64,000 bases of DNA, from NCBI GenBank assembly GCA_047495785.1, contig JBLDXI010000010.1, positions 434,001 through 498,000 on the forward strand, read 5' to 3'. The translations under genes were made by a program, and so were the position numbers. Below, piece after piece: positions 1 through 64,000 of this stretch. This stretch comes from Lepidodermella squamata (taxonomy: Eukaryota; Animalia; Gastrotricha). The first letter of the stretch is position 1, and every line of letters begins with the position of its first letter. The notes beneath the pieces were generated by a model. That model was not told the DNA's origin, made no database searches, and saw nothing but the letters and a program-made list of their open reading frames with translations.

Positions 1-714
1 CGGCCACATAATAAATTTTACGTACATTCTTTCCAATAGACTTAATCCATCAATCTTCGACGGCGCGAGCGCTGATGGCATGTAACTCGGATTATCTGGA
101 AAATTTGGAACTATGGAAGCGTGGGTAGTTATGACGTAAGGTATTCCCAGTTTTTTAGCAACATTTGGACACGAAAAGCTCATCCAGTCGCAAACCAAAA
201 TGTCAGGCCGGTCATTGTCGACAACATCCTTCAGGCTGCGATTGGCGCCTTCATAGTAGAATTTAGTAAACCCCATGACCAGCTTGCTCTGGATGGCATG
301 AGTTTCTGCCTCAGAGGCTTCCCTGCCGATTTCAACCAGGAAATCTAGGGATTTTTGCTGGGAAATCGTCCCGTTCGATATGTATTCAATCGTCCCGTTC
401 AGTTGATAGTATTTGCCAAACTCGCCCGGTTTGTACCACGTTCTTGCCGCGTCGAAGAGACTTGCAAGTGCTGTGCGATGGCCACGCTTCATCAGAGCTT
501 TCGAAAGCGGTACCAACGGCTTTACGTGGGATCTTGAACACACATCCACAACAAATAAGGCATATCTGGGCCGTGCAATCAATTTCATAAGATCGGGGGA
601 GATGTTATTCATAATCTGATCCAGTTTTTCCGATTTGTAGCCTTCGATTGAACCATCGATATGCTTAATAACGAATAATAAAACAAATACAGAAAACTTG
701 TGGAAAACTGCCAT
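1..714 (-). CDS. UDP-glycosyltransferase copy 1 (5' part; runs off the window start)
   Basis: Open frame from ATG 714 to base 1, absent from the ORF track because it has no stop: MAVFHKFSVFVLLF...CSRSHVKP...KRGHRT...DRPDILVCDWMSFSCPNVAKKLGIPYV. Signal peptide and catalytic-His region align with the three other UGTs. No intron in this stretch. Confidence 0.9.
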   Translation of the reverse strand, partial: MAVFHKFSVFVLLFVIKHIDGSIEGYKSEKLDQIMNNISPDLMKLIARPRYALFVVDVCSRSHVKPLVPLSKALMKRGHRTALASLFDAARTWYKPGEFGKYYQLNGTIEYISNGTISQQKSLDFLVEIGREASEAETHAIQSKLVMGFTKFYYEGANRSLKDVVDNDRPDILVCDWMSFSCPNVAKKLGIPYVITTHASIVPNFPDNPSYMPSALAPSKIDGLSLLERMYVKFIMWP

Positions 715-981
715 TATCCTTGAGCACCAATTAAACAAAATGAAATGCTACTGCCGCCTAGGTTATGAAGGGTTGATTTGATATGCATATGCCAGCCCGA
801 AATTGGCTTCTTATGAGAGACACGTTTCTGAAACGCGTGTGCGCAGGTGACCATACTAGGAACTTACTAGGTAGATACGGAAACCCTTTTTTTCTAAAAA
901 ATAGCAATTATTTTTTTGTGAGGAACTTCTCCTGGCTTACGCTTTCCAATTTCACGTTATACAAAGTAGCGCAAAAGCAAT

Positions 982-2735
982 TTATTCTTTCTTAGATTTC
1001 GCTGATTTTCTACTGCAACAGAGGCGTTTCAAAAGCAGAAGAGCACCAACAACAACAAAGATTGGAACAGCAAATAAATCAAGATCATGCAGTCTATAAA
1101 AGGGTGCTTCATCCTCGAACATTCTTAGATGCTCCGAGCCAACAGTCATCTCCATTTCGATGATATCAACCGCCTCCTCGAAGCGTTGTGAATTGTAGTA
1201 CAAAGCCGCGCCGACTCGAGCGAGATTTTGCATCAACGTCTCTTCTTTATTGAGGAATCGACCTAGTAGCTCCGATGACTTTTTGCAAGTTTGATCCCGA
1301 ACGGAACCAGCGGTTTTGTCGATAGCAAGACCAACTCCTAACTCTGCCACCCTCATAGCGTTAACAGGTTGATCGGCGTAAATTGGGTTGACAACGACGG
1401 GCTTCTGGGCTAAAAAAGCCTCAAATAAACTTTCCATACCTCCATGGCTTATGAATAGGTTAACAGCGGGGTGGTTGAGCACTTTGATTTGCGCAACTCG
1501 CTTTTCCATTCTGAAATTGGGATAAGCTTGCAAATTTGAGAAAATCTCATCTGGAACAGATGTCTCGAGTTGTGAAGAGCCGTATGACCATAAGAGGTTA
1601 ACCGGCTGCTTCCTCTGATTGCAAAGCAGAACACCTCGAATCAAACCTTGCACGATTTCGTCCGTGGGGACGAACTGAGAACCGAATGCCATATAAATAA
1701 CGCTTTCATTACGAGAATAGGCTTCATCCAGCCATTTTAACAGCCCTTTATCCATTTCGTATATATCAGGCTCGACGATAGGGCCAAGTACATGGATGAA
1801 AGGCGACAAATAGCGAGCATACTCAAAGCCGAAGTAATTATGAATGAAGAAATGCTTGTTCCTGTAAACCGCAGTGAAATCCATGTTGTGAGCAACTCCA
1901 AGCTTCTTCCTAATCGATTCAAGTTCGTCCCCAAAAGCCTTGAAATGGTAAATCAGCTGGGGAAGCATTAGGAATTTAGCTTTGAACCGATCGAAGAAAG
2001 AAACGTCGTAGGGGCTTATTGGGGAGAAAAGGTTAGGTAGGAACGACGGAACGTCTGGCATGGTTGGTAAGTTTGAACTTCCACCAGTCAACACGAACGG
2101 TATTTGTAGTGAGCTGGCAACATCCGGACACGTCAGTGACATCCAATCGCATACGATAATGTCAGGCCGGTCTTTGTCACAGGCTTCTTTCAGGCTGCGA
2201 AAGGCACCTTCGTAATAAAGACGAACCATCTCAAGGCGCATTTTTCCGAAGATTTCCAACACTGAAATCAGGCTTCCAATTCATTCATAGAGTCTATTTA
2301 AAGAGTTGACATACTTGAAGCAGTTTTACTCTGTTTCACCATCTCAGCGGCAAATTTAGTCACTCTTGATGTGTTTTCTGGGTCGTTCGGCGTGAGGTAC
2401 TCTGGAGTGGTTTTCAGCTTGATGAATTTGCCAAACTGGCCGGGTTTCATCCATGATCCAGCTTGCTCACCAACTCCTGCAAAGGCTGTTCGATGTCCCC
2501 GTTTTATTAGAGCTTCAGACAGTACAATCATTGGTTTGGCATGAGAGCGCGATCCCACCTCAATCATGAAAAGGACATACTTGGCTTGAGAAACTAGTTT
2601 TACTAGCTCTGGAGACATGTTCCCCCGGATTTCGTTGAGTTTTTTTGATGTGTAAGTCGAGTCAGGCGAAGATTTCTCTGATGAGGCGCAAGCAAGCCAG
2701 ATGCATAGCAATCCAATAATGGCTGGCTGCTTCAT
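982..2735 (-). CDS. UDP-glycosyltransferase copy 2 (exons 2315-2735 and 982-2261)
   Basis: Signal peptide MKQPAIIGLL; SRSH motif; 53-nt intron GTATGT..TTTCAG (2262-2314, phase 1); UGT signature VAQIKVLNHPAVNLFISHGGMESLFEA..PIYADQ; C-terminal TM helix and di-lysine ER motif KSKKE. Confidence 0.93.
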
Positions 2736-2963
2736 TTTCTCGAAATTCAATCGAAAAGCAAAGGATTAATACTTGGGCCGCCTAGAAGGATGATTGGAAT
2801 ATTACTGATGTTGTACTTTCAGAGCCTAACGATACTACTATTTCGTCAAATGGCATGACAGGTTGCTCATTATAGGATATTTCCCTGTTTGCCTCAGATT
2901 ACAGTTATCACTCGTCGTCTGCTATCACAGCATGTCAAAAGCCGCATTCATTTAGACTGTTCA

Positions 2964-4887
2964 TTATGCTTTCTTTACTTTGCTGCGGTGAATAGAAGAT
3001 AATTTGCGGATAAACCAAATGAAAGTAATCATAAATGCCACCGGTATCAAATAGAGGTCTAAATCATGAAGCCGGTAAAAGGGAGCTTCATCTTCAAACA
3101 TTCTTAAATGACTTGATCCGATCGTCATTTCCATTTCAATAATGTCAATTGCACTTTCGAACTTCTGAGCGCTGTAGTAAAGCGCTCCGCCAGCTTGCTG
3201 CAGATTCCGCATAAAAACCGGATCTTTTCCTCGAAACCGGGATATCAAATCATGTGATTTTAAGCAAATTTCCTCCTCAGTGATCGGGCGATCTGCAGTA
3301 GAATAGAGAACCTCGGCTAAACCAAGCTCCTTCGCTCTCATGCTTGTCAGAGGCTGGTCGGCGTTGATTGGATGCAGCAGAAGAGGTTTGCCGGCAAGAA
3401 TCGCCTCGAACAAGCTTTCCAGACCACCATGATTGACGAATAAATGTACCGCAGGGTGATTGAGCACCCTGATTTGAGCAACGCGCTTCTCCAACCTGAA
3501 ATTAGGATGATTCACCAGATTGCTCGGAACTGCGTAATCAAGCAACGCATCGCCGTAGGACCATAACAGGTTAACCTTGAATTCTTTGTTCCTACCGCAA
3601 AGCAGTAGACCATTTATCAAGCTTTGCATAGTTGCATTTGTTGGCATGAAAAGCGAACCGAATGCCATGTAAATGACGACTTCTTTCCTAGAATGCACAT
3701 CGTCTAACCACTTCAGAAGACCTTGGTCTACTTGATAGATATCCGGCTCGATTATTGGCCCGAGTACATGGACAAACGGTGAGATGTAACGTGCGTATTC
3801 AAAGCCGAAGTGGCTATGCACGAAAACGTGCTTATTCCGATACGGAACTGTTGGATCTATGTAATCCGGTATGCCTAATTTCGCGCGAACAGCTGATTTC
3901 TCCCCAAAGGTCGGGTACAACCAATAAAGCATGCGTAGCGGGAAAATGAACTTGGCGTAGAATCTCTGGTAATACGTTGCTTCAAAAGGGCTCGCGGCGG
4001 TAAAAGGGGTCGGAATGAATCTTTGAACCCCAGGTATAACCGGAAGAATTGAAAGTGATGCAGTCGCGACGTAAGGGATGCCGAGTTGATTGGCTACATC
4101 TGGACAGGTCGCAGACATCCAGTCGCAAACCATAAGATCAGGCCTGTCGCTTTCACATGATTCTTTCAAGCTCCTGAACGCACCTTCATAAATAAGTTGA
4201 ATCCCCACGATTTGGAATTTCATAGCTTCCTCGAACTCTAAAAGTTCAGATCGGTCAATTATTGGAGACGTGCCGTATAGAAAGGGCCCTTATTACTTAT
4301 AGCCCTTATAGCCTAATATGAATCTGACAAAGGGGAATTGTGAGTGCACATTTTTTACAGCGTAGTCTCACCCCAATTGTGTGACGCAACAAAAACCATA
4401 AGAGCCTTTTCTGCGCGGCACGTCTCATTTTTATCTGAAGGGGTATTTCCGGCTTACGTGTATGATCCTCAGGTAGCTTGTTGATTATCGCAGAGATTTC
4501 AGATTTGAAGAAATCGGTGAAATTCTGGCGGATTTCTTTATCCTTTCCCGGGGTCTTGTATTGATCGGTTAGTTTAAGGTGGAAAAATTTATCGAAATCC
4601 CCCGGTTCGAACCATGAAGCTGCTTCGTCGAAGAGAGCAGCAAATGTTGTTCGATGGCCTCGCTTCATCAGCGATTTTGACAGATAAATCATTGGCTTGA
4701 CATGCGATCGAGTGCAGAACTCCGCGACGAACATAACATGCTTTGCATCGGCGATGAGTTTCACTAAATCGGGGGCCATGTTGTGCCTGATTTGCTCAAA
4801 CTTTACCGAAGTATACGCGCCATTTCCTCCAGCGACGGAAACGATGAAAACCGTCAACATCAGTGCTATTTTAAAAGTATAGGTCAT
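2964..4887 (-). CDS. UDP-glycosyltransferase copy 3 (exons 4458-4887 and 2964-4237)
   Basis: Signal peptide, TRSH motif, phase-1 intron GTAAGC..TTTTAG 4238-4457, signature HGGLESLFEA..PINADQ, TM helix and KVKKA. Confidence 0.93.
4265..4426. mobile_element. MITE inserted in the UGT copy 3 intron
   Basis: About 29-bp imperfect terminal inverted repeats GAGACGTGCCGtatAGAAAgGGCcCTTAT / ATAAGAGCCTTTTCTGCGCGGCACGTCTC; absent from the homologous 50-nt intron of copy 4. No clear TSD. Confidence 0.75.
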
Positions 4888-7028
4888 TGGTTAGGCTTGT
4901 TAATATTCTGATGAGGTAGCTTACTACATAGGTTGGTAAGTAGAAAATAATTTTTCAACGGTACCTGGGTTTTGTTATTCCATCACCGAGTGAACGTGTA
5001 CAGTTTTTTCCTCTTGTCTTGTTTTTATCATAATTCCTCCGTTTTCAGCCGTATAATTCTTCTAGTTTTGCTTAAGCAAAACGTGCGTCATTTCATTTAA
5101 GAAATAATAGATTGGATAGATTAAAGTTGTTACAACGAAGCGGCTGGTTTTTTATTTTTCAGGTTAAATGAAATATTCAATTCGCCCTTAAAGAAGTCGC
5201 CTAAGAAGTTCGCCTAAATTCATCGTCTTGCGAGTTTCCGAATGGCGTAAGCTCAAATGTGATTGGAGCAAAACAAAAGATCATTTTGGGGCGAAATTTG
5301 GCATGGGTTAGTAATAACTAAAACTCAAAACTCCATTCCGTATCCAAATGAGCGTTCAAAATTACCCGCTAATCGTTCAACTTCATCACTAATATTTTCG
5401 ATCGCCAAAAATCAGATAGTAATCGGGAAATCACCAAAATGTGCATATATATCGGGAATCACCTTGCCCACCTTGAACGAAAGTGCTATAACGGGTGAGA
5501 AGACAGAGGGCAACTTAAATCACAGAGGATGAAGAGAAGAGCATGAACAGGAGTGATGAGCAGAAAGAAACAGAGTCAGAAGGAAGGAATAGAAAGATAT
5601 TCGGACAGAAACAGAACAGAGGATAACTGAAGGACGGAGAATACAAGGAATAAATGGTAAAGGGTGGACTAGGTCACGAAGACAGGGAGCGGGCCCGACG
5701 ACAGGTGGTCATGGAGGACGACAACAGGCGACTTCACCGTCGTTGGCGGACGTAGGCGGACACAAATCCGTAAATTTGTCCTCGAAAATCTGGAAACTGT
5801 CACTAAGAGGTTGAAACTGGCGTTTATATTTATCATTTGACACGCAGGGGAAAGAAGAGCAGCGCAGCAAAAAAATGCAAAAAAACAACAAGCTATAATA
5901 TGAATCATAGCTTGATTAAAGCACCATTTACTCGATTAAAGCACCATTTACCACTAAAATGTTGCCTATTTTTTTCTCTACTCAGCCCAAGCTGATACAT
6001 ATAATATCTGCAAAGCAAAGAAAAGAAAAAAAAGCCAAAGAACCAGCCGCTATTAGGGTAATAGAGAATAGCGAAGAGACTAAAGAGACGAATATATCCG
6101 CTCTTGTATGAAGCAGTTATTTTTGTAGAAAAACCGGCAAAAATCCCCAGAAAATCGGCAAAAATTGCACTGTTATAAGTGAATAATAAGTAAGCTGACA
6201 AAATATTGATAGATAGCCCGGATATTACCAATATCCAGCTATCTAGGTATACGAAACTAATCATGTTTCGGTTATTCATTAAGAGCAATAAATTGCTGTT
6301 ATAAATTTATTCCGAAAATGTCAACCTTCGATCCACTGCTGTCAACTGTTTTCATTCACGTGATGATATCATCAAAGCCATGGTAATCACCTTTCTTAAA
6401 TCTCATCTTTTCTCCATATAAGAATTTCCTGTTTCATATTTTCTGTTATTTTATTTTTATATTTTCTGTTTTATTCACGCAACTGAGCAGCGGCGGCTTG
6501 GCTACTATAACTGCGATGCACGAACAACGCGCTTTTGAAACGATCAGCCCGCGCGTTGGAGCGCGTCTAGATGTCGCACCCCGCTGCCAATTACATAGGG
6601 TAATCACCCAGCAAGAGGCCTCGCAAAGGTAAACACGGTAACTCATGAGCGCCGCTCGAAGAGCCTCATTGAGAGATTTTGGCATATGCTGTTAGCTCAA
6701 GTCGCTTTTGCTATCTAAGAAAATCTGGTTATATGTTTAACTACTTGGATAGGGGTTGGGTATATAATAAATTGCGGGGTAAAAATGTGGGTCATCTTAG
6801 ACGTGCGCACTGATCACACCTTTCCGGCGCTCTTATTACGCTCTTATGACGCATAAAAACTAATCGCCAACGTGTAGCAACTGTATAGCTAATAAGCCGG
6901 CGCTATCAAATTGGAACATTGCGAACAAAGAAGAACCAATACCGTCAGTGAGGGCAAATCGAAGTTTCGGTCGAATATTGAAGTCTTAAAGCGCATCATA
7001 ACTAACTAAAACCGCTGATCAATGATTA

Positions 7029-7633
7029 GGGTAAGGTAACCTAATTCTGCATGAAAAATTTCGACTTTTTTCGGAGCCCTGCAGCTTCACCGACCTGGGT
7101 ACGGTCCCAAAGGTGCGAGCGAATAGCCAGAAGAGTTAAAATCCACCTGAAAAGCCGCATGCGATTAGCATGCATCGTTATCGAAATATCCCTATTGCAA
7201 TCACGCGAAATATAGCATCCGTTTTAAAAATATAGTGTTAGTAGATGTGCTCATGCAATATTTTTTGATACAGCACTCGTAAATCGTTTATATCTGAACT
7301 CGCCGTACTCGATTTACTCATCTCCACTCGTCTGCGACTCGTTCCGATTCGTAAATCTCGGCCGGCTCGGTTCAGATATAGACTCTTTACTCTTGCTATA
7401 TCAGACAAATATGATTAGGCAAAATTAAGGCAGGGTTCTTAAATTTGCGTAACTCAGTAAATTTCGAACCTAAACTGCATACTTCCTCAATTAATCCTCG
7501 ATTTCGGTCTCCTTTGGTAAATAGGGTAATTCGACCCTGCGTAACCTTTGGGTTCTACCCGGACCCAGGTCGGTGAAGCTGCAGGGCCTCGAAAAAGTCG
7601 ACATTTTTTATGCAGAATTAGGTTACCTTACCC
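7029..7633. mobile_element. Non-autonomous DNA transposon (MITE), GGG..CCC termini flanked by TA
   Basis: About 72-bp inverted repeats gggtaaggtaacctaattctgcat...gcagcttcaccgacctgggt and their reverse complement at 7563-7633; an inner imperfect inverted repeat at about 7268-7402. Confidence 0.85.
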
Positions 7634-7854
7634 TAATATAAAGACGGCGACGTCAATTTATTGGGAAGCACACGGCATATTCGGCCCATACCTTGTCAAA
7701 TTCAGCTTCCTATAAAATCGGAATCGGGACCACCGAAACAACCTAAGATACGATTTCATCAAATAGCATGACAAGTTGCTCGCTATATAGGATATTACCC
7801 TGGTTGCCTCAGATTATAGTTACCTCGATTAAGCATGTAAAAGCCGACTGTTCA

Positions 7855-9608
7855 TTATTCTTTCTTTACTTTGCTGCGGTGAATAGAGGATAATTTGCGG
7901 ATAAACCAAATGAAAGTTATCATAAATGCCACCGGTATCAAATAGAGGTCTAAATCATGAAGCCGGTAAAAGGGAGCTTCATCTTCAAACATTCTTAAAT
8001 GACTTGATCCGATCGTCATTTCCATTTCAATAATGTCAATTGCACTTTCGAACTTCTGAGCGCTGTAGTATAGCGCTCCGCCAGCTTGCCGCAAATTCTG
8101 CATTAAGTCCGGGTCTTTATCTCGGAACCGGGATATCAAATTATGTGATTTTAAGCAAATTTCCTCCTCAGTGATCGGGCGATTTGCGCTAGAATGAAGA
8201 ACCTCAGCTAAACCGAGCTCCTTTGCTCTCATACTTGTCAGAGGCTGGTCGCCGTAAATTGGATGCAGTAGAAGAGGTTTGCCGGCAAGAATCGCCTCGA
8301 ACAAGCTTTCCAGGCCACCATGATTGACGAATAAATGTACCGCAGGGTGATTGAGCACCCTGATTTGAGCAACGCGCTTCTCCATCCTGAAATTAGGATG
8401 ATTCACCAGATTCTTCGGAACTGCGTAATCAAGCCACGCATCGCCGTAGGACCATAACAGGTTAACCTTGAAATCTTTGTTCCTATCGCAAAGCAGTAGA
8501 CCATTTATCAAGCTTTGCATAGTTGAATTTGTTGGCATGAATAGGGAACCGAATGCCATGTAAATCACAACTTCTTTTCTAGAATGCACATCGTCCAACC
8601 ACTTCAGAAGACCTTGGTCTACTTGGTAGATATCAGGCTCAATTATTGGCCCGAGTACATGGACAAACGGTGAGATGTAACGCGCGTATTCGAAGCCGAG
8701 GTGGCTATGCACGAAAACGTGCTTATTCCGATACGGAACCGTTGGATCTATGTAATCCGGAATGCCTAATTTCGCGCGAACAGCTGATTTCTCCCCAAAG
8801 GTCGGGTACAACCAATAGACCATGCGTAGCGGGAAAATGAACTTGGCGTAGAATCTCTGGTAATACGTTGCTTCAAAAGGGCTCGCGGCGGTAAAAGGGG
8901 TCGGGATGAATCGTTGAACCCCAGGTATAACCGGAAGTATCGAAAGTGATGCAGTCGCGACGTAAGGGATGCCGAGTTGATTGGCTACATCTGGACAGGT
9001 CGCAGACATCCAGTCGCAAACCATAAGATCAGGCCTGTCGCTTTCACAGGATTCTTTCAAGCTCCTGTAGGCACCTTCGTAAACAAGTTGAATGCTCGCG
9101 ATTTGCAATTTCATATATTCCTCGAAATCTAGATGAAGTTCAGATGAGTCAATAATTGTTAACGTATTTCCAGCTTACGTGTATGACCCTCAGGTAGCTT
9201 GTTCATTATCGAAGCGCTGTCAGCTTTGAACAAATCAGTGAAATTCTGCCGGACTTCCTTATCCTTGCCCGGGGTCTTGTATTGATCGGTTAGTTTAAGG
9301 TGGAAAAAGTTATCGAAATCCCCCGGTTTGAACCATGAAGCTGCTTCGTCGAAGACAGCAGCAAATGTTGTTCGGTGTCCTCGATTCATCAGCGATTTTG
9401 ACAGATAAATCATCGGCTTGACATGCGATCGAGTGCAGAACTCTGTGACGAACATGACATGCTTTGCATCGGCGATGAGTTTCACCACATCGGGGGACAT
9501 GTTGTGCTTGATTTGTTCAAGCTTTTCCGAAGAGTACGCGCCATCTTCGCCAACGACTGAAACGATGAAAATCGTCAAGAGTAGCGCAATTACAAAAGGA
9601 TGTGCCAT
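7855..9608 (-). CDS. UDP-glycosyltransferase copy 4 (exons 9179-9608 and 7855-9128)
   Basis: Near-identical to copy 3 in exon 2; 50-nt phase-1 intron GTAAGC..TCTAG 9129-9178; signature ends PIYGDQ; TM helix and KVKKE. Confidence 0.93.
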
Positions 9609-11833
9609 TTGTTTGGCTTGTAAATATTCTGATGAGGTAGCTTACTACATAATTTTGTCAACGGTACCTGGTTTTTTTGTTATTCAGTCATCGTGCGAAC
9701 GTGTTGAGTTTTTTCCTCTTATCTTGTTTTTTATCTTAATTTCTCCGTTTTCAGCGGTGTATTTCTTCTAGTTTACGCGGAGTAAAACTCGAGTAAAGCT
9801 TGAGTAAAACGTGCGTAATTTTATATAAAAAATGAATGGCTGATGCCAAGTTGTTAGCGATGAGGCTGGTTTTTCACTTTTTAGGTTTAAATAAAATGCC
9901 CTATAACCCTTCGCCTAAATTCTCAGTCGTTTGAGCTTCCGAATGGCGTAAGGTTTGGGACACCTTCATATCACCTTGAAAAAACCCATTTTGGGTCGAA
10001 ATTAGGAAAGGGCATCCCCATAGTGTTGATCTCTCAGTTAAAGAAAGGAAAATGAAGATATTACGATTGGTTCTTGCACGGATATACCTGAACTACATAC
10101 GTTTTTGCTCATAATCATCTAATCTGTTTATAAATAGTTTATAATTTTTCGAAAAATTATTCCCGATTAACTGAATAGCTCACAATGCCATTTCCTAAGC
10201 AAATGAGGGTCCAAAATCACCCGCTATTTTTTCCAACTTTATTCGAAACCGTTTTTCGATCGCCAAAAATCAGGTAAAAATCGTAAAAATCGTAAAATAA
10301 TCGGGAATTTCCTTGCACACCTTTGTGTCGAATATCATAAATCTAGGAATCAAAACTCGAAACCTCGAAAAACAAGGTTTAGTCCAAAATTACCCTCGAA
10401 GTTTACGTACGTCTTTTCAGCAGTGACATTTCAGCAAATGAGGGTCAGTGACTTTTCATCAGCGACAAATGAGCAGTGACAAATCATCCGTGTCATGTCA
10501 GTAGTTATTTTTGATATTTCATCTTATATTTTTTCAAATTTATTATGGTTTATCGCAGTGCCATTTCGCCGCCAAAGGAAAGTTTATACTGTAACCAAAA
10601 GGTCGCATGGTTAAAGTTTGTTGAGTGCAATGATATATTATTTTGGTAAACAATTACTTTTTCATCACTCATTACTCATTAATTCGCAGACTTCAATCGA
10701 TGACTAACGGTCATTTACGCACCTTTTGACCTATATTATTCCAACACGTGAAAGCAGCTAACACATAATTAGCCACTACGTCATCCGGACTTTTTATTAG
10801 CAATCTCGTATAGCAGAAGCACGCACCTCAATAAATGACGATGATACGTCCTTGCCAACGGATGTACAAAACAGCTACTTTGTGCGATACACTATATCTC
10901 TGTCACGTGCTCATTTTTTTGGCTCGTCAAAGTGAAGTGCGAGAGTCAAAAAAAGCACGCACAAGTAACCACGAGGCTCTCTTCCAGCATCATTTTACGG
11001 CATACACCACTGCCGCCCGTTCATTATATACATAATGACAAGAAAAAATCTGTATATGTCTTGATGTATGTTTTTATAGAAAAGCTTCGGAGTGTAAACA
11101 AGGCGCTCCACTCCATTGAAGTTGCTGCTGCTGCCGCTCATTTGTCGCGGTCGACGGCGCACGTCCGAATCGCTTGGCTCAATGCCGCGGTCTTTTATCA
11201 AGTATCAAGACTAGTAGAAATTAATTCCCACCGCCTCGAAAATGTAGCGAATAATAACAGGTCAGCAGTGACGCAATTCTAGGCAAAAAAAAGTGCCTAG
11301 AGCTATTTTAAAGCCAGTTCGCACTACGATTTATCTAGCAAAAATTCGCCTGGATTAGGACTAATTTTTTCGACAATATTTTTGTTCGGCGTTTATTTAC
11401 CTTTCAAAAAACGCATCGTGCTATTCTATATCGCTCGCTAGCTCAAGTTGGTGGGCAAATAATAACGTACTATAAGTGCATCTCGCCTTCAAATGCTTCC
11501 TATATAACAAGTACAATATGTCAGCAATATAAACAAAAAAATAATGCTGTTTAGTCTCTCGCTACTACCTCGTAAAAGTAATCATCATGGCTTCTCATCA
11601 TTATCATTTTTTCTCTTCACCTATGTTCATTTCTTGTATATCTCACCTGTAAAAATTATTCAGAGAAAACCTTTTAGTTGCGCAACTAAAGTTCAAAGCT
11701 TGGCGCCAAACGCAAAAAAATGTCATTTTTGAATAATTTTTTAAAATATTTTACTCTCAAATTTTAAAATGGCCTCATACAGAATTCACGCATAATTTTA
11801 TGGGGTCCTGATGCTGTTACAAAATTAACGGTT

Positions 11834-12054
11834 AGCGGAACCAAATTTTAGAATATTTATTGGGCCTGAAACCACTTTTCAGAACTTCAAAAGATTTTTA
11901 TATAGGCCATTTTAATTCCAAATAAATTATTTTTTTAATTCAGCGTACAATTCTGAGCAAGACGTAGCCGTCACTTTAGAAATCATAACCAGACCCGAAT
12001 TCTAGGAATTTTTAAAAAATCAAAACTTGGCAAATTTCGAGTTTGGTTTCCACT
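11834..12054. mobile_element. Degenerate copy of the MITE at 16048-16309
   Basis: Shares the terminus agcggaaccaaattt, internal gggcct.aaacc..ttttc and aaataaattat..aattcagcg..aattctg, and the right end tttggtttccact. Confidence 0.5.
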
Positions 12055-13986
12055 AAAAAATATTCCGAATTTTATGGCTATTTTTCCGGTTGCTAAAAAT
12101 AATTCGGAGAATTTCCAAATATTTAAAAAAATTGGTTCTTCTTCTGGTCAAATATGTTTACGAAAAAAAATTAATTGTGTCCATGATTTTCATGCATAAT
12201 GAGTTTTCCCGGACTTTTCTGCGTATTTTTCGTGAGAATTTTGTTATTTTTTTTGCTATATTCCTGGAAAAAAGGTGTAGGACTAATGATATATTTGCGA
12301 ACATTGTAATGCGGCTATACGCACCGTGGCGCGTGGATGGATTGATCTAACATTTCGCTTATAATAGGTATTATGCATAGTAATGAAAAAGCATCGATAC
12401 ACCACACGATTCGCGGTGGCCCGGTGTAATTTTTCTGTTTTTCTTTGCATTTTTTAACAGCAAAAAATCAGCCGCGTCTGCTGCGATGCGATCAACAACG
12501 TGCGGCTGTATAAACTATAAGCTATACGCATTCGATTTTTACGTATGTATATCGCATATACCCTTGGCGATGTTGTTTTTCTTGGCACGAAAGCTCGCAA
12601 ATGCGCAGTGGTCACATAAAAAATGTCGCATAGTTAATGATTTCGCACAGCGCGCATATACTTTTTTGCCGAGAGTAATAAACGCAGTAATATTACTGCG
12701 ACATTAAATCTTTACTGCAAACAGTTTCAACCGTTTCCGCTGTTTTTTATGCCTTTTGGCACGCTCTCTCATTATTATAGATGATTCCGCCTGTGTCTGC
12801 TATAACAATGACGTCATTAAAAAAGAGACATTTCACTGCCAAAATATTCAATTCAGTGCAATTTTACGTGAATGTGTCCCACGCTAGATATATTTCAGTT
12901 CAATTTAATAAATGGCTTCTTCCGACATCCGCTCCATTTGTAGGAAAAATCTAGTCAATTATTATATATTATTTTCGTATTATTTCACGCGCGATAATTC
13001 GATATTACAAAAAACCGCCTTTTGTACTCGATTTCCGTATATCTAACAATGACACGGTGCTAATCGATGACCACACCACCGCGAAGTCTTGTCTCGCTTC
13101 GTCGAACAGATAAAGCCGCTATTCTTTTTAACATCATCGCACTCTCGTCATTTTTTTTCGCATTATATGATGTAGGGTAGTACATCATTATATATATACC
13201 AGCAATAATGTTCGCGCCCACACACTAAATATCCGGATTTTCTCTCTATACATATTAGCATATAAAAGAGTAATTTAGCTCCGAGGCCTGCCTAAAAAGG
13301 TTTTTTGCGAAGACTCAATCGTTTTTTTTCCGATAATTTTTATTGCTGTCGCGCCATAAATCAATGATTCATACATCATAGTAGCGTGCGGGAGGCTTTT
13401 TATAACTTCACCACAAACATCTGTTTACTATTTTTTTCTATTAAAAAGGTGAATACTTGATATCAAAAATAGGTGTTGCTTAAGCTTTTTCCGCCTTCGT
13501 GTGATACTACTATATATGGTGGTTAAAATCAACCTCGCTTTCATTGTGCGATAAAAACAAACGAGAGGGGGCACGCCTCTTTATAGCACTTATAGTAAAA
13601 TTACACTCCAAGTTTTCGTCAACACAATAGTATATAATAAGATAATAAGGCGGACTATTTTTCAATCCAGGGGCGGGGATAACTTGCGCGATAAAAAAAC
13701 TTGTTTATAACCCCGAATGCGCTTTCAACTGCTATTAAAAAGTTGCGGGTAGTAATCATTATTGGGTAGGCAGGCTTAATACCCCCACTATGCTACTACA
13801 ATAATAGTGGCGTCTTTTCATCGTAAATAGCGCGCTATACTATTAAAGGGCCTAATAACCAGCTGCAGCCGGTGCTCTTAATATCATCATCATCATCATT
13901 ACGCCTCACTTCACTCGCCTATCGCAATAACCTTGAAAAATATCTAATTTACATCTCGGTTTTGTTTAGAGAAATTACTGCGAAAA

Positions 13987-15148
13987 ATGTCGATGGACAA
14001 GAGCAAGGCTGAGCTGGAGGTTGAAAGTTGTTTCAGTAACAACCGGTTATCGCTGCCGGACAAGATGGAATGTGATGTGCGAATATCGCCCGAACCTTGT
14101 GGCCACCAATCGACTCCACTTTCGACAATTCTCCACCCCGAACCTCCTACCCCGCCTCCTTCAGAAACTGACGATGAAATGCCAAGGTAAGGGAACCTTT
14201 TTTGTGAGGCCAAGATCAAGTTTTCACGGCTAGAAATAGGATATTTAGGATGACTAGAACTACATGACTTCACTCGCTGATCATTAAGGCAGATTTTATT
14301 GCTCAAATAGCGTGGGAAAATTTTACGCGCACTTTAATTTCGCGCGCAAAAAAATTGGTGTGCGCGTGATTTTTTTCCTACATTCAACCCTATATTCGAT
14401 CGATGGGGAATTTTCTGAATTTTAGCTTAGCATAAAAACCGCCATATCATTCGAAAGTTGCCCTTTGACATCGTCGCGTCTTATCCCAGTCGAATTTTTA
14501 TTCGATTTTCTAAAAAATTTCGTTTTTTTCAGGCGGAGATTTACTATTGGCTCCGTTCGAGAGTTGAAGCAGACAAAAGACCTCGTTGACACAGGCGTAG
14601 TTGGCCTTAAACCCGCCTTGAAGACCCCGCAAACCCGGCTCGCGCAGAACAACGCCCTCGCTCACCGCAAACAGACAACATTCAGCCCGACACTTACCCT
14701 AATATCGGAAACTGAGGACTACGGCAAGCCCATGGTCCGAACCGCATCTCTGGGCGCGAACTCGGTGCTAGAGGAGGGTCAAGTCAATTTATCAGAGGTT
14801 GCGCGCATCGTCCGGCGGCGGTTATCAGTCATCCGTGAACAGCAGGATAGCACCGCAGCAGCTGCTGCTCCTGCTTCTTCAGCAGCTCAAGTCGAAGCAG
14901 CGGCAGCTCCTCCGACCGCGCAGCAGAATTCCAGTCAAAACGAAGCGATTTTCGGAGGTGGTTGTAACTCGCGATCGTCGATTGTCGACGACGCGTCGTC
15001 GAACGGCTCTTTCGATGACGCGTGGAAGGAGTTGAGCGCGAAAAAGCCGGCCGTTGACGAGCCGGCGCCGCAGCGCAGCCACTCGCATCGTCGCCAACCA
15101 CCCGGTATTGACGCTAGTGCAGCTTTTCGACCTGGTCGACCCGTGTGA
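13987..15148 (+). CDS. Orphan two-exon protein, about 271 aa, largely low-complexity (exons 13987-14186 and 14533-15148)
   Basis: GC-rich coding-like exons in an AT-rich background; donor AG|GTAAGG at 14187 and acceptor TTTTTCAG at 14532 join in frame (MPR-RRFTIGS). No family recognised. Confidence 0.7.
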
Positions 15149-16047
15149 AAAAAATCCTCATTTTTTTTGTTTTTTTTCCGTGTTTTTTCTACTGCTAATC
15201 ATCGCCGATGTGACCTGTTGTTATATACAGATGATGATGAGCCTGGCTACTTCTGCTTGTTTCCAATATTTTCGAAACTGTCACGAAAATGACAGCTGTT
15301 AAAAAAAAACTGATGACTGTAAGGTGAGGCTGGTGTAGTTAACTTGTACTGCATTTTTCTCGAAAGAAATCAATTTCTTGATAGTGTCATGCATAATATT
15401 TCAGAATGCTGAAAAATATAGTTATTTTCCCGAATATAGACAGTTTTTTGCATATTATTTTTCCTCAAAAAAATCCACCTTAATATTGTGAAATTTTCAG
15501 TTGAATCGAAACATTTTTTGATCTGGTTTTGTTCGAACCTAGCTCGTCATTATTTTTTTTATACGCGTCTTTCTCGATAAGTTTGCTATATAATATGACA
15601 TGCTTGTTTGCGATAGCATCAGATGACATGCATTGTATGATCCCTGTTCATTTCTATTCGGTTCATGCTCTCTGGTATATATAGGCGTGTTCTTCACCTT
15701 GAAAAACCATACATCATACATACGACATACGACAATCTTTGAATGGAGATGACTACTTTTACTTTATATTCCGCGTGACAACAAATGCTACAGCAGCTGT
15801 CAAAATTTGTTATTATTATTATTGTTATCATTTCGAAATGAGCTTGCGGTACGATCGTTTCATCGGCAATATTCTCTTACCGGTTATCTTGTATCGAAAA
15901 ATCGCGGTAAAAATACCAATAAATTAAAAAAATACTGCATATTGATGTTTTTATTCTTGACATGCTTATTTTTGACTTCAATCTTTACAACGATGATATA
16001 AGAGCTGAGCAAAATTATAGCTCTTAAATTCACCGGGTCTAACTTAA

Positions 16048-16309
16048 AGCGGAACCAAATTTGCCTGTTAACCTGTTTCCAAATTTCGGGATTTTCAATG
16101 GGCCTAAAACCGATTTTCGAAGCTTTTAAGGATGTCATGAGTGATCGGCATAATTCAAAATAAATTATCTTCAAATTCAGCGAGAAATTCTGTACAAAGT
16201 GCATTCTTGACTATGGATTTGATACCTTGCCCTAATTTCTTGGAAAGTTGAAAAGCGACCTTTTTCTTATCTAAAATTAGGTTCCGCAACAAGCAGATTT
16301 GGTTCCGCT
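16048..16309. mobile_element. MITE with AG..CT termini (Kolobok-like; TTAA on the left flank only)
   Basis: TIR agcggaaccaaatttgcctgtt vs reverse complement agcggaaccaaatctgcttgtt (2 mismatches in 22). Confidence 0.6.
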
Positions 16310-17159
16310 AATAGATATTTTGAATTCAATTATTAGGTATTTAAAGTGAAATTCAGCAGTTTGCATGGTTAGGAGCTGCTTGAGTTGAGACTAAACATAT
16401 ATAGCATTTTGCTCGAACTTATTCAAGCTCCAAGCTTCGGTTGGAATACAAAAATAGAATGTGTTACTCAGATAGACGAAGCAATTTTAATAGGTTGGAA
16501 AATGTGAATATTCATGAGGTGCTCATTATAATTTGTGGATCCATCCTAACTTTATGCCAATTGCTCATTTCTCTGATTTTCGGCGCTGATATAAAAAATG
16601 TCCTAGTTTCAAGACATATATAGATTTGCCGCCGCGTTTCATGGAATTTTGGAATATCTTGAGAAAAGTTGGCGAATAATTAGTTTAAAAAATATTTCGA
16701 CACCGGACATTCAGTTACAGACCTTGCCCCTTGCCCTCATCTTTATCACCCACTTTTGATAGGTCCCAGGTGTTACATTAGGGTCCTTTGACCTTCATGA
16801 AAAGTTAGATCTTGAATAAAACGGTCGAAATTCCTTGGCATGCTGACTGAGGCGGAATCATCCTGGGGATTCCGTATCACGAGGAATTTAGTAAAACGCT
16901 ACGACACATTCATATTGGTTGATGGGATCGATTTTTCAAAACTTTAGTAGAATCAGATAATTCGCTCTATTGTCGTTGCGTGTTTATCGCGTTTAAATTC
17001 TATTTTGAGGCTGTGATTCGAAGTCATTGCCCTTTTCCGCTTTTCATGAAACTGAAAATTAAAATTCAGATTAAAAAATTCGAAACATCTCGGCAATGGT
17101 ATTTTATTCATTTTCATTAAAATCGCTCAGTGCAAAATATTGGTACAAAATTACGAGTC

Positions 17160-20100
17160 CTATATCGCCGGCAAATCATCAGGGTCAAGTTCTGCCCTAT
17201 CACTGCCATCATCAGATTCACTGCTTTGGACTGGCGTCGTGTCATCACTGGAATCATCATCTTCTATCACATCGCCATCACTCGAATCGTCGTCCAAATT
17301 CGCGGGTTGATTAAAAGTATTCGCCGCTCGAACATGGGCCTCGACATTCGCGTCCAGCTTCGAAGGATTCCACGCAAAACTGCCCGTCTCGTACGACCGG
17401 ACCGTTTCGTTATCCGGGAAATAACTCGTATTCGTCATGTCCGGATTCCGCAGCTTCTCAATGGCTTGCTTCACAATTCCCATCGTATGCTTTTTCGACC
17501 ATAAACTCCGCGCTTTCATCGCAGCCAGGTACTCCTCGCTGTCGATGATTTCAAACCCGTCGTATTGAGACCATAGCAGCCGTTGAGTTGTTGAAAACGA
17601 ATCGCTGAAGCTGTCGAGCTTCTCTTTACTCGGCAATAATTCATTAATAGCTTCGACACATTCGCTGAATTTCGACGTCTGAAATGACGTCTTGATGGTT
17701 CGAAATCTATCAGTCGGGCCAACGCTGTTATTTGCGATGTGCAGGGAATCTTCAACAGCCATACCACATGACGAGCTAAATAAAATTGAAAAAATATGAA
17801 ATTTTTGTAAATTATCTTGTTCAATAATTCCCAAGGCCCTAGCTTAAAATTTCTTTTTTTTATGGAAAAATTGTCTCGGCTGAAAATTCTTCCCTATTCC
17901 AAGGGAAAAAAGAATGAAATTGACATTCTTTTGCGGACAAATGTGAGTGAATCGCATATGGCGTGGGCCAAATGGCCAACGAAAGTGGCCCTCGCCTTGC
18001 AGCTGTTCAGCGAGAGTGTTGCGAACACTTTGAAAACTTTGCGCCAAAAATCGATTCCTGACTTAATCGATTCCAAGGGTACATAGCTGCTCTGTAGGAT
18101 TTTCTACAGCATGTGGGACTGTCTGAATCAGCGCTCTTTCAACGACCCCAATCCCAGTCGTCATCCTGTGACACCAAAGAAATTTCCGGTTTGAAGTGGA
18201 AGCTGAGGGAGTCATTCCAGGTAATTCTCAGCTTCAGCGACCTTCATGACAATTCGGTCATAACGAGCTCTTCAAAATGCGGTGTGCGTGGTATGGTCAT
18301 AGCCTGAAGAATGGCTTCACGTGTTGCCTGAGTATCTCCTTTTCGAGGTGGGTTTTAAAAGTTTCCCGAAATACCACTTCCTTCAAGATTCCCTGGAATT
18401 GACGCTACGTCAATGGATTTGCAAGTAACCCCAGCCCTAATCAAGTGATTGCAGCCCTCCGAGGTTACGTCGTACAGCGTTTCATCGCCGCGAAGGGCGG
18501 TAATGCGAAGAATGATTTGTGCTTCAATAGTGCAGGAGCGACTATAGCAACTTGCTTCCTGAAAAAAATGTGCTGAGAGCGTCGGTACTGTCTCCGTTTC
18601 AACCCGGGTACCGGAGCCGGTGTTGTTGCAAACCGAGCCGGTGTACTCGCTAGCTATCCGAAGTGAAATTCTGTCTTGATTTTGGAAGCTGTTACTTATA
18701 CAGTTTTACAGGAGGGGCGGCCGGAGGCTTTGGCTCACTCGTTAAAATCACACTACTTCTTTTCCGTAGGATGGTTCCGGGAAGCAATCATCGAAATTAC
18801 ACGAAGCTTCGTTCAAAGATGCTGTTCGACATGTAGGGGTCGGAGAACGGCCGTCGACTGTCGCTGCCGCAACAGGCATTCCGAGGTCGACTCTTCAGCG
18901 TAGCAACACAAGTGATGTCAATCGTCGATGTGCTATATCGTCTGAGATAGAAAACGCGTTACTCGTGTATTTTTTGTGCTCGGTGACTTCGGCTTTCCTC
19001 TGGATCAGAAAGATATCCGCTTTATTGCGAAGGGCTACCTTGATAGCATGAAAATTGTAATTGCTTCCTTCAAAGACAACATGCCCGGGCTAGATTGGTA
19101 TTACGCATTTCTATCCCGTCATGAAAGTGTTATCAAGGTACGATTCGGTGAGAATGGGTGCTCGCGAAATTCTACAAAAATCTCGAATCGACGCTATCTG
19201 CTGCGGATAAGTATGTCCTTAATTTTGACAAAGCAAATATCACAGACGATCCCGGTAAGAAAACGTTTGTATATCGAAGAAACACGAAACGACCTGCCCG
19301 GCTTCTGAACGCATGAAAAGGCGCTTTGATGTGTTGATGTTTTGCGGAGCGACCGATGGCACTATGCTTCCAACCTATATCTGTTACCACAGCAATAAAC
19401 AATTTCGAACAAGGTGCCCAAGAAAACCGATTGATGGTGCTAGATGGTGCTAGATAGCTAGATAGACAGTAGAACGCCAAATTTCTTTACAAATACAAAT
19501 TTCTTAATACAAATTTCTTTGTATTAACCCTTTCATGGCCATGAGGACGATTTCAGAATTTAGACTTTGAAAATTCAGCTTTCTTCTGGCCATTGCTAGA
19601 CAGCTTGTCATGTACCAAAAGCCGGTGTTACCTTGAAAGAGAGGCCGCCCGTCGCTCAAAGAGCTCGAAGCTGTTGAGGGTGGCGTTGAAACAAAATCCC
19701 GTCGTAAAGCGAGTGTCGCTCAGCCAAGTTCTTTCATCCGTTTCCACAATGTTGGCCATTTGCCTAATCGGTTGGTGATCAGAATCGTAGAACGTGTTCC
19801 AATAAAGACTTATTCGAAGAGCTCGGTCGAATTTTACCTAAACCAGCTGGCAGGTATTTCCTCTTTTACTAAATATGACTGAACTACCATTTCCAATTGG
19901 TACAGGTTTGAGGATGCTAATTTGGCCAACAAAATTCTCGAGTGGAAGTTTCTACTGGGACTTATCATTCGGTATGAAATTTTGAATTTGACCAACGAAG
20001 TCAGCAAGTTTTTTGCCGATTTGCTAGTTGCTCTCAAGATGTTGACCAAGTTGAAGGCATCTTTGAAAAGATTCAAGGATAAGGGAATCAACCAAATCGT

Positions 20101-23100
20101 TGTAGATGCCAAAACTTTGGCAGTGGAAAAACTGTTCCTTGATGATTTGGCTATTTCCAAGCCGCATGAAGTTCGTCCGAGAAAGCGGCATCTTCGGTTG
20201 ATCGAAGAAGACGGAAGTCAACTTCCAGTAGTAATTATCTAGAGACACGCTCGAACAATTTAAAGAGGATTCCTTCGGCGCATTTCTTGATATGGCGGTC
20301 GAACAGCTGGAGGAACGATTCGAGCAAATAAAAGAATTTGAAGCGACTTGGGGATTTCTCTTCAATGTCCATAAGGCGGCTGGCTCTGTGGTATTGCAAT
20401 CGCACTGTCTGGACCTTCACAATGCTCCGAAAAGCCCGAGGATTCCCCGAGGAGCTGATCAAAGACTACAAGGTTACCGGCTACAAGTTACCAACTATGA
20501 CCTCTCGAAGGCGAAATGGCCGTCAACTGATCACTGCCAGTTGTGTTCATTGATTTTTTAACGAAAAAAGTGAGAAGATGTTGAATGAAGGAGGGAATAT
20601 GTTATGCATTTCTACGTGCTAGTGTGGCGCAGTACAAGCAATAATTGCAGCGAATGAAATCAGCTGGGCCGATAGGGCGATTTCGCCCCTTTTCTCGCAG
20701 CCTTAACGGTGACGGATAGAGACAAACGGGTTTCAAAATCGTGATCAAGGACCCCTAAAACCCCTAGAAATGTTGTCAAATATTTTTTCCACCGCAGATA
20801 AATAATTAGCTTCAACGCTTTAAGCTTTAGTTTGCTTTAAACGGCTTAATTTTGCCGCTCAATGCGAAAAAGACACCACTTACCATTTCAGAATTTCCGA
20901 CTCGTCAGGCTCATACGTCGCCCGACGTTCGAAAGGCCCAGTTCGGCAATAAACACAATAGACCCGTCGCGTTTCTGCCTCACCAGACGCTTCTTCATCA
21001 CTTTCACTATCAACATACTCGTCACATGACTCCGTAAACCGAATCAACGAGGCGCCAAACTTGAACTTCGGTCGTGGTATTTTTGGCGGGTTGATTATCT
21101 CAACGATATCATTCAAATCATCGTCTTCAACATTTATCTCCGAGGCAATTTTCGGCTTCTCCTCGACCTTGACAACCACAGGAGTCCAAGGTATGTCTTC
21201 ATTGACTTCGTCCACCCAACTCTGGCATAATTTGCCAAGAGCCGAAGCCGCGCCGAATGAAGTCATCATAGTGTCGAGGGGTGACGTAATTCGAGATTTG
21301 CTGCCCTGCCCCAGGTCGAAGTCGTCCGTCTCCTCGCGGCTTGAATACAGCTGGTAGAAAAGGTGACCCTGGCCGCTCAGTTGCAGGACAGTCATGAGGT
21401 CAGCTTTGCTAGACCGGCCGTACCGTTGGCTGAACAGAGCCAGACCGGCCATGGGTGCCTGCGTGAGGCATGTCTGCCGTAACAGCGGATTCAATTTCTC
21501 GGGCAGATGATTCTCGACAGATGCAAGGTTGGGTATCGACCATGGTTGACCTACAAAATTAAAAAAATCATCAATTTCGAGGACTTTCGTCTTTAATAAA
21601 AAATTAATCATCATTGCCTTGGCAAGTTCGAAGGCCAATAATTGCGATTTTTGAATAAGATAAGACAAGTGAAATCGCTGTTCGTACATAGTTTTCAGTG
21701 TTTTTTCTGGACAACATAGACTAGTGATTTTTTTCTGATAACTTCATGAAATTTTACAGGTAGATGCAGAGTAATGAGTCCTATTTGTGGGTCAAATATA
21801 TTTTTCTCAACTATCATCTGGCCGAAGGGAGGGCCCGAAAAGTATATTTCGGTTTTTCTTTTTTCCGACTGGTCAATCGGGAATTCAAGGATGATACTTT
21901 CAGGGAAGATAGATATGGCTGTCGCAATACAAAGTTTACCGCACTTTTACGAGGCTTTCACGGCAAAACTTCGTAAAAATTATTGCAGTCGTTCGGAAAC
22001 GATTTTATTCCAACCAGCTTTATCCTCTTATGGCGAGAATCGTGATGGAGGGGGCGCTCATGTGGATGACTCAGACGAAGACATTCAGCTTGTCGGTAAT
22101 CGCGATGAAGAAGCCGCCGAAGATGTCAACTTCGTCGAGCACCGGTAGCAGCGCTCCGGCATCTAATGTTGTTAACTTCAACGTAGGCAGGCGCGTTGTC
22201 CCGCCCGTGGCATTAAGTCCGTCCCCATCGCCGCAGCGGCGTTTTGTTAATACGCGCTGGGGTTCCGGGTCGCGAAGTGACCCATCGCACGCGCGTACTG
22301 CCCATGCTAATGCGCGTAGGTTTGTAGTTCCGCCGCCTTACGGGACGAATTTTGGGAGCTCTAATGTTGCGCCTTTTGTATTCAATTCACCGCCTTCATA
22401 TAGCGCGCCTTCATATAGGCACGTTTCTATCTTCCATTTTCCTCTTTGCATTTGCTGTGGCATTTGCTGGTCGTCCGAAGGATCAGCAAGATCGCGATGT
22501 AATTTTTCACCTCATTCGCTCCATGTCGCAAAGCGTGGAGTTGCATCAAATTCAGGCGGAAGCATTGCATTCGAATTTTGCTACTTTGGAATTGTTTGAG
22601 CAGTTTGTTGAGGAACGCATTAGTGCGAGTACGGTTATTAAGCTGTGGCAGGGTAAACGCATGAATCCGCAATTCGATGTAATCTTGTCTTCGGATTACA
22701 CCGTTCAATCGGCGTCGTCGTCTGCTGCGTCTGCTGCGTCTTCCGCGTCTGCTAGCTCAGCTATTGATCAGTCCACGATTAGGGCAGTGGTAGCAGAGAC
22801 TGTGAATGAAAGTTTGCTAAAGCTACTGGCGCAGGCACTCAGTCAAGCGATGGCTCAATTGAAGCCTGGGGCGTCGGGCAGTGCTTCGGATTTTCGTAAA
22901 GCTCAGTTGTCGGATCCGGATTTATCGCCTGTTCTGGCAGCGGACCATTCCTATCTCATAATACTGTTTTGTACAGGCATCTGATTGTTATTTCTATTAT
23001 TCTCACATCACCTGTTCCATTACCTTACCGGTTCCTCACGCAAGTTTTAAAGGAACACCGGTGTACAGTTTGACATTGATTCTTTTTACTTGTACAGAAC

Positions 23101-26100
23101 CTTGCGTGGCTTTGTATTGTCGCGACCGTTCCAATAAAAGAGATTGGTTAAGCGTCGTTTTTTTTGTTTTTGAACTTCCGTCACCGCTAGAGGCTCACCC
23201 TAATTTCTCAATTCCAACCAACTGGTCACTAACTCTTAACTCAATCACTGATTGACTTCTCCCGATTGTATCGATCCATCTTCCGTATTTTACTATTTTT
23301 GTTTGTTAAATGTCTCAACGCCCACCACAAGCCTCAGTGTTGCCTGTCTACGAATTAATTCAATTAAATCACCTCATCTAATGTATGCGTGCCTTGTGCG
23401 CATCACCAAATAATAAATATGCATATATGCTGTTCACGGTCGCCTCATTTCTGCGCTCGATCCTCTCATTGCCCATTTATAAATCCATTCCTAAATACTG
23501 TTATTCTTTTACAAAATGACAAATGGTGCAATCTGAAGGTAAACAATAAAATGAAAAATGCGGCTAGTTTAATTGCGAACACTCGAAATGCCGATGTCAC
23601 TCGTTGTGATGTAAGGCGCCTGGCTGATTTACGTCAGTTCATTGTTGATAACTTCTCTGACGAACCCCGCTCACTTATCACTTGGGCAACTGGCATAATT
23701 AATGCCCAAATAATAAAACGGTTACCACCGCCTTAAATATTTCTCCTTTTCTTAATTTTCGTATAAAAACTGGCTTCGTCTTGAATCTGTGGTTGAGTCG
23801 ATTGGGTCTATCGTGCGCTATCGAACCGAATGCCAGGCTACAGGGAAGAACTACGATCTCGAGACAATTAGCCATACGCTGGAACGGCAATTGCATGCAC
23901 CGCTCAACTAAAATTATATTGAAGTAAAATTCGGTACAAATGGGCGAGTAAATTACTATCCAGCTACTAGACGCGGTAAAATGAACCTATTGTTTCGCTT
24001 AAGCCCGCTCGGGTGCCAACCTGGCTGATAGTGAGACGTCCATTTCGACCCTGCTGAGTCAAGCAGGTGAAAATTCGATTTCTGTGAACGGATTTATTGA
24101 TTGTCAGAGAAATCTCGTCTCAGCTTACGCAGTCAAAGATACCGTTATTTTTTCAAATAAAATTAGTAGTAAAGCTTCATTTGCGCACGTTATCGACGCA
24201 GAAACTCTTCCTCGTCCTTATCTCGTTCTTTTTCAAACGATTTTTCAGACGTTTTCGAGCAATTTTGATGAAGTATCTGCTATATGTTCTCCTAAACCAG
24301 GTTTTTTTTTTAAGGAATGACTTGGTCGTTACTTTCACCGTTTTGGGCGTTACACAAAATCCAAATAACATTCGTGAATTCATATTACTCATTCATTATG
24401 AAACGGAGGGCTGATAGCCGTTCCAATAAGCTGAAGAAACCGAAACGAGAGCATAGGTTTCAGCAAAATTGGCTCAACGACAGGGAGTTGGCTTATGACA
24501 GCGAGCTTGATCGATGGTTTTTAACCTATGTTGAAGGCAGCGGCCCAACATCCGGCGTGTTATGCCCGATTTATAAAGAGAATCGCAAAGCTCAGTTAAT
24601 TGGAGGCATTCGGCAAGGTATTTGGATCACCACAGGATTTCGAAGTTTCCAACGCCAGAGAATTTTGGGACATCGTCGGACCAGTCAAATGCACTTGGAC
24701 GCTGTTGAGGCTGCCAAACTCGGTGGCGATTCTTCTTTGGCAAAGCTACACGAAGAGCGAAAGAATAAGAAAATCGAAACCATTGGCGATTTGCTTGACA
24801 TTATTTACTGGGTTGTTAAGCAAGAGATCGCTGTAAGAAAAGTCAAAGATTTGGTCGCTCTCGTTGTCAAGCTTCAAAAGGAAGGCGGACAAATTTTAGA
24901 AGACTTTGGCCATACTTCCTCAGTGAGTATTCGTGAATTCATTTTACTCATTGGTGAACATATTCAAGATAAAATTATTGAAGAATTGATCGATACCGAG
25001 AAACCATTCGGTCTCTTAACCGATGAAAGTAGCGATATTAACAAAATGTGCCAGCTGATGACATTTCTTCAATTTGTTGGAGAAGATGGAGAAAAGAGGA
25101 CACCTTTCTTGGATATCCGAACGATTAGTGAAACAACATCTGGGAACTTAGCTCGAGAAATTGTAGAACTTCTTGAAGAGTACAAACTTCAAATCCAAAA
25201 CATGCTCGCTTTGTGCAACGTTGGCACAAACAGCATGTATGAGTATGAAATCAAGTGCTTTTTCGTGATTGTTCAATTTTCTGCTTTTTTGGGCGTTACA
25301 CCGAGCCATTTTGGGCGTTACACTGTCACATGTGTAACATGCTTAAAAAAACGCTGTCTAAACATTCCCAGCTTTTCATCGGCAGCTGAAAAAATCCCAA
25401 CATGGCCGCTAAGAATTTTGCCCGGCAGACAATTCCCATTTCAATTTTCCATCAAATATCGAATTTTGAGAAAAATTCTTACCCCATGCAATCGGCAGAT
25501 CGGAACGTGTGTTTCTAAGCGAAACTGGGCACGCAATTGTTTCATCCGAAAACTGTGAGCCGCCAACAATCAACCAGTCCGGCCCATCTGTCTCGCTTTG
25601 CCTGATTTTATCGATGGCCAAATACGCGGCTGGAGCGCGCATCAAATGGCCCCAGGACTGGACGACTCGCCGCGGCATTCTTTGATCAATAACCAGAATA
25701 TGCCAATGACTTGAAACTGTGAAGCAGTTAGGACCAGGCCCTGCTTGGACACCGAACAATTCCAAACGCGACTGATGGTAATTGTGCTGCAATACATCGT
25801 ACATCGGCATTGTTGCGTAGGTCGCCATGTTTTCGCTCGATAGAGGTTCGAACAAAGTAACCGCAGGAGTTGAATTTGAGCATCTCAGATCGTTCAAAAA
25901 CATGGTATGAGCTTCAGTTGAGACAAATTGTCGCGGATGGCCGCCGAATTGGACACAGAATGGCGGTGAAAGTTGGCGAGATTTCGCATCGTAACAGCAG
26001 CCGAATTTACAATCGGGCATTTTCAATTTTGCGAGATGTTCGCGAGATTCGGCTGAATAGTGGTAGATTTCGCCATTCCGATTCGACGCCACGAATTCGC

Positions 26101-28923
26101 CTGGAACGTGCGGGTTCAGGTCGAAATGGGCGAAGGGTGAATCTTCGCGGGAAAATGTGTTCAGCCGGCGGATTGACCAGTCAACATATTCGATTGAGCT
26201 GAGATGGATCTCTCCATTTGAAGTTCGGGTCGCTATGATCGGATCTAAAAAATCAAATATATTAACATTTGGTAATTTTCTAACATTTTCATGCAGCTTA
26301 TTTTGCGTTACGACTCAAATTCCGAAGGGAATAAAAAACAGCGCAAATTTGAGCAACTCATCGTCTATTTCAGGTTAATTTTGACTTCAAAATACTGGCA
26401 CATAATACTGATGACAGTGATACCGAGTCTGGATTTGAGCATGACTATTGTGATGAAAATCCGGCTTCGAAAACGCCAGACCCACACCAGTAAAAAGAGC
26501 TCAACTACTACTACAGTACGGTTTCACAATTTTGATAATTTTCGGTAATCGATAAGTAAGGCCTCATCCACAGGCGTTGAGCAACTGTTCAGTCAATTGA
26601 AGACCGTTGTTTACCCAGGTGAAAATAACACTTCCGTTGAACTGGCAGAAAGCTTGATGGACCTTCGCCTTAACTGGCTCCAAACCTCCCCTTGACCACT
26701 GTAAAGACAAGCGCCACCACAGTTACGTCTCGCGCGTCGACACTGGCCACCCCGACAAAAATCAAGGACCTTATTGAACAGCAGGATCCGAAGGAACCGT
26801 AGACTGGAGATTTAGCATGGTTCGTAGATTGAGTCACCAGCCGAGACGGGTCTAACAACGATGGCTAATACAACATCGGCTTTAATGATAGGTTTCAACC
26901 TGAGGCCCGGAATTTGCTTCAAATGGCTGCAATTCTTCGCGAACATTGGGCGAAAAAGGGCAGGGCAGGTTGGCAATTTACGGCCACGGCGTGGTCAGCA
27001 GGCGATGCTAAGCCAAACGCGGCTCGACGGCGAACTATTCAACCAGGTTCAACAAACCTCGTACGTGCGCAACTACAGGGCGGAATTTTACAATAAATCG
27101 CCTCGGCTTTAGAGCGACCCTAGCTCCAACGAATCAAGCATCAAGTCCCCCACGAAGCAGTCTTGTCATTTCATTTAAACTGTTCATTTAAACTTTTCCT
27201 AGGCATCGCCTGAAAACTTCTACCAGCTGTTTACCATCAATTCTATGGTCCGCGATGTCTTTGTCAGTGGCGTCTACATGACGATGACACGTAAAACTGA
27301 AAAACTTCATTTGAATATCTTTGAACGTCTCGATAAGCTCATCCATTTCAAGAGTTAAGTTGCCACTTCTGATTTCGAAACCGATCATCTCCCCTTTCTC
27401 AGGCGTTACTTCACAAAGCTAATGTTAGTTAGGGCCATTCCAGCTAAGGCTAATGCTGATTCTGCGAAGAAAAGTGGGGTTTTTCGTGACGTCATCATAC
27501 TTCGATCACCTCTGTTATTGGAATGTATGACTGTTCATCTCTTTCTCATGAGGATATGGAGTCTATTGCTCGGGTGGAAACATCTCCCGATGGCACTATC
27601 TGTCAGCATTATTCGTATCTATTCAGAGATTATTTCAAGCAGGTGCAGCGAACTTGTCTGTGACGCTTTCAAGCTTCATCCTCGGCGATCGCAAAGCATG
27701 TACTTGCATGTACGAAAAGCCTCGGCAAAAATAATAATATTTGCATTCTTTTTCAACCTAAATTCGATCAAAACCCAACCAAATTTGCCGATGATTTGAA
27801 GTTACTTCTTATAATTCGGCTTCATGTCAAATAATGCACTGCCAAAGTTTAAAAAAATGTTCGATCAATTCACCCTTTGTGTAAAAATAAGCAGCCAACA
27901 TAATGTTACCTGATGATACGAATGAGCGAGCTGCGAGCTGTTTGATTGTCTTCTCGAATCGACGTGAAGTACAAAGCACGCGCGGTTTCATGACAAAATG
28001 ATGATCAAATGAGCAGCTAAATATTGCTACAAAAAAGCGACAATTATCAACGGCTGAAATTCAAAAGTTATGAAACTCACTGAACTGATCGAAATCAGTG
28101 CCAGACATTGTTAGAATGAGTTGAGACTTATCGCCCTCCGTAGATCTCGGATCGACAAAAACTTGCAAATTGCCACCGTAAGACATAGGATCAACAGGCT
28201 GTAAAGGAAGAAATTGAAAAAACCATCTTAAAATATTCTTACACGACTTACAGAGAAATATGGAAGTTTTTCGAACAATTCAAAACTTCGCTCAGAAAAT
28301 AGCTCGTCATATCTTACTTTGGCACTTCTGGCACTTTTCGCACTTTTGGCATTGTAAGATGCAGTCCATTCATCCAACCTCGCAACGCGTTGACTCACAG
28401 GAATAGTTTCGTCCTCAATAAAATCCAATGTACTCCTCATCGCCTCAGACATTTTCGTGGCTAACACCCGACCGCTAGAGAATAAATCTTTTCGCATACC
28501 GAGACTTAACCATAATTTGTCGAGTTGATCCCATTCTTCCGCAAAATCGTTGAAAATTCCTTTTTTATTGCTAGAAAAATAAGCAGCCCGCCGATTTCCA
28601 GTTAGAGAAAACGACGGAAAAACAACAGGCATCGTCGGCGTGATGGCGAACAGCGGCGCGGATGCGTTCAAATTGCGGGTAAATTGTATTTGAGGCGGCG
28701 TTTCCTCCGACAGCCAGGGCACCAATGTCAACGGGTCATCGGAAGCGGTTTCATCTAAACCGATTTGGCTGCTTCGAAAGCTCTGATTTTCGTCGTATTT
28801 CAAACTGTCATTTTGCCGGCTCAGCTGCAGACGACCGCCATCGCACGGCGGCACTGCGTCTCCGAACGAACCCCAAGAGTCGTAGATGGCATTTAGTTTA
28901 GGAAGTTCTCTCACGGCTTTCAT
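17160..28923 (-). CDS. TAF1C: TAF1C/RRN6-like RNA polymerase I core factor (SL1 complex) subunit; exons include 28252-28923, small unresolved exons at 27700-28198, 25483-26244, about 20884-21550 and 17160-17775
   Basis: Motifs resembling vertebrate TAF1C as recalled: FDLNPHVPGEFVAS (cf. LSPHLPGELA), QFGGHPRQ (cf. FTAHPR), ILVIDQRMPRRVVQSWGH (cf. LVDERLPLVPMLKWNH), APMAGLA, LQLSGQGHLFYQ. Junctions W|GQPW and K|CSSCG join in frame. Confidence 0.8.
17880..18330 (+). mobile_element. P-element/THAP9-like transposase fossil (in TAF1C intron)
   Basis: KVALALQLFSESVANTL resembles the P-transposase KVxLAxQLFSxSVAxAL motif, followed by LCRIF; interrupted by stops. Confidence 0.55.
18770..19420 (+). 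mobile_element. pogo/Tigger-like (CENP-B HTH plus DDE) transposase fossil
   Basis: LGDFGFPLDQKDIRFIAKGYLD..FKDNMPGLDWYYAFLSRH is typical of the CENP-B-type HTH; frameshifted downstream segment includes NFD and DGTMLP. Confidence 0.7.
19580..20430 (+). mobile_element. hAT (ZMYM1-like) transposase fossil
   Basis: Fragments ILEWKFLLGLIIRYEILNLTNEVSKFF and AVEQLEERFEQ..FEATWGFLF, with frameshifts. Confidence 0.65.
21980..23150 (+). mobile_element. Possible internally deleted LTR retroelement (gag-like ORFs plus pol linker)
   Basis: Overlapping low-complexity ORFs 22030-22599 and 22352-22984 ending in FRKAQLSDPDLSPV (similar to the AQxxDPxL motif before Gypsy integrase); AATAAA at about 23133. 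Paired LTRs not seen. Confidence 0.35.
24399..25240 (+). mobile_element. hAT-family (ZNF862/DUF4371-like) transposase, 3'-truncated
   Basis: HRFQQNW zinc-finger remnant, H..SQMH, IYWVVKQEIA, FGLLTDESSDI..QL..F (first catalytic Asp region). Similarity ends near 25240; the rest of the ORF runs through short ttttgggcgttacac repeats. Confidence 0.8.
26555..26690 (+). mobile_element. hAT C-terminal dimerisation-domain fragment
   Basis: Translates ASSTGVEQLFSQLKTVV..NNTSVELAESLMDLRLN, resembling the SxxER.FS.L..N..L..L..N pattern. Confidence 0.5.
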
Positions 28924-28994
28924 TTAAAATATATCTAAAAAAAGCCACGCGAAAAAATAGAATAAAATATAAAACTTATTATTGATACAAAAAT

Positions 28995-31900
28995 CTACAA
29001 GTTTTTATCCAAATGCTTATCTCTCATTGCGCTGTATTTTAGATACTGGCTTGGCTCACCAGTTGCATAGGCCTCAACCATACAAACAATTCTATGCACG
29101 TGAGTTGTCGACATTTTAACGCCTGGCAATGACGCCTGGCAAAGCGCAGAAATAGTTCGGTAGTAGACCGGTGATATATCCAGGTAGCTTGATATCGGGA
29201 TGTGGCTAGGAAACGGCGTTACAGACAGATCGCTCGATGACACAGTTTCTTTAATTTCATCGATAATTTCGCTGAGTTTTTTGCCGGTTCCATCGGCTTT
29301 GAATCTGCGATGAGTTTCGCCACTTAACGACACAGCTTTGGCAAATTTTTCGTAGTTTTCCACGCCGAAATGAGCCGTTGTAGAAGATTGGATTTCATTC
29401 AGTCGATCTGAGTAAAAATAATGAAATTAATTAATACATAGTTTGAAAAAACCGAGCGAGAACCTGAACTAAGTAACGATTTTTTTAAGGGATGATGTGC
29501 CAGTTGTTCATCATTATTTTTTTTTGGGAAATTTTACAACAAGGGTCGACAACTACTGAGAACTCTATGCAACAGAGTTTCCAAAATTACCCATTAAGTG
29601 TCCAAATTTATCGGAAAATGCTTTCGATCACAAAAATCAGATAAAAATTGAAAAAAATTCGTGAATCATAATTCTGATATCGGAAAAATCACTGATTTGT
29701 AAAATCAATGCTTTGTAAAATCAATGCTTGGAATCGATACCGCCTCTGCAGGCTGAAATATAACTCAGAAACTGACCGCTTATAGTGCAAAATAATCGTA
29801 ATATGAACATCTATCATTTAGGCATGATAACTAAAAAATTGAGGATCCAGAGAAAATTATGAAACTCGAAAAACATGTTCAAGTGTTATCAAGTGATGGA
29901 GTCTCAAATTTAGTGCTGAAACCCTGAAATCAGAGGAATTTATATTAATAAAAATACGCTAAATAAGAGCAGCAGCAGCTTTTTCGAAATAAATTATCCT
30001 GAAAATATTCAACAAAATTGAGAATTTTCCCAAAGACTTCCACCATGCATTTCAGCTTTTGGTAATAAAGTTAGAAACTACTAAAAAATGTCCCATAATC
30101 AAACAAAAACAAGGCCATCGCGAATTTTGTCTCGCGTCACCTGATTTAGGTTGTTAGGAACAATGAAAAATTGTTTTAAAAATTGATTGAGACAGATTAA
30201 GGCTAAATTTAGCGCCAGGATTCCATTCAAGACACGTCACAATCATTTCCTTACCGGTAATTGCGAAAAGTTCCGAATTGTCATGATGTTTCTTAGGTTT
30301 CTGCGACGGATGAAGCTGATCATTCAGAGTCGACTCAATGTCCCGTAGGTAATTATCCAACTCTTTTGCCGCCTTCAAGAAACTGACGTTCTTATCTACC
30401 ATAAACACATCAGTTATTCGATCTCCCAAAATTTCATTGTCCTTCTCAATAAATGACAGCAAGTTCTGCTGCGTTTTCAGCAAATCAACGTAACGTTCAA
30501 GCGACGAAAGCCATTCAGAAAATGAGAAGAACTTTGGTTCACGCTCGTCCGGGATCAAAGTTTCCAACTTTTTGTGGATAGCCGTTGTCTTTTTAAGGCA
30601 GCTCGAATCAAAAACTCCGAGTACGCTTTTCAAAGCCACCAGGATAAACGCGATCGCCCATGAATCCAAGTCAATGGCAAAAGGGAACATAGTCGATCTA
30701 ACGTCTGTTTTGCAAATCGGTACTTTTTTGATGAACGACATGACGTAATTGAAGAAGTCTCTAGGCAGATAGAGCCGTTCAATCGTTGAAATCACGACCA
30801 GCTGAAAAGGCGGTAGTGGAAGCTCGTCAATCTCCAAATAGTCAAGAAACAACGCTATTTGAAAAACGAGAACTTTCAGCGAGACGCAATCGTTTTTTAG
30901 CAAGTGCAAATCGTTACGCGAAAAGATTTTGAATTCACGCGGTAGGCATTTTCGCAGATCATAATGAGCTATTTTACCCGTAACAGCCCAACTTAAAACC
31001 AAGCCGGGTGTGACGTTATGACCGGAACTAACCAGGGCTAGGTATAGGACAACCAACGTTTTCAACGGAGAAATGATGAAAATACTTTTCAGCCTATTAG
31101 ATGTATTTCCATCTAGCAGATTTTTTGCCTCTTTGCGACGATCTTTAGGTATAATACAGGCTTTTCGATTCTGCATGCGATGTTTCTCCATTACTTTGAT
31201 CGTATCTCGCATGGTCGTCGCTAAACAACCCGCTAATAGCTCTCTTATATTCAAATCTTCCAGCTCGAGCTCTTCCTCCAAGTCTTTGGTCAATGTTAAA
31301 ACGTGAACCTTTGAGGGTATAGCGCCGCATTTGGTTACTTTCAATTTTCTAGCGTTCAATTCTGCGCCGGCATCAGCCTTGTCTTCTCCATCAGATGCAT
31401 CCAAATCGTCTACAACTTTAATCCGGTAGTCATGAAAGCCGTGAAGGGAAGATTTATGCGAAAGGAGAATCTGTCCCAACAGATAGGGGTTGTCCAACGT
31501 TGGTGGAACAATGTCTCGGTATCTTGGCTTTGTTTTAAAGTAAGCCGAATCTAATTTGAACAGCTCCTCGGTGAAAGCGAGACCCAATTTAGCAAGATAG
31601 GCTGACCAATAACGAAAGGCAAATTCCTATAGTTAATATATTCAAATTAATTTTGAAATTTTCAAGTCGGCTCGACCAACTTTCACTGATGGATCTGCTC
31701 CCAGTGAGATCGCGCTTTCGATTTGGCTTTTCAGCACAAACGATAAAGCTTCCGTTGAAGTATATGGTATTCCTCCATCACTGTACCTAGCAACCCGTTT
31801 GGACCGTTTGGTGGTTTGCTGGCCGTCTTTTTTCGCTTTATCGCCTTCGGCTCCTCCATCTTCCAAATCACCAGCCGAGGGCCCTTGAATCTCCTGGCCG

Positions 31901-32076
31901 ACGTAACTTTCCTTCAGAATAGTTTGGCTTTGCTAAATAATATCGAACAAAATTTTGAAAAAAAAAACAAGTGTCTCATTCTATTTTACTTTGAGCTGGC
32001 GATTGCAATCAACACAGTATGAAAAACCTTCGACTTCGTTGAATTCTTCGCAGCCACAAAAATCGCAAGTTGGCAT
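28995..32076 (-). CDS. TAF1B: TAF1B/RRN7-like RNA polymerase I TFIIB-related factor; exons 31990-32076, about 31681-31932, 30255 to about 31626, 28995-29407
   Basis: N-terminal zinc ribbon MPTCDFCGCEEFNEVEGFSYCVDC; TEALSFVLKSQIESAISLGADP followed by YWSAYL (cf. TAF1B EGFQYIL..Q..AL..LG..W.RYL); TLVVLYLAL..LSWAVTGKI cyclin-like repeat; junctions in frame. Confidence 0.85.
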
Positions 32077-32311
32077 TTGAAAAATCTAAAAAATTGAAAT
32101 TCGGCGTTTTATGAGATAAAGACGATTACTGTTTACTTTATGAGTTCGCCTCTAAATCTTTTACAAACAATACGAAATAACGCAAAACTAAGACAATTTG
32201 AGCAATGAGCGGAAAAAGGTATAACGAAGTATAAAAATTGAGTTGCATCGAGCACTAGAGAAATTTGTCACCGGTTTGATCAATTATTTCGAGAGACAAC
32301 AAAGTCGACGG

Positions 32312-34084
32312 CTAGCGCCGCCACGAACTTGCGCGCTGGTCTTTCCACGCCATCTTTTCCTGCTCACTCCACTCGTGTTCGAGAAGGTAATCACTAGCCA
32401 GCTTGAAAGTTTGATCCCGCATAATATCTCGGGATAACGGAGCATGGTTTTTCCAAATATCTTCGACGACGCCGGCTTCTTTCCTCGGCGGATCTTCCAC
32501 CCTGAATTTTTCGAAACGATACCCGCCGTTACATCGAACGCGTTCTTTCCGTTGCGAGCGAGGAGATAGTGAAAGGTCGATAGTTGCGACGGGAATTGAA
32601 ATTCGAGGGGCGGCGATGAGACAGAATCGCGTGAAATTTTTATTCAGCTCAAACTCAGGGGCGTTTGTTCCTTCATACACAGGTTTCGCTCGCCGTTGAT
32701 ACGGGTGATAGCGGTCTTCGTAGAATTCGCGACGACCCCTAGGAGATCTTGACCGATTACGCGTAGATGGTCTTTCAATCGGCGAGACTGAGCGCCTCCT
32801 ACTGGTGCGCCCGCCCATAGTTGATCGCGATCGGTCTCCGCTTGTTGATCTTCGCCTCGATCTATCAGTCGAAGATTCAATGGAAGCAATTCTAGCCCCA
32901 CCAAGCCCCGAGTCACGAGACCGAGAATCTTGACGCCTGATTGGAGATCTGGATAATGACCTTCGTCGCTTCGGACTGGGTTCCCGAGCTTTGACTGATA
33001 AGCTCGTTCTAGCTCTTTTCTCCGGACTTACATGAACCAAGTCCGTGTCCTCTTCGCCTGCTGGGACCTTTGGAAGGGGAATATCTCCTGAATCTGGCCG
33101 CGTTTCTTCATCGAGCGGTTCGCGAGTCGTCAAGGCCCAATCCAATAATTCATCTTCAAATTCCAACTTTTCTACGACAGACTGCAAATTCCGACCAGTC
33201 GGCAGAGGAGTAGGTGCTGATTCGTGAGAAATTATTATGGATAACGCTGAGTCAATGCCAGAGTCAATTGTTCTTGAAGGTAATTTACGATTTCGAAAAT
33301 GAGGAAATTGATCATCCAAGTCGATGAGATAAGGTATTGAATCGTTCGGGTCGTCGTAAAGCGACTCGACGTGGCTATTAAGTACGTCCGATATTTCATT
33401 AGCAAAATAATCGACATGCAACAATGCGCTAGGTGACCAGTCATCTTTATTTGTTAACAAGAAGCACAGCTCACGAATTGAACCGGTTGATAAGCGCTTC
33501 GGTAGTTTGATTGATTGACTAGCTATGGTATTCCCAAATCGGAGAAACGTCTTCAAAATACGACTATTAGAGGAAAACGAGGAGGGCGAGATGTTTTCGT
33601 AAAGCTCCAAGCATAAGCCACTCCACAAGGAGCGCCTGATATTTGAAAAACACTCTCTTTGTTTGATGTCAAGGGGCGGAAGGCGGTCATAAAAAGCAGC
33701 CAAGTCATTAAAAATAATAGTTAAGCAGCTTTTCCATGCTTTTTCAACGCTACGGAACCCATCATTGAACAAAGTCCGCGCTGAATTTGCAACCTGACAT
33801 CCCTTGGCAACAGCAATGTGTAGTTGAGCCGCTGGCGTATTAATTTCAGCGAGTAGTGCGTGGTGAAGTAATAGAGCACATTTCAAGCGACCGAATATAT
33901 GTTCGTGTAGCCACCTAAATGCAGAGATGTCCTCGGGATCCAGAGCTCCGTCAGGTGAAATCTCATCATCGGCAGGCGCTTCGCGGAACAACCTCGCGAC
34001 CTCCTCGTCATCAAGATCGTCTTTCTCAGGTTGTAATGAAGTAATGTCTGAGTCGGCAAGGCGACTAACAGGAGAATGAGCCAT
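32312..34084 (-). CDS. Orphan intronless protein (about 590 aa): acidic N-terminus, helical-looking domain, Arg/Ser-rich C-terminal half
   Basis: Long uninterrupted ORF with first ATG at 34084; RSRS/RSP repeats; pyrimidine-rich AG at 34169 upstream. No family recognised. Confidence 0.75.
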   Translation of the reverse strand: MAHSPVSRLADSDITSLQPEKDDLDDEEVARLFREAPADDEISPDGALDPEDISAFRWLHEHIFGRLKCALLLHHALLAEINTPAAQLHIAVAKGCQVANSARTLFNDGFRSVEKAWKSCLTIIFNDLAAFYDRLPPLDIKQRECFSNIRRSLWSGLCLELYENISPSSFSSNSRILKTFLRFGNTIASQSIKLPKRLSTGSIRELCFLLTNKDDWSPSALLHVDYFANEISDVLNSHVESLYDDPNDSIPYLIDLDDQFPHFRNRKLPSRTIDSGIDSALSIIISHESAPTPLPTGRNLQSVVEKLEFEDELLDWALTTREPLDEETRPDSGDIPLPKVPAGEEDTDLVHVSPEKRARTSLSVKAREPSPKRRRSLSRSPIRRQDSRSRDSGLGGARIASIESSTDRSRRRSTSGDRSRSTMGGRTSRRRSVSPIERPSTRNRSRSPRGRREFYEDRYHPYQRRAKPVYEGTNAPEFELNKNFTRFCLIAAPRISIPVATIDLSLSPRSQRKERVRCNGGYRFEKFRVEDPPRKEAGVVEDIWKNHAPLSRDIMRDQTFKLASDYLLEHEWSEQEKMAWKDQRASSWRR

Positions 34085-34379
34085 AAACTTGAGCAAGCAA
34101 TTCAGAGAAATATGAAAGAAAGTAGCATGTATCAGACGGCAAAAATACAGAAAAATATCAAATTTTATCTAATAAAGAAAAGCATAGATTAGCATTAGGA
34201 CTGAAATCGAAATTAAGAGTCGACAGTAGGGTTAAAATAAGCCCAATAGATGCTTCAAAGGGAACAGTTGACAATACCCTGTCAAGAAACCGAGATTGCA
34301 ACTGCGCGCCTTCAGGTATGTGTAGGGGTCTTCACGGCGTCGGTTCTGCGCTGCACGATTGTCGCGGTCGACGCGCTGC

Positions 34380-34560
34380 ACGTTTTTGGACCGGCAGAAT
34401 TGCGCGCCAATTACTATTTGTCAAGGTCAACAAATGCAAACTTTGGATATATGTTCAACAAATTAAAAATAACAACAAATAATTTGATATGTTTTTAAAA
34501 GACTAATTGGCGGGGAAGTTAGTTTTTGGCTTCGCGCATGATTGGCAGCCAAATAGCGTC
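34380..34560. promoter_or_regulatory. Candidate divergent promoter between the Pol I factor cluster and the HRC-like gene
   Basis: E2F-like GCGCGCCAA (about 34403) and TTGGCGGGGA (about 34507) plus ATTGG/CCAAT boxes in a head-to-head interval. Short motifs only. Confidence 0.3.
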
Positions 34561-35391
34561 AGTTCTGCATCGCGTCGTGTTTCAGTGGTGTATTGTTTGC
34601 GATGCGGGTAACGTAACTGCTGACGTGTCTCTGCAGTTCATGCCTACGTTGCATACTGCGATGTGCTGATAATTTCGACGCGATTTCTGATGGAAAGTTA
34701 TTCATGGCTCGCGACTGGGTCGAATGTCGAAACCCCGGACTAACCATGTTGTGCCCAACAGAGCACAGAGCGCTTGTTGAACAATGTTATGTGTATATAT
34801 TGCTGCTATTTTTAACTGTGGCAAATAACTGCTAATGTGGCCTTAGTTCGATTCAATTCCATTGCAATCAGGAATTGAGTATTGTTCAGTACTTATCTAC
34901 GTGCGACGTAAGTTGCGTAATGCCTACTTGCAGCTAGCGCCATCATTCCTCACCTACCACCTACTTGCTGATGGGCGTAATTTCTTTTACGTTTGGCAAG
35001 TTTTACACCGTACGTCTTCTTCAGCGACCACTTCTCAAATCCTTGCTAATGTCTGCATCTGGGAGAGTGACTTCAATGCGTCATTCTGATTTAAGTTTAT
35101 GAACCTTTGAGTTTTGTCACCGCATTCTCAAGATCCGACATGGTCATTTCGTATTTCGCACTAACTTTTGGGAATTTTCATCATTTGTCATTTTGGTGTG
35201 TGGCGTGTGGAAACCTCTACCGGCGACGACTGGGGCCCACCTACTACCTACCTGTTCCGGCTGAAGCGAGAGTCTTTTTAAATGATAAACACCACCGTTT
35301 TGCACCTGTCAATATCCTCATTCTTTGTTGAATATGAATTTTTCCTTTGATATAGACACTTAGTTTCTCTGTATTAGTCGCTTTCGCTAGA

Positions 35392-35893
35392 ATGCAATAC
35401 TCCGCCTTAGCCCTTGCTGTTGTATTGGCCATCTTCGTTTCTGTGGCAAGCTGCGAAGAAGAACCCGATGTTTCCCCCGAAAAAATAGAATACACGAAAG
35501 GAAGTCTCTGCAAATATTGTGATTACTGCAAGGTAAGCTTGTTTTTTTACAACCTCGGCTATTTAATGTCGACGCCTGTTTTTCTATAGTTCTGCAAACT
35601 CTGCGACGAACAATGCCCGTGCGAAACCGGCCCTGGCAAACCCGCCTGCAACATGTGCAAGTACTGCAAGTTTTGTTATCTCTGCTCACCCGTCTGTGAT
35701 ACCATCTGCAAGCCTGGCGGTTTCGTCGACCGTGTTACTGGCGCTGTCATTAAGTAAGTTGTTTAGAAAGCTGTTAGTTGGACTGAAATAAACGTTTTCT
35801 TCCAGTGCCTTGCCAAGCGTTAACTTCGGTGAAGTCGATAGCGATTTGGACAAACACAAAGATCACATCAACAAGAAGAAGACCGAGTTGTAA
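35392..35893 (+). CDS. Small Cys-rich ER-lumen protein, homologous to the C-terminal domain of histidine-rich calcium-binding protein (HRC); exons 35392-35532, 35590-35753, 35806-35893
   Basis: Signal peptide; CKYCDYCKFCKLC..CNMCKYCKFCYLCSPVCDTICKPGGFVD (cf. HRC CQFCYLCPLVCETVCAPGSYVD); ends in KTEL (KDEL-like). Canonical introns. Confidence 0.85.
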
Positions 35894-36140
35894 ACAATAA
35901 CACGGATATCTTGTTAGCTATATTTCCCCTTTCGACCTTAGTGCCTCGCTCGACGTCTGCTGCAATCTAGCTTTATTCCTCCTCGCTTGCACGTATATTT
36001 CTCAACGCATTTACAATAGTTCATTATACCACCTTATAAATTATTATTTGTCAATTTATTATTCGTGATTCGGTTGTGTTACGATGTCTCGAGATGATCC
36101 GGATACTTTCATCGAATAATCTCTCTTCCATCGACTGGTT

Positions 36141-38790
36141 CTAAATGTCAACATTTTTTGTCATCGTTTGAGAAAAAACCGTTGAGAACGTGCCGTGAAA
36201 AAAATAAAAGACAGGCATTTTCTGAATTTCTCGTTTTATTGATAAATTAATGATTGTCAACATTTCCATCATCTCCGCCACTTGACGCTTCAAGTCGTTG
36301 TTTACATATTTCCGTGACTGCGCAGAGGTCATGCTAGGGTAGAAATTAAGATAATCGGGTAATCGCAGTGTGACGAGTGCTTACCTGAAGAATAAGCAAA
36401 CCGCTCGTAGTGAACATGACGAGGTAGGACAGCGCTTGCTGCAACAGCGTTGTCGGGTCATTGTTAGCCTGCAAAATCGGCCCGTAGTGCATGGCGTGAA
36501 CTGACCCGGGCGCATGGTGAGAAACCGCGTCGCAGTACTCGGCACACAGCGACCAGTCTTGCTGCGTAGGCTGCGCGTGTTTATACACGAGCGTTGTCTA
36601 TAAGCATAACAAACACAACAATGTAATGTGACCTAGGTTGCTAGCTAGCTACTACTCAAACAATAGGTACACCTACCTTGTCGCAGAATCCTATGACGAT
36701 TTCTTTCCGCCGGTCGAAATTGATGTCGGCGACTAGCGAAGATAGCGGCACAGGCGCAGGGCCGCATGCCGACGGCGGCCGCGGCAGCTCGCTCACAGTT
36801 TCGACGACCAGCCCCCTATCCAGGTCCAATCTATTGAGTCAACAACAAATTGCGCAATCGTAAAAACCCGGCCAATAATAAATACCCGTAAACCAAACAC
36901 GGCTCGAGTGACGGGCATACTAGCATGTTTAAGGCGGCATTTGCGTGCTCTTCAAAGAGCTGAATCGACAAAACAGGGCCGAAGTGGAGGAGCAGTAGTG
37001 AAGACGTGACAGTGACCGTTTCCGATGCGCTGTTGATATCGACCAGAGTCACGACTACCGAGCCATCGCGGTAGCCGATGGCACTCACGCCTTGAGACCG
37101 GCTCGGGTCATTTGCGCCCGGTTTCATGTGGTAGCTAATCCAAGTAACCGGAGATCTGTTGAATAAACACGTCATGCAGTGCTATTACAAGGTGGATTGT
37201 TTTACGCTTCTGATGCGCCGTTTGACGACCTGACTTGATCGAGGTGGGGCTTGGCGAATTCAGGAAAAATCGCCGATAATTTTTCGTCTTCATCAGAAAC
37301 GCGAGTGAACAGAGGCACTTCTTCGGTGAATTCCTATAAAAAAATCAATAAAAAAAATAAAAAAGTCTCCAGCTGATTAGCAGGGGGATAGATACAGCGT
37401 GTTCCATAAGTGATGCAACCAAATAAAATGCTACTTAAAATCTACCAGAAAAAATTCGGTCCAACCGGGTAAAATACCGAAAATTACCGAACCGGGTTTT
37501 TATCTAGTGAATTTTAAATTTCTTCGATAAAATCATGGAAAATGAAAGAGGAATGCTTTTAGTAAGTTCAATTTCGGAAAAATATCGAGAAATTACGCAA
37601 TCAGGAAATAGTCGCGGAAATTATGGGACACGCTGTATTAGGAAAAAACATGCGAAAAAGCGGAATTTAAAAAGGTCAGGTTAGTGAGCAGTCCAATTTT
37701 GGGTGAAATAATTTTAGAAAATTCGATTAAAAATGCAAGCTTTATCTTACTTCCTCCTGGTTTTTTTAATTTTTTGAAAATTTTAAATTGAAAAATTTAA
37801 TTATTTTTAGGAATTTCTTTCCTAAAACTTACAAGTTTGGAAACGTGTGAAAACACGTGAATTTGGCCATCCGCGCCACCCAGTAGAAAGGTCGGCCTAT
37901 CAAAGGCCCTGTCCTCGCATAACGAGGTCAAATGAGACGGCAAAAAGTTGAGTGATTGCCGATAGACCAGGCGATTGCAAGCCGTCAGAAACTGCTGCTC
38001 GCCACTGTCTTCCTTATTCTCCAACCCACTCATGTAAATGTGAAAAAAATTCGAATCAGCCGTCGTAGGCGGCCCGGACTGGGTGATGGTGTGGCTTTCA
38101 GCTTTTGTAGGCGACGGCTTCGTCACGCCGGCTGGTGGCTGGTCATTCTCGGAAATACTGTCCGTAACCGAGTCCATCCGGCTCGGACTCACCGACATTG
38201 AATTCGAATTCTGTGAAACTAATAACTGCTGAGAGTTAGTCTGCGGCTCATTTCTCGGCGCATTTGAAGTTCGAGTTCGAATCAACGAGGCCGGGTCGAA
38301 AACGCGCTGAAATTTTAAAACTAATTTTTTTTCCGAATTTTCAGTCAGCAACCTACGCGGTTATTTGCAAAGGCTATTCCAATAAAAATTTGATGACCAG
38401 ATTTTCTTTGATAGATATGGATTGAAAAAACTTCGACTGATCCTGAAAAGGAATTTTTTTTTATAATAGTGGATTTTTTTCTAATTTTTTTTTCGTACGA
38501 TCTCTGTGAGCATTAGGCCCGATTTCAGTGAAAGAAATGTCTCGTAATTGCGGTCCCCAGGCCGTTTTCGATCCAGTTGCGTTGAATTTGTCATTCGGCT
38601 TCGTGAATTTAGCCAGCGTAAATTTGCCGTTCAAAGTGCCGTACAAAAACGCAGAACAGCCAGTTTTCGGCTCGATGACAAACGGCGAAAATAGGTAAAT
38701 ACTGCCCTGGGATGGCGTCGGAAGGGCGAATAACTGATGAAATTTCATCGCAGTGTTTTTGCTTTCCTGCTTGACGGCCTCTTCTTTCAT
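36141..38790 (-). CDS. KPTN: Kaptin (KICSTOR subunit), about 8 exons; first exons 38499-38790, 38357-38442, 37833-38306
   Basis: SQGSIY, ISFTEI..VEVFSIHIY..FIGIAF, FFHIY, LNFLP..FLLGGADGQIHVF, SAIGYRDG, FGPVLSIQLF, SLEPCLVY, LVADINFDRRKEIVIG, TTSGLLILQ occur in the order recalled for human KPTN. 3' end approximate. Confidence 0.8.
37395..37635. mobile_element. Tc1/mariner-type MITE in a KPTN intron
   Basis: TA|CAGCGTGTTCCATAA ... TTATGGGACACGCTG|TA: TIR with one mismatch and a TA target duplication. Confidence 0.8.
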
Positions 38791-39027
38791 GGTATTTAGC
38801 ATAAAATTAAATACCTATTCAAAAATTCATTCGAAAACTTCAAAATAAATTTAATTTTTGAAAAACTATTTATTTTCAAAAATTGAAATTTAATCGAGAA
38901 AATTGATTGGAAATCGCAACACCGGTCCTGCAATTTTGTTTCCTTTAAATTTACAAATTTTCGAGCAATAAATCGGGCAATGAAGTCGAAGTAAATCAAC
39001 AAATTTTAAATAATTTTGTTCTGTCAT

Positions 39028-39548
39028 TTAGTTGTCGATAACACCGATGTCTTCGTTCCAAAGTGATGGATTATTTTTGATGAATTTCGTCATCAAATCA
39101 ATCGATTCCTTGTCATTGATAACTACCACCTCAACACCGCGACTTCTCAGCAGTTCTTCCTCGCCTAGGAAGGTCTCATTTTCACCGACTACAACTCGTT
39201 TGATCCCATAGAGCAAAATCGCCCCGGTACACCTATTATTAAAGTTGATTCTGCTCATTGGATTTTTTTTCTCAAATTTTACATGGAGCATGGTGACAGT
39301 GTGGTGTATAGCGTGCAATTTGCGTAGACCGAAGCCGGCTGGCGGCCAGCTCGTTCCAAACAGTCCGTTTCCCCGTGTAAAACCGCGCTGCCCTGTTGAA
39401 CTCGCCGATTATGGCCGGAGCCGATCAATTTATTAGTTCCATTGTCAAACATTGCGGCTCCAATTGGAATACCACCCTCTTTCAAGCCAGTTTTAGCCTC
39501 TTCCAACGCGACCTGGTAGTTTTTCAAATCACTGTCCCTCAAAGTCAT
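39028..39548 (-). CDS. Cytosine deaminase of the yeast FCY1/bacterial zinc-dependent type (exons 39283-39548 and 39028-39232)
   Basis: EGGIPIG, GHNRRVQ, HGE, LYTTLSPCSM|CTGA, GEN..F and WNEDIG; removing a 50-nt GT-AG intron (39233-39282) restores the PCxxC zinc motif. Confidence 0.9.
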
Positions 39549-39906
39549 TATTGGTAAAAAAATTCTAAATTTCGAGTTTTGACATAAAAATAAATAAATT
39601 AAAATTTTTTGGCTAATTTTACCTGTCCTAATTCTGCCTGTAAGTCCAATACCCAATGATCTTGACCAGTTTGATAACAATAAGACAAAACAATACTAAA
39701 ACGTGGAAAAATCTCCGATTTTAATTGCGTATTTTTGATCAAAAAAATCACACAAAAGTACGATTAAATCGCAAATGGCTAGTCTATTGCTGAACATCAC
39801 AATAATATAACATTAATAAGTAACCATCATTAAACACGGTGTCGCGTGCATCAGATCAAAAAAAACTGATAGAAAAAAATGAGTCATAGTGATAGATTTA
39901 TTTGTT

Positions 39907-42900
39907 TCACAAATTTGGCGGCATCAATCGATCGAGTTGCTTCAAATAGTTGGCGTTGTAATTTTGCACCCGGCCGCGAAACACCGATGGCCCGATAAAT
40001 TGGCACAGACTGACGATGCAGTTCTCGCCGGCTACCAGCGCCATGTGCTGCTGGTCGACGCAGTAGAACAGCGGCTCGAGAAACGACTCCAAATGCGTTT
40101 TAAACGCCTGTTTGCCCAGCTTTTTCGCCAGTTCCGGCAGTTGCTTGCACAGGGTAGACAACAGCACCGAGTGTTGCGAGTAGTCGCGGCGGGATGTCGC
40201 GGTTACGACGTGTTCGACGGCTTTTCCGACGTCGGCCGGCGTGAGAAGGTCGCAGATTTCGACGAAGAGGCAAATCGCGCCGTCTGTGAACTCCCACGGC
40301 TCGGCGGCTCGGCAAAACCGCCGCAGGTGGGTATTACAAGCGTCGCCGTCTTGATCACCCCTGATTGCCTAAAAATTAGACCACAACATCATTTTATGGA
40401 AAAAGAGTCAACAACTTTCCATTTCAATCTCAAGAATCTATCAGTGCGAATTTGTGAATTTTCCTCAAGTTGTCATCAAATTTGATTTTTTTAATTTACG
40501 TCAATTTTCGGTTGAATCGTTGATGGAGATTCACACTTTTCAAAGAAATAAATCCAACTCGCTAGGGCTGTTCCCTAAACTTGTCAGCATCCCACGAGCC
40601 TTGCTAAAAAAATTAACCATTCCTTATTTGAATGATTGATTGAAGCTTTGATTGATATTTTTTTGCATGAATTATTTTCTAGCCGGATTGCTTTTCGGAG
40701 CTGCCCTTACGGCTGCAGCTTCCAGCGCTTACCACGTAATATCGCGATATCGCGATCGCCGGGACCTGATGAAAACGCCGTGGAATTGGGACTCGATATC
40801 AAACGACTGACGAAGCTTCTGATGGCCCCGCGTACCACACGCAACAGGCCTATAAGCTGAGGAAGATGATGGAGGCTGACCCTGAATTTTACGAGGAACT
40901 TTATCGCATTGTGAACATATGGAATCGTTTACCGCCTCATATTTTCGACTTCGATGATAATCTGCCTCTTACTTCGAAGAATGCTTTATTTAAAAACAAT
41001 CTTGATCGTGTGAACTTATTGCAATACTGCGAAGGAAACTTGATATCAAAAAATAGTATGCTATTCCGATTAACGATGAGCTTAGTTGACGAAGTTCGTC
41101 GCCTTATTAAGCATGTTATCAAGAAAAATGACACTGTCGTCGTAAAGGCGAAGGAATGTTGTGGAGATCTGCAGACATTCATCGACAGTTATCTGAGCAA
41201 AGTGGAAGAGGCGAGTGATAAGTTAGATGAGTGGGTCGTTTTCAACTGGTTTTGGTGTTGTAGGAGGAGAAGCAGATATATTCACACCCCGAGATCGAGT
41301 CAACAGCGATGACGGCAAATTTAAGGCAATTTTGAGTAAATTTTGAGTCTTTATAGTTGCGCTGCTTCATTTAGTTATAACAAAGCGGTTGCTCGCCGAA
41401 CGCAATTGGGCTGCAAAGCCTTTATGCATTTCACCTTGGTCGTGGCTGCACATGACTGTTTTGTCGCCATTCGCAAGGGTCCTCAGCCCCACAACCACGG
41501 TGACGATGTCAACAAACAGGGAAGCGTGATGCGCTGTCTTCGACACGATGAAGAAACTCTCAGGGCCGTTGAAGATTTCGCCAACACGAAACTATCTGCC
41601 GTTGAGGTTTCGATGAAGTCGTGTCTAACAGCCCTAAAGCGGAAACTTTCCTAGGCGGATCGTCGCATATGCCCAGACCAGGTCGACGTCTACAACTGCC
41701 GCAGCAGTCAGTTTTACTAGATTATTTATTGTTTTCAATTAAATTTAGATAGCACAAGGTCGAGTTCAGTAGCGTTGAAATGTTGGTCGCTGAGGACCAA
41801 AAGAAGCCCCAAGAAGAGCAGCAAATAATTCATTATACCTCCGGCGATTCACCCACGGGCTTTGTCCTGGGTGTAATGACTCCGTTGCAACAGGCGCTCG
41901 TGGCTTCTAACGAGATCCATGAAGTTGGCTATCTTGACGCTACCTTACTAAGACGTTACTAAGCATGATTACGCCCTAAATGCGAAGTCCAGAAGAGTGT
42001 GGAGAAGGTTTCTGTCTAGGCACACTGCTTTCTATGCTAACTTTTACCCCAGGCAACACTACATTTAGATTTACTGCATGGAAAGCGGCTGCTTTCTAAG
42101 CGCACTTCTCCTCCCGAAAAATCAAACGGATCAAAGACAACCAAAAAGTCTTTTTCAACATTTCGAGTATTGCTCGAATGCCAGATTCCTGCCAAATCTC
42201 GCCTATTTTTGTTAACTCTTTCTACCCCTTTCTTCTTCTTCCAGTTACTCGTGAAATGACTTACTCGAAGCTCGAATAAGTAAAATTCCACCTCGGAACA
42301 AAGTTAAATCACACTTAAGGGAAGCCGAGTAGCCTGGGTATTGAGGTCTCTCGAAGGTGGCGGTTCGAAGCCTCATCGATGGTGTCAACAAGATTTTGTC
42401 GATTTGGCGAAAAATCACGAATCTATTCCCGAAACTGATCATAAGGCTGCGTCGTAAAACCGCGCGTTGGCAATCAAAGACAAGAATTTCCAATCGTTTT
42501 TGCTACCAAGAAATTGCCTAGCATTGCTGAACACGGCGGCCCTCTGCATATTGACGGGACCTACTAACTTTTCTACTTTTTTACTACTGCATTATTGACC
42601 TGTATGTAGCGTGTTACATATCTTGATATGCGTGTACTCGAAGAAATAACCAAAGCTAGCGCCCCGGTTATCGTTTCTGAAAAATCGCAAATCAATTGAA
42701 AATGCATTTGCGCGGGAGTTTGTGAAAGGCAAATCCGGAATCCGGAAGGAAAAGCTTTCACTCGATTACCTTGTTGAAACAAGGAGAATCTGTCCGCGAA
42801 TTTGAGTCCAAATTTTTGATCAACGAAGAGAGAACCAGCTGCCAACTTTACTCGAAGCCGCGAAACGTAGAAGAGGCCGAGAGTGATGACGCGAGGTACA

Positions 42901-45900
42901 TTCAGATGTTGTGAGTTGAAAGTACTGATTACAAAATTTTGCAACTCTCACCTTCATTGCACTAAAAACAGCTGCTGCTGTCACGGTAAAGAGCCCGATG
43001 CGAAATGCCCACGATTGCAGCTCGGCTGCAAAGCTTATTATTCGTTTAAAGCGGGAAAAAGGAAGTCACTGAAGTTGTCCTTGAGACATCGGATAAGGAA
43101 AACACTTTTCACCCTGAGGCTGTATCAGTTGTATCTGGTAAAACTTCGGATGACTACATCGATTTACTGAGCACAGTTAAAACGAGTTATGAACGTGTTT
43201 TTGGTACATTTTAGCATTTTTATTTTCATCACCGGTACCGTGGCCGAAGCAACCCGCCGCGTCGCCAAAATAACTTCAATTTTTATTTTTATCTCCCGAT
43301 CAACCTTTGACGAATTGCGACAATTAAAGTATGACCAATATTTTTTTTGCCTCGCATTTTTTCAATAACTTCGTGACCATGAGGAATTTTTTGGAGCGGT
43401 TTTCACCATTTGATAAATCAGGTCTTCGGTAAACTTTCCTCAAATTTTCGTCAAAATTGGTTCAGAGCGAAGAAATTGGTGACAAAAATGCCGTTTGCGG
43501 TTTCAATTAAGAATTCTCATTTTTGAAAAATGGCATTTTTGCGTCCAATATGGCAAGAGCTGATCATCACTCTTCCCTGAGGATTTGAGCCGTTTGAGAG
43601 ATGGCCTGTGACTAATCGGAGTCACCGATTCCAAAAAAGAAATCATACGACTGTCCGAAACTTGCGGCATCACCAGGTTGGCACAGACCACTCAAAAAAA
43701 TTCAAAAAGCCATTTCGGATCGCTGTTGGTGGATAAGAACTTTTCTGTGGGTGTCAAGATGAATTTCTCTGTTGGAGACGTGTTATTGATCTAATTCCCA
43801 ACGAAGAAAAAGACCGAATAAAGCTTTTCCACAGGATGATGCCGCCAAACCAAAAAACCTGAAAAATGCCATTTTTCAAAAATGAGAATTCTTAATTGAA
43901 ACCGCAAACGGCATTTTTGTCACCAATTTCTTCGCTCTGAACCAATTTTGACGAAAATTTGAGGAAAGTTTACCGAAGACCTGATTTATCAAATGGTGAA
44001 AACCGCTCCAAAAAATTCCTCATGGTCACGAAGTTATTGAAAAAATGCGAGGCAAAAAAAATATTGGTCATACTTTAAAACGTTTTCGGTTTGCTACGTT
44101 TACTCAGCTTTTTGCTACAATACCTCGGATTTGCTACGTAACACCGGGTGGTGCTTCATTCAATTATGAAATATACCCAACGAAGCTCCGAGATTTAGCT
44201 CCGAGCTCCGACTCTTTTTCATTCATTTTACAACGATTTCTATGGCTGTGTTACTCATATATATTTTTTAAAACTTACAAAAACATCTTTATTGACGAAT
44301 CGATGAGCTTCATCCGGCTGGTCCTTCACAGCTTGCAGGCCTTGAAACAGGTATTTCTCGACAACAAGCGTCAAAACTTCGCCCTTGTAGGTCCGACAGA
44401 CCGCGGCTAATGCCACAGCAGCCCCAGCTCGAACCGACGGTATGTTATCCCGCAAATTCTCCGCCATCAACTCGACAATTTTATGAACATGCGGCTGCGA
44501 TTCGCTGGGGAAATTCGCCACAAATTTGCCACAAGCCTGGCACGCGCCGTCTCGAACAGGCCAACTGTCGTCGGAAAAACACACGATCAGAGTCTCGAGT
44601 AGGCGAGAAACATGGCTTGACACGACTTCTCGGTTCATTTTCACCGCTAATTCAGCGATACAGCTGATCGATGCCTCGCGTACAGCGTGATTCTTCGCCT
44701 CGCACTGTTCGACGTAGAAATCGACAACGGCTGGTAGGAATTTTTCGACCAGAGATTTTCCCTCGCCTTTCGTCACCAATTTCCACGTTTCTTGCGAGTA
44801 GTTACGCACGCCTTCGGCTAAATGATAGCGATTTAGGCAGAGGGGCGGGAGAAGGATCGGGTAGAATTCGAGTCGATCTGCTTCGTTTGGCAGTGACTGG
44901 AAGAAATTGCGAGACGCGACGCAGGCGGCCATTCGAACGTGACTCCAATTATCAGAGAGGCCAATCCGCAATTTCGGCACGATTTTACTCCGCAAGTCAG
45001 CTTGATGACCTAAAATTAGAAATTTCGATAATATAGCGTGAAAATCTTACTAATTTCAAATTTTACAAAATTATTCAAATTATTCCGAGTTGAAAATTTG
45101 AGATTTTAATTTTCAATCGGCAGTATCAAACATTTTGCGAACTAAATGTTTCAGGTCTACCAATACTGCCCACAATTTACTGAACAGGCAACTTTTACGA
45201 CGATCTGGCGAGGTACAGTGGAACCTATCGCTGCAAGTGCTCTCGGCAGCCGTTGTGCGGGGTGAGCTGCGGCTGCTTTATCCGCTGTTAACCGGATCAG
45301 TGGCAGAGCAGTCGAGTTTTCAGAAAATCTCCGTCCTAATATTTATTGGTTTCGCAACCCTTAGCATCTGCCAGAGAGCGAAGTACCGCATGGGATAGGA
45401 TATCAATCCCATCTCGGTCCATGCGGTGTATAAAACCAAATACCAAAGGTGTTGCTTTTCATTGCTGACGTTACTTGTCACTTTTCGAATTTACCCGATA
45501 CTCATAATCATAGAATGAGAACTGACATTTCGCAGACTTTGAAGGTACTAGCCAAAAACGGATCACTTTTGCAATACATGGGTGACAACTGGGAGCTTGA
45601 AATGGCGAAAGGATTGTATGGTCGAGATATTAGTGTTTATGAGCGAAAGCACAATGTTGTTATTCGCAAAGATTGGACACTGGAGGAAATTCAACGTAAG
45701 GCGATGGGGAGAGGCTTTGAGGAAAACGTATACTACACGTTCCGAAGCCCGGAGGCGCATGACGATGAGTTGAAGGTGGCCCTTCAACCGTCAAAGCATA
45801 GGCTCAAGTATTTGCCGCGTTATTCACCGCATTCGCAATGGAGGTGCAAAATGCCACTTATGAGGTTATAGAGCAGCATCAAGGATTTCGCTATGAACTA

Positions 45901-48900
45901 CAAAAGCTTTCGCCGATTACGATCAGCATCAGCATCAGGCAGAGCAGCTAATGAAAGCCAACGATGACGTGGAAGAGATAGTTACAAAATTCAGCAGTGT
46001 TAGCAAACAAACTAAACAAGGGAAGCCTCCCACCGGAGGTTAAATACTCTCATATTTCATCTGTGACTCAAGTTCTCAACTACGTTGGTCCAGCAATTTC
46101 TGTAGGTCATCATTTCGTCAACTTCAAGGAAATGGAGACATCCCTCAAATCTGTTGCCGAACTCAATCTTTTCAGCATGATCATGCCTCAGAGCATCAAA
46201 ACGTAGGCTTGTAACAAAGTTGAAGTTATTGCTTGCATTTTCACTACATACTGACGCCTAATCCGTGAGTTTTTCAGACGTCAATTCTGCTTTAAATTGT
46301 TTTAGAGACGCTGAAAGCTTTAAAAATTATCTCAAGGTCTTCAAACAAATTATTATTGAGGCTGGCTTAGCCGTCGAGTTGGAGTATATCAATTCTATTA
46401 CCCCGTCGAGTCTCCCACCGCATATTTTACGGCTGAAAATTGGTGAGCTCCGATACTTCTACTCCGCATCTTGGATCCTAAAACCGGTCCTTGCAACGAC
46501 GATTCTGACGAATCTTAACAGTCGCCACGAGCTTTCAGTCGCGCAACAGCTTCCAACAACAGCGCAACCGCTTCTAGTCGCGCAGCTAGGCTGTTTGACA
46601 CATCAGATGACAGCCTCTCGGACATCATCGTGACTAATTATAATAATCAGCTTATTAACTGTTCTTTGCCTCATCTACAGTTACCTATCAATCACAGCAG
46701 CCTGTAGTTCGAGGTACTTCTAGTGACCCAACGAGACCGCTTGAATCATCCGACGACAGTCTGCCGGACATCATCGAAAAGCCGTCGACTCCCAGACGCG
46801 AAGCCAGAACACGTAAGTCTAATGTGAAAATCGGTCAAAATGATTGACCACGCCAGCACAGCATAGAATACCGAAACACATGGCGACCGATATGCTGCAA
46901 TGCGGCCTGGCTCATGGCTACGCGATGCGACCAGGATTCTCGAATCTGTTGTCGTCGAATGAGTTGACTGGAGTGGTTGGCGCTTACGTGAACGGGACTA
47001 ATTTCGCGTTCCTGCAATTGGCGTACCGTTGGGCTCGATGCGTGACCTGAAGCGGCGGTCATCCAGGAATTTGCAGCGTCCTTCAGGAAGCGGGTCAGCA
47101 GCAGCGCCAAAAACGACCGACGGGGTGAGAGATACTGTACCAAGTGCCGGAAGAACACGCACGCGACACCGGAGTGCTGGGGACCGAAGCGGCAATCAAT
47201 GAAGCCGGAACGAGGGCAGGACATGGCGAATACAATGACGGCAATCATGGCTACGGTGCCAGCTATCAAGCAAGCGATGCAAGGTCGCCGTTGAAGATGA
47301 ACAGTTTCCCCTTTCATTTCATTCATTTTCTTTCATTTTATATTTATTCTGTGATTTATGTGCCGACCATGGTTACGACGTTCAAGTCCCCGCCGTTTTC
47401 GAAGCGTTCTATCGGGCCCATCGTGGGCATCAACGGTCAAGTCGTCATTCACTACGCTTAACCCTCCCGCGCTGTTCGAATCGGCCCGCTCACCGACGAT
47501 CCACAACTACGTTGCCTCAAGGCACTACGAAAGAACGGCGTGTTCAAGAAAAGCGACAAGGGCTCCGCGATGGTCTACATGAAGAAGGAAGCGTACGGGA
47601 AAAAGGCACTCAAGCACCTCTCGGCCGCCAACTACGTACACGCCGGGCTCGCTGCCATGAAGGCTCTAGTGGACCGAGTCAACGCCACCGGCTCAGTGCG
47701 CGCTATTGCGCGGCCGCGACCTCGAGCCTACACGCGACAGGCATATTTACTTTTTACTTTGACAGGCTGTAGTGGACATCAACTGCGCTCAAGTGAAGGG
47801 GTTCGATGTTTGACTTCCCTACATTTTTTGATATTTAGATCTACGAAGGCAAAGACTTAACTGAGTGGGTGTTGACTAATATCACTCCAAGTCAGCCGCC
47901 CAATTGGGTGGCACGCGAAATCGCTGAGGGTTTTCTGGGCGTACAGAAACTGAAGACTCACTAATGATTTTCTTGATTTTTCTCTCTGCTTGATTTTCGC
48001 TCGGCCTTACTCTTTTACTTGCTCTGTACTTTTGTCATTACTTTGTAATAAGACGTTGATTGAGTAATAACTGCGTCAAGTATCGCAAATAAAAATTTAT
48101 AAAAAATTTCATAATAATTCATCAACTGGTGAACATCACGCTGAAAAATCAATATGTATTTAATGCGCAAGTGATAAATGCGCAAGTGAGGGTAATTCCT
48201 AAGCAAGAGTGGCTCGAGCGTGTCGACCGTTATTAAATTGAGCATAGGTATATTAAGCTAACTAATTTTACCTGAAGATTGACCACCATTAGCCTGCGAG
48301 TGGTTTCCATTGCCATTCGATAGCCCAGAACTGATGACTTGCGGATCCGTGAACGACGCCAAAATGTGAAACCCAGTCTCGCGAACGTAGCGATCGCGGT
48401 GATTCAGCGTTTCAAAAAGCAACTCCAAGAACGAATCGTCGATAAATTTCTGAAATTTATACATCCCCAGCCCATCGACAATGCAATGCAGACATTTCAG
48501 CCAGATTTCAAGCGCTTTCCACCTATCGAGTTCCCGCGACATTCGCCGCATAGTATCAGCGTCATTACCCGGCGAGTGAGGTCTGGCTAGACCGTTATCG
48601 CCATCGACACACCCGTCGCTGTAATCACGAGTCGGAGATGGGGAGGCGCATCGCCTTTGCCGGCGATTATTCGCTTCGGTTGTATCGTCATTTTCGGATA
48701 AATCGCTGTTCGAAGTCAAGGAATCTCTGATATTGCCGAGAACGACGTCCTTCCGTCTTTCGAACAGATCGGAACCCATTTTAGCCGCTAAAGCCCCGAT
48801 AACTTCAGCTGAAAATCAGAAAAAATTCAAGGTAAAAAATTCCAGCTTAATTAATTTTAAATTCTAAATTATTGTTTTTAAAAATTATTTAAATTGATTT

Positions 48901-49251
48901 TTTTGGAATTTTAGCTGAATAAATCGAATTTTATTTACCGGACAAATCTCGGACGCGGTATTCCTTATCAGCCATTAACCGGAAACAGGCGTCTTCACAC
49001 GAGGCTGCGAAATCTTCGGGTAATTTGTGGAACGCTGAACTAATCAAAATTTTAGCGACACTCAACGAGCCGTGTTCAACCTCCCATTGCGTATTTGCAG
49101 TATTAGAAATATTGCTTAGAACAAACTCGCAAGTTTGAGCAATATCAGATGAAGACAGCGACGGTAGGGCGGCTTCAAAAGCGGTTAAACCTTTCTCCCG
49201 GTCAAGCTTAGCCTTGCTGGTCAACTGCTTCAGAATATTAGCTAAATCCAT
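39907..49251 (-). CDS. HEAT/ARM-repeat protein of unknown function; exons 48939-49251, 48272-48808, 44279-45009, 39907-40368
   Basis: Repeated HEAT signatures (DKEYRVR, HRDRYVRE, DNWSHVR, NHAVREA, DDSWPVRD, DNIPSVR); all three introns are GT-AG and in frame. Confidence 0.85.
40860..43170 (+). mobile_element. Mutator-like (MULE) transposase fossils
   Basis: LGCKA..HNH zinc motif (WRKY/GCM1-like), GFVLGVMTPLQ..YLDAT and LHIDGTY first-Asp motifs; many stops; probably more than one element. Confidence 0.65.
43328..44074. mobile_element. Young non-autonomous Kolobok-like element with about 213-bp TIRs
   Basis: 43328-43540 reads as the reverse complement of 43862-44074 with no mismatch seen; TTAA on both sides; AG..CT termini. 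Confidence 0.9.
45500..46460 (+). mobile_element. Helitron-like fossil (OTU-like fragment plus PIF1 helicase fragment)
   Basis: EYINSITPSSLPPHILRLKIG matches the Helitron helicase EFLNSxxPSGLPPHxLxLKxG motif; upstream GDNWELEMAKGLYGRDISVY resembles an OTU protease segment. Confidence 0.6.
47540..47650 (+). mobile_element. Penelope-like reverse transcriptase N-terminal fragment
   Basis: KKSDKGSAMVYMKKEAYGKKALKHLSAANY contains the DKG motif followed by Y..K..HL..Y, typical of PLE reverse transcriptases. Confidence 0.5.
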
Positions 49252-49884
49252 AATTAGTATCTAAATAAATAAAAACCAAAAGAATGTAAATCGAACTCGA
49301 CATCATAATTATTATTATTCGGCTTTTTTCCAGTTTTACAAAAATTGTGACGTATCGAATAGTACAAAAGAGCACGCGCTTGTTTCGTTATTAAAATTGT
49401 TTCAAGCAACCATAAAATCATTTTTTTCACCAAGTTTGGTGACGATATCAGACAATAAAAACCATGTGCGACGGACGCCGGACCACCCCGATTTTTTGCC
49501 AGAAAGCATCGATAATTAGCCGATTTATCATTGTTTTTCGGGCTGAATTTTTCAATTCGAGGCTCAGGCAAAAAATCGGCCTAGTCCACATATATAAAAA
49601 CAAGTGTATCCTCTACCAAAAAAACACCGATAAAAGGAGCAACGAGTTGTTTCCTTGAATGAAACACCGAAAGAGAACGATAGAAAAGTAGCATCGGTAG
49701 TCAGTCAGTATATTATTAATATAGATTAAAATTGACAATAATATATCGTCAGAAAAATTGGAAACATTTGGTTTTTCGATGAGAGCTACAGGAGTAATTT
49801 CAACATTTCCTCGACAAAAATTCAACACAACGGCAATACAATTTTCAGGTCATTTTAATAATATTGAAAAATCCGCCTTAAAAA

Positions 49885-51657
49885 TCAGCTTTTCGCCTGT
49901 TCATTGCCAGACGAGTTGCTTTTAACAGCAGGTTCGTTGTTACTATTCGGTTGAGAAATCGGGGGTGGGGTACTCGCGGCCGGTGGCGGCGGCGGGTTAG
50001 AAGATAGCGGAGATGGCGGTAGGCGGGGGATTTCGCTAAATTTCCGCCTCGCTAGTATCGAAGCTGCTGGGTTCGGCCCAATAGCACCGGCAGGTAACGC
50101 GCCACTCAGCTCTTCCATGCCCAACGGGCCGTAATACAAATCGCCAGATCGTTGTTTCAGATGCCGGGCTGGTAGGGGCGGCGGCGGGGGTGGCATTGAG
50201 ACGGGTTCAGCCGAGTTCTGGCGCACCATCGACGGCGCCTGGGGTACAAAAGTCTGCGGCGCAGATTGAAGCCGCAGCCGCTCTTGCGCGATTATCTGAG
50301 CGATGTTTTCATAGCCGCCGCGATGGCTGTCCGCGGCACCGGTCGGGCTCGTGAAAATCGAACTCCTCGGCCGGCGGTTTATCGCAGATTGCACCGAGTT
50401 GTTGTAATGCGTCGTGTAATTGCCCACGCTCATGCGACTCGGGCCGACGTAGGACGTTCGCGCCGTCCCTGCCCCGCCGAATGACATTCGATAGTCGGCC
50501 ATTCCGGACGAGAAATGCCTCGCCACCGTCGCGATTGGTTTCTGATGCGGCGTGGGAGAAATCGATCGATTCACCTGAGTATCCGAATTCGATAGAATAC
50601 CACCCAGCGCCGCTTGAGTTCGCTCGTCGATTGACGTCGATAAACTTGTGCCGCTGTTTAAATCACTCTGCGAGGTTAGAACGACACTTCGATTACTGCC
50701 ACCGCCTTGAACTCTCAGGTAGAAGTGGCGGTACAGCGCGGCTTGGTATCGTTCGTATAAAGCTTTTGTTTCGTTGAGTTCAGCTTCTAAAACTCTGGCA
50801 AGCATTGCGTCGTACGCGTGAAGGGTTGGCAAGTCGAAAGATTCCCACTGCAAAAAGTGGTCGAATTTTTCTGGCGCTCGGAAATATATCAACAGCCATT
50901 CAGGAACAACTGAAAATAATAAAAAACGAATAATACAGCATTCAAATATGACTTCCGAGATCCAATGTTCAATTTTCAGATCTTTAGGATATTCAAAATA
51001 TTTAGCGGACAAAAATGCACAATAGGCTGAAAAGAGAACCAGAGTTATGAAAAATTGTATGGCTATTTTTGTGAATAATATGTTGGAAAATTCCTGGCGA
51101 TTCTTAGAAATTACTCATTTTTTTTGTGAAAAATATTCAAATTCCATGTTGTGGAATATTTCAAGGGAACGCCTTTTCAATTTTTCCTGCCGTGATTCAT
51201 CTAAATAAAAACTCAGTAATAGCTCGCTGTGAAACTCGATTTTCTTTTTTTTCAAGCGAATCGAATACAAAAATCGAATACAAATAGGAAATTTTTCCAA
51301 CAAAAATTCAAAAAATTCTTCTTAATAAAATGACTCCATAATATTATTTTCAATAAAATATAAAATAAAAATCGACAAATTCTTTGAAAAATTCTCAACA
51401 AAAATTCCTATAAATAAAGAAGTAGATAATATAAGATAATTTATTTGCTTACCATTGGATGCTACTGAGGACCGCATAGGGGTCGGCGTGAGAAAAGACC
51501 CGCTTTGCGAAGCATCAACCGGTTGGCAAATGCCGAGACCTGTATCTGCCGATGACGAGGAGGAACCGGTGAGGCCAAAGCCAGGCATGTGATCGAGCGT
51601 AGATGCCCGAGGCGCCATACCTTCGTCATCTGGTCTATTATTATTACTTTTTATCAT
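49885..51657 (-). CDS. Salvador-like SARAH-domain protein without WW domains (exons 51453-51657 and 49885-50909)
   Basis: VPEWLLIYFRAPEKFDHFLQWESFDLPTLHAYDAMLARVLEAELNETKALYERYQAAL closely follows SAV1 as recalled (IPDWLQVYARAPVKYDHILKWELFQLADLDTYQGML..ELEQIVKMYEAYRQAL); phase-1 intron GTAAGC..TTTTCAG. Confidence 0.8.
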
Positions 51658-52016
51658 AACAACTAAAAATACAAAAATTATCAATTCAACACCACTCAAT
51701 TTTTCTTTGCATTTTAAAACTGAACAACAGTATTTGATTACTTTATTCCGAGAGCCTTAATATTACATTTTCCTTCTAATTTGTTGACTACTTCTCCAAG
51801 AAAAGGTCAGTTTTATCCACTATTAAAACAATCCAAGTGGCAGTCCGAGTGTTTAAACGGGGCAATTTTTTCTAATGGTAGAAACAGGTGTCAAAGTATA
51901 GACCTTCTCAATCACAAATATAATTACTATCAGAGTGCGTGAATTTCATTTTTTTCAAGTCGATCCGGGTTTCATTATTTCTTATCATTGAGTTCTCATG
52001 GCCTAAATACATCCGT

Positions 52017-52534
52017 TTATTTTTTCTTCTTCAGGAACAGAGGATCGACCATGTTCCACAGGGTGTCACCGATGAACAAGAAACCAACGCCGATCATTGC
52101 CCAGATGGCATAGAAAGCGGCCATATCGCGGGCGCCCATTTTCTGCCACACCAATTTGCCGTCTTTCTTCTACAAAATTATAAGAAAAATGTGTGTTAAA
52201 TTAAAAAAAAAAATTTTGAATTTTAAATTTTTCAAAAAATTTAAGGAGGACGAACCAGGAAAAATTCCTGCGTTTCCATGATTTTCTTGTAGTGAGGGGT
52301 ATTCGGGACCAGGCCGTACTTGCCAGTGTTGCCAACAGCGGTCGACATGGTCGAGGATTGGCGGACGACGGCAGTGCCGCGCTGCGGGCCAGCAACTTCG
52401 GCGAATTCGGTGAAAGCATCACGGACGAGGCCGCTGCTCTTGTTGCCGCTGCGGACAATGCCCTGAGGCACGTAGCTCGAAGCGCCAGCCGATTGCAGGC
52501 GACCAATGACTTGGTTAAACCGGTAGTACGACAT
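52017..52534 (-). CDS. COX7A2L: Cytochrome c oxidase subunit 7A family, long COX7A2L/SCAF1-like form (exons 52256-52534 and 52017-52169)
   Basis: MSYYRF..SYVPQG N-terminus (cf. MYYKF..AYSPQG) and QEFFL|KKDGKLVWQKMGARD followed by one TM helix; 143 aa. Confidence 0.75.
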
Positions 52535-52698
52535 TATCGCCGGTTATTACGGTTTAAATAACCACTATAAAATACAAAAAAAATCGATAAATTAAGGTAA
52601 CAAACTCGGCTAAGAACAGCTTTTATTAAACAAGTCATGATAGACAGGTGTAACAGTGCAACCGGATTGCAAATTGCGGTTTTTTTCCTCTTATTGAA

Positions 52699-55600
52699 CT
52701 AATCCGAGTCTGAATCGGACGAGGAGCCGGATGAAGACCCGGAACTTGAGCCTGACGACGATGAGGAACTGCTCGACGAGGCCGAGCTGTGGCGGGCGCG
52801 TTTCGGCTGGCCCGGGTAGTTCGCCTGGGCGGCTGATTCCTTGTCGAGGCCGCGGCGGGGCTGCGGTTCGGTTACGCGGCTGCGGACCGGCGGCGAGTCG
52901 TCGGATCGCCTCGGTCGGCTGGGCGGGCTTGGCGAACGGCGACGGGCCGGCGGGCTCGGAGAGCGGCGGCGAGCAGGTGGACTGGGCGAGCGACGACGCG
53001 CAGTACGCGGCGATCGCGACTTTGAACTGAAAGAAAAATGTATCATTAGTAAATTTAAAAATATGGCTCAAGTTTGTATTCGAAGAGATAAAACTTCAAC
53101 GGTTAAACTTAAACTAACCATGTTACTTGGGAAAACTGAATTAAAATCCGCTGGACGCGTCATTCCAATAAATTTTAACCAATTTATGTTTTTCAAAGTT
53201 TAAAAATCGGTTTTTCGCCGAAAAATGCTAAAATTTGAAACAAAGGTGAGCAGGGTTTTCCTGTAAATTTTGAGAATTTTCTAATTTTTATCTGATTTTT
53301 ACCTAGAAAAGTTCTGAAATTCTACCTAGAAATTGAGATTTCAAAATTTCCAGCTATACACAACAAACGAAATCCATTAACGAGACTTATTGAGGAACAC
53401 CATAAATACCGTAAAATACAGCCCTGGCCTGTAAATTTACAGTCCTCAATAATTTCGAATTTTAGAAACTAAAACAGAAGTTTTCTGGCCATGTTTTATC
53501 CTCAGCACTGAGCTATAATTTACAGTCTGATCTGTAAAACGAAACTTCAGCAATTTCAATTTGATAAGTTCAGGCGCCGCGATTTCAGAATGTATTTTCA
53601 ACTCACTTGGAACGAGCCACAGGTTTGCGACTCGGCGGCGAAGGTGATCGCCGTTTTCTTGCCTCGGGAGAACGGCGCCTGGGAGACGGCGATCTACGCC
53701 TCGGAGAAGGCGATCGGCGCTTTGGCGATGGTGATCGCCTTCGTTGAGGCGGAGATGGAGAGCGACGCCTCGGAGGTGGAGAAGGTGAACGACGCTTCTG
53801 CGGCGGCGAAGGGGATCGGCGTCTCGCAGGCGGCGGGGAAGGCGAGCGACGTCTCGCAGGCGGCGGAGATGGCGATCTGCGACGCTGGGCAGGCGAAGGC
53901 GACCGTCTAGCCCTACGCTGGGGCGGCGACGCAGACCTAGACCGGCTTCGCGACTGATTCCTCCTAACCGGAGACGGCGATCGACGAGTTTTACGCGGCG
54001 ATGGCGACCTACGGCGCGGCGGTGGAGAAGGAGAGCGACGCCTCTGCGGCGGTGGAGATGGCGATCGGCGCCTTTGAGGCGGGGAGGTCGACCTTGATCG
54101 ATTCCTAGCATTATTCCGACCCGCTTTAGCCGGCGAAGGCGATCTACGGACGTTGCGCTGAGGCGGTGGCGATGGCGATCGTCTTCGCTGGGGTGGGGAG
54201 GGTGACCGCGATGCAGCAGACGATTCAGTGGATGCCTTCCGGTTTCGCCGCTGTTTCGGCGATGACGACCCTGAACGACCCCGGCGACCCTGGTCCGGTC
54301 GGGTTTTAGCTGGTGGAGGGGATGGTGACCGCCGTTGCTGCCTTTTCTGAGGAGGCGGTGAGGGTGAACGGCGCCGTTGAGGCGGGGGAGACGGCGATTT
54401 TTGGCGACGCCTTGGCGGCGATTTCTCCGCTACTCGTCTCGGCGGTGGAGAGGGCGAGCGGCTTTCAGACGATTTTGGCCTTCGATCCCGACGAGGCTGT
54501 TGTCTTGGCGATCTCGACCTGGTTCGAGACCTCCTACCACCACGGTTGGTTTGCTGCTGAGGTGGAGGTGGTGGATCACGTTCAACGCTAACCCTCTCCT
54601 CCTTAATTTTGACTGGAGTATTTTCATCCCTCTTCGATTTTTTCTTCTTCGACGATTGCCGTTCGTCCTCAGACGGCGACTCCGAGTAAGATTCGGACGA
54701 ACTATCGCGGCGTTTCTTGCTCTTTTTCTTCTTCTTTTTCTCCTCCTTCTTCTCCTTCTTCACAGTTTTCTCCTGCTTGACTGATAGCGGTTGCTGCTGA
54801 TTCGAGGCGGCGAGTTGGTCAAGTTTCTGCTGCAATTGCATCGTAGGTTTTTGCGAGTTCTTCAAAACATCTCGCAATTCGTCCGTCAAACCACCTAAAC
54901 CAATGGCTGTGAAAAAATTGATGGCGAAACGAATGTTTTTCGGCGAATCGGTCGGAAAAACGCCATTGAAAGAAGCTTTCAACGTCGGATCCTGGAATCG
55001 CTCGTTCAACTTGACAACACCCATTTGTTCGGCGAGTTCCTATTAAAATAAAACAATTCAAAAATAAATAGTCCACCTTAAAATTATTCAAAAAATATAT
55101 TATTTACCTGGAACAAAATTTTGATGAAAATACGACCAGAACTTGTCGTAGTCTCCTCGGTGAGGACTATACAAGAAAAGCAAGACCAGCTGATGGCGTC
55201 TGAGAAGAACAAATGAGCGAATAATTTCGCGACATTGCGCAGCTTCATCAATTCAAGCCGGTGGCACGTGTCGTATTGATCTTTAAAAATCTGCTCGAAA
55301 AACGGCACGTATTTTGCGTTTATTTTGCAAAACCGCTCGGCGAGAAGGCCGAAAAACTTTTCGTACGTCCGCAACTGAGCCGCGCAGTCAACAATCATAT
55401 AACACAACTCCTGCTCCTGCTCCGGCTTCAGCGTCATTTTCAACAATTTATGGGCAGCTTCTTCGAAATTTAAGCTGGATTGGATTGCGAGGTAAATCGT
55501 TCGACGTAGATTGACCATGTTGACCTCGGTGTTGTCGATAATACCCTGGTCACCCTGGCCTTCTCCGCCCTCGCCTTCACCCTCTTCATCATCCTCGTCG

Positions 55601-56517
55601 CCTTCTTCACCACCCTCGCCCCCTTCACCCTCTCCGTCGTCATCGCCTATAATTTCACGCTTGATTTCCTCATATTTCGCCTCATTTTCCAGGAAATTGT
55701 CGTCGAATTTGAACACGTCCAACTCGCGCTCCTCGGAAATATCGTCCTCAAGCGACATCAAATGCGTGTATTGATCACCCTCTTCGACCAAATCCAGCTC
55801 AGAAACAACAGTAGGGTGGTCCTTGAAGTTGTCCTTTATCACAGCAAACATAACCTCAATCATATACTGCGTTCTCGGGTCGATTTGCGCCTCGTGTAGA
55901 ACCGCGCGTAACCGATCGGTGATTGCGACTAAACCACGCGGTGAGACAACTTTCAACCGGGCGCCGCACTCCTTGAGGAAGGCAATCGCAACTTCAACCG
56001 AGTCATCAGTCGGCTGTTCGAGGAGTAGCATCAAAATTTCAAGGGCGAGCAACTCGTGCGCCACCTGTTGATTCACCAAATGCGCGACGAAACGCGTCGA
56101 TGAAAGACACAAATTTTTATCACGACGCTTGTAACCCTTTCGGAAGGAGATGATCAAACGCCGAAGTAGAAGCTCACCAATTGCCGGGAATTTCGTGTTT
56201 ATCACAGCGACTAAAGCCGCAAAAACGTTAGTATAAGTCGGCGAGAAGGTCTGGCATTGAATGAGAGACCGCGCGAGTAACCCTCGGCCTCGAACCAAAT
56301 TTTCGCCGAATAATTCACGGATGACATTTGTGATATTAGGCGTGTTGACTTTGTTAACAAAGCCGTGGATTGATTTTTTGAGCGCTTCCCATGACAAGCG
56401 TTGGTATCCGACGCCTGATTTGTCGGCGACCTGCTGCTGCATCATCATTTTCAGCTTCATGGGCGGAATGTAAGCGCCGCCACTGCGCGATAACAAATCC
56501 TTCGACGAACTGGCCAT
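52699..56517 (-). CDS. CWC22: Pre-mRNA splicing factor CWC22 (MIF4G + MA3 + RS tail); exons 55108-56517, 53607-55039, 52699-53026
   Basis: [48 protein letters not shown]|[24 protein letters not shown]; junctions in frame. Confidence 0.97.
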
Positions 56518-56674
56518 CTCTGATTTGATTTTATCAATTAAAATCACCTAGAATCGAAAATAAATTATTAGTGAAATTTCAAGAAAGAAAGGAAAGTCTC
56601 AATTAAAATATTTGATGATCAGTTAAACTGCAGAAAATTAAGAGAAAATGTATTTTTTTCTCCTCAGTAAAATC

Positions 56675-57060
56675 AAAGTGTCAAAATTTGTGAAAAATCG
56701 GATGGGATATAGTGAAATCATCACCAAATTATTGAATTCAGTACCAAACATCATTGAAATTCGTACCAAATTATTCCAAATAGTTCCAAATCCCCAATTT
56801 GAAGACCCAGTCTTCAACCCTAACCTAACCCTAACCCTAACACTAACCCTAACCAGTTGAAAAACGAATATAATGGTTAGGTATTGAATTAAATGAAATT
56901 TGGTACCGGCGTAAGATTTTCCCAAATCGGATTGCCATGAAGGCCCTGATACGAGGTGAATTGGTTTTTGTTATCAGTAGTAACTGACAAGAGCAGTGGA
57001 TTAAATACTCTTCGTCTTTTCTAGAGCCAAATTCTTCGTCATTAGAGACAACAGACATGT
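56675..57060 (-). pseudogene. Duplicated 3' fragment of PMS1, interrupted by a MITE
   Basis: Matches the last about 45 codons of PMS1 (SVVSNDEEFGSRKDEEYL.. through NPIFHKF*) with indels. Confidence 0.85.
56704..56923. mobile_element. 220-bp insertion with a 9-bp TSD (Mutator-like MITE) carrying (CCCTAA)n-like repeats
   Basis: aaatcggat duplicated at 56695-56703 and 56924-56932; GGGA..TCCC ends; the empty site is visible in the parental PMS1 copy near 58841-58850. Confidence 0.8.
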
Positions 57061-57069
57061 TTGCTGAAA

Positions 57070-58652
57070 TTACACCGTAGGCTTTTGCGAGTTCGTGAAA
57101 ATATCTCGCAATTCGTCCGTTATACCAACTAAACCGATGGCGGTAAAAAAATTGATGGCGAAACAAATATTTTTCGGCGAATCAGTCGGAAAAAGGCCCT
57201 TGAAAGACGCCTTTAAGGTCGGATCCTGGAATCGCTCGTTCAGTTTGACAACATCCATTTTTTCGGCGAGTTCCTATTAAAACAAAACAAAAAATAAGAA
57301 ACAATACTTTATATGACAAGAAATCAAAATATTCATTATTGAACTGAATTCATTGAATGTTTGCATCAAAGTATTCAAATTTGCAAAATAAACGGAAGAA
57401 CGAACTAGTCCGCCTTGAAATTCAATACACTGTAAAAAATCTCTGGCTATATATCCGCTAATTAGCCACTCGAGCCCATATAGTTGTTTGGATAAAAACC
57501 CCCCATAGAACCTCCTATTTAGCCCTTCAAATTATTTTACGCGGGCTATTTACCCAAATGAAATTATTTTGGGTAATTAACGAAAAATGTGTATTTTAAA
57601 ATGAGCAAGGCTGCTGTTTTGCGCAACGTTTCTTTTCTCACTCTCGGGCCAAAAACATCGCTATCGCAGTCCCATATTAAATGGGTCCCCCACAGAGTAG
57701 CAGGCTTCAAATAAAGCAGAGAGCAACAAATGGTGCACACTTCAGACCAAATGGCTTCAAAGCACTCCCATAAAAAGAGTAAAATGAAGTATTAAGCAAT
57801 GACCACCATGTTTTGGAATTAATGCTATTATTTTACTTAGAAGCCATTTTTTAATTTTGCTTTTAGGTCATGGTGCTTTGAAGCTTTTGCTTTGAAGCCT
57901 GTTACTAAATTTTCCCTACTTTGTAGGGGACCCATATTAAATGGGTATGTTTCATCCTGTAATTATCATTAAAGCAAAATATGGAACATTAATTGGATTC
58001 CTCTCAAAGTTAAATATATTTGGCTATTTATCCTATTTTATTCGAAATTGTGAAACAGTAATTTCCCAAAGTGGCTAAATACCAACTGCTATATAGCCAG
58101 AGATTTTTTACAGTGTATGGCTTGATTACTCAAGTTAATGAGACTTACCATGAATAAAAGCTTGATAAAAATACGACTAGAACTCGTAGTGGTTTCCTGG
58201 GTGAGAGTTATACAAGAAAAACAAGACCAGCTGATGGCGTCTGAGAACAACAAATGAGCAAATAATTTCGCGACATTGCGAAAATATATCAATTCATGAC
58301 GGTGACACGTGTCGTACTGGTCTTTGAAAATCTGCTCGAAAAACGGCACGTATTTCGCATTGGTCTTGCAAAACCGCTCGGCGAGAAGGCCAAAAAACCT
58401 TTTGTAGGTCTGCAACTGAGCCGCGCATTCAACAATCATATAGCACAGCTCTTGCTGCTGCTCCGGCTTCAGAGTCATTTTCAACAATTTATGCGCAGCT
58501 TCTTCGAAATTTAAGCTGGATTGGCTGGCCAGGTAAATTTCTTGACGTAAATTTACCATGTTAACCTCGATGTTGTCGACAATACCTTGGTCATCGAGCT
58601 TGAGCACGTCCGATTTGGGTCCAGTTTCAGAAATATCGCCCTCAAGCGACAT
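57070..58652 (-). CDS. MA3-domain-only CWC22 paralog, 235 aa (exons 58149-58652 and 57070-57273)
   Basis: ATG in the same upstream context as CWC22 (TCAGAGATG); intact donor GTAAGT (58148) and acceptor TTAATAG (57274) at the homologous phase-0 position; no internal stop. Expression unknown. Confidence 0.7.
57428..58115. mobile_element. CAC-terminal MITE (CMC/EnSpm-like) with a nested CCC..GGG element at about 57671-57945
   Basis: TA|CACTGTAAAAAATCTCTGGCTATATA ... TATATAGCCAGAGATTTTTTACAGTG|TA; inner inverted repeat cccatattaaatgggtcccccacagagtag / ctactttgtaggggacccatattaaatggg. Confidence 0.85.
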
Positions 58653-58826
58653 CTCTGATGCTATTTTATAACTTAAAATAACCTAAAATCGAAAATGAAT
58701 TATTAGTTAATTTCAAAAAGAAAAAAGTATCGATTCGAATTATTTGAGGATCAAAATTTCAAATAAATTTTAGAAAATTAAGAAGAGATAGTTGAGAGTT
58801 TATTTTTGCTTAGTAAAATCAAAGTA

Positions 58827-61372
58827 TCAAAATTTGTGAAAAATCGGATTGCCATGGGGGCACTGAAATGAGGCAAATTGGTTTTTGTTACTATTATCAC
58901 CAGTAACTGACAAAAGCAGTTGATTTAAATACTCTTCGTCCTTTTTCGAGCCAAATTCTTTGTCACTAGATACAACTGAGCTAATGCCCAACATTCGTTC
59001 GACTTCGCCTCGGAAATATTCGATAACAACGCGAGGTCTGCAATTGGCCAATGTTGCTTTCGAGCCCGAACCCGATTGTGAGGCCATCATAGCTTCAACA
59101 ATTTCAGCGACTAATGGTCCAATTCTATCAGGGGTAGTCAGTGAGAATTCTTCAGGTAACTCAGGCGATTGTTCGACTTCGATGTAGCAACTTGACATAG
59201 GCTGACTCCCTAAATTTTCAAGTGAGGAGCTCAGCGATAATTGGCTGCCTGAATTCGAAGAATAAACGCGAAGTTTGAAACCATTAGCCTGAAGCCGCTG
59301 ATCTATGATCGTGTTGAAAAGAGGTGGATTTGACGGTTTTGAAGGCAGATTTCCAAGAAAAGCAAGTTGACTAGCCGTCAAATAGCGACCGAGTGAGAAA
59401 TTATGACCAAGCGATCTTTTAGGAACGTTAACACTAGCCATCATTGAGGCAAATAGAGCAGTTTCACTCAGCCGCTGCGCCGAACAAACAGCTAAGCGAG
59501 ATTTCAAATCGCCGATTTCTTGCCGAAGAATCAGCAAAATGAAGCTGTGACCTCTTGCCAGTTTAAATCTGCCAATTTTCGCCCATTTACCGTCATTAGA
59601 AGTGTTTTTCAGTCGTTTTGGATTAATGAGGGAATGGCGAAGTTTAACCAGCCAATTATTTGAGCCGATACCTTCAGCCTCAACATCAGGTCGGCTCCCA
59701 ACTTTTTCTCTCAGATCGTCGTCAACCAAAATACGCCGTTTCGTCGCCAATTTTTCCGACCGTTTCTGAAGAGCGGCTGCTAATCTCTGACTCAAAGTAG
59801 GCGCTGATGACTCGGGCTCAATAAATATAGAATCTTCGTCGGCTGATTCTTCTTGCGCGTCGATGTCACGTTTTCGATGAGTTTCGTGAAGCTGGGACAA
59901 AGATAAGGCCCAGTTCGAAGTTGCTGGCCTAGCTGCCGGAATTTCTTGCCTTGGCTCGATGATATTCACGGGTTGAATTTGCGGACCTAACGCGCGACCT
60001 CTGCTCCACTCCAAGGCACTGAATCGAGCTGGATTAGGCTGGACGGACTCTTTCTCAAAACCCGCATCGTCTTCAATTTCTTCTTCTTCATCCGTATCCT
60101 CCGAAATTCGATTTCTTTTCTGTTTCTTCTTTTCGATCGCAACTTCAGGGTTCTCCCAGAATTGAACATCGTCCTCTTGAATCGACCTTTTCGGAGCAAT
60201 CCGATTGCTGGACGAAGATAAAACCGGGGTAGAATTCACCGCAACTTCGCTGGTATTACCTGCGATAAGAAATTCTGTGATTGCCTCTTTGATGGCTTCC
60301 AGAATCGGCTCTTTGCCAGTTCCGAAGTAAACTTGCTGTTTAGCCACATCAACGTTCGCATCGAGAGAATTCCTCGGAACTGTTAGTTTCACACAGCCGA
60401 GAGGAAAACCTGACTTCGCATATAGGCCACTCTCCGAATAAGCAGATTTTACGACTGATGTTAAATCTTTGTCGCGAATCGGGCGATTATTCACACAGAT
60501 GAAAAGAGAATCGGAGGATGAGCGGAAAAGCAGAGATTGTCGATCAGCAGATATTCTTCCTCGAGGTAGGTAACATTCCAGGGCGAAACCAGGTTCCCCA
60601 AGCAGCTCGTCCTGTTTGAGAGCGTGGAAATCACTTGCACTAATAAGTGGCCCTCCAATCAGTGCCAAGACGGTGGGAGCTGTAAATCCGCTGGCGGTCT
60701 CCCACAGAGTAGTTGGCGAAGGACTAGCATGTTTCAACGAAATGCGGCAGTTAAGCCGACACAATGAGAGACTAGCAACGATCGCTCGACATTGAGACAA
60801 GGTATCTCGACCACGTTGCTTTGACTTAGCGTAATATTCCCGTCTGACCGGTAATGGTTGAAAAAGTTTGCTGACCAAGACCACAGTTCCGGATTGCATG
60901 GCAACAATACTCGGCGAGCCAAACCTGCGAACTGATCGGTCAAAGACGTACCGTCGCCCGTTTGGTTCTCCGGGACAACAAGTTGCAATAGTGAGCTGAC
61001 CGGCTACAGTGGCGATTGATGCTGCAGAAACGAGAAATTATTTCGAGCAAATCAGGCGAATAGAGAATTACCTAACGCCTCCCCGCGGAAACCATAAGTT
61101 TCGACTTTCCCTTCGACTAAATCCGCAGCTGATTTAGCTTTGGATGTGCAATGATGTTCCCCAATCATTGACATTGAATCTTCAGGAATCCCACATCCAT
61201 TATCGGCTACCTCAATAACGCCGATACCGAAATCTTCCAACTTTATTGTAATTCGAGTGGCGCCTGAATCTAGAGCGTTCTCTGCCAACTCTTTAACAAC
61301 AGAACTTGGACCAACTACAACTTCCGTTGAGCCAATCAAACGAATGCATTCGGCATCTAGCTTGAGCAGCAT
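58827..61372 (-). CDS. PMS1: MutL homolog, PMS1 type (exons 61072-61372 and 58827-61021)
   Basis: GHKL ATPase motifs VVKELAENALDSG, DNGCGI, TYGFRGEAL; PMS1-type WSRG, CRPRVVIEYFRGE and CPHGNP; no DQHA endonuclease motif and no MLH1 FERC end. Confidence 0.85.
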
Positions 61373-62781
61373 CTAGTCGCACTTGGTCTCGGTTAAGTAA
61401 CTCGATGGGATAACAGATAAGTATCCACTAGGAAATATTATAAAAATTCGAGTCAGCTAAAACCTGAAACCTGATAATTGATTATTAGTGGCTATGCTCC
61501 CTAACATAGATAAGCAAATGCGCATAAACAAGTTCAAAGAATTCAATGCGCAATACGAGCTAAAGCTACTAACGCTGCTATGCAAGATAAAACAAGAGGA
61601 CCAACAAACAGCAAAAATTGTAATAAGGGCTGCAATGGTCAAAGAATTTCCTCCCGGTTCAGGCAAATCTGAGGTAACAAACCAGATGAAAAATCAAATG
61701 CGATGAGTATAATGCATAACGAAGCTAGTGTATAATGCGGAGGCAGGGCTTTTCAATTACGCTTACTTATTTATTCGATAATTGAAATGAAATGTCCGCT
61801 GATTCAAACTTCAAACATAATCGCGTAACGGGAACATCGAGAAGGTTGCCATCAAAGCCTGGACTCATGTGGTTTCAGCCCGAGACCCGAGATAAGGAAA
61901 AACAAAACTTGAAAAATCAGCCAACAGTTAACTCTCACAAGTGGCATGATATGTCGCATAAGATTTTCAGTCAGTTTCGCTTGCTTCAAAGCAAAAAAAA
62001 GCTTCACGGTGTTGTTCACAAGATGCGTTTTTGCGTCGAGAAACAGTCGTCACAAGTCAGCAAAGAAAACATAAACACACGTACCACAAAACGTAGCTCG
62101 AAGCTTGCCTTATGCCTTATGCCTTTGCTTGAAACTAAGCCCCACCTCTTACATGCACGGTCAAAATCTCGTCGGCGGGCTTAGAAATGGAAAAAAGTGG
62201 CATCGCGATTTTTTTACTACAATTTGCTTTTCAAATATAATAAATGCTTTTTTGTATCAATCAAACAATTTATAAAACATAAATGGGTTCCTAGACCGCT
62301 ATATTTAATTTCTTTAAATATGTTTTGCGATTTACAGAGGGCATCATTGCGAGTTGAGTCAGCGTTTAAGGGGCTCCGAACCAGAATCGATGCACGAATC
62401 CTTCAGTCACTTCGTTTTAACTTCACAACTCACCGCACTGAAAAGTGTTGGAGAAGACACTCGTAGCAGCTGGTAGCTAGATAGACTTTTAGGACTTACA
62501 ACTGTTGTTAGCAACAAGCAGAATCGCCCTGAAACAATATAGGAATTAACTGCATCAAACATTGCAGCATGATTTGCTCCGATTGTGAAACGTAGAACTT
62601 GAAACCTTGGCGTTTTTATGCAATTAGTTAACTTTCAATGCAATATAGATAAGCCTAAAGCCTAATGCCATTATTGTTTGAATTTTGCTCTAGGGAAGTC
62701 TATAATAGATAATAGGACTAGATTTGGACTAGTTCTATTGCTGCTTAATTTTTAAAGTAATTTGTAGTCTGATTCATCATA
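61373..62781. promoter_or_regulatory. Head-to-head interval likely holding the promoters for the PMS1-led cluster and MOCS3
   Basis: Gene orientation only; no specific motif supported. Confidence 0.35.
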
Positions 62782-64000
62782 ATGGCATCTCTGGAGAACA
62801 TGGTGAGCCGGTATAGCCGACAATTGTTACTCCCTGAAATCGACATTAATGGTCAGAAATCTATGGCCAGCTCTCGAGTGTTGATTGTCGGTTGCGGAGG
62901 GCTCGGCTGTCCTTCTGCACTCTACCTATCTGGTGCTGGGATCGGTCATATCGGACTGTTAGACGGAGACGTTGTAGCTGTCGACAACTTGCATAGACAG
63001 ATTGCTTACAGAGAGGACAATGTGGGCAAGCAAAAGGCAGAAAGCTTGAAAGATGCTATCACACATTTGAATGCAACTGGCGGCCTCACTGTCACTACAC
63101 ACTTGACATTTTTAACGCCCCAAAATGCGGTAGATATTGTGAAAGACTACGACATTGTTCTTGACTGCACGGATAACGTAGCCACTCGTTACCTAATTAA
63201 CGACGCTTGTGTACTTGCGAACAAACCTCTTATTTCTGCAAGTGCTCTGCGTTGGGAGGGCCAATTGACCATATATGACTCGAGGCGCCGCAATGATGTT
63301 AGATCTGGACCCTGCTATCGTTGCTTGTTTCCGGAACCACCACCCGCTGCCGCTGTTGGATCTTGCTCAGCTAATGGCGTTGTAGGGCCGGTCGTTGGGA
63401 CCATGGGTACTTTACAAGCCCTAGAGACCATCAAGTTGATATCTGGCTTGCCGGAAGTTCTGATTGGCCGAATGCTGCTATTCGACGGTCTAACAATGAC
63501 TTTCCGCAATGTTAAACTACGTCAACCTAATCCAGAATGTGCTTTATGTGGTTTAAATCCAAGGATTAATTCTCTAACGGAGCTAAACGCCATTACTGCT
63601 GTTTATTTAAACCCTCCTGCGGCATGCGTTGTCCCTTTGAAACTTATCGACCCTTCTGATCGTTTGTCACCATCAGCTTTTGACGCTTTACGTAAATCGG
63701 CAGAACCATATCTGCTGATTGATGTGCGGCCACGTAATCACTTTGAAATTTTCCACATCGATGGCGCTGTAAGCATTCCACTCAGCGAGATGAATAATCG
63801 GTTCGAAGAGGTACTTGACTTGTGCAAGAAAACTTATACTGACTCATCCAAGGTGCGCGTCATCACTGTATGTCGGCGAGGAAATGATTCTCAACGTGCT
63901 GTGGTAGCGTTGAGGGAAGGTTTGGCCAAGCATGGAGCAAAGGACGTCGTATTGAATGATATTGTGGGAGGTTGCACTGCCTGGAAAGAGCAAATCGACC
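62782..64000 (+). CDS. MOCS3: MOCS3/UBA4 adenylyltransferase-sulfurtransferase (runs off the window end)
   Basis: Open frame not in the ORF track: RYSRQLLL, VLIVGCGGLG, NLHRQ, DCTDNVATRY, PCYRCLFP, rhodanese CRRGNDSQ; intronless within the window. Confidence 0.95.
   Translation, partial: MASLENMVSRYSRQLLLPEIDINGQKSMASSRVLIVGCGGLGCPSALYLSGAGIGHIGLLDGDVVAVDNLHRQIAYREDNVGKQKAESLKDAITHLNATGGLTVTTHLTFLTPQNAVDIVKDYDIVLDCTDNVATRYLINDACVLANKPLISASALRWEGQLTIYDSRRRNDVRSGPCYRCLFPEPPPAAAVGSCSANGVVGPVVGTMGTLQALETIKLISGLPEVLIGRMLLFDGLTMTFRNVKLRQPNPECALCGLNPRINSLTELNAITAVYLNPPAACVVPLKLIDPSDRLSPSAFDALRKSAEPYLLIDVRPRNHFEIFHIDGAVSIPLSEMNNRFEEVLDLCKKTYTDSSKVRVITVCRRGNDSQRAVVALREGLAKHGAKDVVLNDIVGGCTAWKEQID

What the first reader, a model, noticed from the sequence alone, without database searches (positions are those of the whole stretch)
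17160..34169. Candidate RNA polymerase I initiation-factor operon: orphan, TAF1B-like, TAF1C-like
Seen: the TAF1B-like stop (28995) is only about 70 bp from the TAF1C-like ATG (28923) on the same strand. The spacer holds an AATAAT/AATAAG-like signal, a U-rich tract and an acceptor TTTTTTTAG (28935) with no donor. TAF1B has a similar acceptor 10 nt before its ATG (32086). Known: TAF1B/Rrn7 and TAF1C/Rrn6 are partner subunits of SL1/Core Factor, diverge quickly, and are hard to detect in many invertebrates. Inference: two subunits of one complex are co-transcribed and separated by trans-splicing. I do not know this arrangement from other animals.
Basis: partly seen in the sequence, partly recalled or inferred. 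Interest (0 to 1): 0.85.

Follow-up and report, generated by a model that had tools for sequence, protein, structure and literature searches.

The report
Neighbouring TAF1B-like and TAF1C-like genes
Two very divergent genes for partner subunits of the factor that starts ribosomal RNA synthesis sit 71 bases apart on one strand of a small invertebrate genome, laid out like a trans-spliced operon, but joint transcription was not shown.

Summary
Three minus-strand genes lie in a row:
- an orphan (34084-32312);
- a 707-aa TAF1B/Rrn7-like gene (32076-28995);
- a 983-aa TAF1C/Rrn6-like gene (28923-17160).

The TAF1B stop and the TAF1C ATG are 71 nt apart. That spacer holds AATAAT/AATAAG, a U-rich tract and an unpaired TTTTTTTAG ending 11 nt before the ATG. 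TAF1B has TTTTTTAG ending 9 nt before its ATG.

Both family assignments rest on sub-threshold evidence that agrees:
- TAF1B: Pfam hits in the right order (Rrn7 zinc ribbon, then both Rrn7 cyclin domains).
- TAF1C: Pfam hits to the TAF1C helical bundle and beta-propeller.
- Both: every top cluster in the protein-language-model search belongs to the expected family.

One metagenome relative matches the TAF1C-like protein from end to end. This shows that the window's six exons, spread over 11.8 kb with transposon relics in two introns, are one gene.

RNA contigs confirm four introns and show separate mature mRNAs. The TAF1B contig ends at 28963 and TAF1C coverage starts at 28929.

No spliced leader or polycistronic RNA was seen at either acceptor. 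The one relative has no TAF1B upstream of its TAF1C.

Verdict: gene identities likely (about 0.85), operon plausible (about 0.6), both unproven. This scan has already reported leader-spliced operon-like clusters elsewhere in this genome, but not this pair.

The parts
32312..34084 (-). Orphan gene: single-exon ORF of 590 aa with an N-terminal domain, a central Arg/Ser-rich stretch and a C-terminal domain. A candidate acceptor TTTATTAG ends at 34169, 84 nt before the ATG.
   Evidence: ORF and translation. No Pfam family, no homologue and no PDB match. RNA contigs cover its 3' part and reach at least 32130. All 7 differences between runs are synonymous.
32077..32311 (-). 235-nt spacer between the orphan and TAF1B-like. 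The orphan's 3'UTR reaches at least 32130. The unpaired acceptor TTTTTTAG is at 32093-32086.
   Evidence: Sequence. X1 contig 32314-32130 then runs into a SMART adapter, so 32130 is a minimum extent and not a mapped poly(A) site.
31990..32076 (-). TAF1B-like exon 1: zinc ribbon of form CxxC-x14-CxxC.
   Evidence: Pfam Zn_ribbon_RRN7, E=0.0029, best hit but below cutoff. The exon 1-2 junction is not covered by RNA contigs.
31681..31932 (-). TAF1B-like exon 2: linker with an acidic and basic stretch.
   Evidence: Gene model. The exon 2-3 junction (54-nt intron) is confirmed by RNA contig X1.
30255..31626 (-). TAF1B-like exon 3: both cyclin-fold domains.
   Evidence: Pfam Rrn7_cyclin_N E=0.0073 and Rrn7_cyclin_C E=0.036, in the right order. 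Top ESM Atlas clusters are all Rrn7/TAF1B (0.95, 223/256 features).
28995..29407 (-). TAF1B-like exon 4, including stop TAG 28997-28995.
   Evidence: The 847-nt intron 30254-29408 is confirmed by an X1 contig that ends at 28963.
28924..28994 (-). 71-nt spacer holding AATAAT/AATAAG (28983-28975), the end of the TAF1B RNA contig at 28963, a U-rich tract and the unpaired acceptor TTTTTTTAG (28943-28935).
28252..28923 (-). TAF1C-like exon 1.
   Evidence: RNA contigs; the 53-nt intron 28251-28199 is confirmed. Aligns to L001 1419 onward, with shared motifs DSWGSFGD and PWLSEE.
28081..28198 (-). TAF1C-like exon 2.
   Evidence: Both junctions are confirmed by X1. The intron position matches the relative's.
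27910..28026 (-). TAF1C-like exon 3.
   Evidence: The X1 contig shows its 5' junction and a further 69 nt that map outside the stretch laid. Donor is CAG|GTAACA.
25483..26244 (-). TAF1C-like exon 4: beta-propeller blades, with motifs GPGPNC and IDQRMPxRxVQSWGHL.
   Evidence: tblastn of P0001 gives 2e-34. Strong acceptor TTTTTTAG at 26245. The relative's equivalent part hits TAF1C_beta-prop at E=0.038.
20884..21550 (-). TAF1C-like exon 5: helical bundle, ending in the first CxxC.
   Evidence: Pfam TAF1C_HB, E=1.1e-4, 22.7 bits against a cutoff of 24.8. tblastn of P0001 gives 2e-21. The acceptor was refined by homology.
17160..17775 (-). TAF1C-like exon 6: second CxxC, a conserved C-terminal helix region, an acidic tail and the stop at 17162-17160.
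   Evidence: tblastn of P0001 gives 7e-11. Both proteins end in DLPxx.
24317..25555 (+). Opposite-strand ORF inside TAF1C-like intron 4, probably a relic of a transposase-related gene.
   Evidence: Pfam DUF4371, E=2e-5, below cutoff.
17811..18083 (+). Opposite-strand ORF inside TAF1C-like intron 5: relic of a P-element/THAP9-type transposase.
   Evidence: Pfam TNP-like_GBD, E=2.4e-8, above cutoff.

Best explanation
Three protein-coding genes lie head to tail on the minus strand: an orphan, then a very divergent orthologue of TAF1B/Rrn7, then a very divergent orthologue of TAF1C/Rrn6. TAF1B/Rrn7 is the TFIIB-like subunit of SL1/Core Factor, and TAF1C/Rrn6 is its beta-propeller plus helical-bundle subunit.

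The most likely mechanism has four steps:
1. One promoter upstream of the orphan (around 34.2-34.9 kb) drives a polycistronic precursor.
2. Each upstream message is cleaved and polyadenylated a few tens of bases before the next gene.
3. The next gene's 5' end is made by trans-splicing a spliced leader onto the unpaired acceptor: 32086/32085 for TAF1B and 28935/28934 for TAF1C.
4. The two SL1 subunits are therefore expressed together.

Shown here: the genes, their exon structure, the separate mature mRNAs and the signal layout. Inferred: family membership (strong but sub-threshold), trans-splicing at these two sites, and co-transcription.
For: Gene models
- The TAF1B-like gene has 4 exons and 707 aa.
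- RNA contigs confirm four introns: 31680-31627, 30254-29408, 28251-28199 and 28080-28027.

TAF1B identity
- Pfam best hits come in the right order: Zn_ribbon_RRN7 (0.0029), Rrn7_cyclin_N (0.0073), Rrn7_cyclin_C (0.036).
- All ten best ESM Atlas clusters are Rrn7/TAF1B (score 0.95).

TAF1C identity
- TAF1C_HB scores 1.1e-4 in the window.
- The relative P0001 hits the same part of TAF1C_HB (0.061) and also TAF1C_beta-prop (0.038), in the right order.
- The Atlas clusters nearest P0001 that carry a Pfam family are Rrn6/TAF1C (score 0.94, 205 features).

One gene from 28923 to 17160
- The window protein and the relative's compact gene agree from first to last residue, 34% identical over 898 aligned residues.

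Operon anatomy
- The coding sequences are 71 nt apart.
- The TAF1B RNA contig ends at 28963, 12 nt after AATAAG and 28 nt before the acceptor.
- TAF1C coverage begins at 28929. No contig bridges the gap.
- Strong acceptors with no donor sit 9 and 11 nt before the two ATGs. A 25-nt stretch holds one by chance 0.4% of the time.
- Earlier notes of this scan report a 30-nt leader and leader-capped genes in similar clusters of this genome. I did not verify these.
Against: - No leader sequence was listed at 28934 or 32085. 45 loose ends were not displayed and only one reads call was allowed.
- No polycistronic RNA was seen.
- No Pfam hit reaches its curated cutoff.
- Structure prediction failed (pLDDT 35), so neither fold was checked.
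- Sequence searches of the PDB were blank.
- The exon 1-2 junction of TAF1B is not covered. The one RNA contig that crosses the exon-1 donor runs into 29 nt that are not in the window.
- The relative has no TAF1B-like sequence in the 1.4 kb upstream of its TAF1C-like gene.
- Most genes in this window are on the minus strand, so shared strand means little by itself.
Confidence: 0.55

Rival explanations
1. The genes are what they seem, and are trans-spliced or closely packed, but their adjacency is a chance by-product of a genome where many genes lie in tight same-strand clusters. On this reading it is not a selected pairing of the two SL1 subunits.
For: - The one relative has TAF1C-like without TAF1B-like upstream and shares no other flanking gene with the window.
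- Earlier notes list many operon-like clusters of unrelated housekeeping genes in this genome.
- The first gene of the run is an unrelated orphan.
- Inference: with thousands of interacting protein pairs in a proteome, a few adjacent pairs are expected by chance.
Against: - For one named pair, immediate same-strand adjacency is unlikely beforehand, at about one over the gene number.
- The relative is distant (34% identity) and its contig is short.
Confidence: 0.4
2. TAF1C-like has its own promoter inside or just after the TAF1B 3' end. The TTTTTTTAG would then be unused, or would be the acceptor of a cis-spliced 5'UTR exon. There is no operon.
For: - No leader and no precursor were seen.
- TAF1C coverage stops at 28929, which does not mark the acceptor exactly.
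- The TAF1C-like gene, at 11.8 kb with transposon relics in its introns, does not look like a typical compact operon member.
Against: - Only 33 nt separate the end of the TAF1B contig from the first TAF1C coverage.
- No cis joint onto 28934 was listed.
- The same strong-acceptor-then-ATG layout recurs at other gene starts in the window.
- Leader trans-splicing is reported for this genome.
Confidence: 0.25
3. One or both family assignments are wrong. The proteins would then be lineage-specific proteins that only resemble Rrn7/TAF1B or Rrn6/TAF1C in composition or general fold class.
For: - Every Pfam hit is below its gathering score.
- Atlas recognition values are low (1831 and 1921), and the tool warns that high scores are then weak evidence.
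- No homologue was found apart from one metagenome protein.
- Exon 1 of TAF1C-like alone gave noise hits.
Against: - TAF1B has three independent best hits to the three domains of one family, in the right order.
- TAF1C has the same profile region hit in two sequences that are only 34% identical, plus a beta-propeller hit in the right order.
- The embedding search agrees independently for both proteins.
Confidence: 0.12

Closest known systems
Rrn7/TAF1B, the TFIIB-like subunit of yeast Core Factor and human SL1 (Pfam PF11781, PF20644, PF20645)
   Same: An N-terminal C4 zinc ribbon is followed by two cyclin-fold domains and a C-terminal extension, and the three domain hits come in the same order. 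SL1 contains TAF1A (Rrn11), TAF1B (Rrn7), TAF1C (Rrn6) and TAF1D (PMC12235521).
   Different: It is extremely divergent. All hits are below the curated cutoffs, and a word-based search of 5.8 billion proteins found no homologue. Half of the differences between runs change an amino acid (4 of 8).
TAF1C/Rrn6, the beta-propeller plus helical-bundle subunit of SL1/Core Factor (PF20641, PF20642; PF10214, PF20640)
   Same: The hits are beta-propeller first and helical bundle second. The nearest embedding clusters are Rrn6 and TAF1C from fungi, arthropods, plants and chordates.
   Different: The hits are sub-threshold. A CxxC-x19-CxxC motif and an acidic tail follow the bundle and are conserved in the relative; I did not check whether other TAF1C proteins have them. 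In this genome the gene is stretched to 11.8 kb by three long introns.
Spliced-leader-resolved operons of nematodes, tunicates and other animals
   Same: The genes are on one strand. A poly(A) signal lies a few tens of bases before an unpaired strong acceptor, the 5'UTRs after the acceptor are very short, and the mature mRNAs are separate.
   Different: Neither the leader nor the polycistronic RNA was shown at this locus. The distance from the end of the upstream RNA contig to the acceptor (about 28 nt) is shorter than the roughly 100 nt typical of C. elegans SL2 operons (general knowledge). The host is probably a gastrotrich according to earlier notes, and I found no paper on trans-splicing in that phylum.

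Membership tests
Rrn7/TAF1B | N-terminal C4 zinc ribbon of the Rrn7 type | tested here: met
   Exon 1 encodes CDFC-x14-CVDC. The best Pfam hit is Zn_ribbon_RRN7 at E=0.0029 (17.7 bits, cutoff 27.1), so the pattern is present but the score is sub-threshold.
Rrn7/TAF1B | Two cyclin-fold domains after the ribbon (Rrn7_cyclin_N, Rrn7_cyclin_C) | tested here: inconclusive
   The two best Pfam hits are in the right order, at E=0.0073 and 0.036, both below cutoff. Atlas top clusters are all Rrn7/TAF1B. The AF2 model was unusable at pLDDT 35.
Rrn7/TAF1B | Assembly with TAF1C/Rrn6 and binding to Pol I/Rrn3 | not testable with these tools
   Needs co-purification or confident co-folding.
TAF1C/Rrn6 | N-terminal beta-propeller | tested here: inconclusive
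   The relative P0001 residues 5-91 hit TAF1C_beta-prop at E=0.038. The window's equivalent exon gave no hit. The AF2 model of P0001 shows strand-rich N-terminal segments, but at pLDDT 36.
TAF1C/Rrn6 | Helical bundle after the propeller | tested here: inconclusive
   TAF1C_HB scores E=1.1e-4 (22.7 bits, cutoff 24.8) in the window and 0.061 at the same profile positions in P0001. Atlas clusters are Rrn6/TAF1C.
Spliced-leader operon | Same-strand genes separated by a short spacer | tested here: met
   The coding sequences are 235 and 71 nt apart.
Spliced-leader operon | The upstream mRNA ends just before the downstream acceptor, and the mature mRNAs are separate | tested here: met
   The X1 contig ends at 28963, the acceptor is at 28935, and the next coverage starts at 28929. 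These are contig ends, not mapped poly(A) sites.
Spliced-leader operon | The downstream mRNA carries the spliced leader at the acceptor | tested here: inconclusive
   No loose end was listed at 28934 or 32085, but 45 loose ends were not shown and the contigs barely reach the 5' ends.
Spliced-leader operon | Polycistronic precursor spanning the spacer | not tested
   Only assembled contigs were available. This needs raw reads, nuclear RNA or long reads.
Spliced-leader operon | The organism carries out leader trans-splicing | not tested
   Known only from earlier notes of this scan. Rfam found no SL RNA in this window.

The most novel reading that the evidence does not exclude
The three-gene run is a dedicated RNA polymerase I initiation-factor operon. 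On this reading the orphan at its head is the lineage's missing third SL1/Core Factor subunit, a functional counterpart of TAF1A/Rrn11 or TAF1D. Operon membership would then point to a subunit that sequence searches cannot find.
Probability: 0.07. Interest if true: 0.7.

Novelty: new member of a known kind. Interest (0 to 1): 0.42.

Why it matters
If co-transcription is confirmed, this would be an animal operon that couples two partner subunits of the Pol I promoter-recognition factor. That would be a clear case of subunit amounts being matched by shared transcription.

Whatever the outcome on the operon, the work gives the first usable gene models for the very fast-evolving TAF1B and TAF1C orthologues of this lineage. 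It also identifies one relative that anchors them.

The mechanism (leader-resolved operons) is already known, and this scan has already found it elsewhere in this genome. The gain is therefore one instructive locus, not a new principle.

Tried and rejected
- Homologue search with TAF1B exon 3 and with the orphan: nothing.
- Profile search with the TAF1C alignment: only the known relative.
- Two metagenome scans with conserved TAF1C motifs: no further relatives.
- AlphaFold2 of the relative's TAF1C-like protein with a 4-row alignment, and of TAF1B exon 3 alone: pLDDT 36 and 35, unusable, so I ran no fold search.
- PDB sequence searches: only noise.
- Atlas search with TAF1C exon 1 alone: bacterial Peptidase_C69 fragments at low recognition, which I took as noise.
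- My first automatic gene model put exons at 27408-27235 and 20131-19838 and used longer forms of two others. RNA coverage and the relative's protein showed these were wrong, and I dropped or trimmed them.
- An in-frame TAF1B-TAF1C fusion through the weak donor at 28998: out of frame, so rejected.
- Rfam on the whole window: no family found.
- Repeat search over 17-29 kb: nothing.
- Looking up the RNA contigs by exact protein would have needed a typed multi-exon sequence, so I left it out.
- The chance argument about adjacent interacting pairs is my own rough reasoning, not a computed result.


Full report
**Observation**

On the minus strand the window holds a 590-aa single-exon ORF, the "orphan", with its ATG at 34084 and stop at 32314-32312. 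A multi-exon gene starts at ATG 32076 and ends at TAG 28997-28995. A third gene starts at ATG 28923.

The spacer between the second stop and the third ATG is 71 nt. It holds AATAAT/AATAAG (28983-28975), a U-rich tract and TTTTTTTAG (28943-28935), and no donor lies between the stop and this acceptor. TTTTTTAG (32093-32086) ends 9 nt before the second gene's ATG.

These acceptors are unlikely to be chance. TTTTTAG occurs 15 times on the minus strand and 4 times on the plus strand. Only 0.4% of 25-nt stretches hold one. Five of the 15 lie 4-13 nt before an ATG.

**TAF1B-like gene**

The model has four exons: 32076-31990, 31932-31681, 31626-30255 and 29407-28995. It encodes 707 aa, and a simple splice-aware dynamic program recovers it.

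One public run, X1, behaves as RNA: it carries spliced contigs and a SMART adapter. The other run, X2, is continuous DNA. X1 confirms the 54-nt intron 31680-31627 and the 847-nt intron 30254-29408.

X1 does not cover 31856-31989 or 32051-32129. The exon 1-2 junction and the 5' end are therefore not observed.

Family evidence:
- Exon 1 encodes CxxC-x14-CxxC, and its best Pfam hit is Zn_ribbon_RRN7 (E=0.0029).
- Exon 3's two best hits are Rrn7_cyclin_N (0.0073) and Rrn7_cyclin_C (0.036), in that order.
- All three hits are below the curated cutoffs, but they are the three domains of one family in the correct order.
- The ESM Atlas feature search of exon 3 returns only Rrn7/TAF1B clusters among its ten best (0.95, 223 of 256 features).

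A word-based search of 5.8 billion proteins and a PDB sequence search found nothing. I put the TAF1B/Rrn7 assignment at about 0.9.

**TAF1C-like gene**

A Pfam TAF1C_HB hit (E=1.1e-4, 22.7 bits, cutoff 24.8) lies in an ORF at 21743-20883, which is 7 kb downstream of the ATG at 28923. An exhaustive phmmer search of 1.84 billion representatives with that ORF gave one true relative, P0001. It has 625 aa and scored E=1e-15. It is encoded on a 7.2-kb metagenome scaffold, L001.

The relative ties the window's pieces into one gene:
- P0001 aligns in order to three window ORFs: 26125-25481 (2e-34), 21551-20943 (2e-21) and 17654-17331 (7e-11).
- The window's first three exons, whose junctions are confirmed by RNA, align to L001 directly upstream of P0001 (1e-18).
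- After I refined two acceptors by homology, the window model has six exons: 28923-28252, 28198-28081, 28026-27910, 26244-25483, 21550-20884 and 17775-17160.
- This 983-aa protein is 34% identical over 898 aligned residues to the relative's compact four-exon gene (943 aa).
- The agreement runs from the shared "MK" start to the shared "DLPxx" end. The first intron position is shared.

Introns 3, 4 and 5 are 1665, 3932 and 3108 nt long. Introns 4 and 5 hold opposite-strand transposase relics: DUF4371 (E=2e-5) and TNP-like_GBD (2.4e-8).

Family evidence:
- P0001 independently hits TAF1C_HB at the same profile positions (0.061).
- P0001 also hits TAF1C_beta-prop (0.038), N-terminal to the bundle hit.
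- The Atlas clusters nearest P0001 that carry a Pfam family are Rrn6 and TAF1C from fungi, arthropods, plants and chordates (0.94, 205 features).

I put the TAF1C/Rrn6 assignment at about 0.85.

Attempts to strengthen it failed. AlphaFold2 models of both proteins were unusable (pLDDT 35-36). PDB profile searches were blank. No further relatives were found.

**Orphan**

The orphan has no Pfam family, no homologue and no PDB match. It is nevertheless a real gene: RNA contigs cover it, and all seven differences between runs in its last 100 codons are synonymous. Its middle part is rich in Arg and Ser.

**Operon question**

What is shown:
- The X1 contig for TAF1B ends at 28963, which is 12 nt after AATAAG and 28 nt before the acceptor.
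- The first TAF1C coverage is at 28929.
- The depth figures leave no room for another contig across 28930-28962.
- The mature mRNAs are therefore separate, and the two units do not splice into one message. The only conceivable fusion donor is out of frame.
- The orphan's transcript reaches at least 32130, which is 44 nt before the TAF1B acceptor.

What is not shown:
- No leader was listed at either acceptor.
- No precursor RNA was seen.

Earlier notes of this scan say the genome, probably that of the gastrotrich Lepidodermella squamata, encodes a leader RNA whose first 30 bases are found on mRNAs. They also say several similarly packed clusters have a leader at the predicted acceptor. I could not test this.

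On anatomy and this context together, I rate co-transcription of TAF1B-like and TAF1C-like at about 0.6.

**Is the pairing meaningful?**

TAF1B (Rrn7) and TAF1C (Rrn6) are subunits of the same complex (PMC12235521). Three points weaken a selected link:
- The one relative has no TAF1B-like sequence in the 1.4 kb upstream of its TAF1C-like gene. That stretch holds a 77-aa ORF and the start of a divergently oriented gene.
- The relative shares no other flanking gene with the window.
- Operon-like clusters of unrelated genes are common in this genome, and most genes of this window are on the minus strand.

A chance juxtaposition therefore remains a serious rival.

**Literature**

I found no paper on TAF1B and TAF1C in one operon, and none on leader trans-splicing in gastrotrichs, in the library searched.

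**Unexplained**

The only X1 contig that crosses the exon-1 donor of TAF1B is a strand-flipped chimera. Exactly at the donor it continues into 29 nt that are not exon 2, not intron 1 and not anywhere in the window at up to 3 mismatches. A paralogue, an alternative partner exon and a library artefact are all possible.

**Verdict**

The operon reading fits the anatomy but is unproven. The kind of system is already known, and this scan has already noted it elsewhere in this genome, so the interest is moderate.

Noticed in passing
window 29558-29754 (inside TAF1B-like intron 3): A very high-copy interspersed repeat. DNA-run word depth is about 20,700 against about 87 in the flanks. Many contigs break here with variable joints and loose ends, and some RNA contigs also hit it.
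   Followed up: no
window 31990 (exon-1 donor of TAF1B-like): An RNA contig joins exon 1, exactly at its donor, to 29 nt absent from the window. The same contig flips strand at 31855/32050. Similar strand-flip joints occur at 28835/28929, 27002/27109 and 26840/26937.
   Followed up: partly
window 17811-20560 and 21750-25555, plus strand: Opposite-strand ORFs sit inside the two longest TAF1C-like introns. One has a P-element/THAP9-type TNP-like_GBD domain (E=2.4e-8) and one a DUF4371 match (2e-5). They could be transposon relics or nested domesticated genes.
   Followed up: partly
window 20955-20944 and 17777-17766; L001 about 3640-3720: A CxxC-x19-CxxC motif follows the helical bundle of the TAF1C-like protein and is conserved in the relative. 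In the window it is split by the 3.1-kb intron.
   Followed up: no
window 26800-27190 (inside TAF1C-like intron 3): Low-depth RNA contigs with inverted joints lie here, although no exon of the final model does. This is an unidentified transcript or a repeat.
   Followed up: no
window 51663, 42962, 40604: Other minus-strand TTTTTAG acceptors lie 4-13 nt before an ATG. This is the same layout as at TAF1B and TAF1C and suggests further trans-spliced gene starts.
   Followed up: no
window 32312-32620 (orphan C-terminus): Seven of seven differences between sequencing runs are synonymous, whereas TAF1B-like shows 4 synonymous and 4 replacement differences.
   Followed up: partly
window 34300-34420: A GC-rich stretch with a repeated CGTGCAGCGC motif lies about 150-250 nt upstream of the orphan's candidate acceptor. 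It may be part of the cluster's promoter.
   Followed up: no

Follow-up and report, generated by a model that had tools for sequence, protein, structure and literature searches.

To our knowledge mammals have no cytosine deaminase, and this lack is the textbook basis of both the selectivity of 5-fluorocytosine (5-FC) for fungi and the cytosine deaminase (CD)/5-FC suicide-gene system. An animal with an Fcy1-type enzyme of its own would be an exception to the rule of 5-FC selectivity. For foreign metabolic genes as such there is already good documentation from several lineages of small invertebrates.

Saccharomyces cerevisiae Fcy1 (PDB entries 1uaq, 1ox7 and 1p6o), a single CDA-fold domain of 158 residues, is one of the described systems with which the gene reported here can be compared. 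This gene lies in the window, by which we mean the whole stretch of 64,000 nt that was analysed, and its product is likewise predicted to be a single CDA-fold domain, of 156 residues. The zinc site (HGE and PCxMC), N51, F114 and the W-x-E-D-I-G lid of the yeast enzyme are identical in the two proteins, and the loop from PIG to GHN (the pre-GHN loop) has the same length in both. They differ in that their identity is just about 55% in the alignments, and in that the window gene sits in an animal genome and carries a coding intron and a 5'-UTR intron. TadA and ADAT2 have the same fold and the same H-x-E/PCxxC zinc site, but they lack the W-x-E-D-I-G lid of Fcy1 and their E-values with exon 1 are 16–18 orders of magnitude weaker.

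A precedent for a small bacterial-type base deaminase of the CDA fold in animal nucleobase metabolism is provided by gda-1 and gda-2 of Caenorhabditis elegans, CDA-fold guanine deaminases for which transfer from a bacterium to a nematode has been proposed (PMC13419446). These enzymes belong to the B. subtilis GuaD-type subfamily, act on guanine and occur in another host phylum, and they have been tested genetically and biochemically (PMC13419446), whereas the window gene is known here from its sequence. The significance of the present case is limited by this nematode CDA-fold guanine deaminase of proposed bacterial origin (PMC13419446) and by the foreign metabolic genes mentioned above. If the reading set out below is true, the animal would carry a counter-selectable marker of its own and its drug sensitivity would be predictable. 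The gene would also show cleanly how a foreign metabolic gene can gain spliceosomal introns, one of them in the middle of a catalytic motif.

Structure of the deaminase gene

Contigs from four coded sequencing runs, all obtained in one run search, were aligned to positions 37500–42000 of the window. Run X1 is from organism A (2024), X2 from organism B (2015) and X3 from organism A (2014), and X2 and X3 stem from different studies. X1 is DNA-like, and X2 and X3 were taken as RNA by a guess that their splicing backs. The deaminase gene lies on the minus strand and has two coding exons (39548–39283 and 39232–39028), which splice into a coding sequence of 471 nt for 156 residues, from an ATG at 39548–39546 to a TAA stop codon at 39030–39028. 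In the 5' to 3' direction its parts are as follows.

39623–39662, minus strand: non-coding 5' mini-exon of about 40 nt, placed by the X2 loose end behind 39662
39565–39622, minus strand: GT-AG intron of 58 nt in the 5' UTR, placed by the X2 joint 39564>39623, with CT..AC ends
39549–39564, minus strand: 5'-UTR stretch of 16 nt from acceptor to ATG, placed by sequence and the X2 joint
39283–39548, minus strand: coding part of exon 1 (M1–S88 and the 'AT' of Met89), aligned to yeast CD 11–91 with E 2.7e-23
39233–39282, minus strand: phase-2 GT-AG intron of 50 nt in the Met codon of PCSMC, placed by sequence and the X2 and X3 joints
39028–39232, minus strand: coding exon 2 (last base of Met89, C90–N156 and the stop codon), aligned to yeast CD 94–157 with E 9e-14
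38873–39027, minus strand: 3' UTR of about 155 nt, its end estimated from X2 contigs and depth

The first-pass annotation, made from the letters of the DNA, had reported a full set of FCY1-type catalytic motifs, and all of them are found in the 156-residue product: GHN at 45–47, HGE at 58–60, PCSMC at 86–90 and WNEDIG at 147–152. Exon 1 holds residues I29, N47, H58-G59-E60, T82, S85 and C87, and exon 2 carries C90, which is the second zinc cysteine, as well as F110 and the lid W147-N-E-D150-I151-G152. After the split Met codon, exon 2 reads CTGAILLYG...WNEDIGVIDN and then TAA. The sequence of the coding intron (39282–39233) is GTAAAATTTG...TTTAATAATAG (GTAAAA...AATAG), its 3' part being also written AATAATAG. 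At the other end of the gene, the transcript-like X2 contigs stop at 38873, and beyond a point near 38859 the depth of X2 drops from 140 to 11. ATTAAA at 38894–38889 and AATAAA at 38874–38869, read from the sequence, are candidate poly(A) signals of the 3' UTR.

Splicing, expression and variation

A 50-nt spliceosomal intron within the Met codon of PCSMC and a possible second intron in the 5' UTR had been proposed at the outset, and the contigs bear out both. The coding intron is skipped exactly in X2 and X3 contigs (joint 39230>39281, with depths of 100 in X2 and 7.6 in X3), and this joint can be shifted by 2 nt, which gives CT..AC on the plus strand, or GT..AG as read along the gene. X1 retains the intron, with a variant at 39265 inside it; this run has no splice joints in the deaminase gene and shows depth in 30 of 30 bins across the locus. 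The 58 nt of the 5'-UTR intron (39565–39622) are skipped by an X2 contig. A second X2 contig skips 62 nt at the same intron, with TT in between, and is an allelic form or the form of another strain.

The listing of exonic positions at which other strains differ from the window has seven entries, of which six are synonymous changes at the third codon position and one is R118K. The coding sequence has a GC content of 47.6% and a GC3 of 52%, and its codon-preference score falls inside the range of 12 long host ORFs. Because the X2 and X3 contigs are spliced and six of the seven differences are synonymous, we conclude that the deaminase gene is transcribed and under purifying selection. It is a real gene, intact, correctly spliced and expressed in its host.

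Assignment to the Fcy1 family

When exon 1 was searched against the PDB with phmmer, the best 13 sequences were all yeast cytosine deaminase (1uaq, 1ox7 and others), with E of about 3e-23 (2.7e-23), and were followed by TadA and ADAT2 at E 2.6e-07 to 3.6e-05. Exon 2 matched cytosine deaminases alone, at E of about 1e-13 (best 9e-14). The best animal protein among the PDB hits was human ADAT2, with 27 bits as against 85 bits for yeast CD. The alignment of exon 1 with yeast CD 11–91 is free of gaps and that of exon 2 with residues 94–157 contains one. In the HMMER alignments with 1uaq and 1ysd, the yeast residues I33, N51, H62, G63, E64, T86, S89, C91, C94, F114, W152, E154, D155 and I156 are all conserved; outside the zinc motifs they correspond to I29, N47, T82, S85, F110, W147, E149, D150 and I151 of the window protein.

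The Pfam domain found is dCMP_cyt_deam_1 (PF00383, E 3e-13). The NCBIfam TadA model NF008113 gives exon 1 a score of 34.5 bits against a cut-off of 150, and two close relatives scored at full length, P0060 and P0002, reach 67 and 60 bits against the same cut-off. From the PDB matches, the conserved residues and the NF008113 score, the protein is Fcy1-type by every sequence-level criterion and fails the TadA test, and the first-pass annotation, which had named a grouping with ADAT2 or TadA as one outcome that would speak against it, was right to call the gene FCY1-type. The prediction of an FCY1-type cytosine deaminase with the CDA fold and a complete active site is well supported by sequence.

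Relatives and distribution

The word-indexed search with exon 1 returned more than 8000 relatives, none of them above 75% identity, and the window genome's own protein was absent from the set. The best full-length matches are bacterial proteins of 145 aa named 'nucleoside/cytosine deaminases', with 66–72% identity. The best of all, P0060 (71–72%), is encoded between YcaO/TfuA and LPG-synthase genes and is bacterial by virtue of this context; P0009 and P0091 also have clearly bacterial gene contexts. A scan of bacteria with one genome per species found at least 595 carriers of the deaminase family in 11 phyla, the best named match being from a Pontibacter MAG (71%), and a metagenome scan found 80 loci, each at most 72% identical to the window deaminase.

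HMMER was run exhaustively against 1.84 billion cluster representatives and picked out 378 clusters at E ≤ 1e-30, of which some could be given names, about a quarter of the database proteins being named. The named eukaryotic relatives are from the eustigmatophyte Nannochloropsis (66%), the chrysophyte Chlorochromonas, the streptophyte alga Netrium and the basidiomycetes Lactifluus (63%), Cubamyces, Cylindrobasidium and Obba, with fungal identities of 51–63%. The eustigmatophyte and bacterial bit scores are nearly equal (211 versus 214–223). Since there are named algal clusters, the family is wider in eukaryotes than the fungi, and the initial statement that this type occurs in fungi and bacteria, correct for both, was too narrow in leaving out Nannochloropsis, Chlorochromonas and Netrium. 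No animal-named homologue was found among the best 120 of each of two hit lists or among 30 clusters whose names were looked up, in all of which names are sparse, and a search of the available literature found no report of an Fcy1-type cytosine deaminase in an animal.

The bacterial deaminases of 145–158 aa (P0060 and those of Pontibacter, Acidimicrobiales and Saprospiraceae MAGs) combine the highest full-length identity, 66–72%, with the WNEDIG motif, and they are the most likely donor pool. They differ from the window gene in being intronless, in that most are without the 8–11 N-terminal residues, and in a pre-GHN loop of 12 residues in place of 14. The Nannochloropsis oceanica 'cytidine deaminase' (166 aa, cluster P0028/P0002) is the product of a eukaryotic nuclear gene with 66% identity, is a neighbour of the window gene in both careful trees described below, and also has a lengthened pre-GHN loop. 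On the other hand its gene has no intron, the loop is of 17 residues, the lid reads WEEDSG and the grouping is weakly supported.

In the window protein the pre-GHN loop spans residues 31–44 (39424–39465) and has 14 residues, AAMFDNGTNKLIGS. The same length is found in yeast Fcy1, as against 12 in 221 of 226 close hits and 17 in Nannochloropsis. The most similar loop (NTNKLIGS) is that of P0289, a protein with a signal peptide and a bacterial gene context that includes SLT, UDG and RNase HII genes. With the closest loop in a bacterial protein, the length of this loop was rejected as a marker of eukaryotes or of a lineage.

Two further loci were noted in the course of these searches. The AT-rich Logan contig L001 (positions 1–1097, 32% GC) encodes an intronless deaminase of 163 aa, P0001, that is 66% identical to the window protein, and the ORF adjoining it is apparently split by a 60-nt GT-AG intron; L001 may come from a second eukaryote with an Fcy1-type gene. 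A tblastx comparison of L001 with the window for synteny matched the deaminase alone. In the Nannochloropsis-type genomes of L171 and L085 the intronless deaminase gene adjoins the gene for the ribonucleotide reductase large subunit, so that two nucleotide-metabolism genes are adjacent. In L171 the called product of the reductase gene has 1465 aa and includes ankyrin repeats.

Origin of the gene

Three maximum-likelihood trees were computed under LG+C20+F+G4 by PMSF from an alignment of about 150 columns. In a quick tree of 184 rows, the clade that holds the gene is a mixture of bacterial and protist sequences (SH-aLRT 73–90). In a careful tree of 93 rows, it groups with P0002, of the Nannochloropsis type, and with the long branches P0299 and P0278 (support 87/81); the next branch outward pairs an Acidimicrobiales MAG with P0033, and the one after it pairs a Planctomycetaceae MAG with P0060. 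The last tree was computed after the rows P0299, P0278, P0320, P0326, P0367 and P0307, six long branches, had been dropped. Without these six the careful tree retains the same neighbourhood at weaker support (68/77, 63/83 and 52/84), and the quick tree places the gene directly with the Acidimicrobiales/P0033 pair. In none of these trees does a clade with strong support include the gene, which changed its place from one run to another.

Horizontal origin of the deaminase gene is the best explanation overall, and one that we hold with fair confidence. The gene would have passed into the animal lineage from a microbial donor, the likeliest being a bacterium that has the 145–158-aa type, while an alga or a fungus seems the less likely source. 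Introns and UTRs of the host type would have been added afterwards, and the composition of the gene would have come to match that of the host. The original proposal of horizontal acquisition stands as probable in so far as bacteria are nearest (72%), and it is weakened by algae (66%) and fungi (63%) that are nearly as close and by the AU test given below.

The careful trees seat the gene beside the Nannochloropsis-type sequences P0002 and P0028 (87/81 and 68/77), and the Nannochloropsis-type bit score is almost that of the best bacteria. Both observations would suit a donor among the microbial eukaryotes, such as an alga or fungus in the animal's diet, the enzyme and its function being the same. 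However, the tree support is weak and the first of these groupings included long branches, and the identities to algae (66%) and fungi (51–63%) are below the values of up to 72% reached by bacteria. As to introns, the Nannochloropsis deaminase gene has none. The gene of Cylindrobasidium torrendii (L172 1501–2182) has three, of which one, in phase 0 between the M and the C of PCPMC, lies 1 nt from the phase-2 intron of the window and could be taken to favour a fungal donor, whereas the introns of Lactifluus and Cubamyces are elsewhere, with none at this site. The near-coincidence in Cylindrobasidium is read as chance, its odds being roughly a few per cent once it is considered that about six positions of fungal introns were compared, and an intron position in common with fungi was rejected, as Cylindrobasidium alone has one nearby, 1 nt off and in another phase. 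The 50-nt intron of the window resembles the host's own introns. We consider a eukaryotic donor unlikely, while giving it some weight.

An ancient eukaryotic pyrimidine-salvage gene that descended vertically and was lost in most animals, without any transfer, is an improbable source. The family is found in fungi, stramenopile algae and a streptophyte alga, and an AU test in which the gene and all seven named eukaryotic homologues were held as one clade left that clade unrejected (delta lnL 29.8, p 0.195). The unconstrained trees, in contrast, scatter the eukaryotes among bacteria and split the fungal sequences into three places, no animal-named homologue appears in any list (names being sparse), and many independent losses across Metazoa would be needed. 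A functional, expressed FCY1-type enzyme that reached the animal from a microbe by horizontal transfer, the microbe being most likely a bacterium, is the reading in which we have good confidence.

Proposed function

By homology with the yeast enzyme, His58, Cys87 and Cys90 would be the zinc ligands, Glu60 the proton shuttle, and Asn47 and Asp150 the residues in contact with the base, in a pocket that would be closed by Ile29, Phe110, Trp147 and Ile151 together with the C-terminal helix. We infer from the sequence a catalytic activity on cytosine, namely the hydrolysis of free cytosine to uracil, and by analogy the enzyme may also convert 5-methylcytosine to thymine and 5-fluorocytosine to 5-fluorouracil. 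Its putative physiological role would be to feed cytosine from the diet or from turnover into pyrimidine salvage. Sensitivity of the animal to 5-FC is a prediction.

The database names of close relatives vary ('cytosine/creatinine deaminase', 'nucleoside deaminase', 'tRNA-specific adenosine deaminase') and the pre-GHN loop exceeds that of 221 of the 226 close hits by 2 residues, so that one might think of an Fcy1 fold with some other substrate in vivo, such as 5-methylcytosine, modified cytosines, isocytosine, creatinine or a TadA-like nucleic-acid base. Such a substrate is doubtful: all base-contacting residues of yeast CD are conserved, the score with the TadA model is far under the cut-off, and the names of the relatives are automatic annotations. 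With cytosine as the presumed substrate, this may tentatively be put forward as the first animal cytosine deaminase of the FCY1 type to be described, a microbial pyrimidine-salvage enzyme whose gene was captured, gained introns, one of them in the zinc motif, and was kept under selection. Its bearer, in contrast to mammals and probably to most other animals, would then be able to use free cytosine, and 5-FC would be lethal to it; for this full set of claims we would put the chances a little short of even.

Neighbouring genes and the operon question

The deaminase gene is flanked by two genes on the same strand.

39726–40368, minus strand: last exon and 3' UTR of an upstream DNAAF5-like HEAT-repeat gene, stop codon at about 39907, from an X2 contig of 1750 nt
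37797–38802, minus strand: downstream gene of unassigned function, first ATG at 38802, from ORFs and X2 joints

Pfam matches of the upstream gene are to HEAT (2.8e-16) and TPR_DNAAF5 (5e-10), and its transcript ends about 180 nt past the stop codon at 39907. The X2 contig links 39726–40368 to sequence at about 44270 (exon 44255–44995), so that an intron of about 3.9 kb can be placed in the DNAAF5-like gene. This neighbour points to an animal with motile cilia. It speaks against a nematode, since nematodes are not known to have motile cilia or axonemal dynein assembly factors. Inside the large intron (40369–44265) there are plus-strand ORFs, for example one of 148 aa at 40866–41312 with no Pfam hit, and at 40822–41123 the DNA-like run has about five times the local depth, which suggests a repeat or nested element. 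The downstream gene has introns at 38442–38497 and 38307–38356, for which X2 shows joints that skip 56 and 50 nt and end in CT..AC, and a Pfam search with this gene gave no hit.

That the nearest relatives are bacterial might suggest contamination by bacteria or a chimeric assembly, but both are effectively excluded, because the two GT-AG introns are spliced, being both missing from transcript-like contigs, the gene has eukaryotic genes with introns on either side of it on the contig and its composition is host-like, and X1 depth is moreover present in all 30 bins across the locus. The first-pass annotation had made the same argument from the flanking animal genes, and it is strengthened by neighbours on the same contig and strand with validated introns of 50–56 nt and by the DNAAF5-like identity of the upstream one.

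The three genes are tightly packed. About 63 nt separate the 3' end of the upstream gene (about 39726) from the acceptor of the deaminase mini-exon (about 39662), and about 70 nt separate the 3' end of the deaminase gene (about 38873) from the downstream ATG at 38802. Two X2 contigs carry some 23–26 nt 5' of the mini-exon, with the plus-strand consensus AAGCAGAGCAACCAACACAACATGGG (agreement 0.67). A 21-mer of this leader has no match in the 64-kb window with up to 3 mismatches, and these nucleotides would fit either a leader added by trans-splicing or a first exon that lies very far away; no resemblance to a known spliced leader was recognised. Membership of the gene in a host operon, as had been suggested, is in keeping with the tight spacing and with a 5' leader absent from the window, but no contig bridging two genes was seen among the X2 and X3 contigs at the locus. 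We regard operon membership as plausible, at somewhat below an even chance.

An Rfam scan of the window found nothing, and an Atlas search with the window's ORF for CWC22 returned no assignment narrower than 'Eukaryota'. An ORF of 690 aa at 58827–60899 has a MutL C-terminal 'DNA_mis_repair' domain. It had no protein match at E ≤ 1e-10 among 8000 word-sharing candidates, for which reason it appears unusually divergent for a mismatch-repair protein, and an exact look-up was also empty.

Follow-up and report, generated by a model that had tools for sequence, protein, structure and literature searches.

The window, a stretch of 64,000 nucleotides from the gastrotrich Lepidodermella squamata, contains a same-strand cluster in which a MutL/PMS-like gene is followed by CWC22, and between these two genes lies a second, shorter CWC22 frame (hereafter the copy, with full-length CWC22 as the parent). 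The features of the locus, by window position, are as follows.

58827-58985, minus strand: 3' end of the intact MutL/PMS-like gene (PF01119); left end of the duplicated unit
58683-58696, minus strand: acceptor of the copy, pyrimidine tract and AG (AG at 58684-58683), 30 nt upstream of the ATG at 58652; candidate spliced-leader acceptor
58652-58149 and 57273-57070, minus strand: frame of the MA3-only copy, exons 1 and 2, 235 aa plus TAA
58149-58652, minus strand: exon 1 of the copy, 168 codons; short remnant of the linker and most of MA3
57274-58148, minus strand: intron of the copy, 875 nt, GT..AG, phase 0
57425-58118, no strand assigned: MITE-like element in the intron, with perfect 29-nt terminal inverted repeats (TIRs; 57425-57453 and 58090-58118)
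57671-57945: second MITE, nested in the first, with 30-nt inverted repeats that are 83% complementary
57070-57273, minus strand: exon 2 of the copy, 67 codons plus TAA (57072-57070); C-terminal helices of the MA3 module
56924-57059, minus strand: degenerate PMS-like 3' fragment, the last ~50 codons of a MutL/PMS-like gene, now in the 3' UTR of the copy
56704-56923, no strand assigned: 220-nt MITE, high-copy, with imperfect terminal inverted repeats and TTAGGG-like tracts
56518-56703, minus strand: intergenic region, acceptor and 5' leader of the parent; homologous to 58850-58653
53603-56517, minus strand: parent CWC22, 948 aa (exon 1 56517-55108, intron 55107-55040, exon 2 55039-53603)

The parent encodes a MIF4G domain, an acidic linker, an MA3 domain and a long RS/SPSPP tail. 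Residues 21-235 of the copy were aligned without gaps to residues 323-537 of the parent (85% amino acid and 87-88% nucleotide identity), and the intron of the copy occupies the position of the parent's 68-nt intron at thirteen times its length. The acceptor of the copy is homologous by alignment to that of the parent (AG at 56549-56548) and the 30-nt leader aligned with it, in agreement with the initial annotation, which had the acceptor and ATG context retained from the parent; the feature end given there, 58683, falls on the G of that acceptor's AG, and the leader begins at 58682. The same annotation had called the intron expanded by transposable elements, and the two intronic MITEs listed above account for this. 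Both are high-copy in sequencing run X1 (word depth 500-3300 against ~84 in flanking single-copy sequence; contig depth in this run is not readable as copy number). The 220-nt MITE (word depth in X1, 6700-9000) lies between 9-bp direct repeats ATCCGATTT (56932-56924 and 56703-56695), and its insertion postdates the duplication described below.

A tandem duplication of ~2 kb at the DNA level produced the copy, which is its upstream unit and was not inserted upstream of its parent as first proposed. The duplicated unit begins in the last exon of the MutL/PMS-like gene and extends to about codon 543 of CWC22. Its junction was placed at ~57060/57059, and the degenerate PMS-like 3' end, derived from 58827-58985, starts straight after it (57059-56924). 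The two intergenic copies (56518-56703 and 58850-58653) differ at a p-distance of 0.15 with 9 gaps. Since the PMS 3' end and the intergenic region with its acceptor were duplicated together with the coding segment, the upstream unit inherited everything needed for expression from an existing transcription unit. A processed retrocopy was ruled out by the retained intron position, the tandem location and the co-duplicated flanks.

At the start of the copy the sequence reads CAGAGATG joined directly to TCGCTTGAGG. In the parent, CAGAGATG is followed by GCC at the start codon and TTTGATG is followed by TCGCTTGAGG at Met254; comparison of these parental sequences with the copy shows that GATG is common to both ends of the deletion, as had been suggested. 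The deletion is in frame, comprises 759 nt and removes 253 codons, spanning the entire MIF4G domain of the parent (PF02854, residues 49-227, E 6.9e-14). A second in-frame deletion of 150 nt, also anticipated by the initial annotation, removed the acidic linker, with a net gain of 3 nt close by. MIF4G and linker were lost through two microhomology-flanked in-frame deletions after the duplication. The TAA of the copy corresponds to CAA (Gln539) of the parent and lies ~10 nt before the junction. The RS tail, whose loss had been attributed to a stop after QKPT, is absent because the duplicated segment itself ended ~4 codons beyond the stop, and the protein ends in QKPTV.

Pfam searches of the copy returned MA3 alone (PF02847, E 2.3e-20), with no match to MIF4G; with the 469-aa exon of the parent as query only MA3 was reported, and MIF4G emerged when the N-terminal 253 aa were scanned by themselves. 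The protein ends without S-domain and basic/RS tail. An AlphaFold model of the copy (pLDDT 90) places helices over residues 27-230. By Foldseek the model corresponds to the MA3 module of human CWC22 over its full resolved extent (6zym_T, target-normalised TM-score 0.95, rmsd 1.3) and superposes on MA3 of the human Bact, C and P spliceosomes. Among solved structures, a profile search matched CWC22 chains at E 1e-145. As modelled, the protein comprises a disordered 25-residue N-terminus and a complete CWC22 MA3 helical module.

Transcription of the copy, and correct splicing of its intron despite expansion by transposable elements, were observed in the cDNA run X2. There, a contig of 695 nt that matches the window at every base leaves out precisely the 875 nt of the intron, placing 58149 directly next to 57273 (GT..AG, read as CT..AC on the plus strand); this is the paralogue-specific joint at which the initial annotation had proposed to look for RNA. 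The contig covers 58448-58149 and exon 2 of the copy without mismatches and continues to 56880, and the next X2 unitig (56909-56599), also identical to the window, extends to 56599 at the depth of the copy's exons. The parent's intron is likewise spliced out in this run. The acceptor and the transcript's 5' third (58449-58652) lie in an interval, 58449-58848, over which this single cDNA run has no contig. A SMART cDNA adapter was present in a loose end of run X2; its use as a marker of the copy's poly(A) site at 56599 was dropped, the orientation being uninformative. Transcription of the copy could be a passive outcome of its position within the parent's transcription unit.

The duplication appears in two independent runs, X1 and X2, which come from different studies. 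Its junction is crossed without mismatches by contig 56898-57454 of X1 and by the 695-nt contig of X2, the latter being spliced cDNA, and the contigs match the exons of the copy equally well. It is therefore extremely improbable that an assembly artefact, either a haplotype mis-join or a collapsed repeat, mimics the duplication. The parent allele of the window does differ by ~2% from the X1/X2 allele, with no differences from either run in the copy region, and a switch of alleles at the MITE hints at a mosaic assembly near 56720-56898. Between copy and parent, however, 13% of sites differ and the domain content is not the same, far more than alleles would diverge.

Comparison of copy and parent by the Nei-Gojobori method gave dN 0.075 and dS 0.469 (ratio 0.16), with differences distributed over the three codon positions as 20/13/50. 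The polarisable amino acid changes fell on the copy's branch in 26 of 28 cases. In a codon maximum-likelihood model with equal ages for the two paralogues, omega was estimated at 0.37 on the copy's branch (range about 0.22-0.62) and at 0.022 on the parent's, and omega = 1 on the copy branch was rejected by a likelihood-ratio test under this constraint (p = 1e-4). The dN/dS comparison put forward in the initial annotation thus gave values below 1 both pairwise and for the copy branch. The equal-age model was used because a free three-branch codon model was degenerate and assigned all synonymous change to the parent's branch: synonymous sites against the only outgroup, the related scaffold L001, are saturated (pS 0.9, GC3 0.28 against 0.58), so that branch-specific omega is unidentifiable without the constraint. 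Gene conversion was rejected as the source of the low dN, both because the differences are evenly spread (longest identical run 30 nt, P = 0.76) and because conversion would leave dN/dS no lower.

The copy is therefore under weakened but real constraint at the protein level: its protein has changed at ~17 times the rate of the parent's, yet at roughly 0.4 of the neutral rate. An alternative is that it is a transcribed but functionless remnant within the parent's transcription unit, in which the splice sites survive by chance and the open frame reflects luck or a recent loss of constraint. The elevated amino acid rate fits such a remnant, as do three transposable-element insertions, two of them intronic and the third in the 3' region, the loss of two of the three regions required for spliceosome association of human CWC22, and the absence of the copy from L001. 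So does the pattern of replacements, which show no avoidance of conserved sites (79 orthologues, Mann-Whitney p = 0.57) and affect near-invariant residues, those at positions at least 95% conserved including E152Q, G175D, R205C and G217V. Omega may also be underestimated, since the flanks are less diverged than synonymous sites; with the conserved flanks (p = 0.15) as neutral standard in place of 4-fold sites (p = 0.25), the omega of the copy rises to about 0.5-0.7. Against a remnant stand the rejection of omega = 1 and the replacements themselves, whose BLOSUM62 mean (+0.22 against -0.34 for random changes, P = 0.027) marks them as milder than chance. The copy has no stops and no frameshifts in 705 nt, the chance of the frame staying open by luck being 0.7-6% (0.7-2% at 0.15-0.2 neutral substitutions per site), and its coding indels (-759, -150 and net +3) are all in frame. 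The co-duplicated 137-nt PMS fragment next to it, which serves as an internal control, has by contrast acquired a 1-nt deletion (frameshift), a 6-nt deletion and a MITE insertion, or ~3 indels in 140 nt. Splicing still uses both sites of the copy, which are intact, even though its intron is thirteen times the length of the parent's. On balance a functionless remnant is possible but rather unlikely. Being transcribed, correctly spliced and constrained, the copy is probably a young gene and not a dead one. Of the initial annotation's description of a new gene by duplication, the 235-aa MA3-only frame and its two splice sites, the paralogy and the deletions all held, the proposed tests of splicing and dN/dS gave support, and an origin by insertion did not hold.

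The copy region is identical in the two other runs, X1 and X2. It is absent from L001, the sole related scaffold found, which differs in synteny and is too distant (its synonymous sites saturated, as above) for this absence to be decisive. A word-index search of a protein database for proteins of 129-411 aa yielded no orthologue of the copy; the best match had 60% identity, and the matches were mostly fragmentary CWC22 models. Of two metagenome scans for orthologues, the first returned nothing and the second only relatives at 55%. No MA3-only paralogue of CWC22 was found in the literature searched.

In CWC22 (nucampholin, Cwc22p), the canonical MIF4G-MA3 protein of the spliceosome, MIF4G is the binding site for eIF4A3 and CWC27. 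The MA3 domain of the copy is 85% identical to that of the neighbouring CWC22 and 55-59% identical to that of human CWC22, and intron position and phase are common to copy and parent. It differs from CWC22 in the lack of MIF4G, acidic linker and the whole RS/S-domain tail, in its replaced near-invariant residues and in its faster evolution. With somewhat more confidence than doubt, we explain the copy as a maintained, expressed protein-coding gene giving a free-standing MA3 module, which would act as a modulator or decoy and not replace CWC22. The predicted product cannot bind eIF4A3, as the site for it lies in MIF4G, and it would lack the tail that anchors CWC22 to spliceosomes. Its likeliest action would be low-affinity binding of one or more MA3 partners, either as a modulator or decoy or as a module drifting to a new partner; it would not be a stand-in for CWC22. 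Known partners of MA3 in Bact/BAQR spliceosomes are PRP8, the N-terminal hook of PRP2/DHX16 and BUD13 (PMC10208982, PMC6344849). By analogy with PDCD4, the free module, sharing a transcription unit with CWC22, might be a lineage-specific spliceosome regulator that binds the PRP2/DHX16 hook, BUD13 or PRP8 and tunes catalytic activation or EJC loading, a more specific role that we regard as unlikely.

The initial annotation had suggested a natural competitor, in which the MA3-only protein takes the place of CWC22 in the spliceosome so that splicing proceeds without delivery of eIF4A3 or deposition of the exon junction complex. Retention of a complete MA3 module with a confidently predicted fold, together with deletion of the entire eIF4A3-binding MIF4G, would suit such a role. 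In human cells, however, splicing itself requires both MIF4G and MA3, and a human CWC22 fragment without MIF4G (340-908, MA3 plus C-terminus) failed both to associate with splicing intermediates and to rescue splicing (PMC4482076). The idea is weakened by this loss of spliceosome binding; poor binding would be expected of an MA3-only occupant, and a block of splicing in place of uncoupling. Spliceosome binding is also strongly promoted by the C-terminal tail, absent from the copy, and the reported dominant negatives are the isolated MIF4G and a full-length mutant unable to bind eIF4A3, not an MA3 fragment (PMC4482076). The uncoupling mutant is likewise a point mutant of the MIF4G-plus-MA3 core, and several near-invariant MA3 residues are replaced in the copy. 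Such a competitor is accordingly less probable still than the specific regulator above, and very unlikely.

A free-standing MA3 module of the kind preferred here would have partial counterparts. PDCD4 consists of free-standing MA3 domains and inhibits eIF4A by competing with eIF4G, and so offers a precedent for an MA3 protein without MIF4G that competitively inhibits a MIF4G-MA3 scaffold protein. The copy likewise lacks MIF4G, but its sequence identity to PDCD4 is ~10% and the query-normalised TM-score ~0.43 (weak fold matches to PDB 3eiq and 2zu6); moreover, MA3 of PDCD4 binds eIF4A directly whereas CWC22 binds eIF4A3 via MIF4G. Truncated paralogues also act as regulators among microProteins and Id-type dominant negatives, and young partial tandem duplicates are known. 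Like these, the copy is a partial duplicate with one interaction module left and is co-expressed with its parent; binding of partners or interference by the copy is, in distinction, a proposal made by analogy. Mdmd, the housefly male determiner, retains both MIF4G and MA3, unlike the copy. It is a neofunctionalised CWC22/ncm paralogue (Sharma et al. 2017, cited in PMC11252125); a tandem arrangement is also seen among truncated copies of Mdmd, for which no functional role is known. Mouse R2d2 is a segmental duplication of Cwc22 (bioRxiv 10.1101/043687). In Mdmd, R2d2 and the present copy alike, one and the same essential splicing factor gene has been duplicated within a particular lineage, and the first two indicate that CWC22 copies can persist and gain new roles.

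Should the copy prove to be no more than a duplicate in slow decay, it would be a commonplace outcome of segmental duplication. The co-duplicated PMS fragment provides an unusual internal neutral control. CWC22 is an essential and extremely conserved link between splicing and deposition of the exon junction complex. As a retained gene, the copy would be a clean case of gene birth by partial duplication, its expression signals inherited because the intergenic region and acceptor were duplicated alongside, and an expressed and selectively retained MA3-alone protein would, if confirmed, be a ready-made tool for probing MA3 on its own.

The window carries, on its minus strand and in this order, a MutL/PMS-like gene, a partial copy of CWC22 with a frame of 235 codons, and the full CWC22 gene (the parent). 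The two-exon structure and intact splice sites first annotated for the copy were confirmed, and its phase-0 intron lies at the identical codon in the parent.

61372-61052 and 60899-58827, minus strand: ORFs of the MutL/PMS-like gene (PF01119)
58652-58149, minus strand: copy exon 1, starting with ATG
58148-57274, minus strand: copy intron, GT..AG, 875 nt, phase 0
57273-57070, minus strand: copy exon 2, terminated by TAA
56517-55108, minus strand: parent exon 1
55107-55040, minus strand: parent intron, 68 nt, phase 0
55039-53603, minus strand: parent exon 2

The parent encodes 948 aa, comprising MIF4G, an acidic linker, MA3 and a long RS/SPSPP tail. Pfam analysis of its 469-aa exon (55109-56517) listed MA3 alone at E up to 0.01, whereas scanning residues 1-253 by themselves brought up MIF4G (E 6.9e-14), so that a domain may seem absent through a quirk of the tool. 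MA3 is the sole Pfam domain in the copy (E 2.3e-20), and copy residues 21-235 align without gaps to parent residues 323-537 with 85% amino acid and 87-88% nucleotide identity. The MutL/PMS-like ORF at 61372-61052 is N-terminal ATPase-like, and the gene (58827-61372, minus strand) also has a DNA_mis_repair domain; its 3' end lies ~143 nt from the candidate acceptor of the copy, an operon-like spacing that the parent also received via the duplication.

Paralogous blocks were defined by BLASTN of the upstream against the downstream unit and by global alignments.

PMS-like gene 3' end: upstream 58985-58841, downstream 57059-56924, minus strand
Intergenic region, acceptor and 30-nt leader: upstream 58850-58653, downstream 56703-56518, minus strand
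Frame start, from parent Met254: upstream 58652-58630, downstream 55758-55736, minus strand
MA3, exon 1 portion: upstream 58593-58149, downstream 55552-55108, minus strand
MA3, exon 2 portion: upstream 57290-57060, downstream 55056-54826, minus strand

Because these blocks align between the units, the copy arose by a tandem duplication of ~2 kb, and not, as initially annotated, by insertion upstream of its parent. The duplicated unit ran from within the last exon of the PMS gene to ~codon 543 of CWC22, with the junction at ~57060/57059. It never included the RS tail, the loss of which had been ascribed to a stop codon; the stop itself came from a CAA>TAA change ~10 nt short of the junction, without which the frame would run ~22 codons further and end in the PMS fragment. 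The proposed fusion of the ATG to an internal Met was upheld: after duplication, the upstream unit lost 759 nt between two GATG microhomologies, which joined the start codon to Met254 and took the entire MIF4G match (PF02854, parent residues 49-227). The second annotated deletion, of the acidic linker, was also found, being 150 nt and in frame, with a net +3 nt indel close by.

The 875-nt copy intron was expanded by transposable elements, as previously noted, and holds a MITE with perfect 29-nt inverted repeats and a second MITE nested inside, inserted after duplication. In the downstream unit a MITE of 220 nt (56704-56923) was inserted, with a 9-bp direct repeat/target-site duplication, ATCCGATTT, on both sides. 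All three MITEs are high-copy in the genomic-like sequencing run X1. The 220-nt element contains an internal tract of TTAGGG-like repeats (~56855-56815) and is among the most abundant X1 sequences (word depth 6700-9000 vs ~84 for single-copy sequence).

Three public runs were considered, all in contig form. X1 behaves as genomic DNA, with intron and repeats present; its copy region is 100% identical to the window, and one contig (56898-57454) crosses the duplication junction. X2 is from a different study, dated 2015, and has a SMART cDNA adapter in loose ends. A 695-nt X2 contig lies with 0 mismatches on 58448-58149 and 57273-56880; the parent's 68-nt intron is likewise omitted in X2. Since this contig omits exactly 875 nt, with plus-strand ends CT..AC equal to GT..AG on the gene strand, the copy is transcribed and spliced, at the predicted joint 58149/57273. 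A further X2 unitig, window-identical and of equal depth, reaches 56599, ~50 nt short of the parent acceptor, so either the copy mRNA carries a long 3' UTR or it is being seen within a read-through precursor. X2 contigs were searched for over 58449-58848, spanning the copy 5' end and candidate acceptor (58684-58683), and none was found. Word depth in X2 was ~20 for the copy and 60-78 for the parent, depth being a poor measure of expression. The duplicated candidate acceptor within a gene cluster would have allowed the copy to be expressed from the outset.

The parent allele in X1 and X2 differs from the window at ~1.5-2% of sites (55100-56720), with 28 of the 31 listed coding variants synonymous. 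Indels add to this: one of 6 nt in the coding sequence (54677) and one of 5 nt in the intron (55050). Across ~1.5 kb of the copy region (56898-57454, 58090-59000), in contrast, neither run departs from the window. The switch coincides with the MITE at 56704-56923 and could stem from an assembly haplotype switch, from a recombination block or from the copy itself having low diversity. The C-terminal 400 aa of the parent (53603-54800, minus strand) form an unusually long, regular RRRSPSPPP-type repeat array, over which X1 has two contig versions (0 and 16 differences in 229 nt); this suggests that the repeat varies among alleles.

The nearest relative found was the CWC22 protein P0121 (86% amino acid identity over the 469-aa exon-1 query), encoded at 9064-11472 of a 23-kb metagenome scaffold, L001, with no intron within the aligned part. 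A second MA3 was sought on this scaffold and none was found; synonymous sites are saturated in comparisons with it, and its upstream neighbour is different, namely a PP1-type phosphatase on the opposite strand where the window has the PMS-like gene. GC3 is 0.28 in L001 CWC22 vs 0.58 in the window. Between the two lineages an intron was gained or lost, and composition and synteny have shifted as well.

The proposed dN/dS comparison of copy and parent (Nei-Gojobori, 215 codons) gave dN 0.075, dS 0.469 and a ratio of 0.16, where ~0.5 is expected for a neutral copy and a constrained parent; differences at codon positions 1/2/3 were 20/13/50. With P0121 as outgroup, 26 amino acid changes were polarised to the copy branch and 2 to the parent branch, 4 being ambiguous. 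With L001 sites saturated, the parameters of a free three-branch codon model are not identifiable, and an equal neutral branch length was imposed on both paralogues because they have one age and one locus. Under this equal-age model omega was 0.37 for the copy (profile interval ~0.22-0.62) and 0.022 for the parent; the copy value differed from 1 (2dlnL = 15.0, p = 1e-4) and from the parent value (2dlnL = 25.1, p = 5e-7). Flanks were less diverged than 4-fold sites (p = 0.15 vs 0.25), and copy omega becomes ~0.5-0.7 if flanks are taken as fully neutral. Gene conversion between copy and parent was ruled out because differences are spread evenly.

No frameshift occurs in the 705 nt of the copy, and indels in its coding part are all multiples of three; the neutral probability of no stop is 0.7% at 0.2 substitutions/site and 6% at 0.1. 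The co-duplicated 137-nt PMS fragment, an internal neutral control, has lost 1 nt at one place and 6 nt at another and has taken up a MITE. Copy replacements were gentler than random single-nucleotide changes (P = 0.027). They were not depleted at conserved sites (79 diverse orthologues, p = 0.57), and those at >=95% conserved sites include E152Q, G175D, R205C and G217V. This pattern fits general relaxation or altered function and does not fit preserved ancestral spliceosomal contacts. The main rival reading, a transcribed remnant in slow decay, we hold to be rather unlikely; we lean towards a selectively retained free MA3 module, acting as a low-affinity modulator or decoy of an MA3 partner or drifting to a new partner.

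An AlphaFold model of the copy (47-sequence alignment) had a pLDDT of 90, with eleven helices predicted between residues 27 and 230 and disorder at the N-terminus. Foldseek matched it to the CWC22 MA3 domain as resolved in human spliceosomes. Because the model spans the whole chain where MA3 alone is resolved (e.g. 6zym_T, target-normalised TM-score 0.95, rmsd 1.3), duplication and deletions are predicted to have cut out a complete structural module. MA3-only competitors have a precedent in PDCD4; its structures gave weak fold matches only.

The initial annotation envisaged a possible MA3-only competitor that uncouples splicing from EJC loading. The MIF4G domain of CWC22 binds eIF4A3, and splicing needs both MIF4G and MA3 (PMC4482076). 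MA3 sits on PRP8 and contributes to the 5'-exon channel (PMC6344849), and in the BAQR complex it contacts BUD13 and the PRP2 N-terminal hook (PMC10208982). CWC22 associates much more strongly with the spliceosome when its C-terminal tail is present, and a 340-908 fragment no longer associates with splicing intermediates and fails to rescue splicing; reported dominant negatives are the isolated MIF4G domain and a full-length mutant unable to bind eIF4A3 (PMC4482076). Given these truncation data, a tail-less MA3-only protein should bind spliceosomes weakly, and if one did sit in the CWC22 site, the expected effect would be a block of splicing and not its uncoupling from EJC loading. We thus regard the competitor mechanism as highly improbable.

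CWC22 duplicates with new roles are already known: housefly Mdmd is a CWC22/ncm paralogue, although no function is known for truncated Mdmd copies that lie in tandem (PMC11252125), and the mouse R2d2 duplication includes Cwc22 (bioRxiv 10.1101/043687). None of the literature searched describes an MA3-only paralogue of CWC22, and short MA3-only database entries are mostly fragmentary-looking gene models. A Steinernema carpocapsae protein (P0047, 345 aa), unlike other short matches, does not resemble a truncated gene model. Its diverged MA3 (49% identity) is preceded by a basic, non-CWC22 N-terminus, and the protein may be an independent MA3-only CWC22 derivative. By MIF4G and tail the copy falls outside CWC22 membership. 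It is a CWC22-derived MA3-only paralogue, belonging to the known kind of partial CWC22 duplicates, and provides a clean case with a built-in neutral control and direct evidence of splicing.
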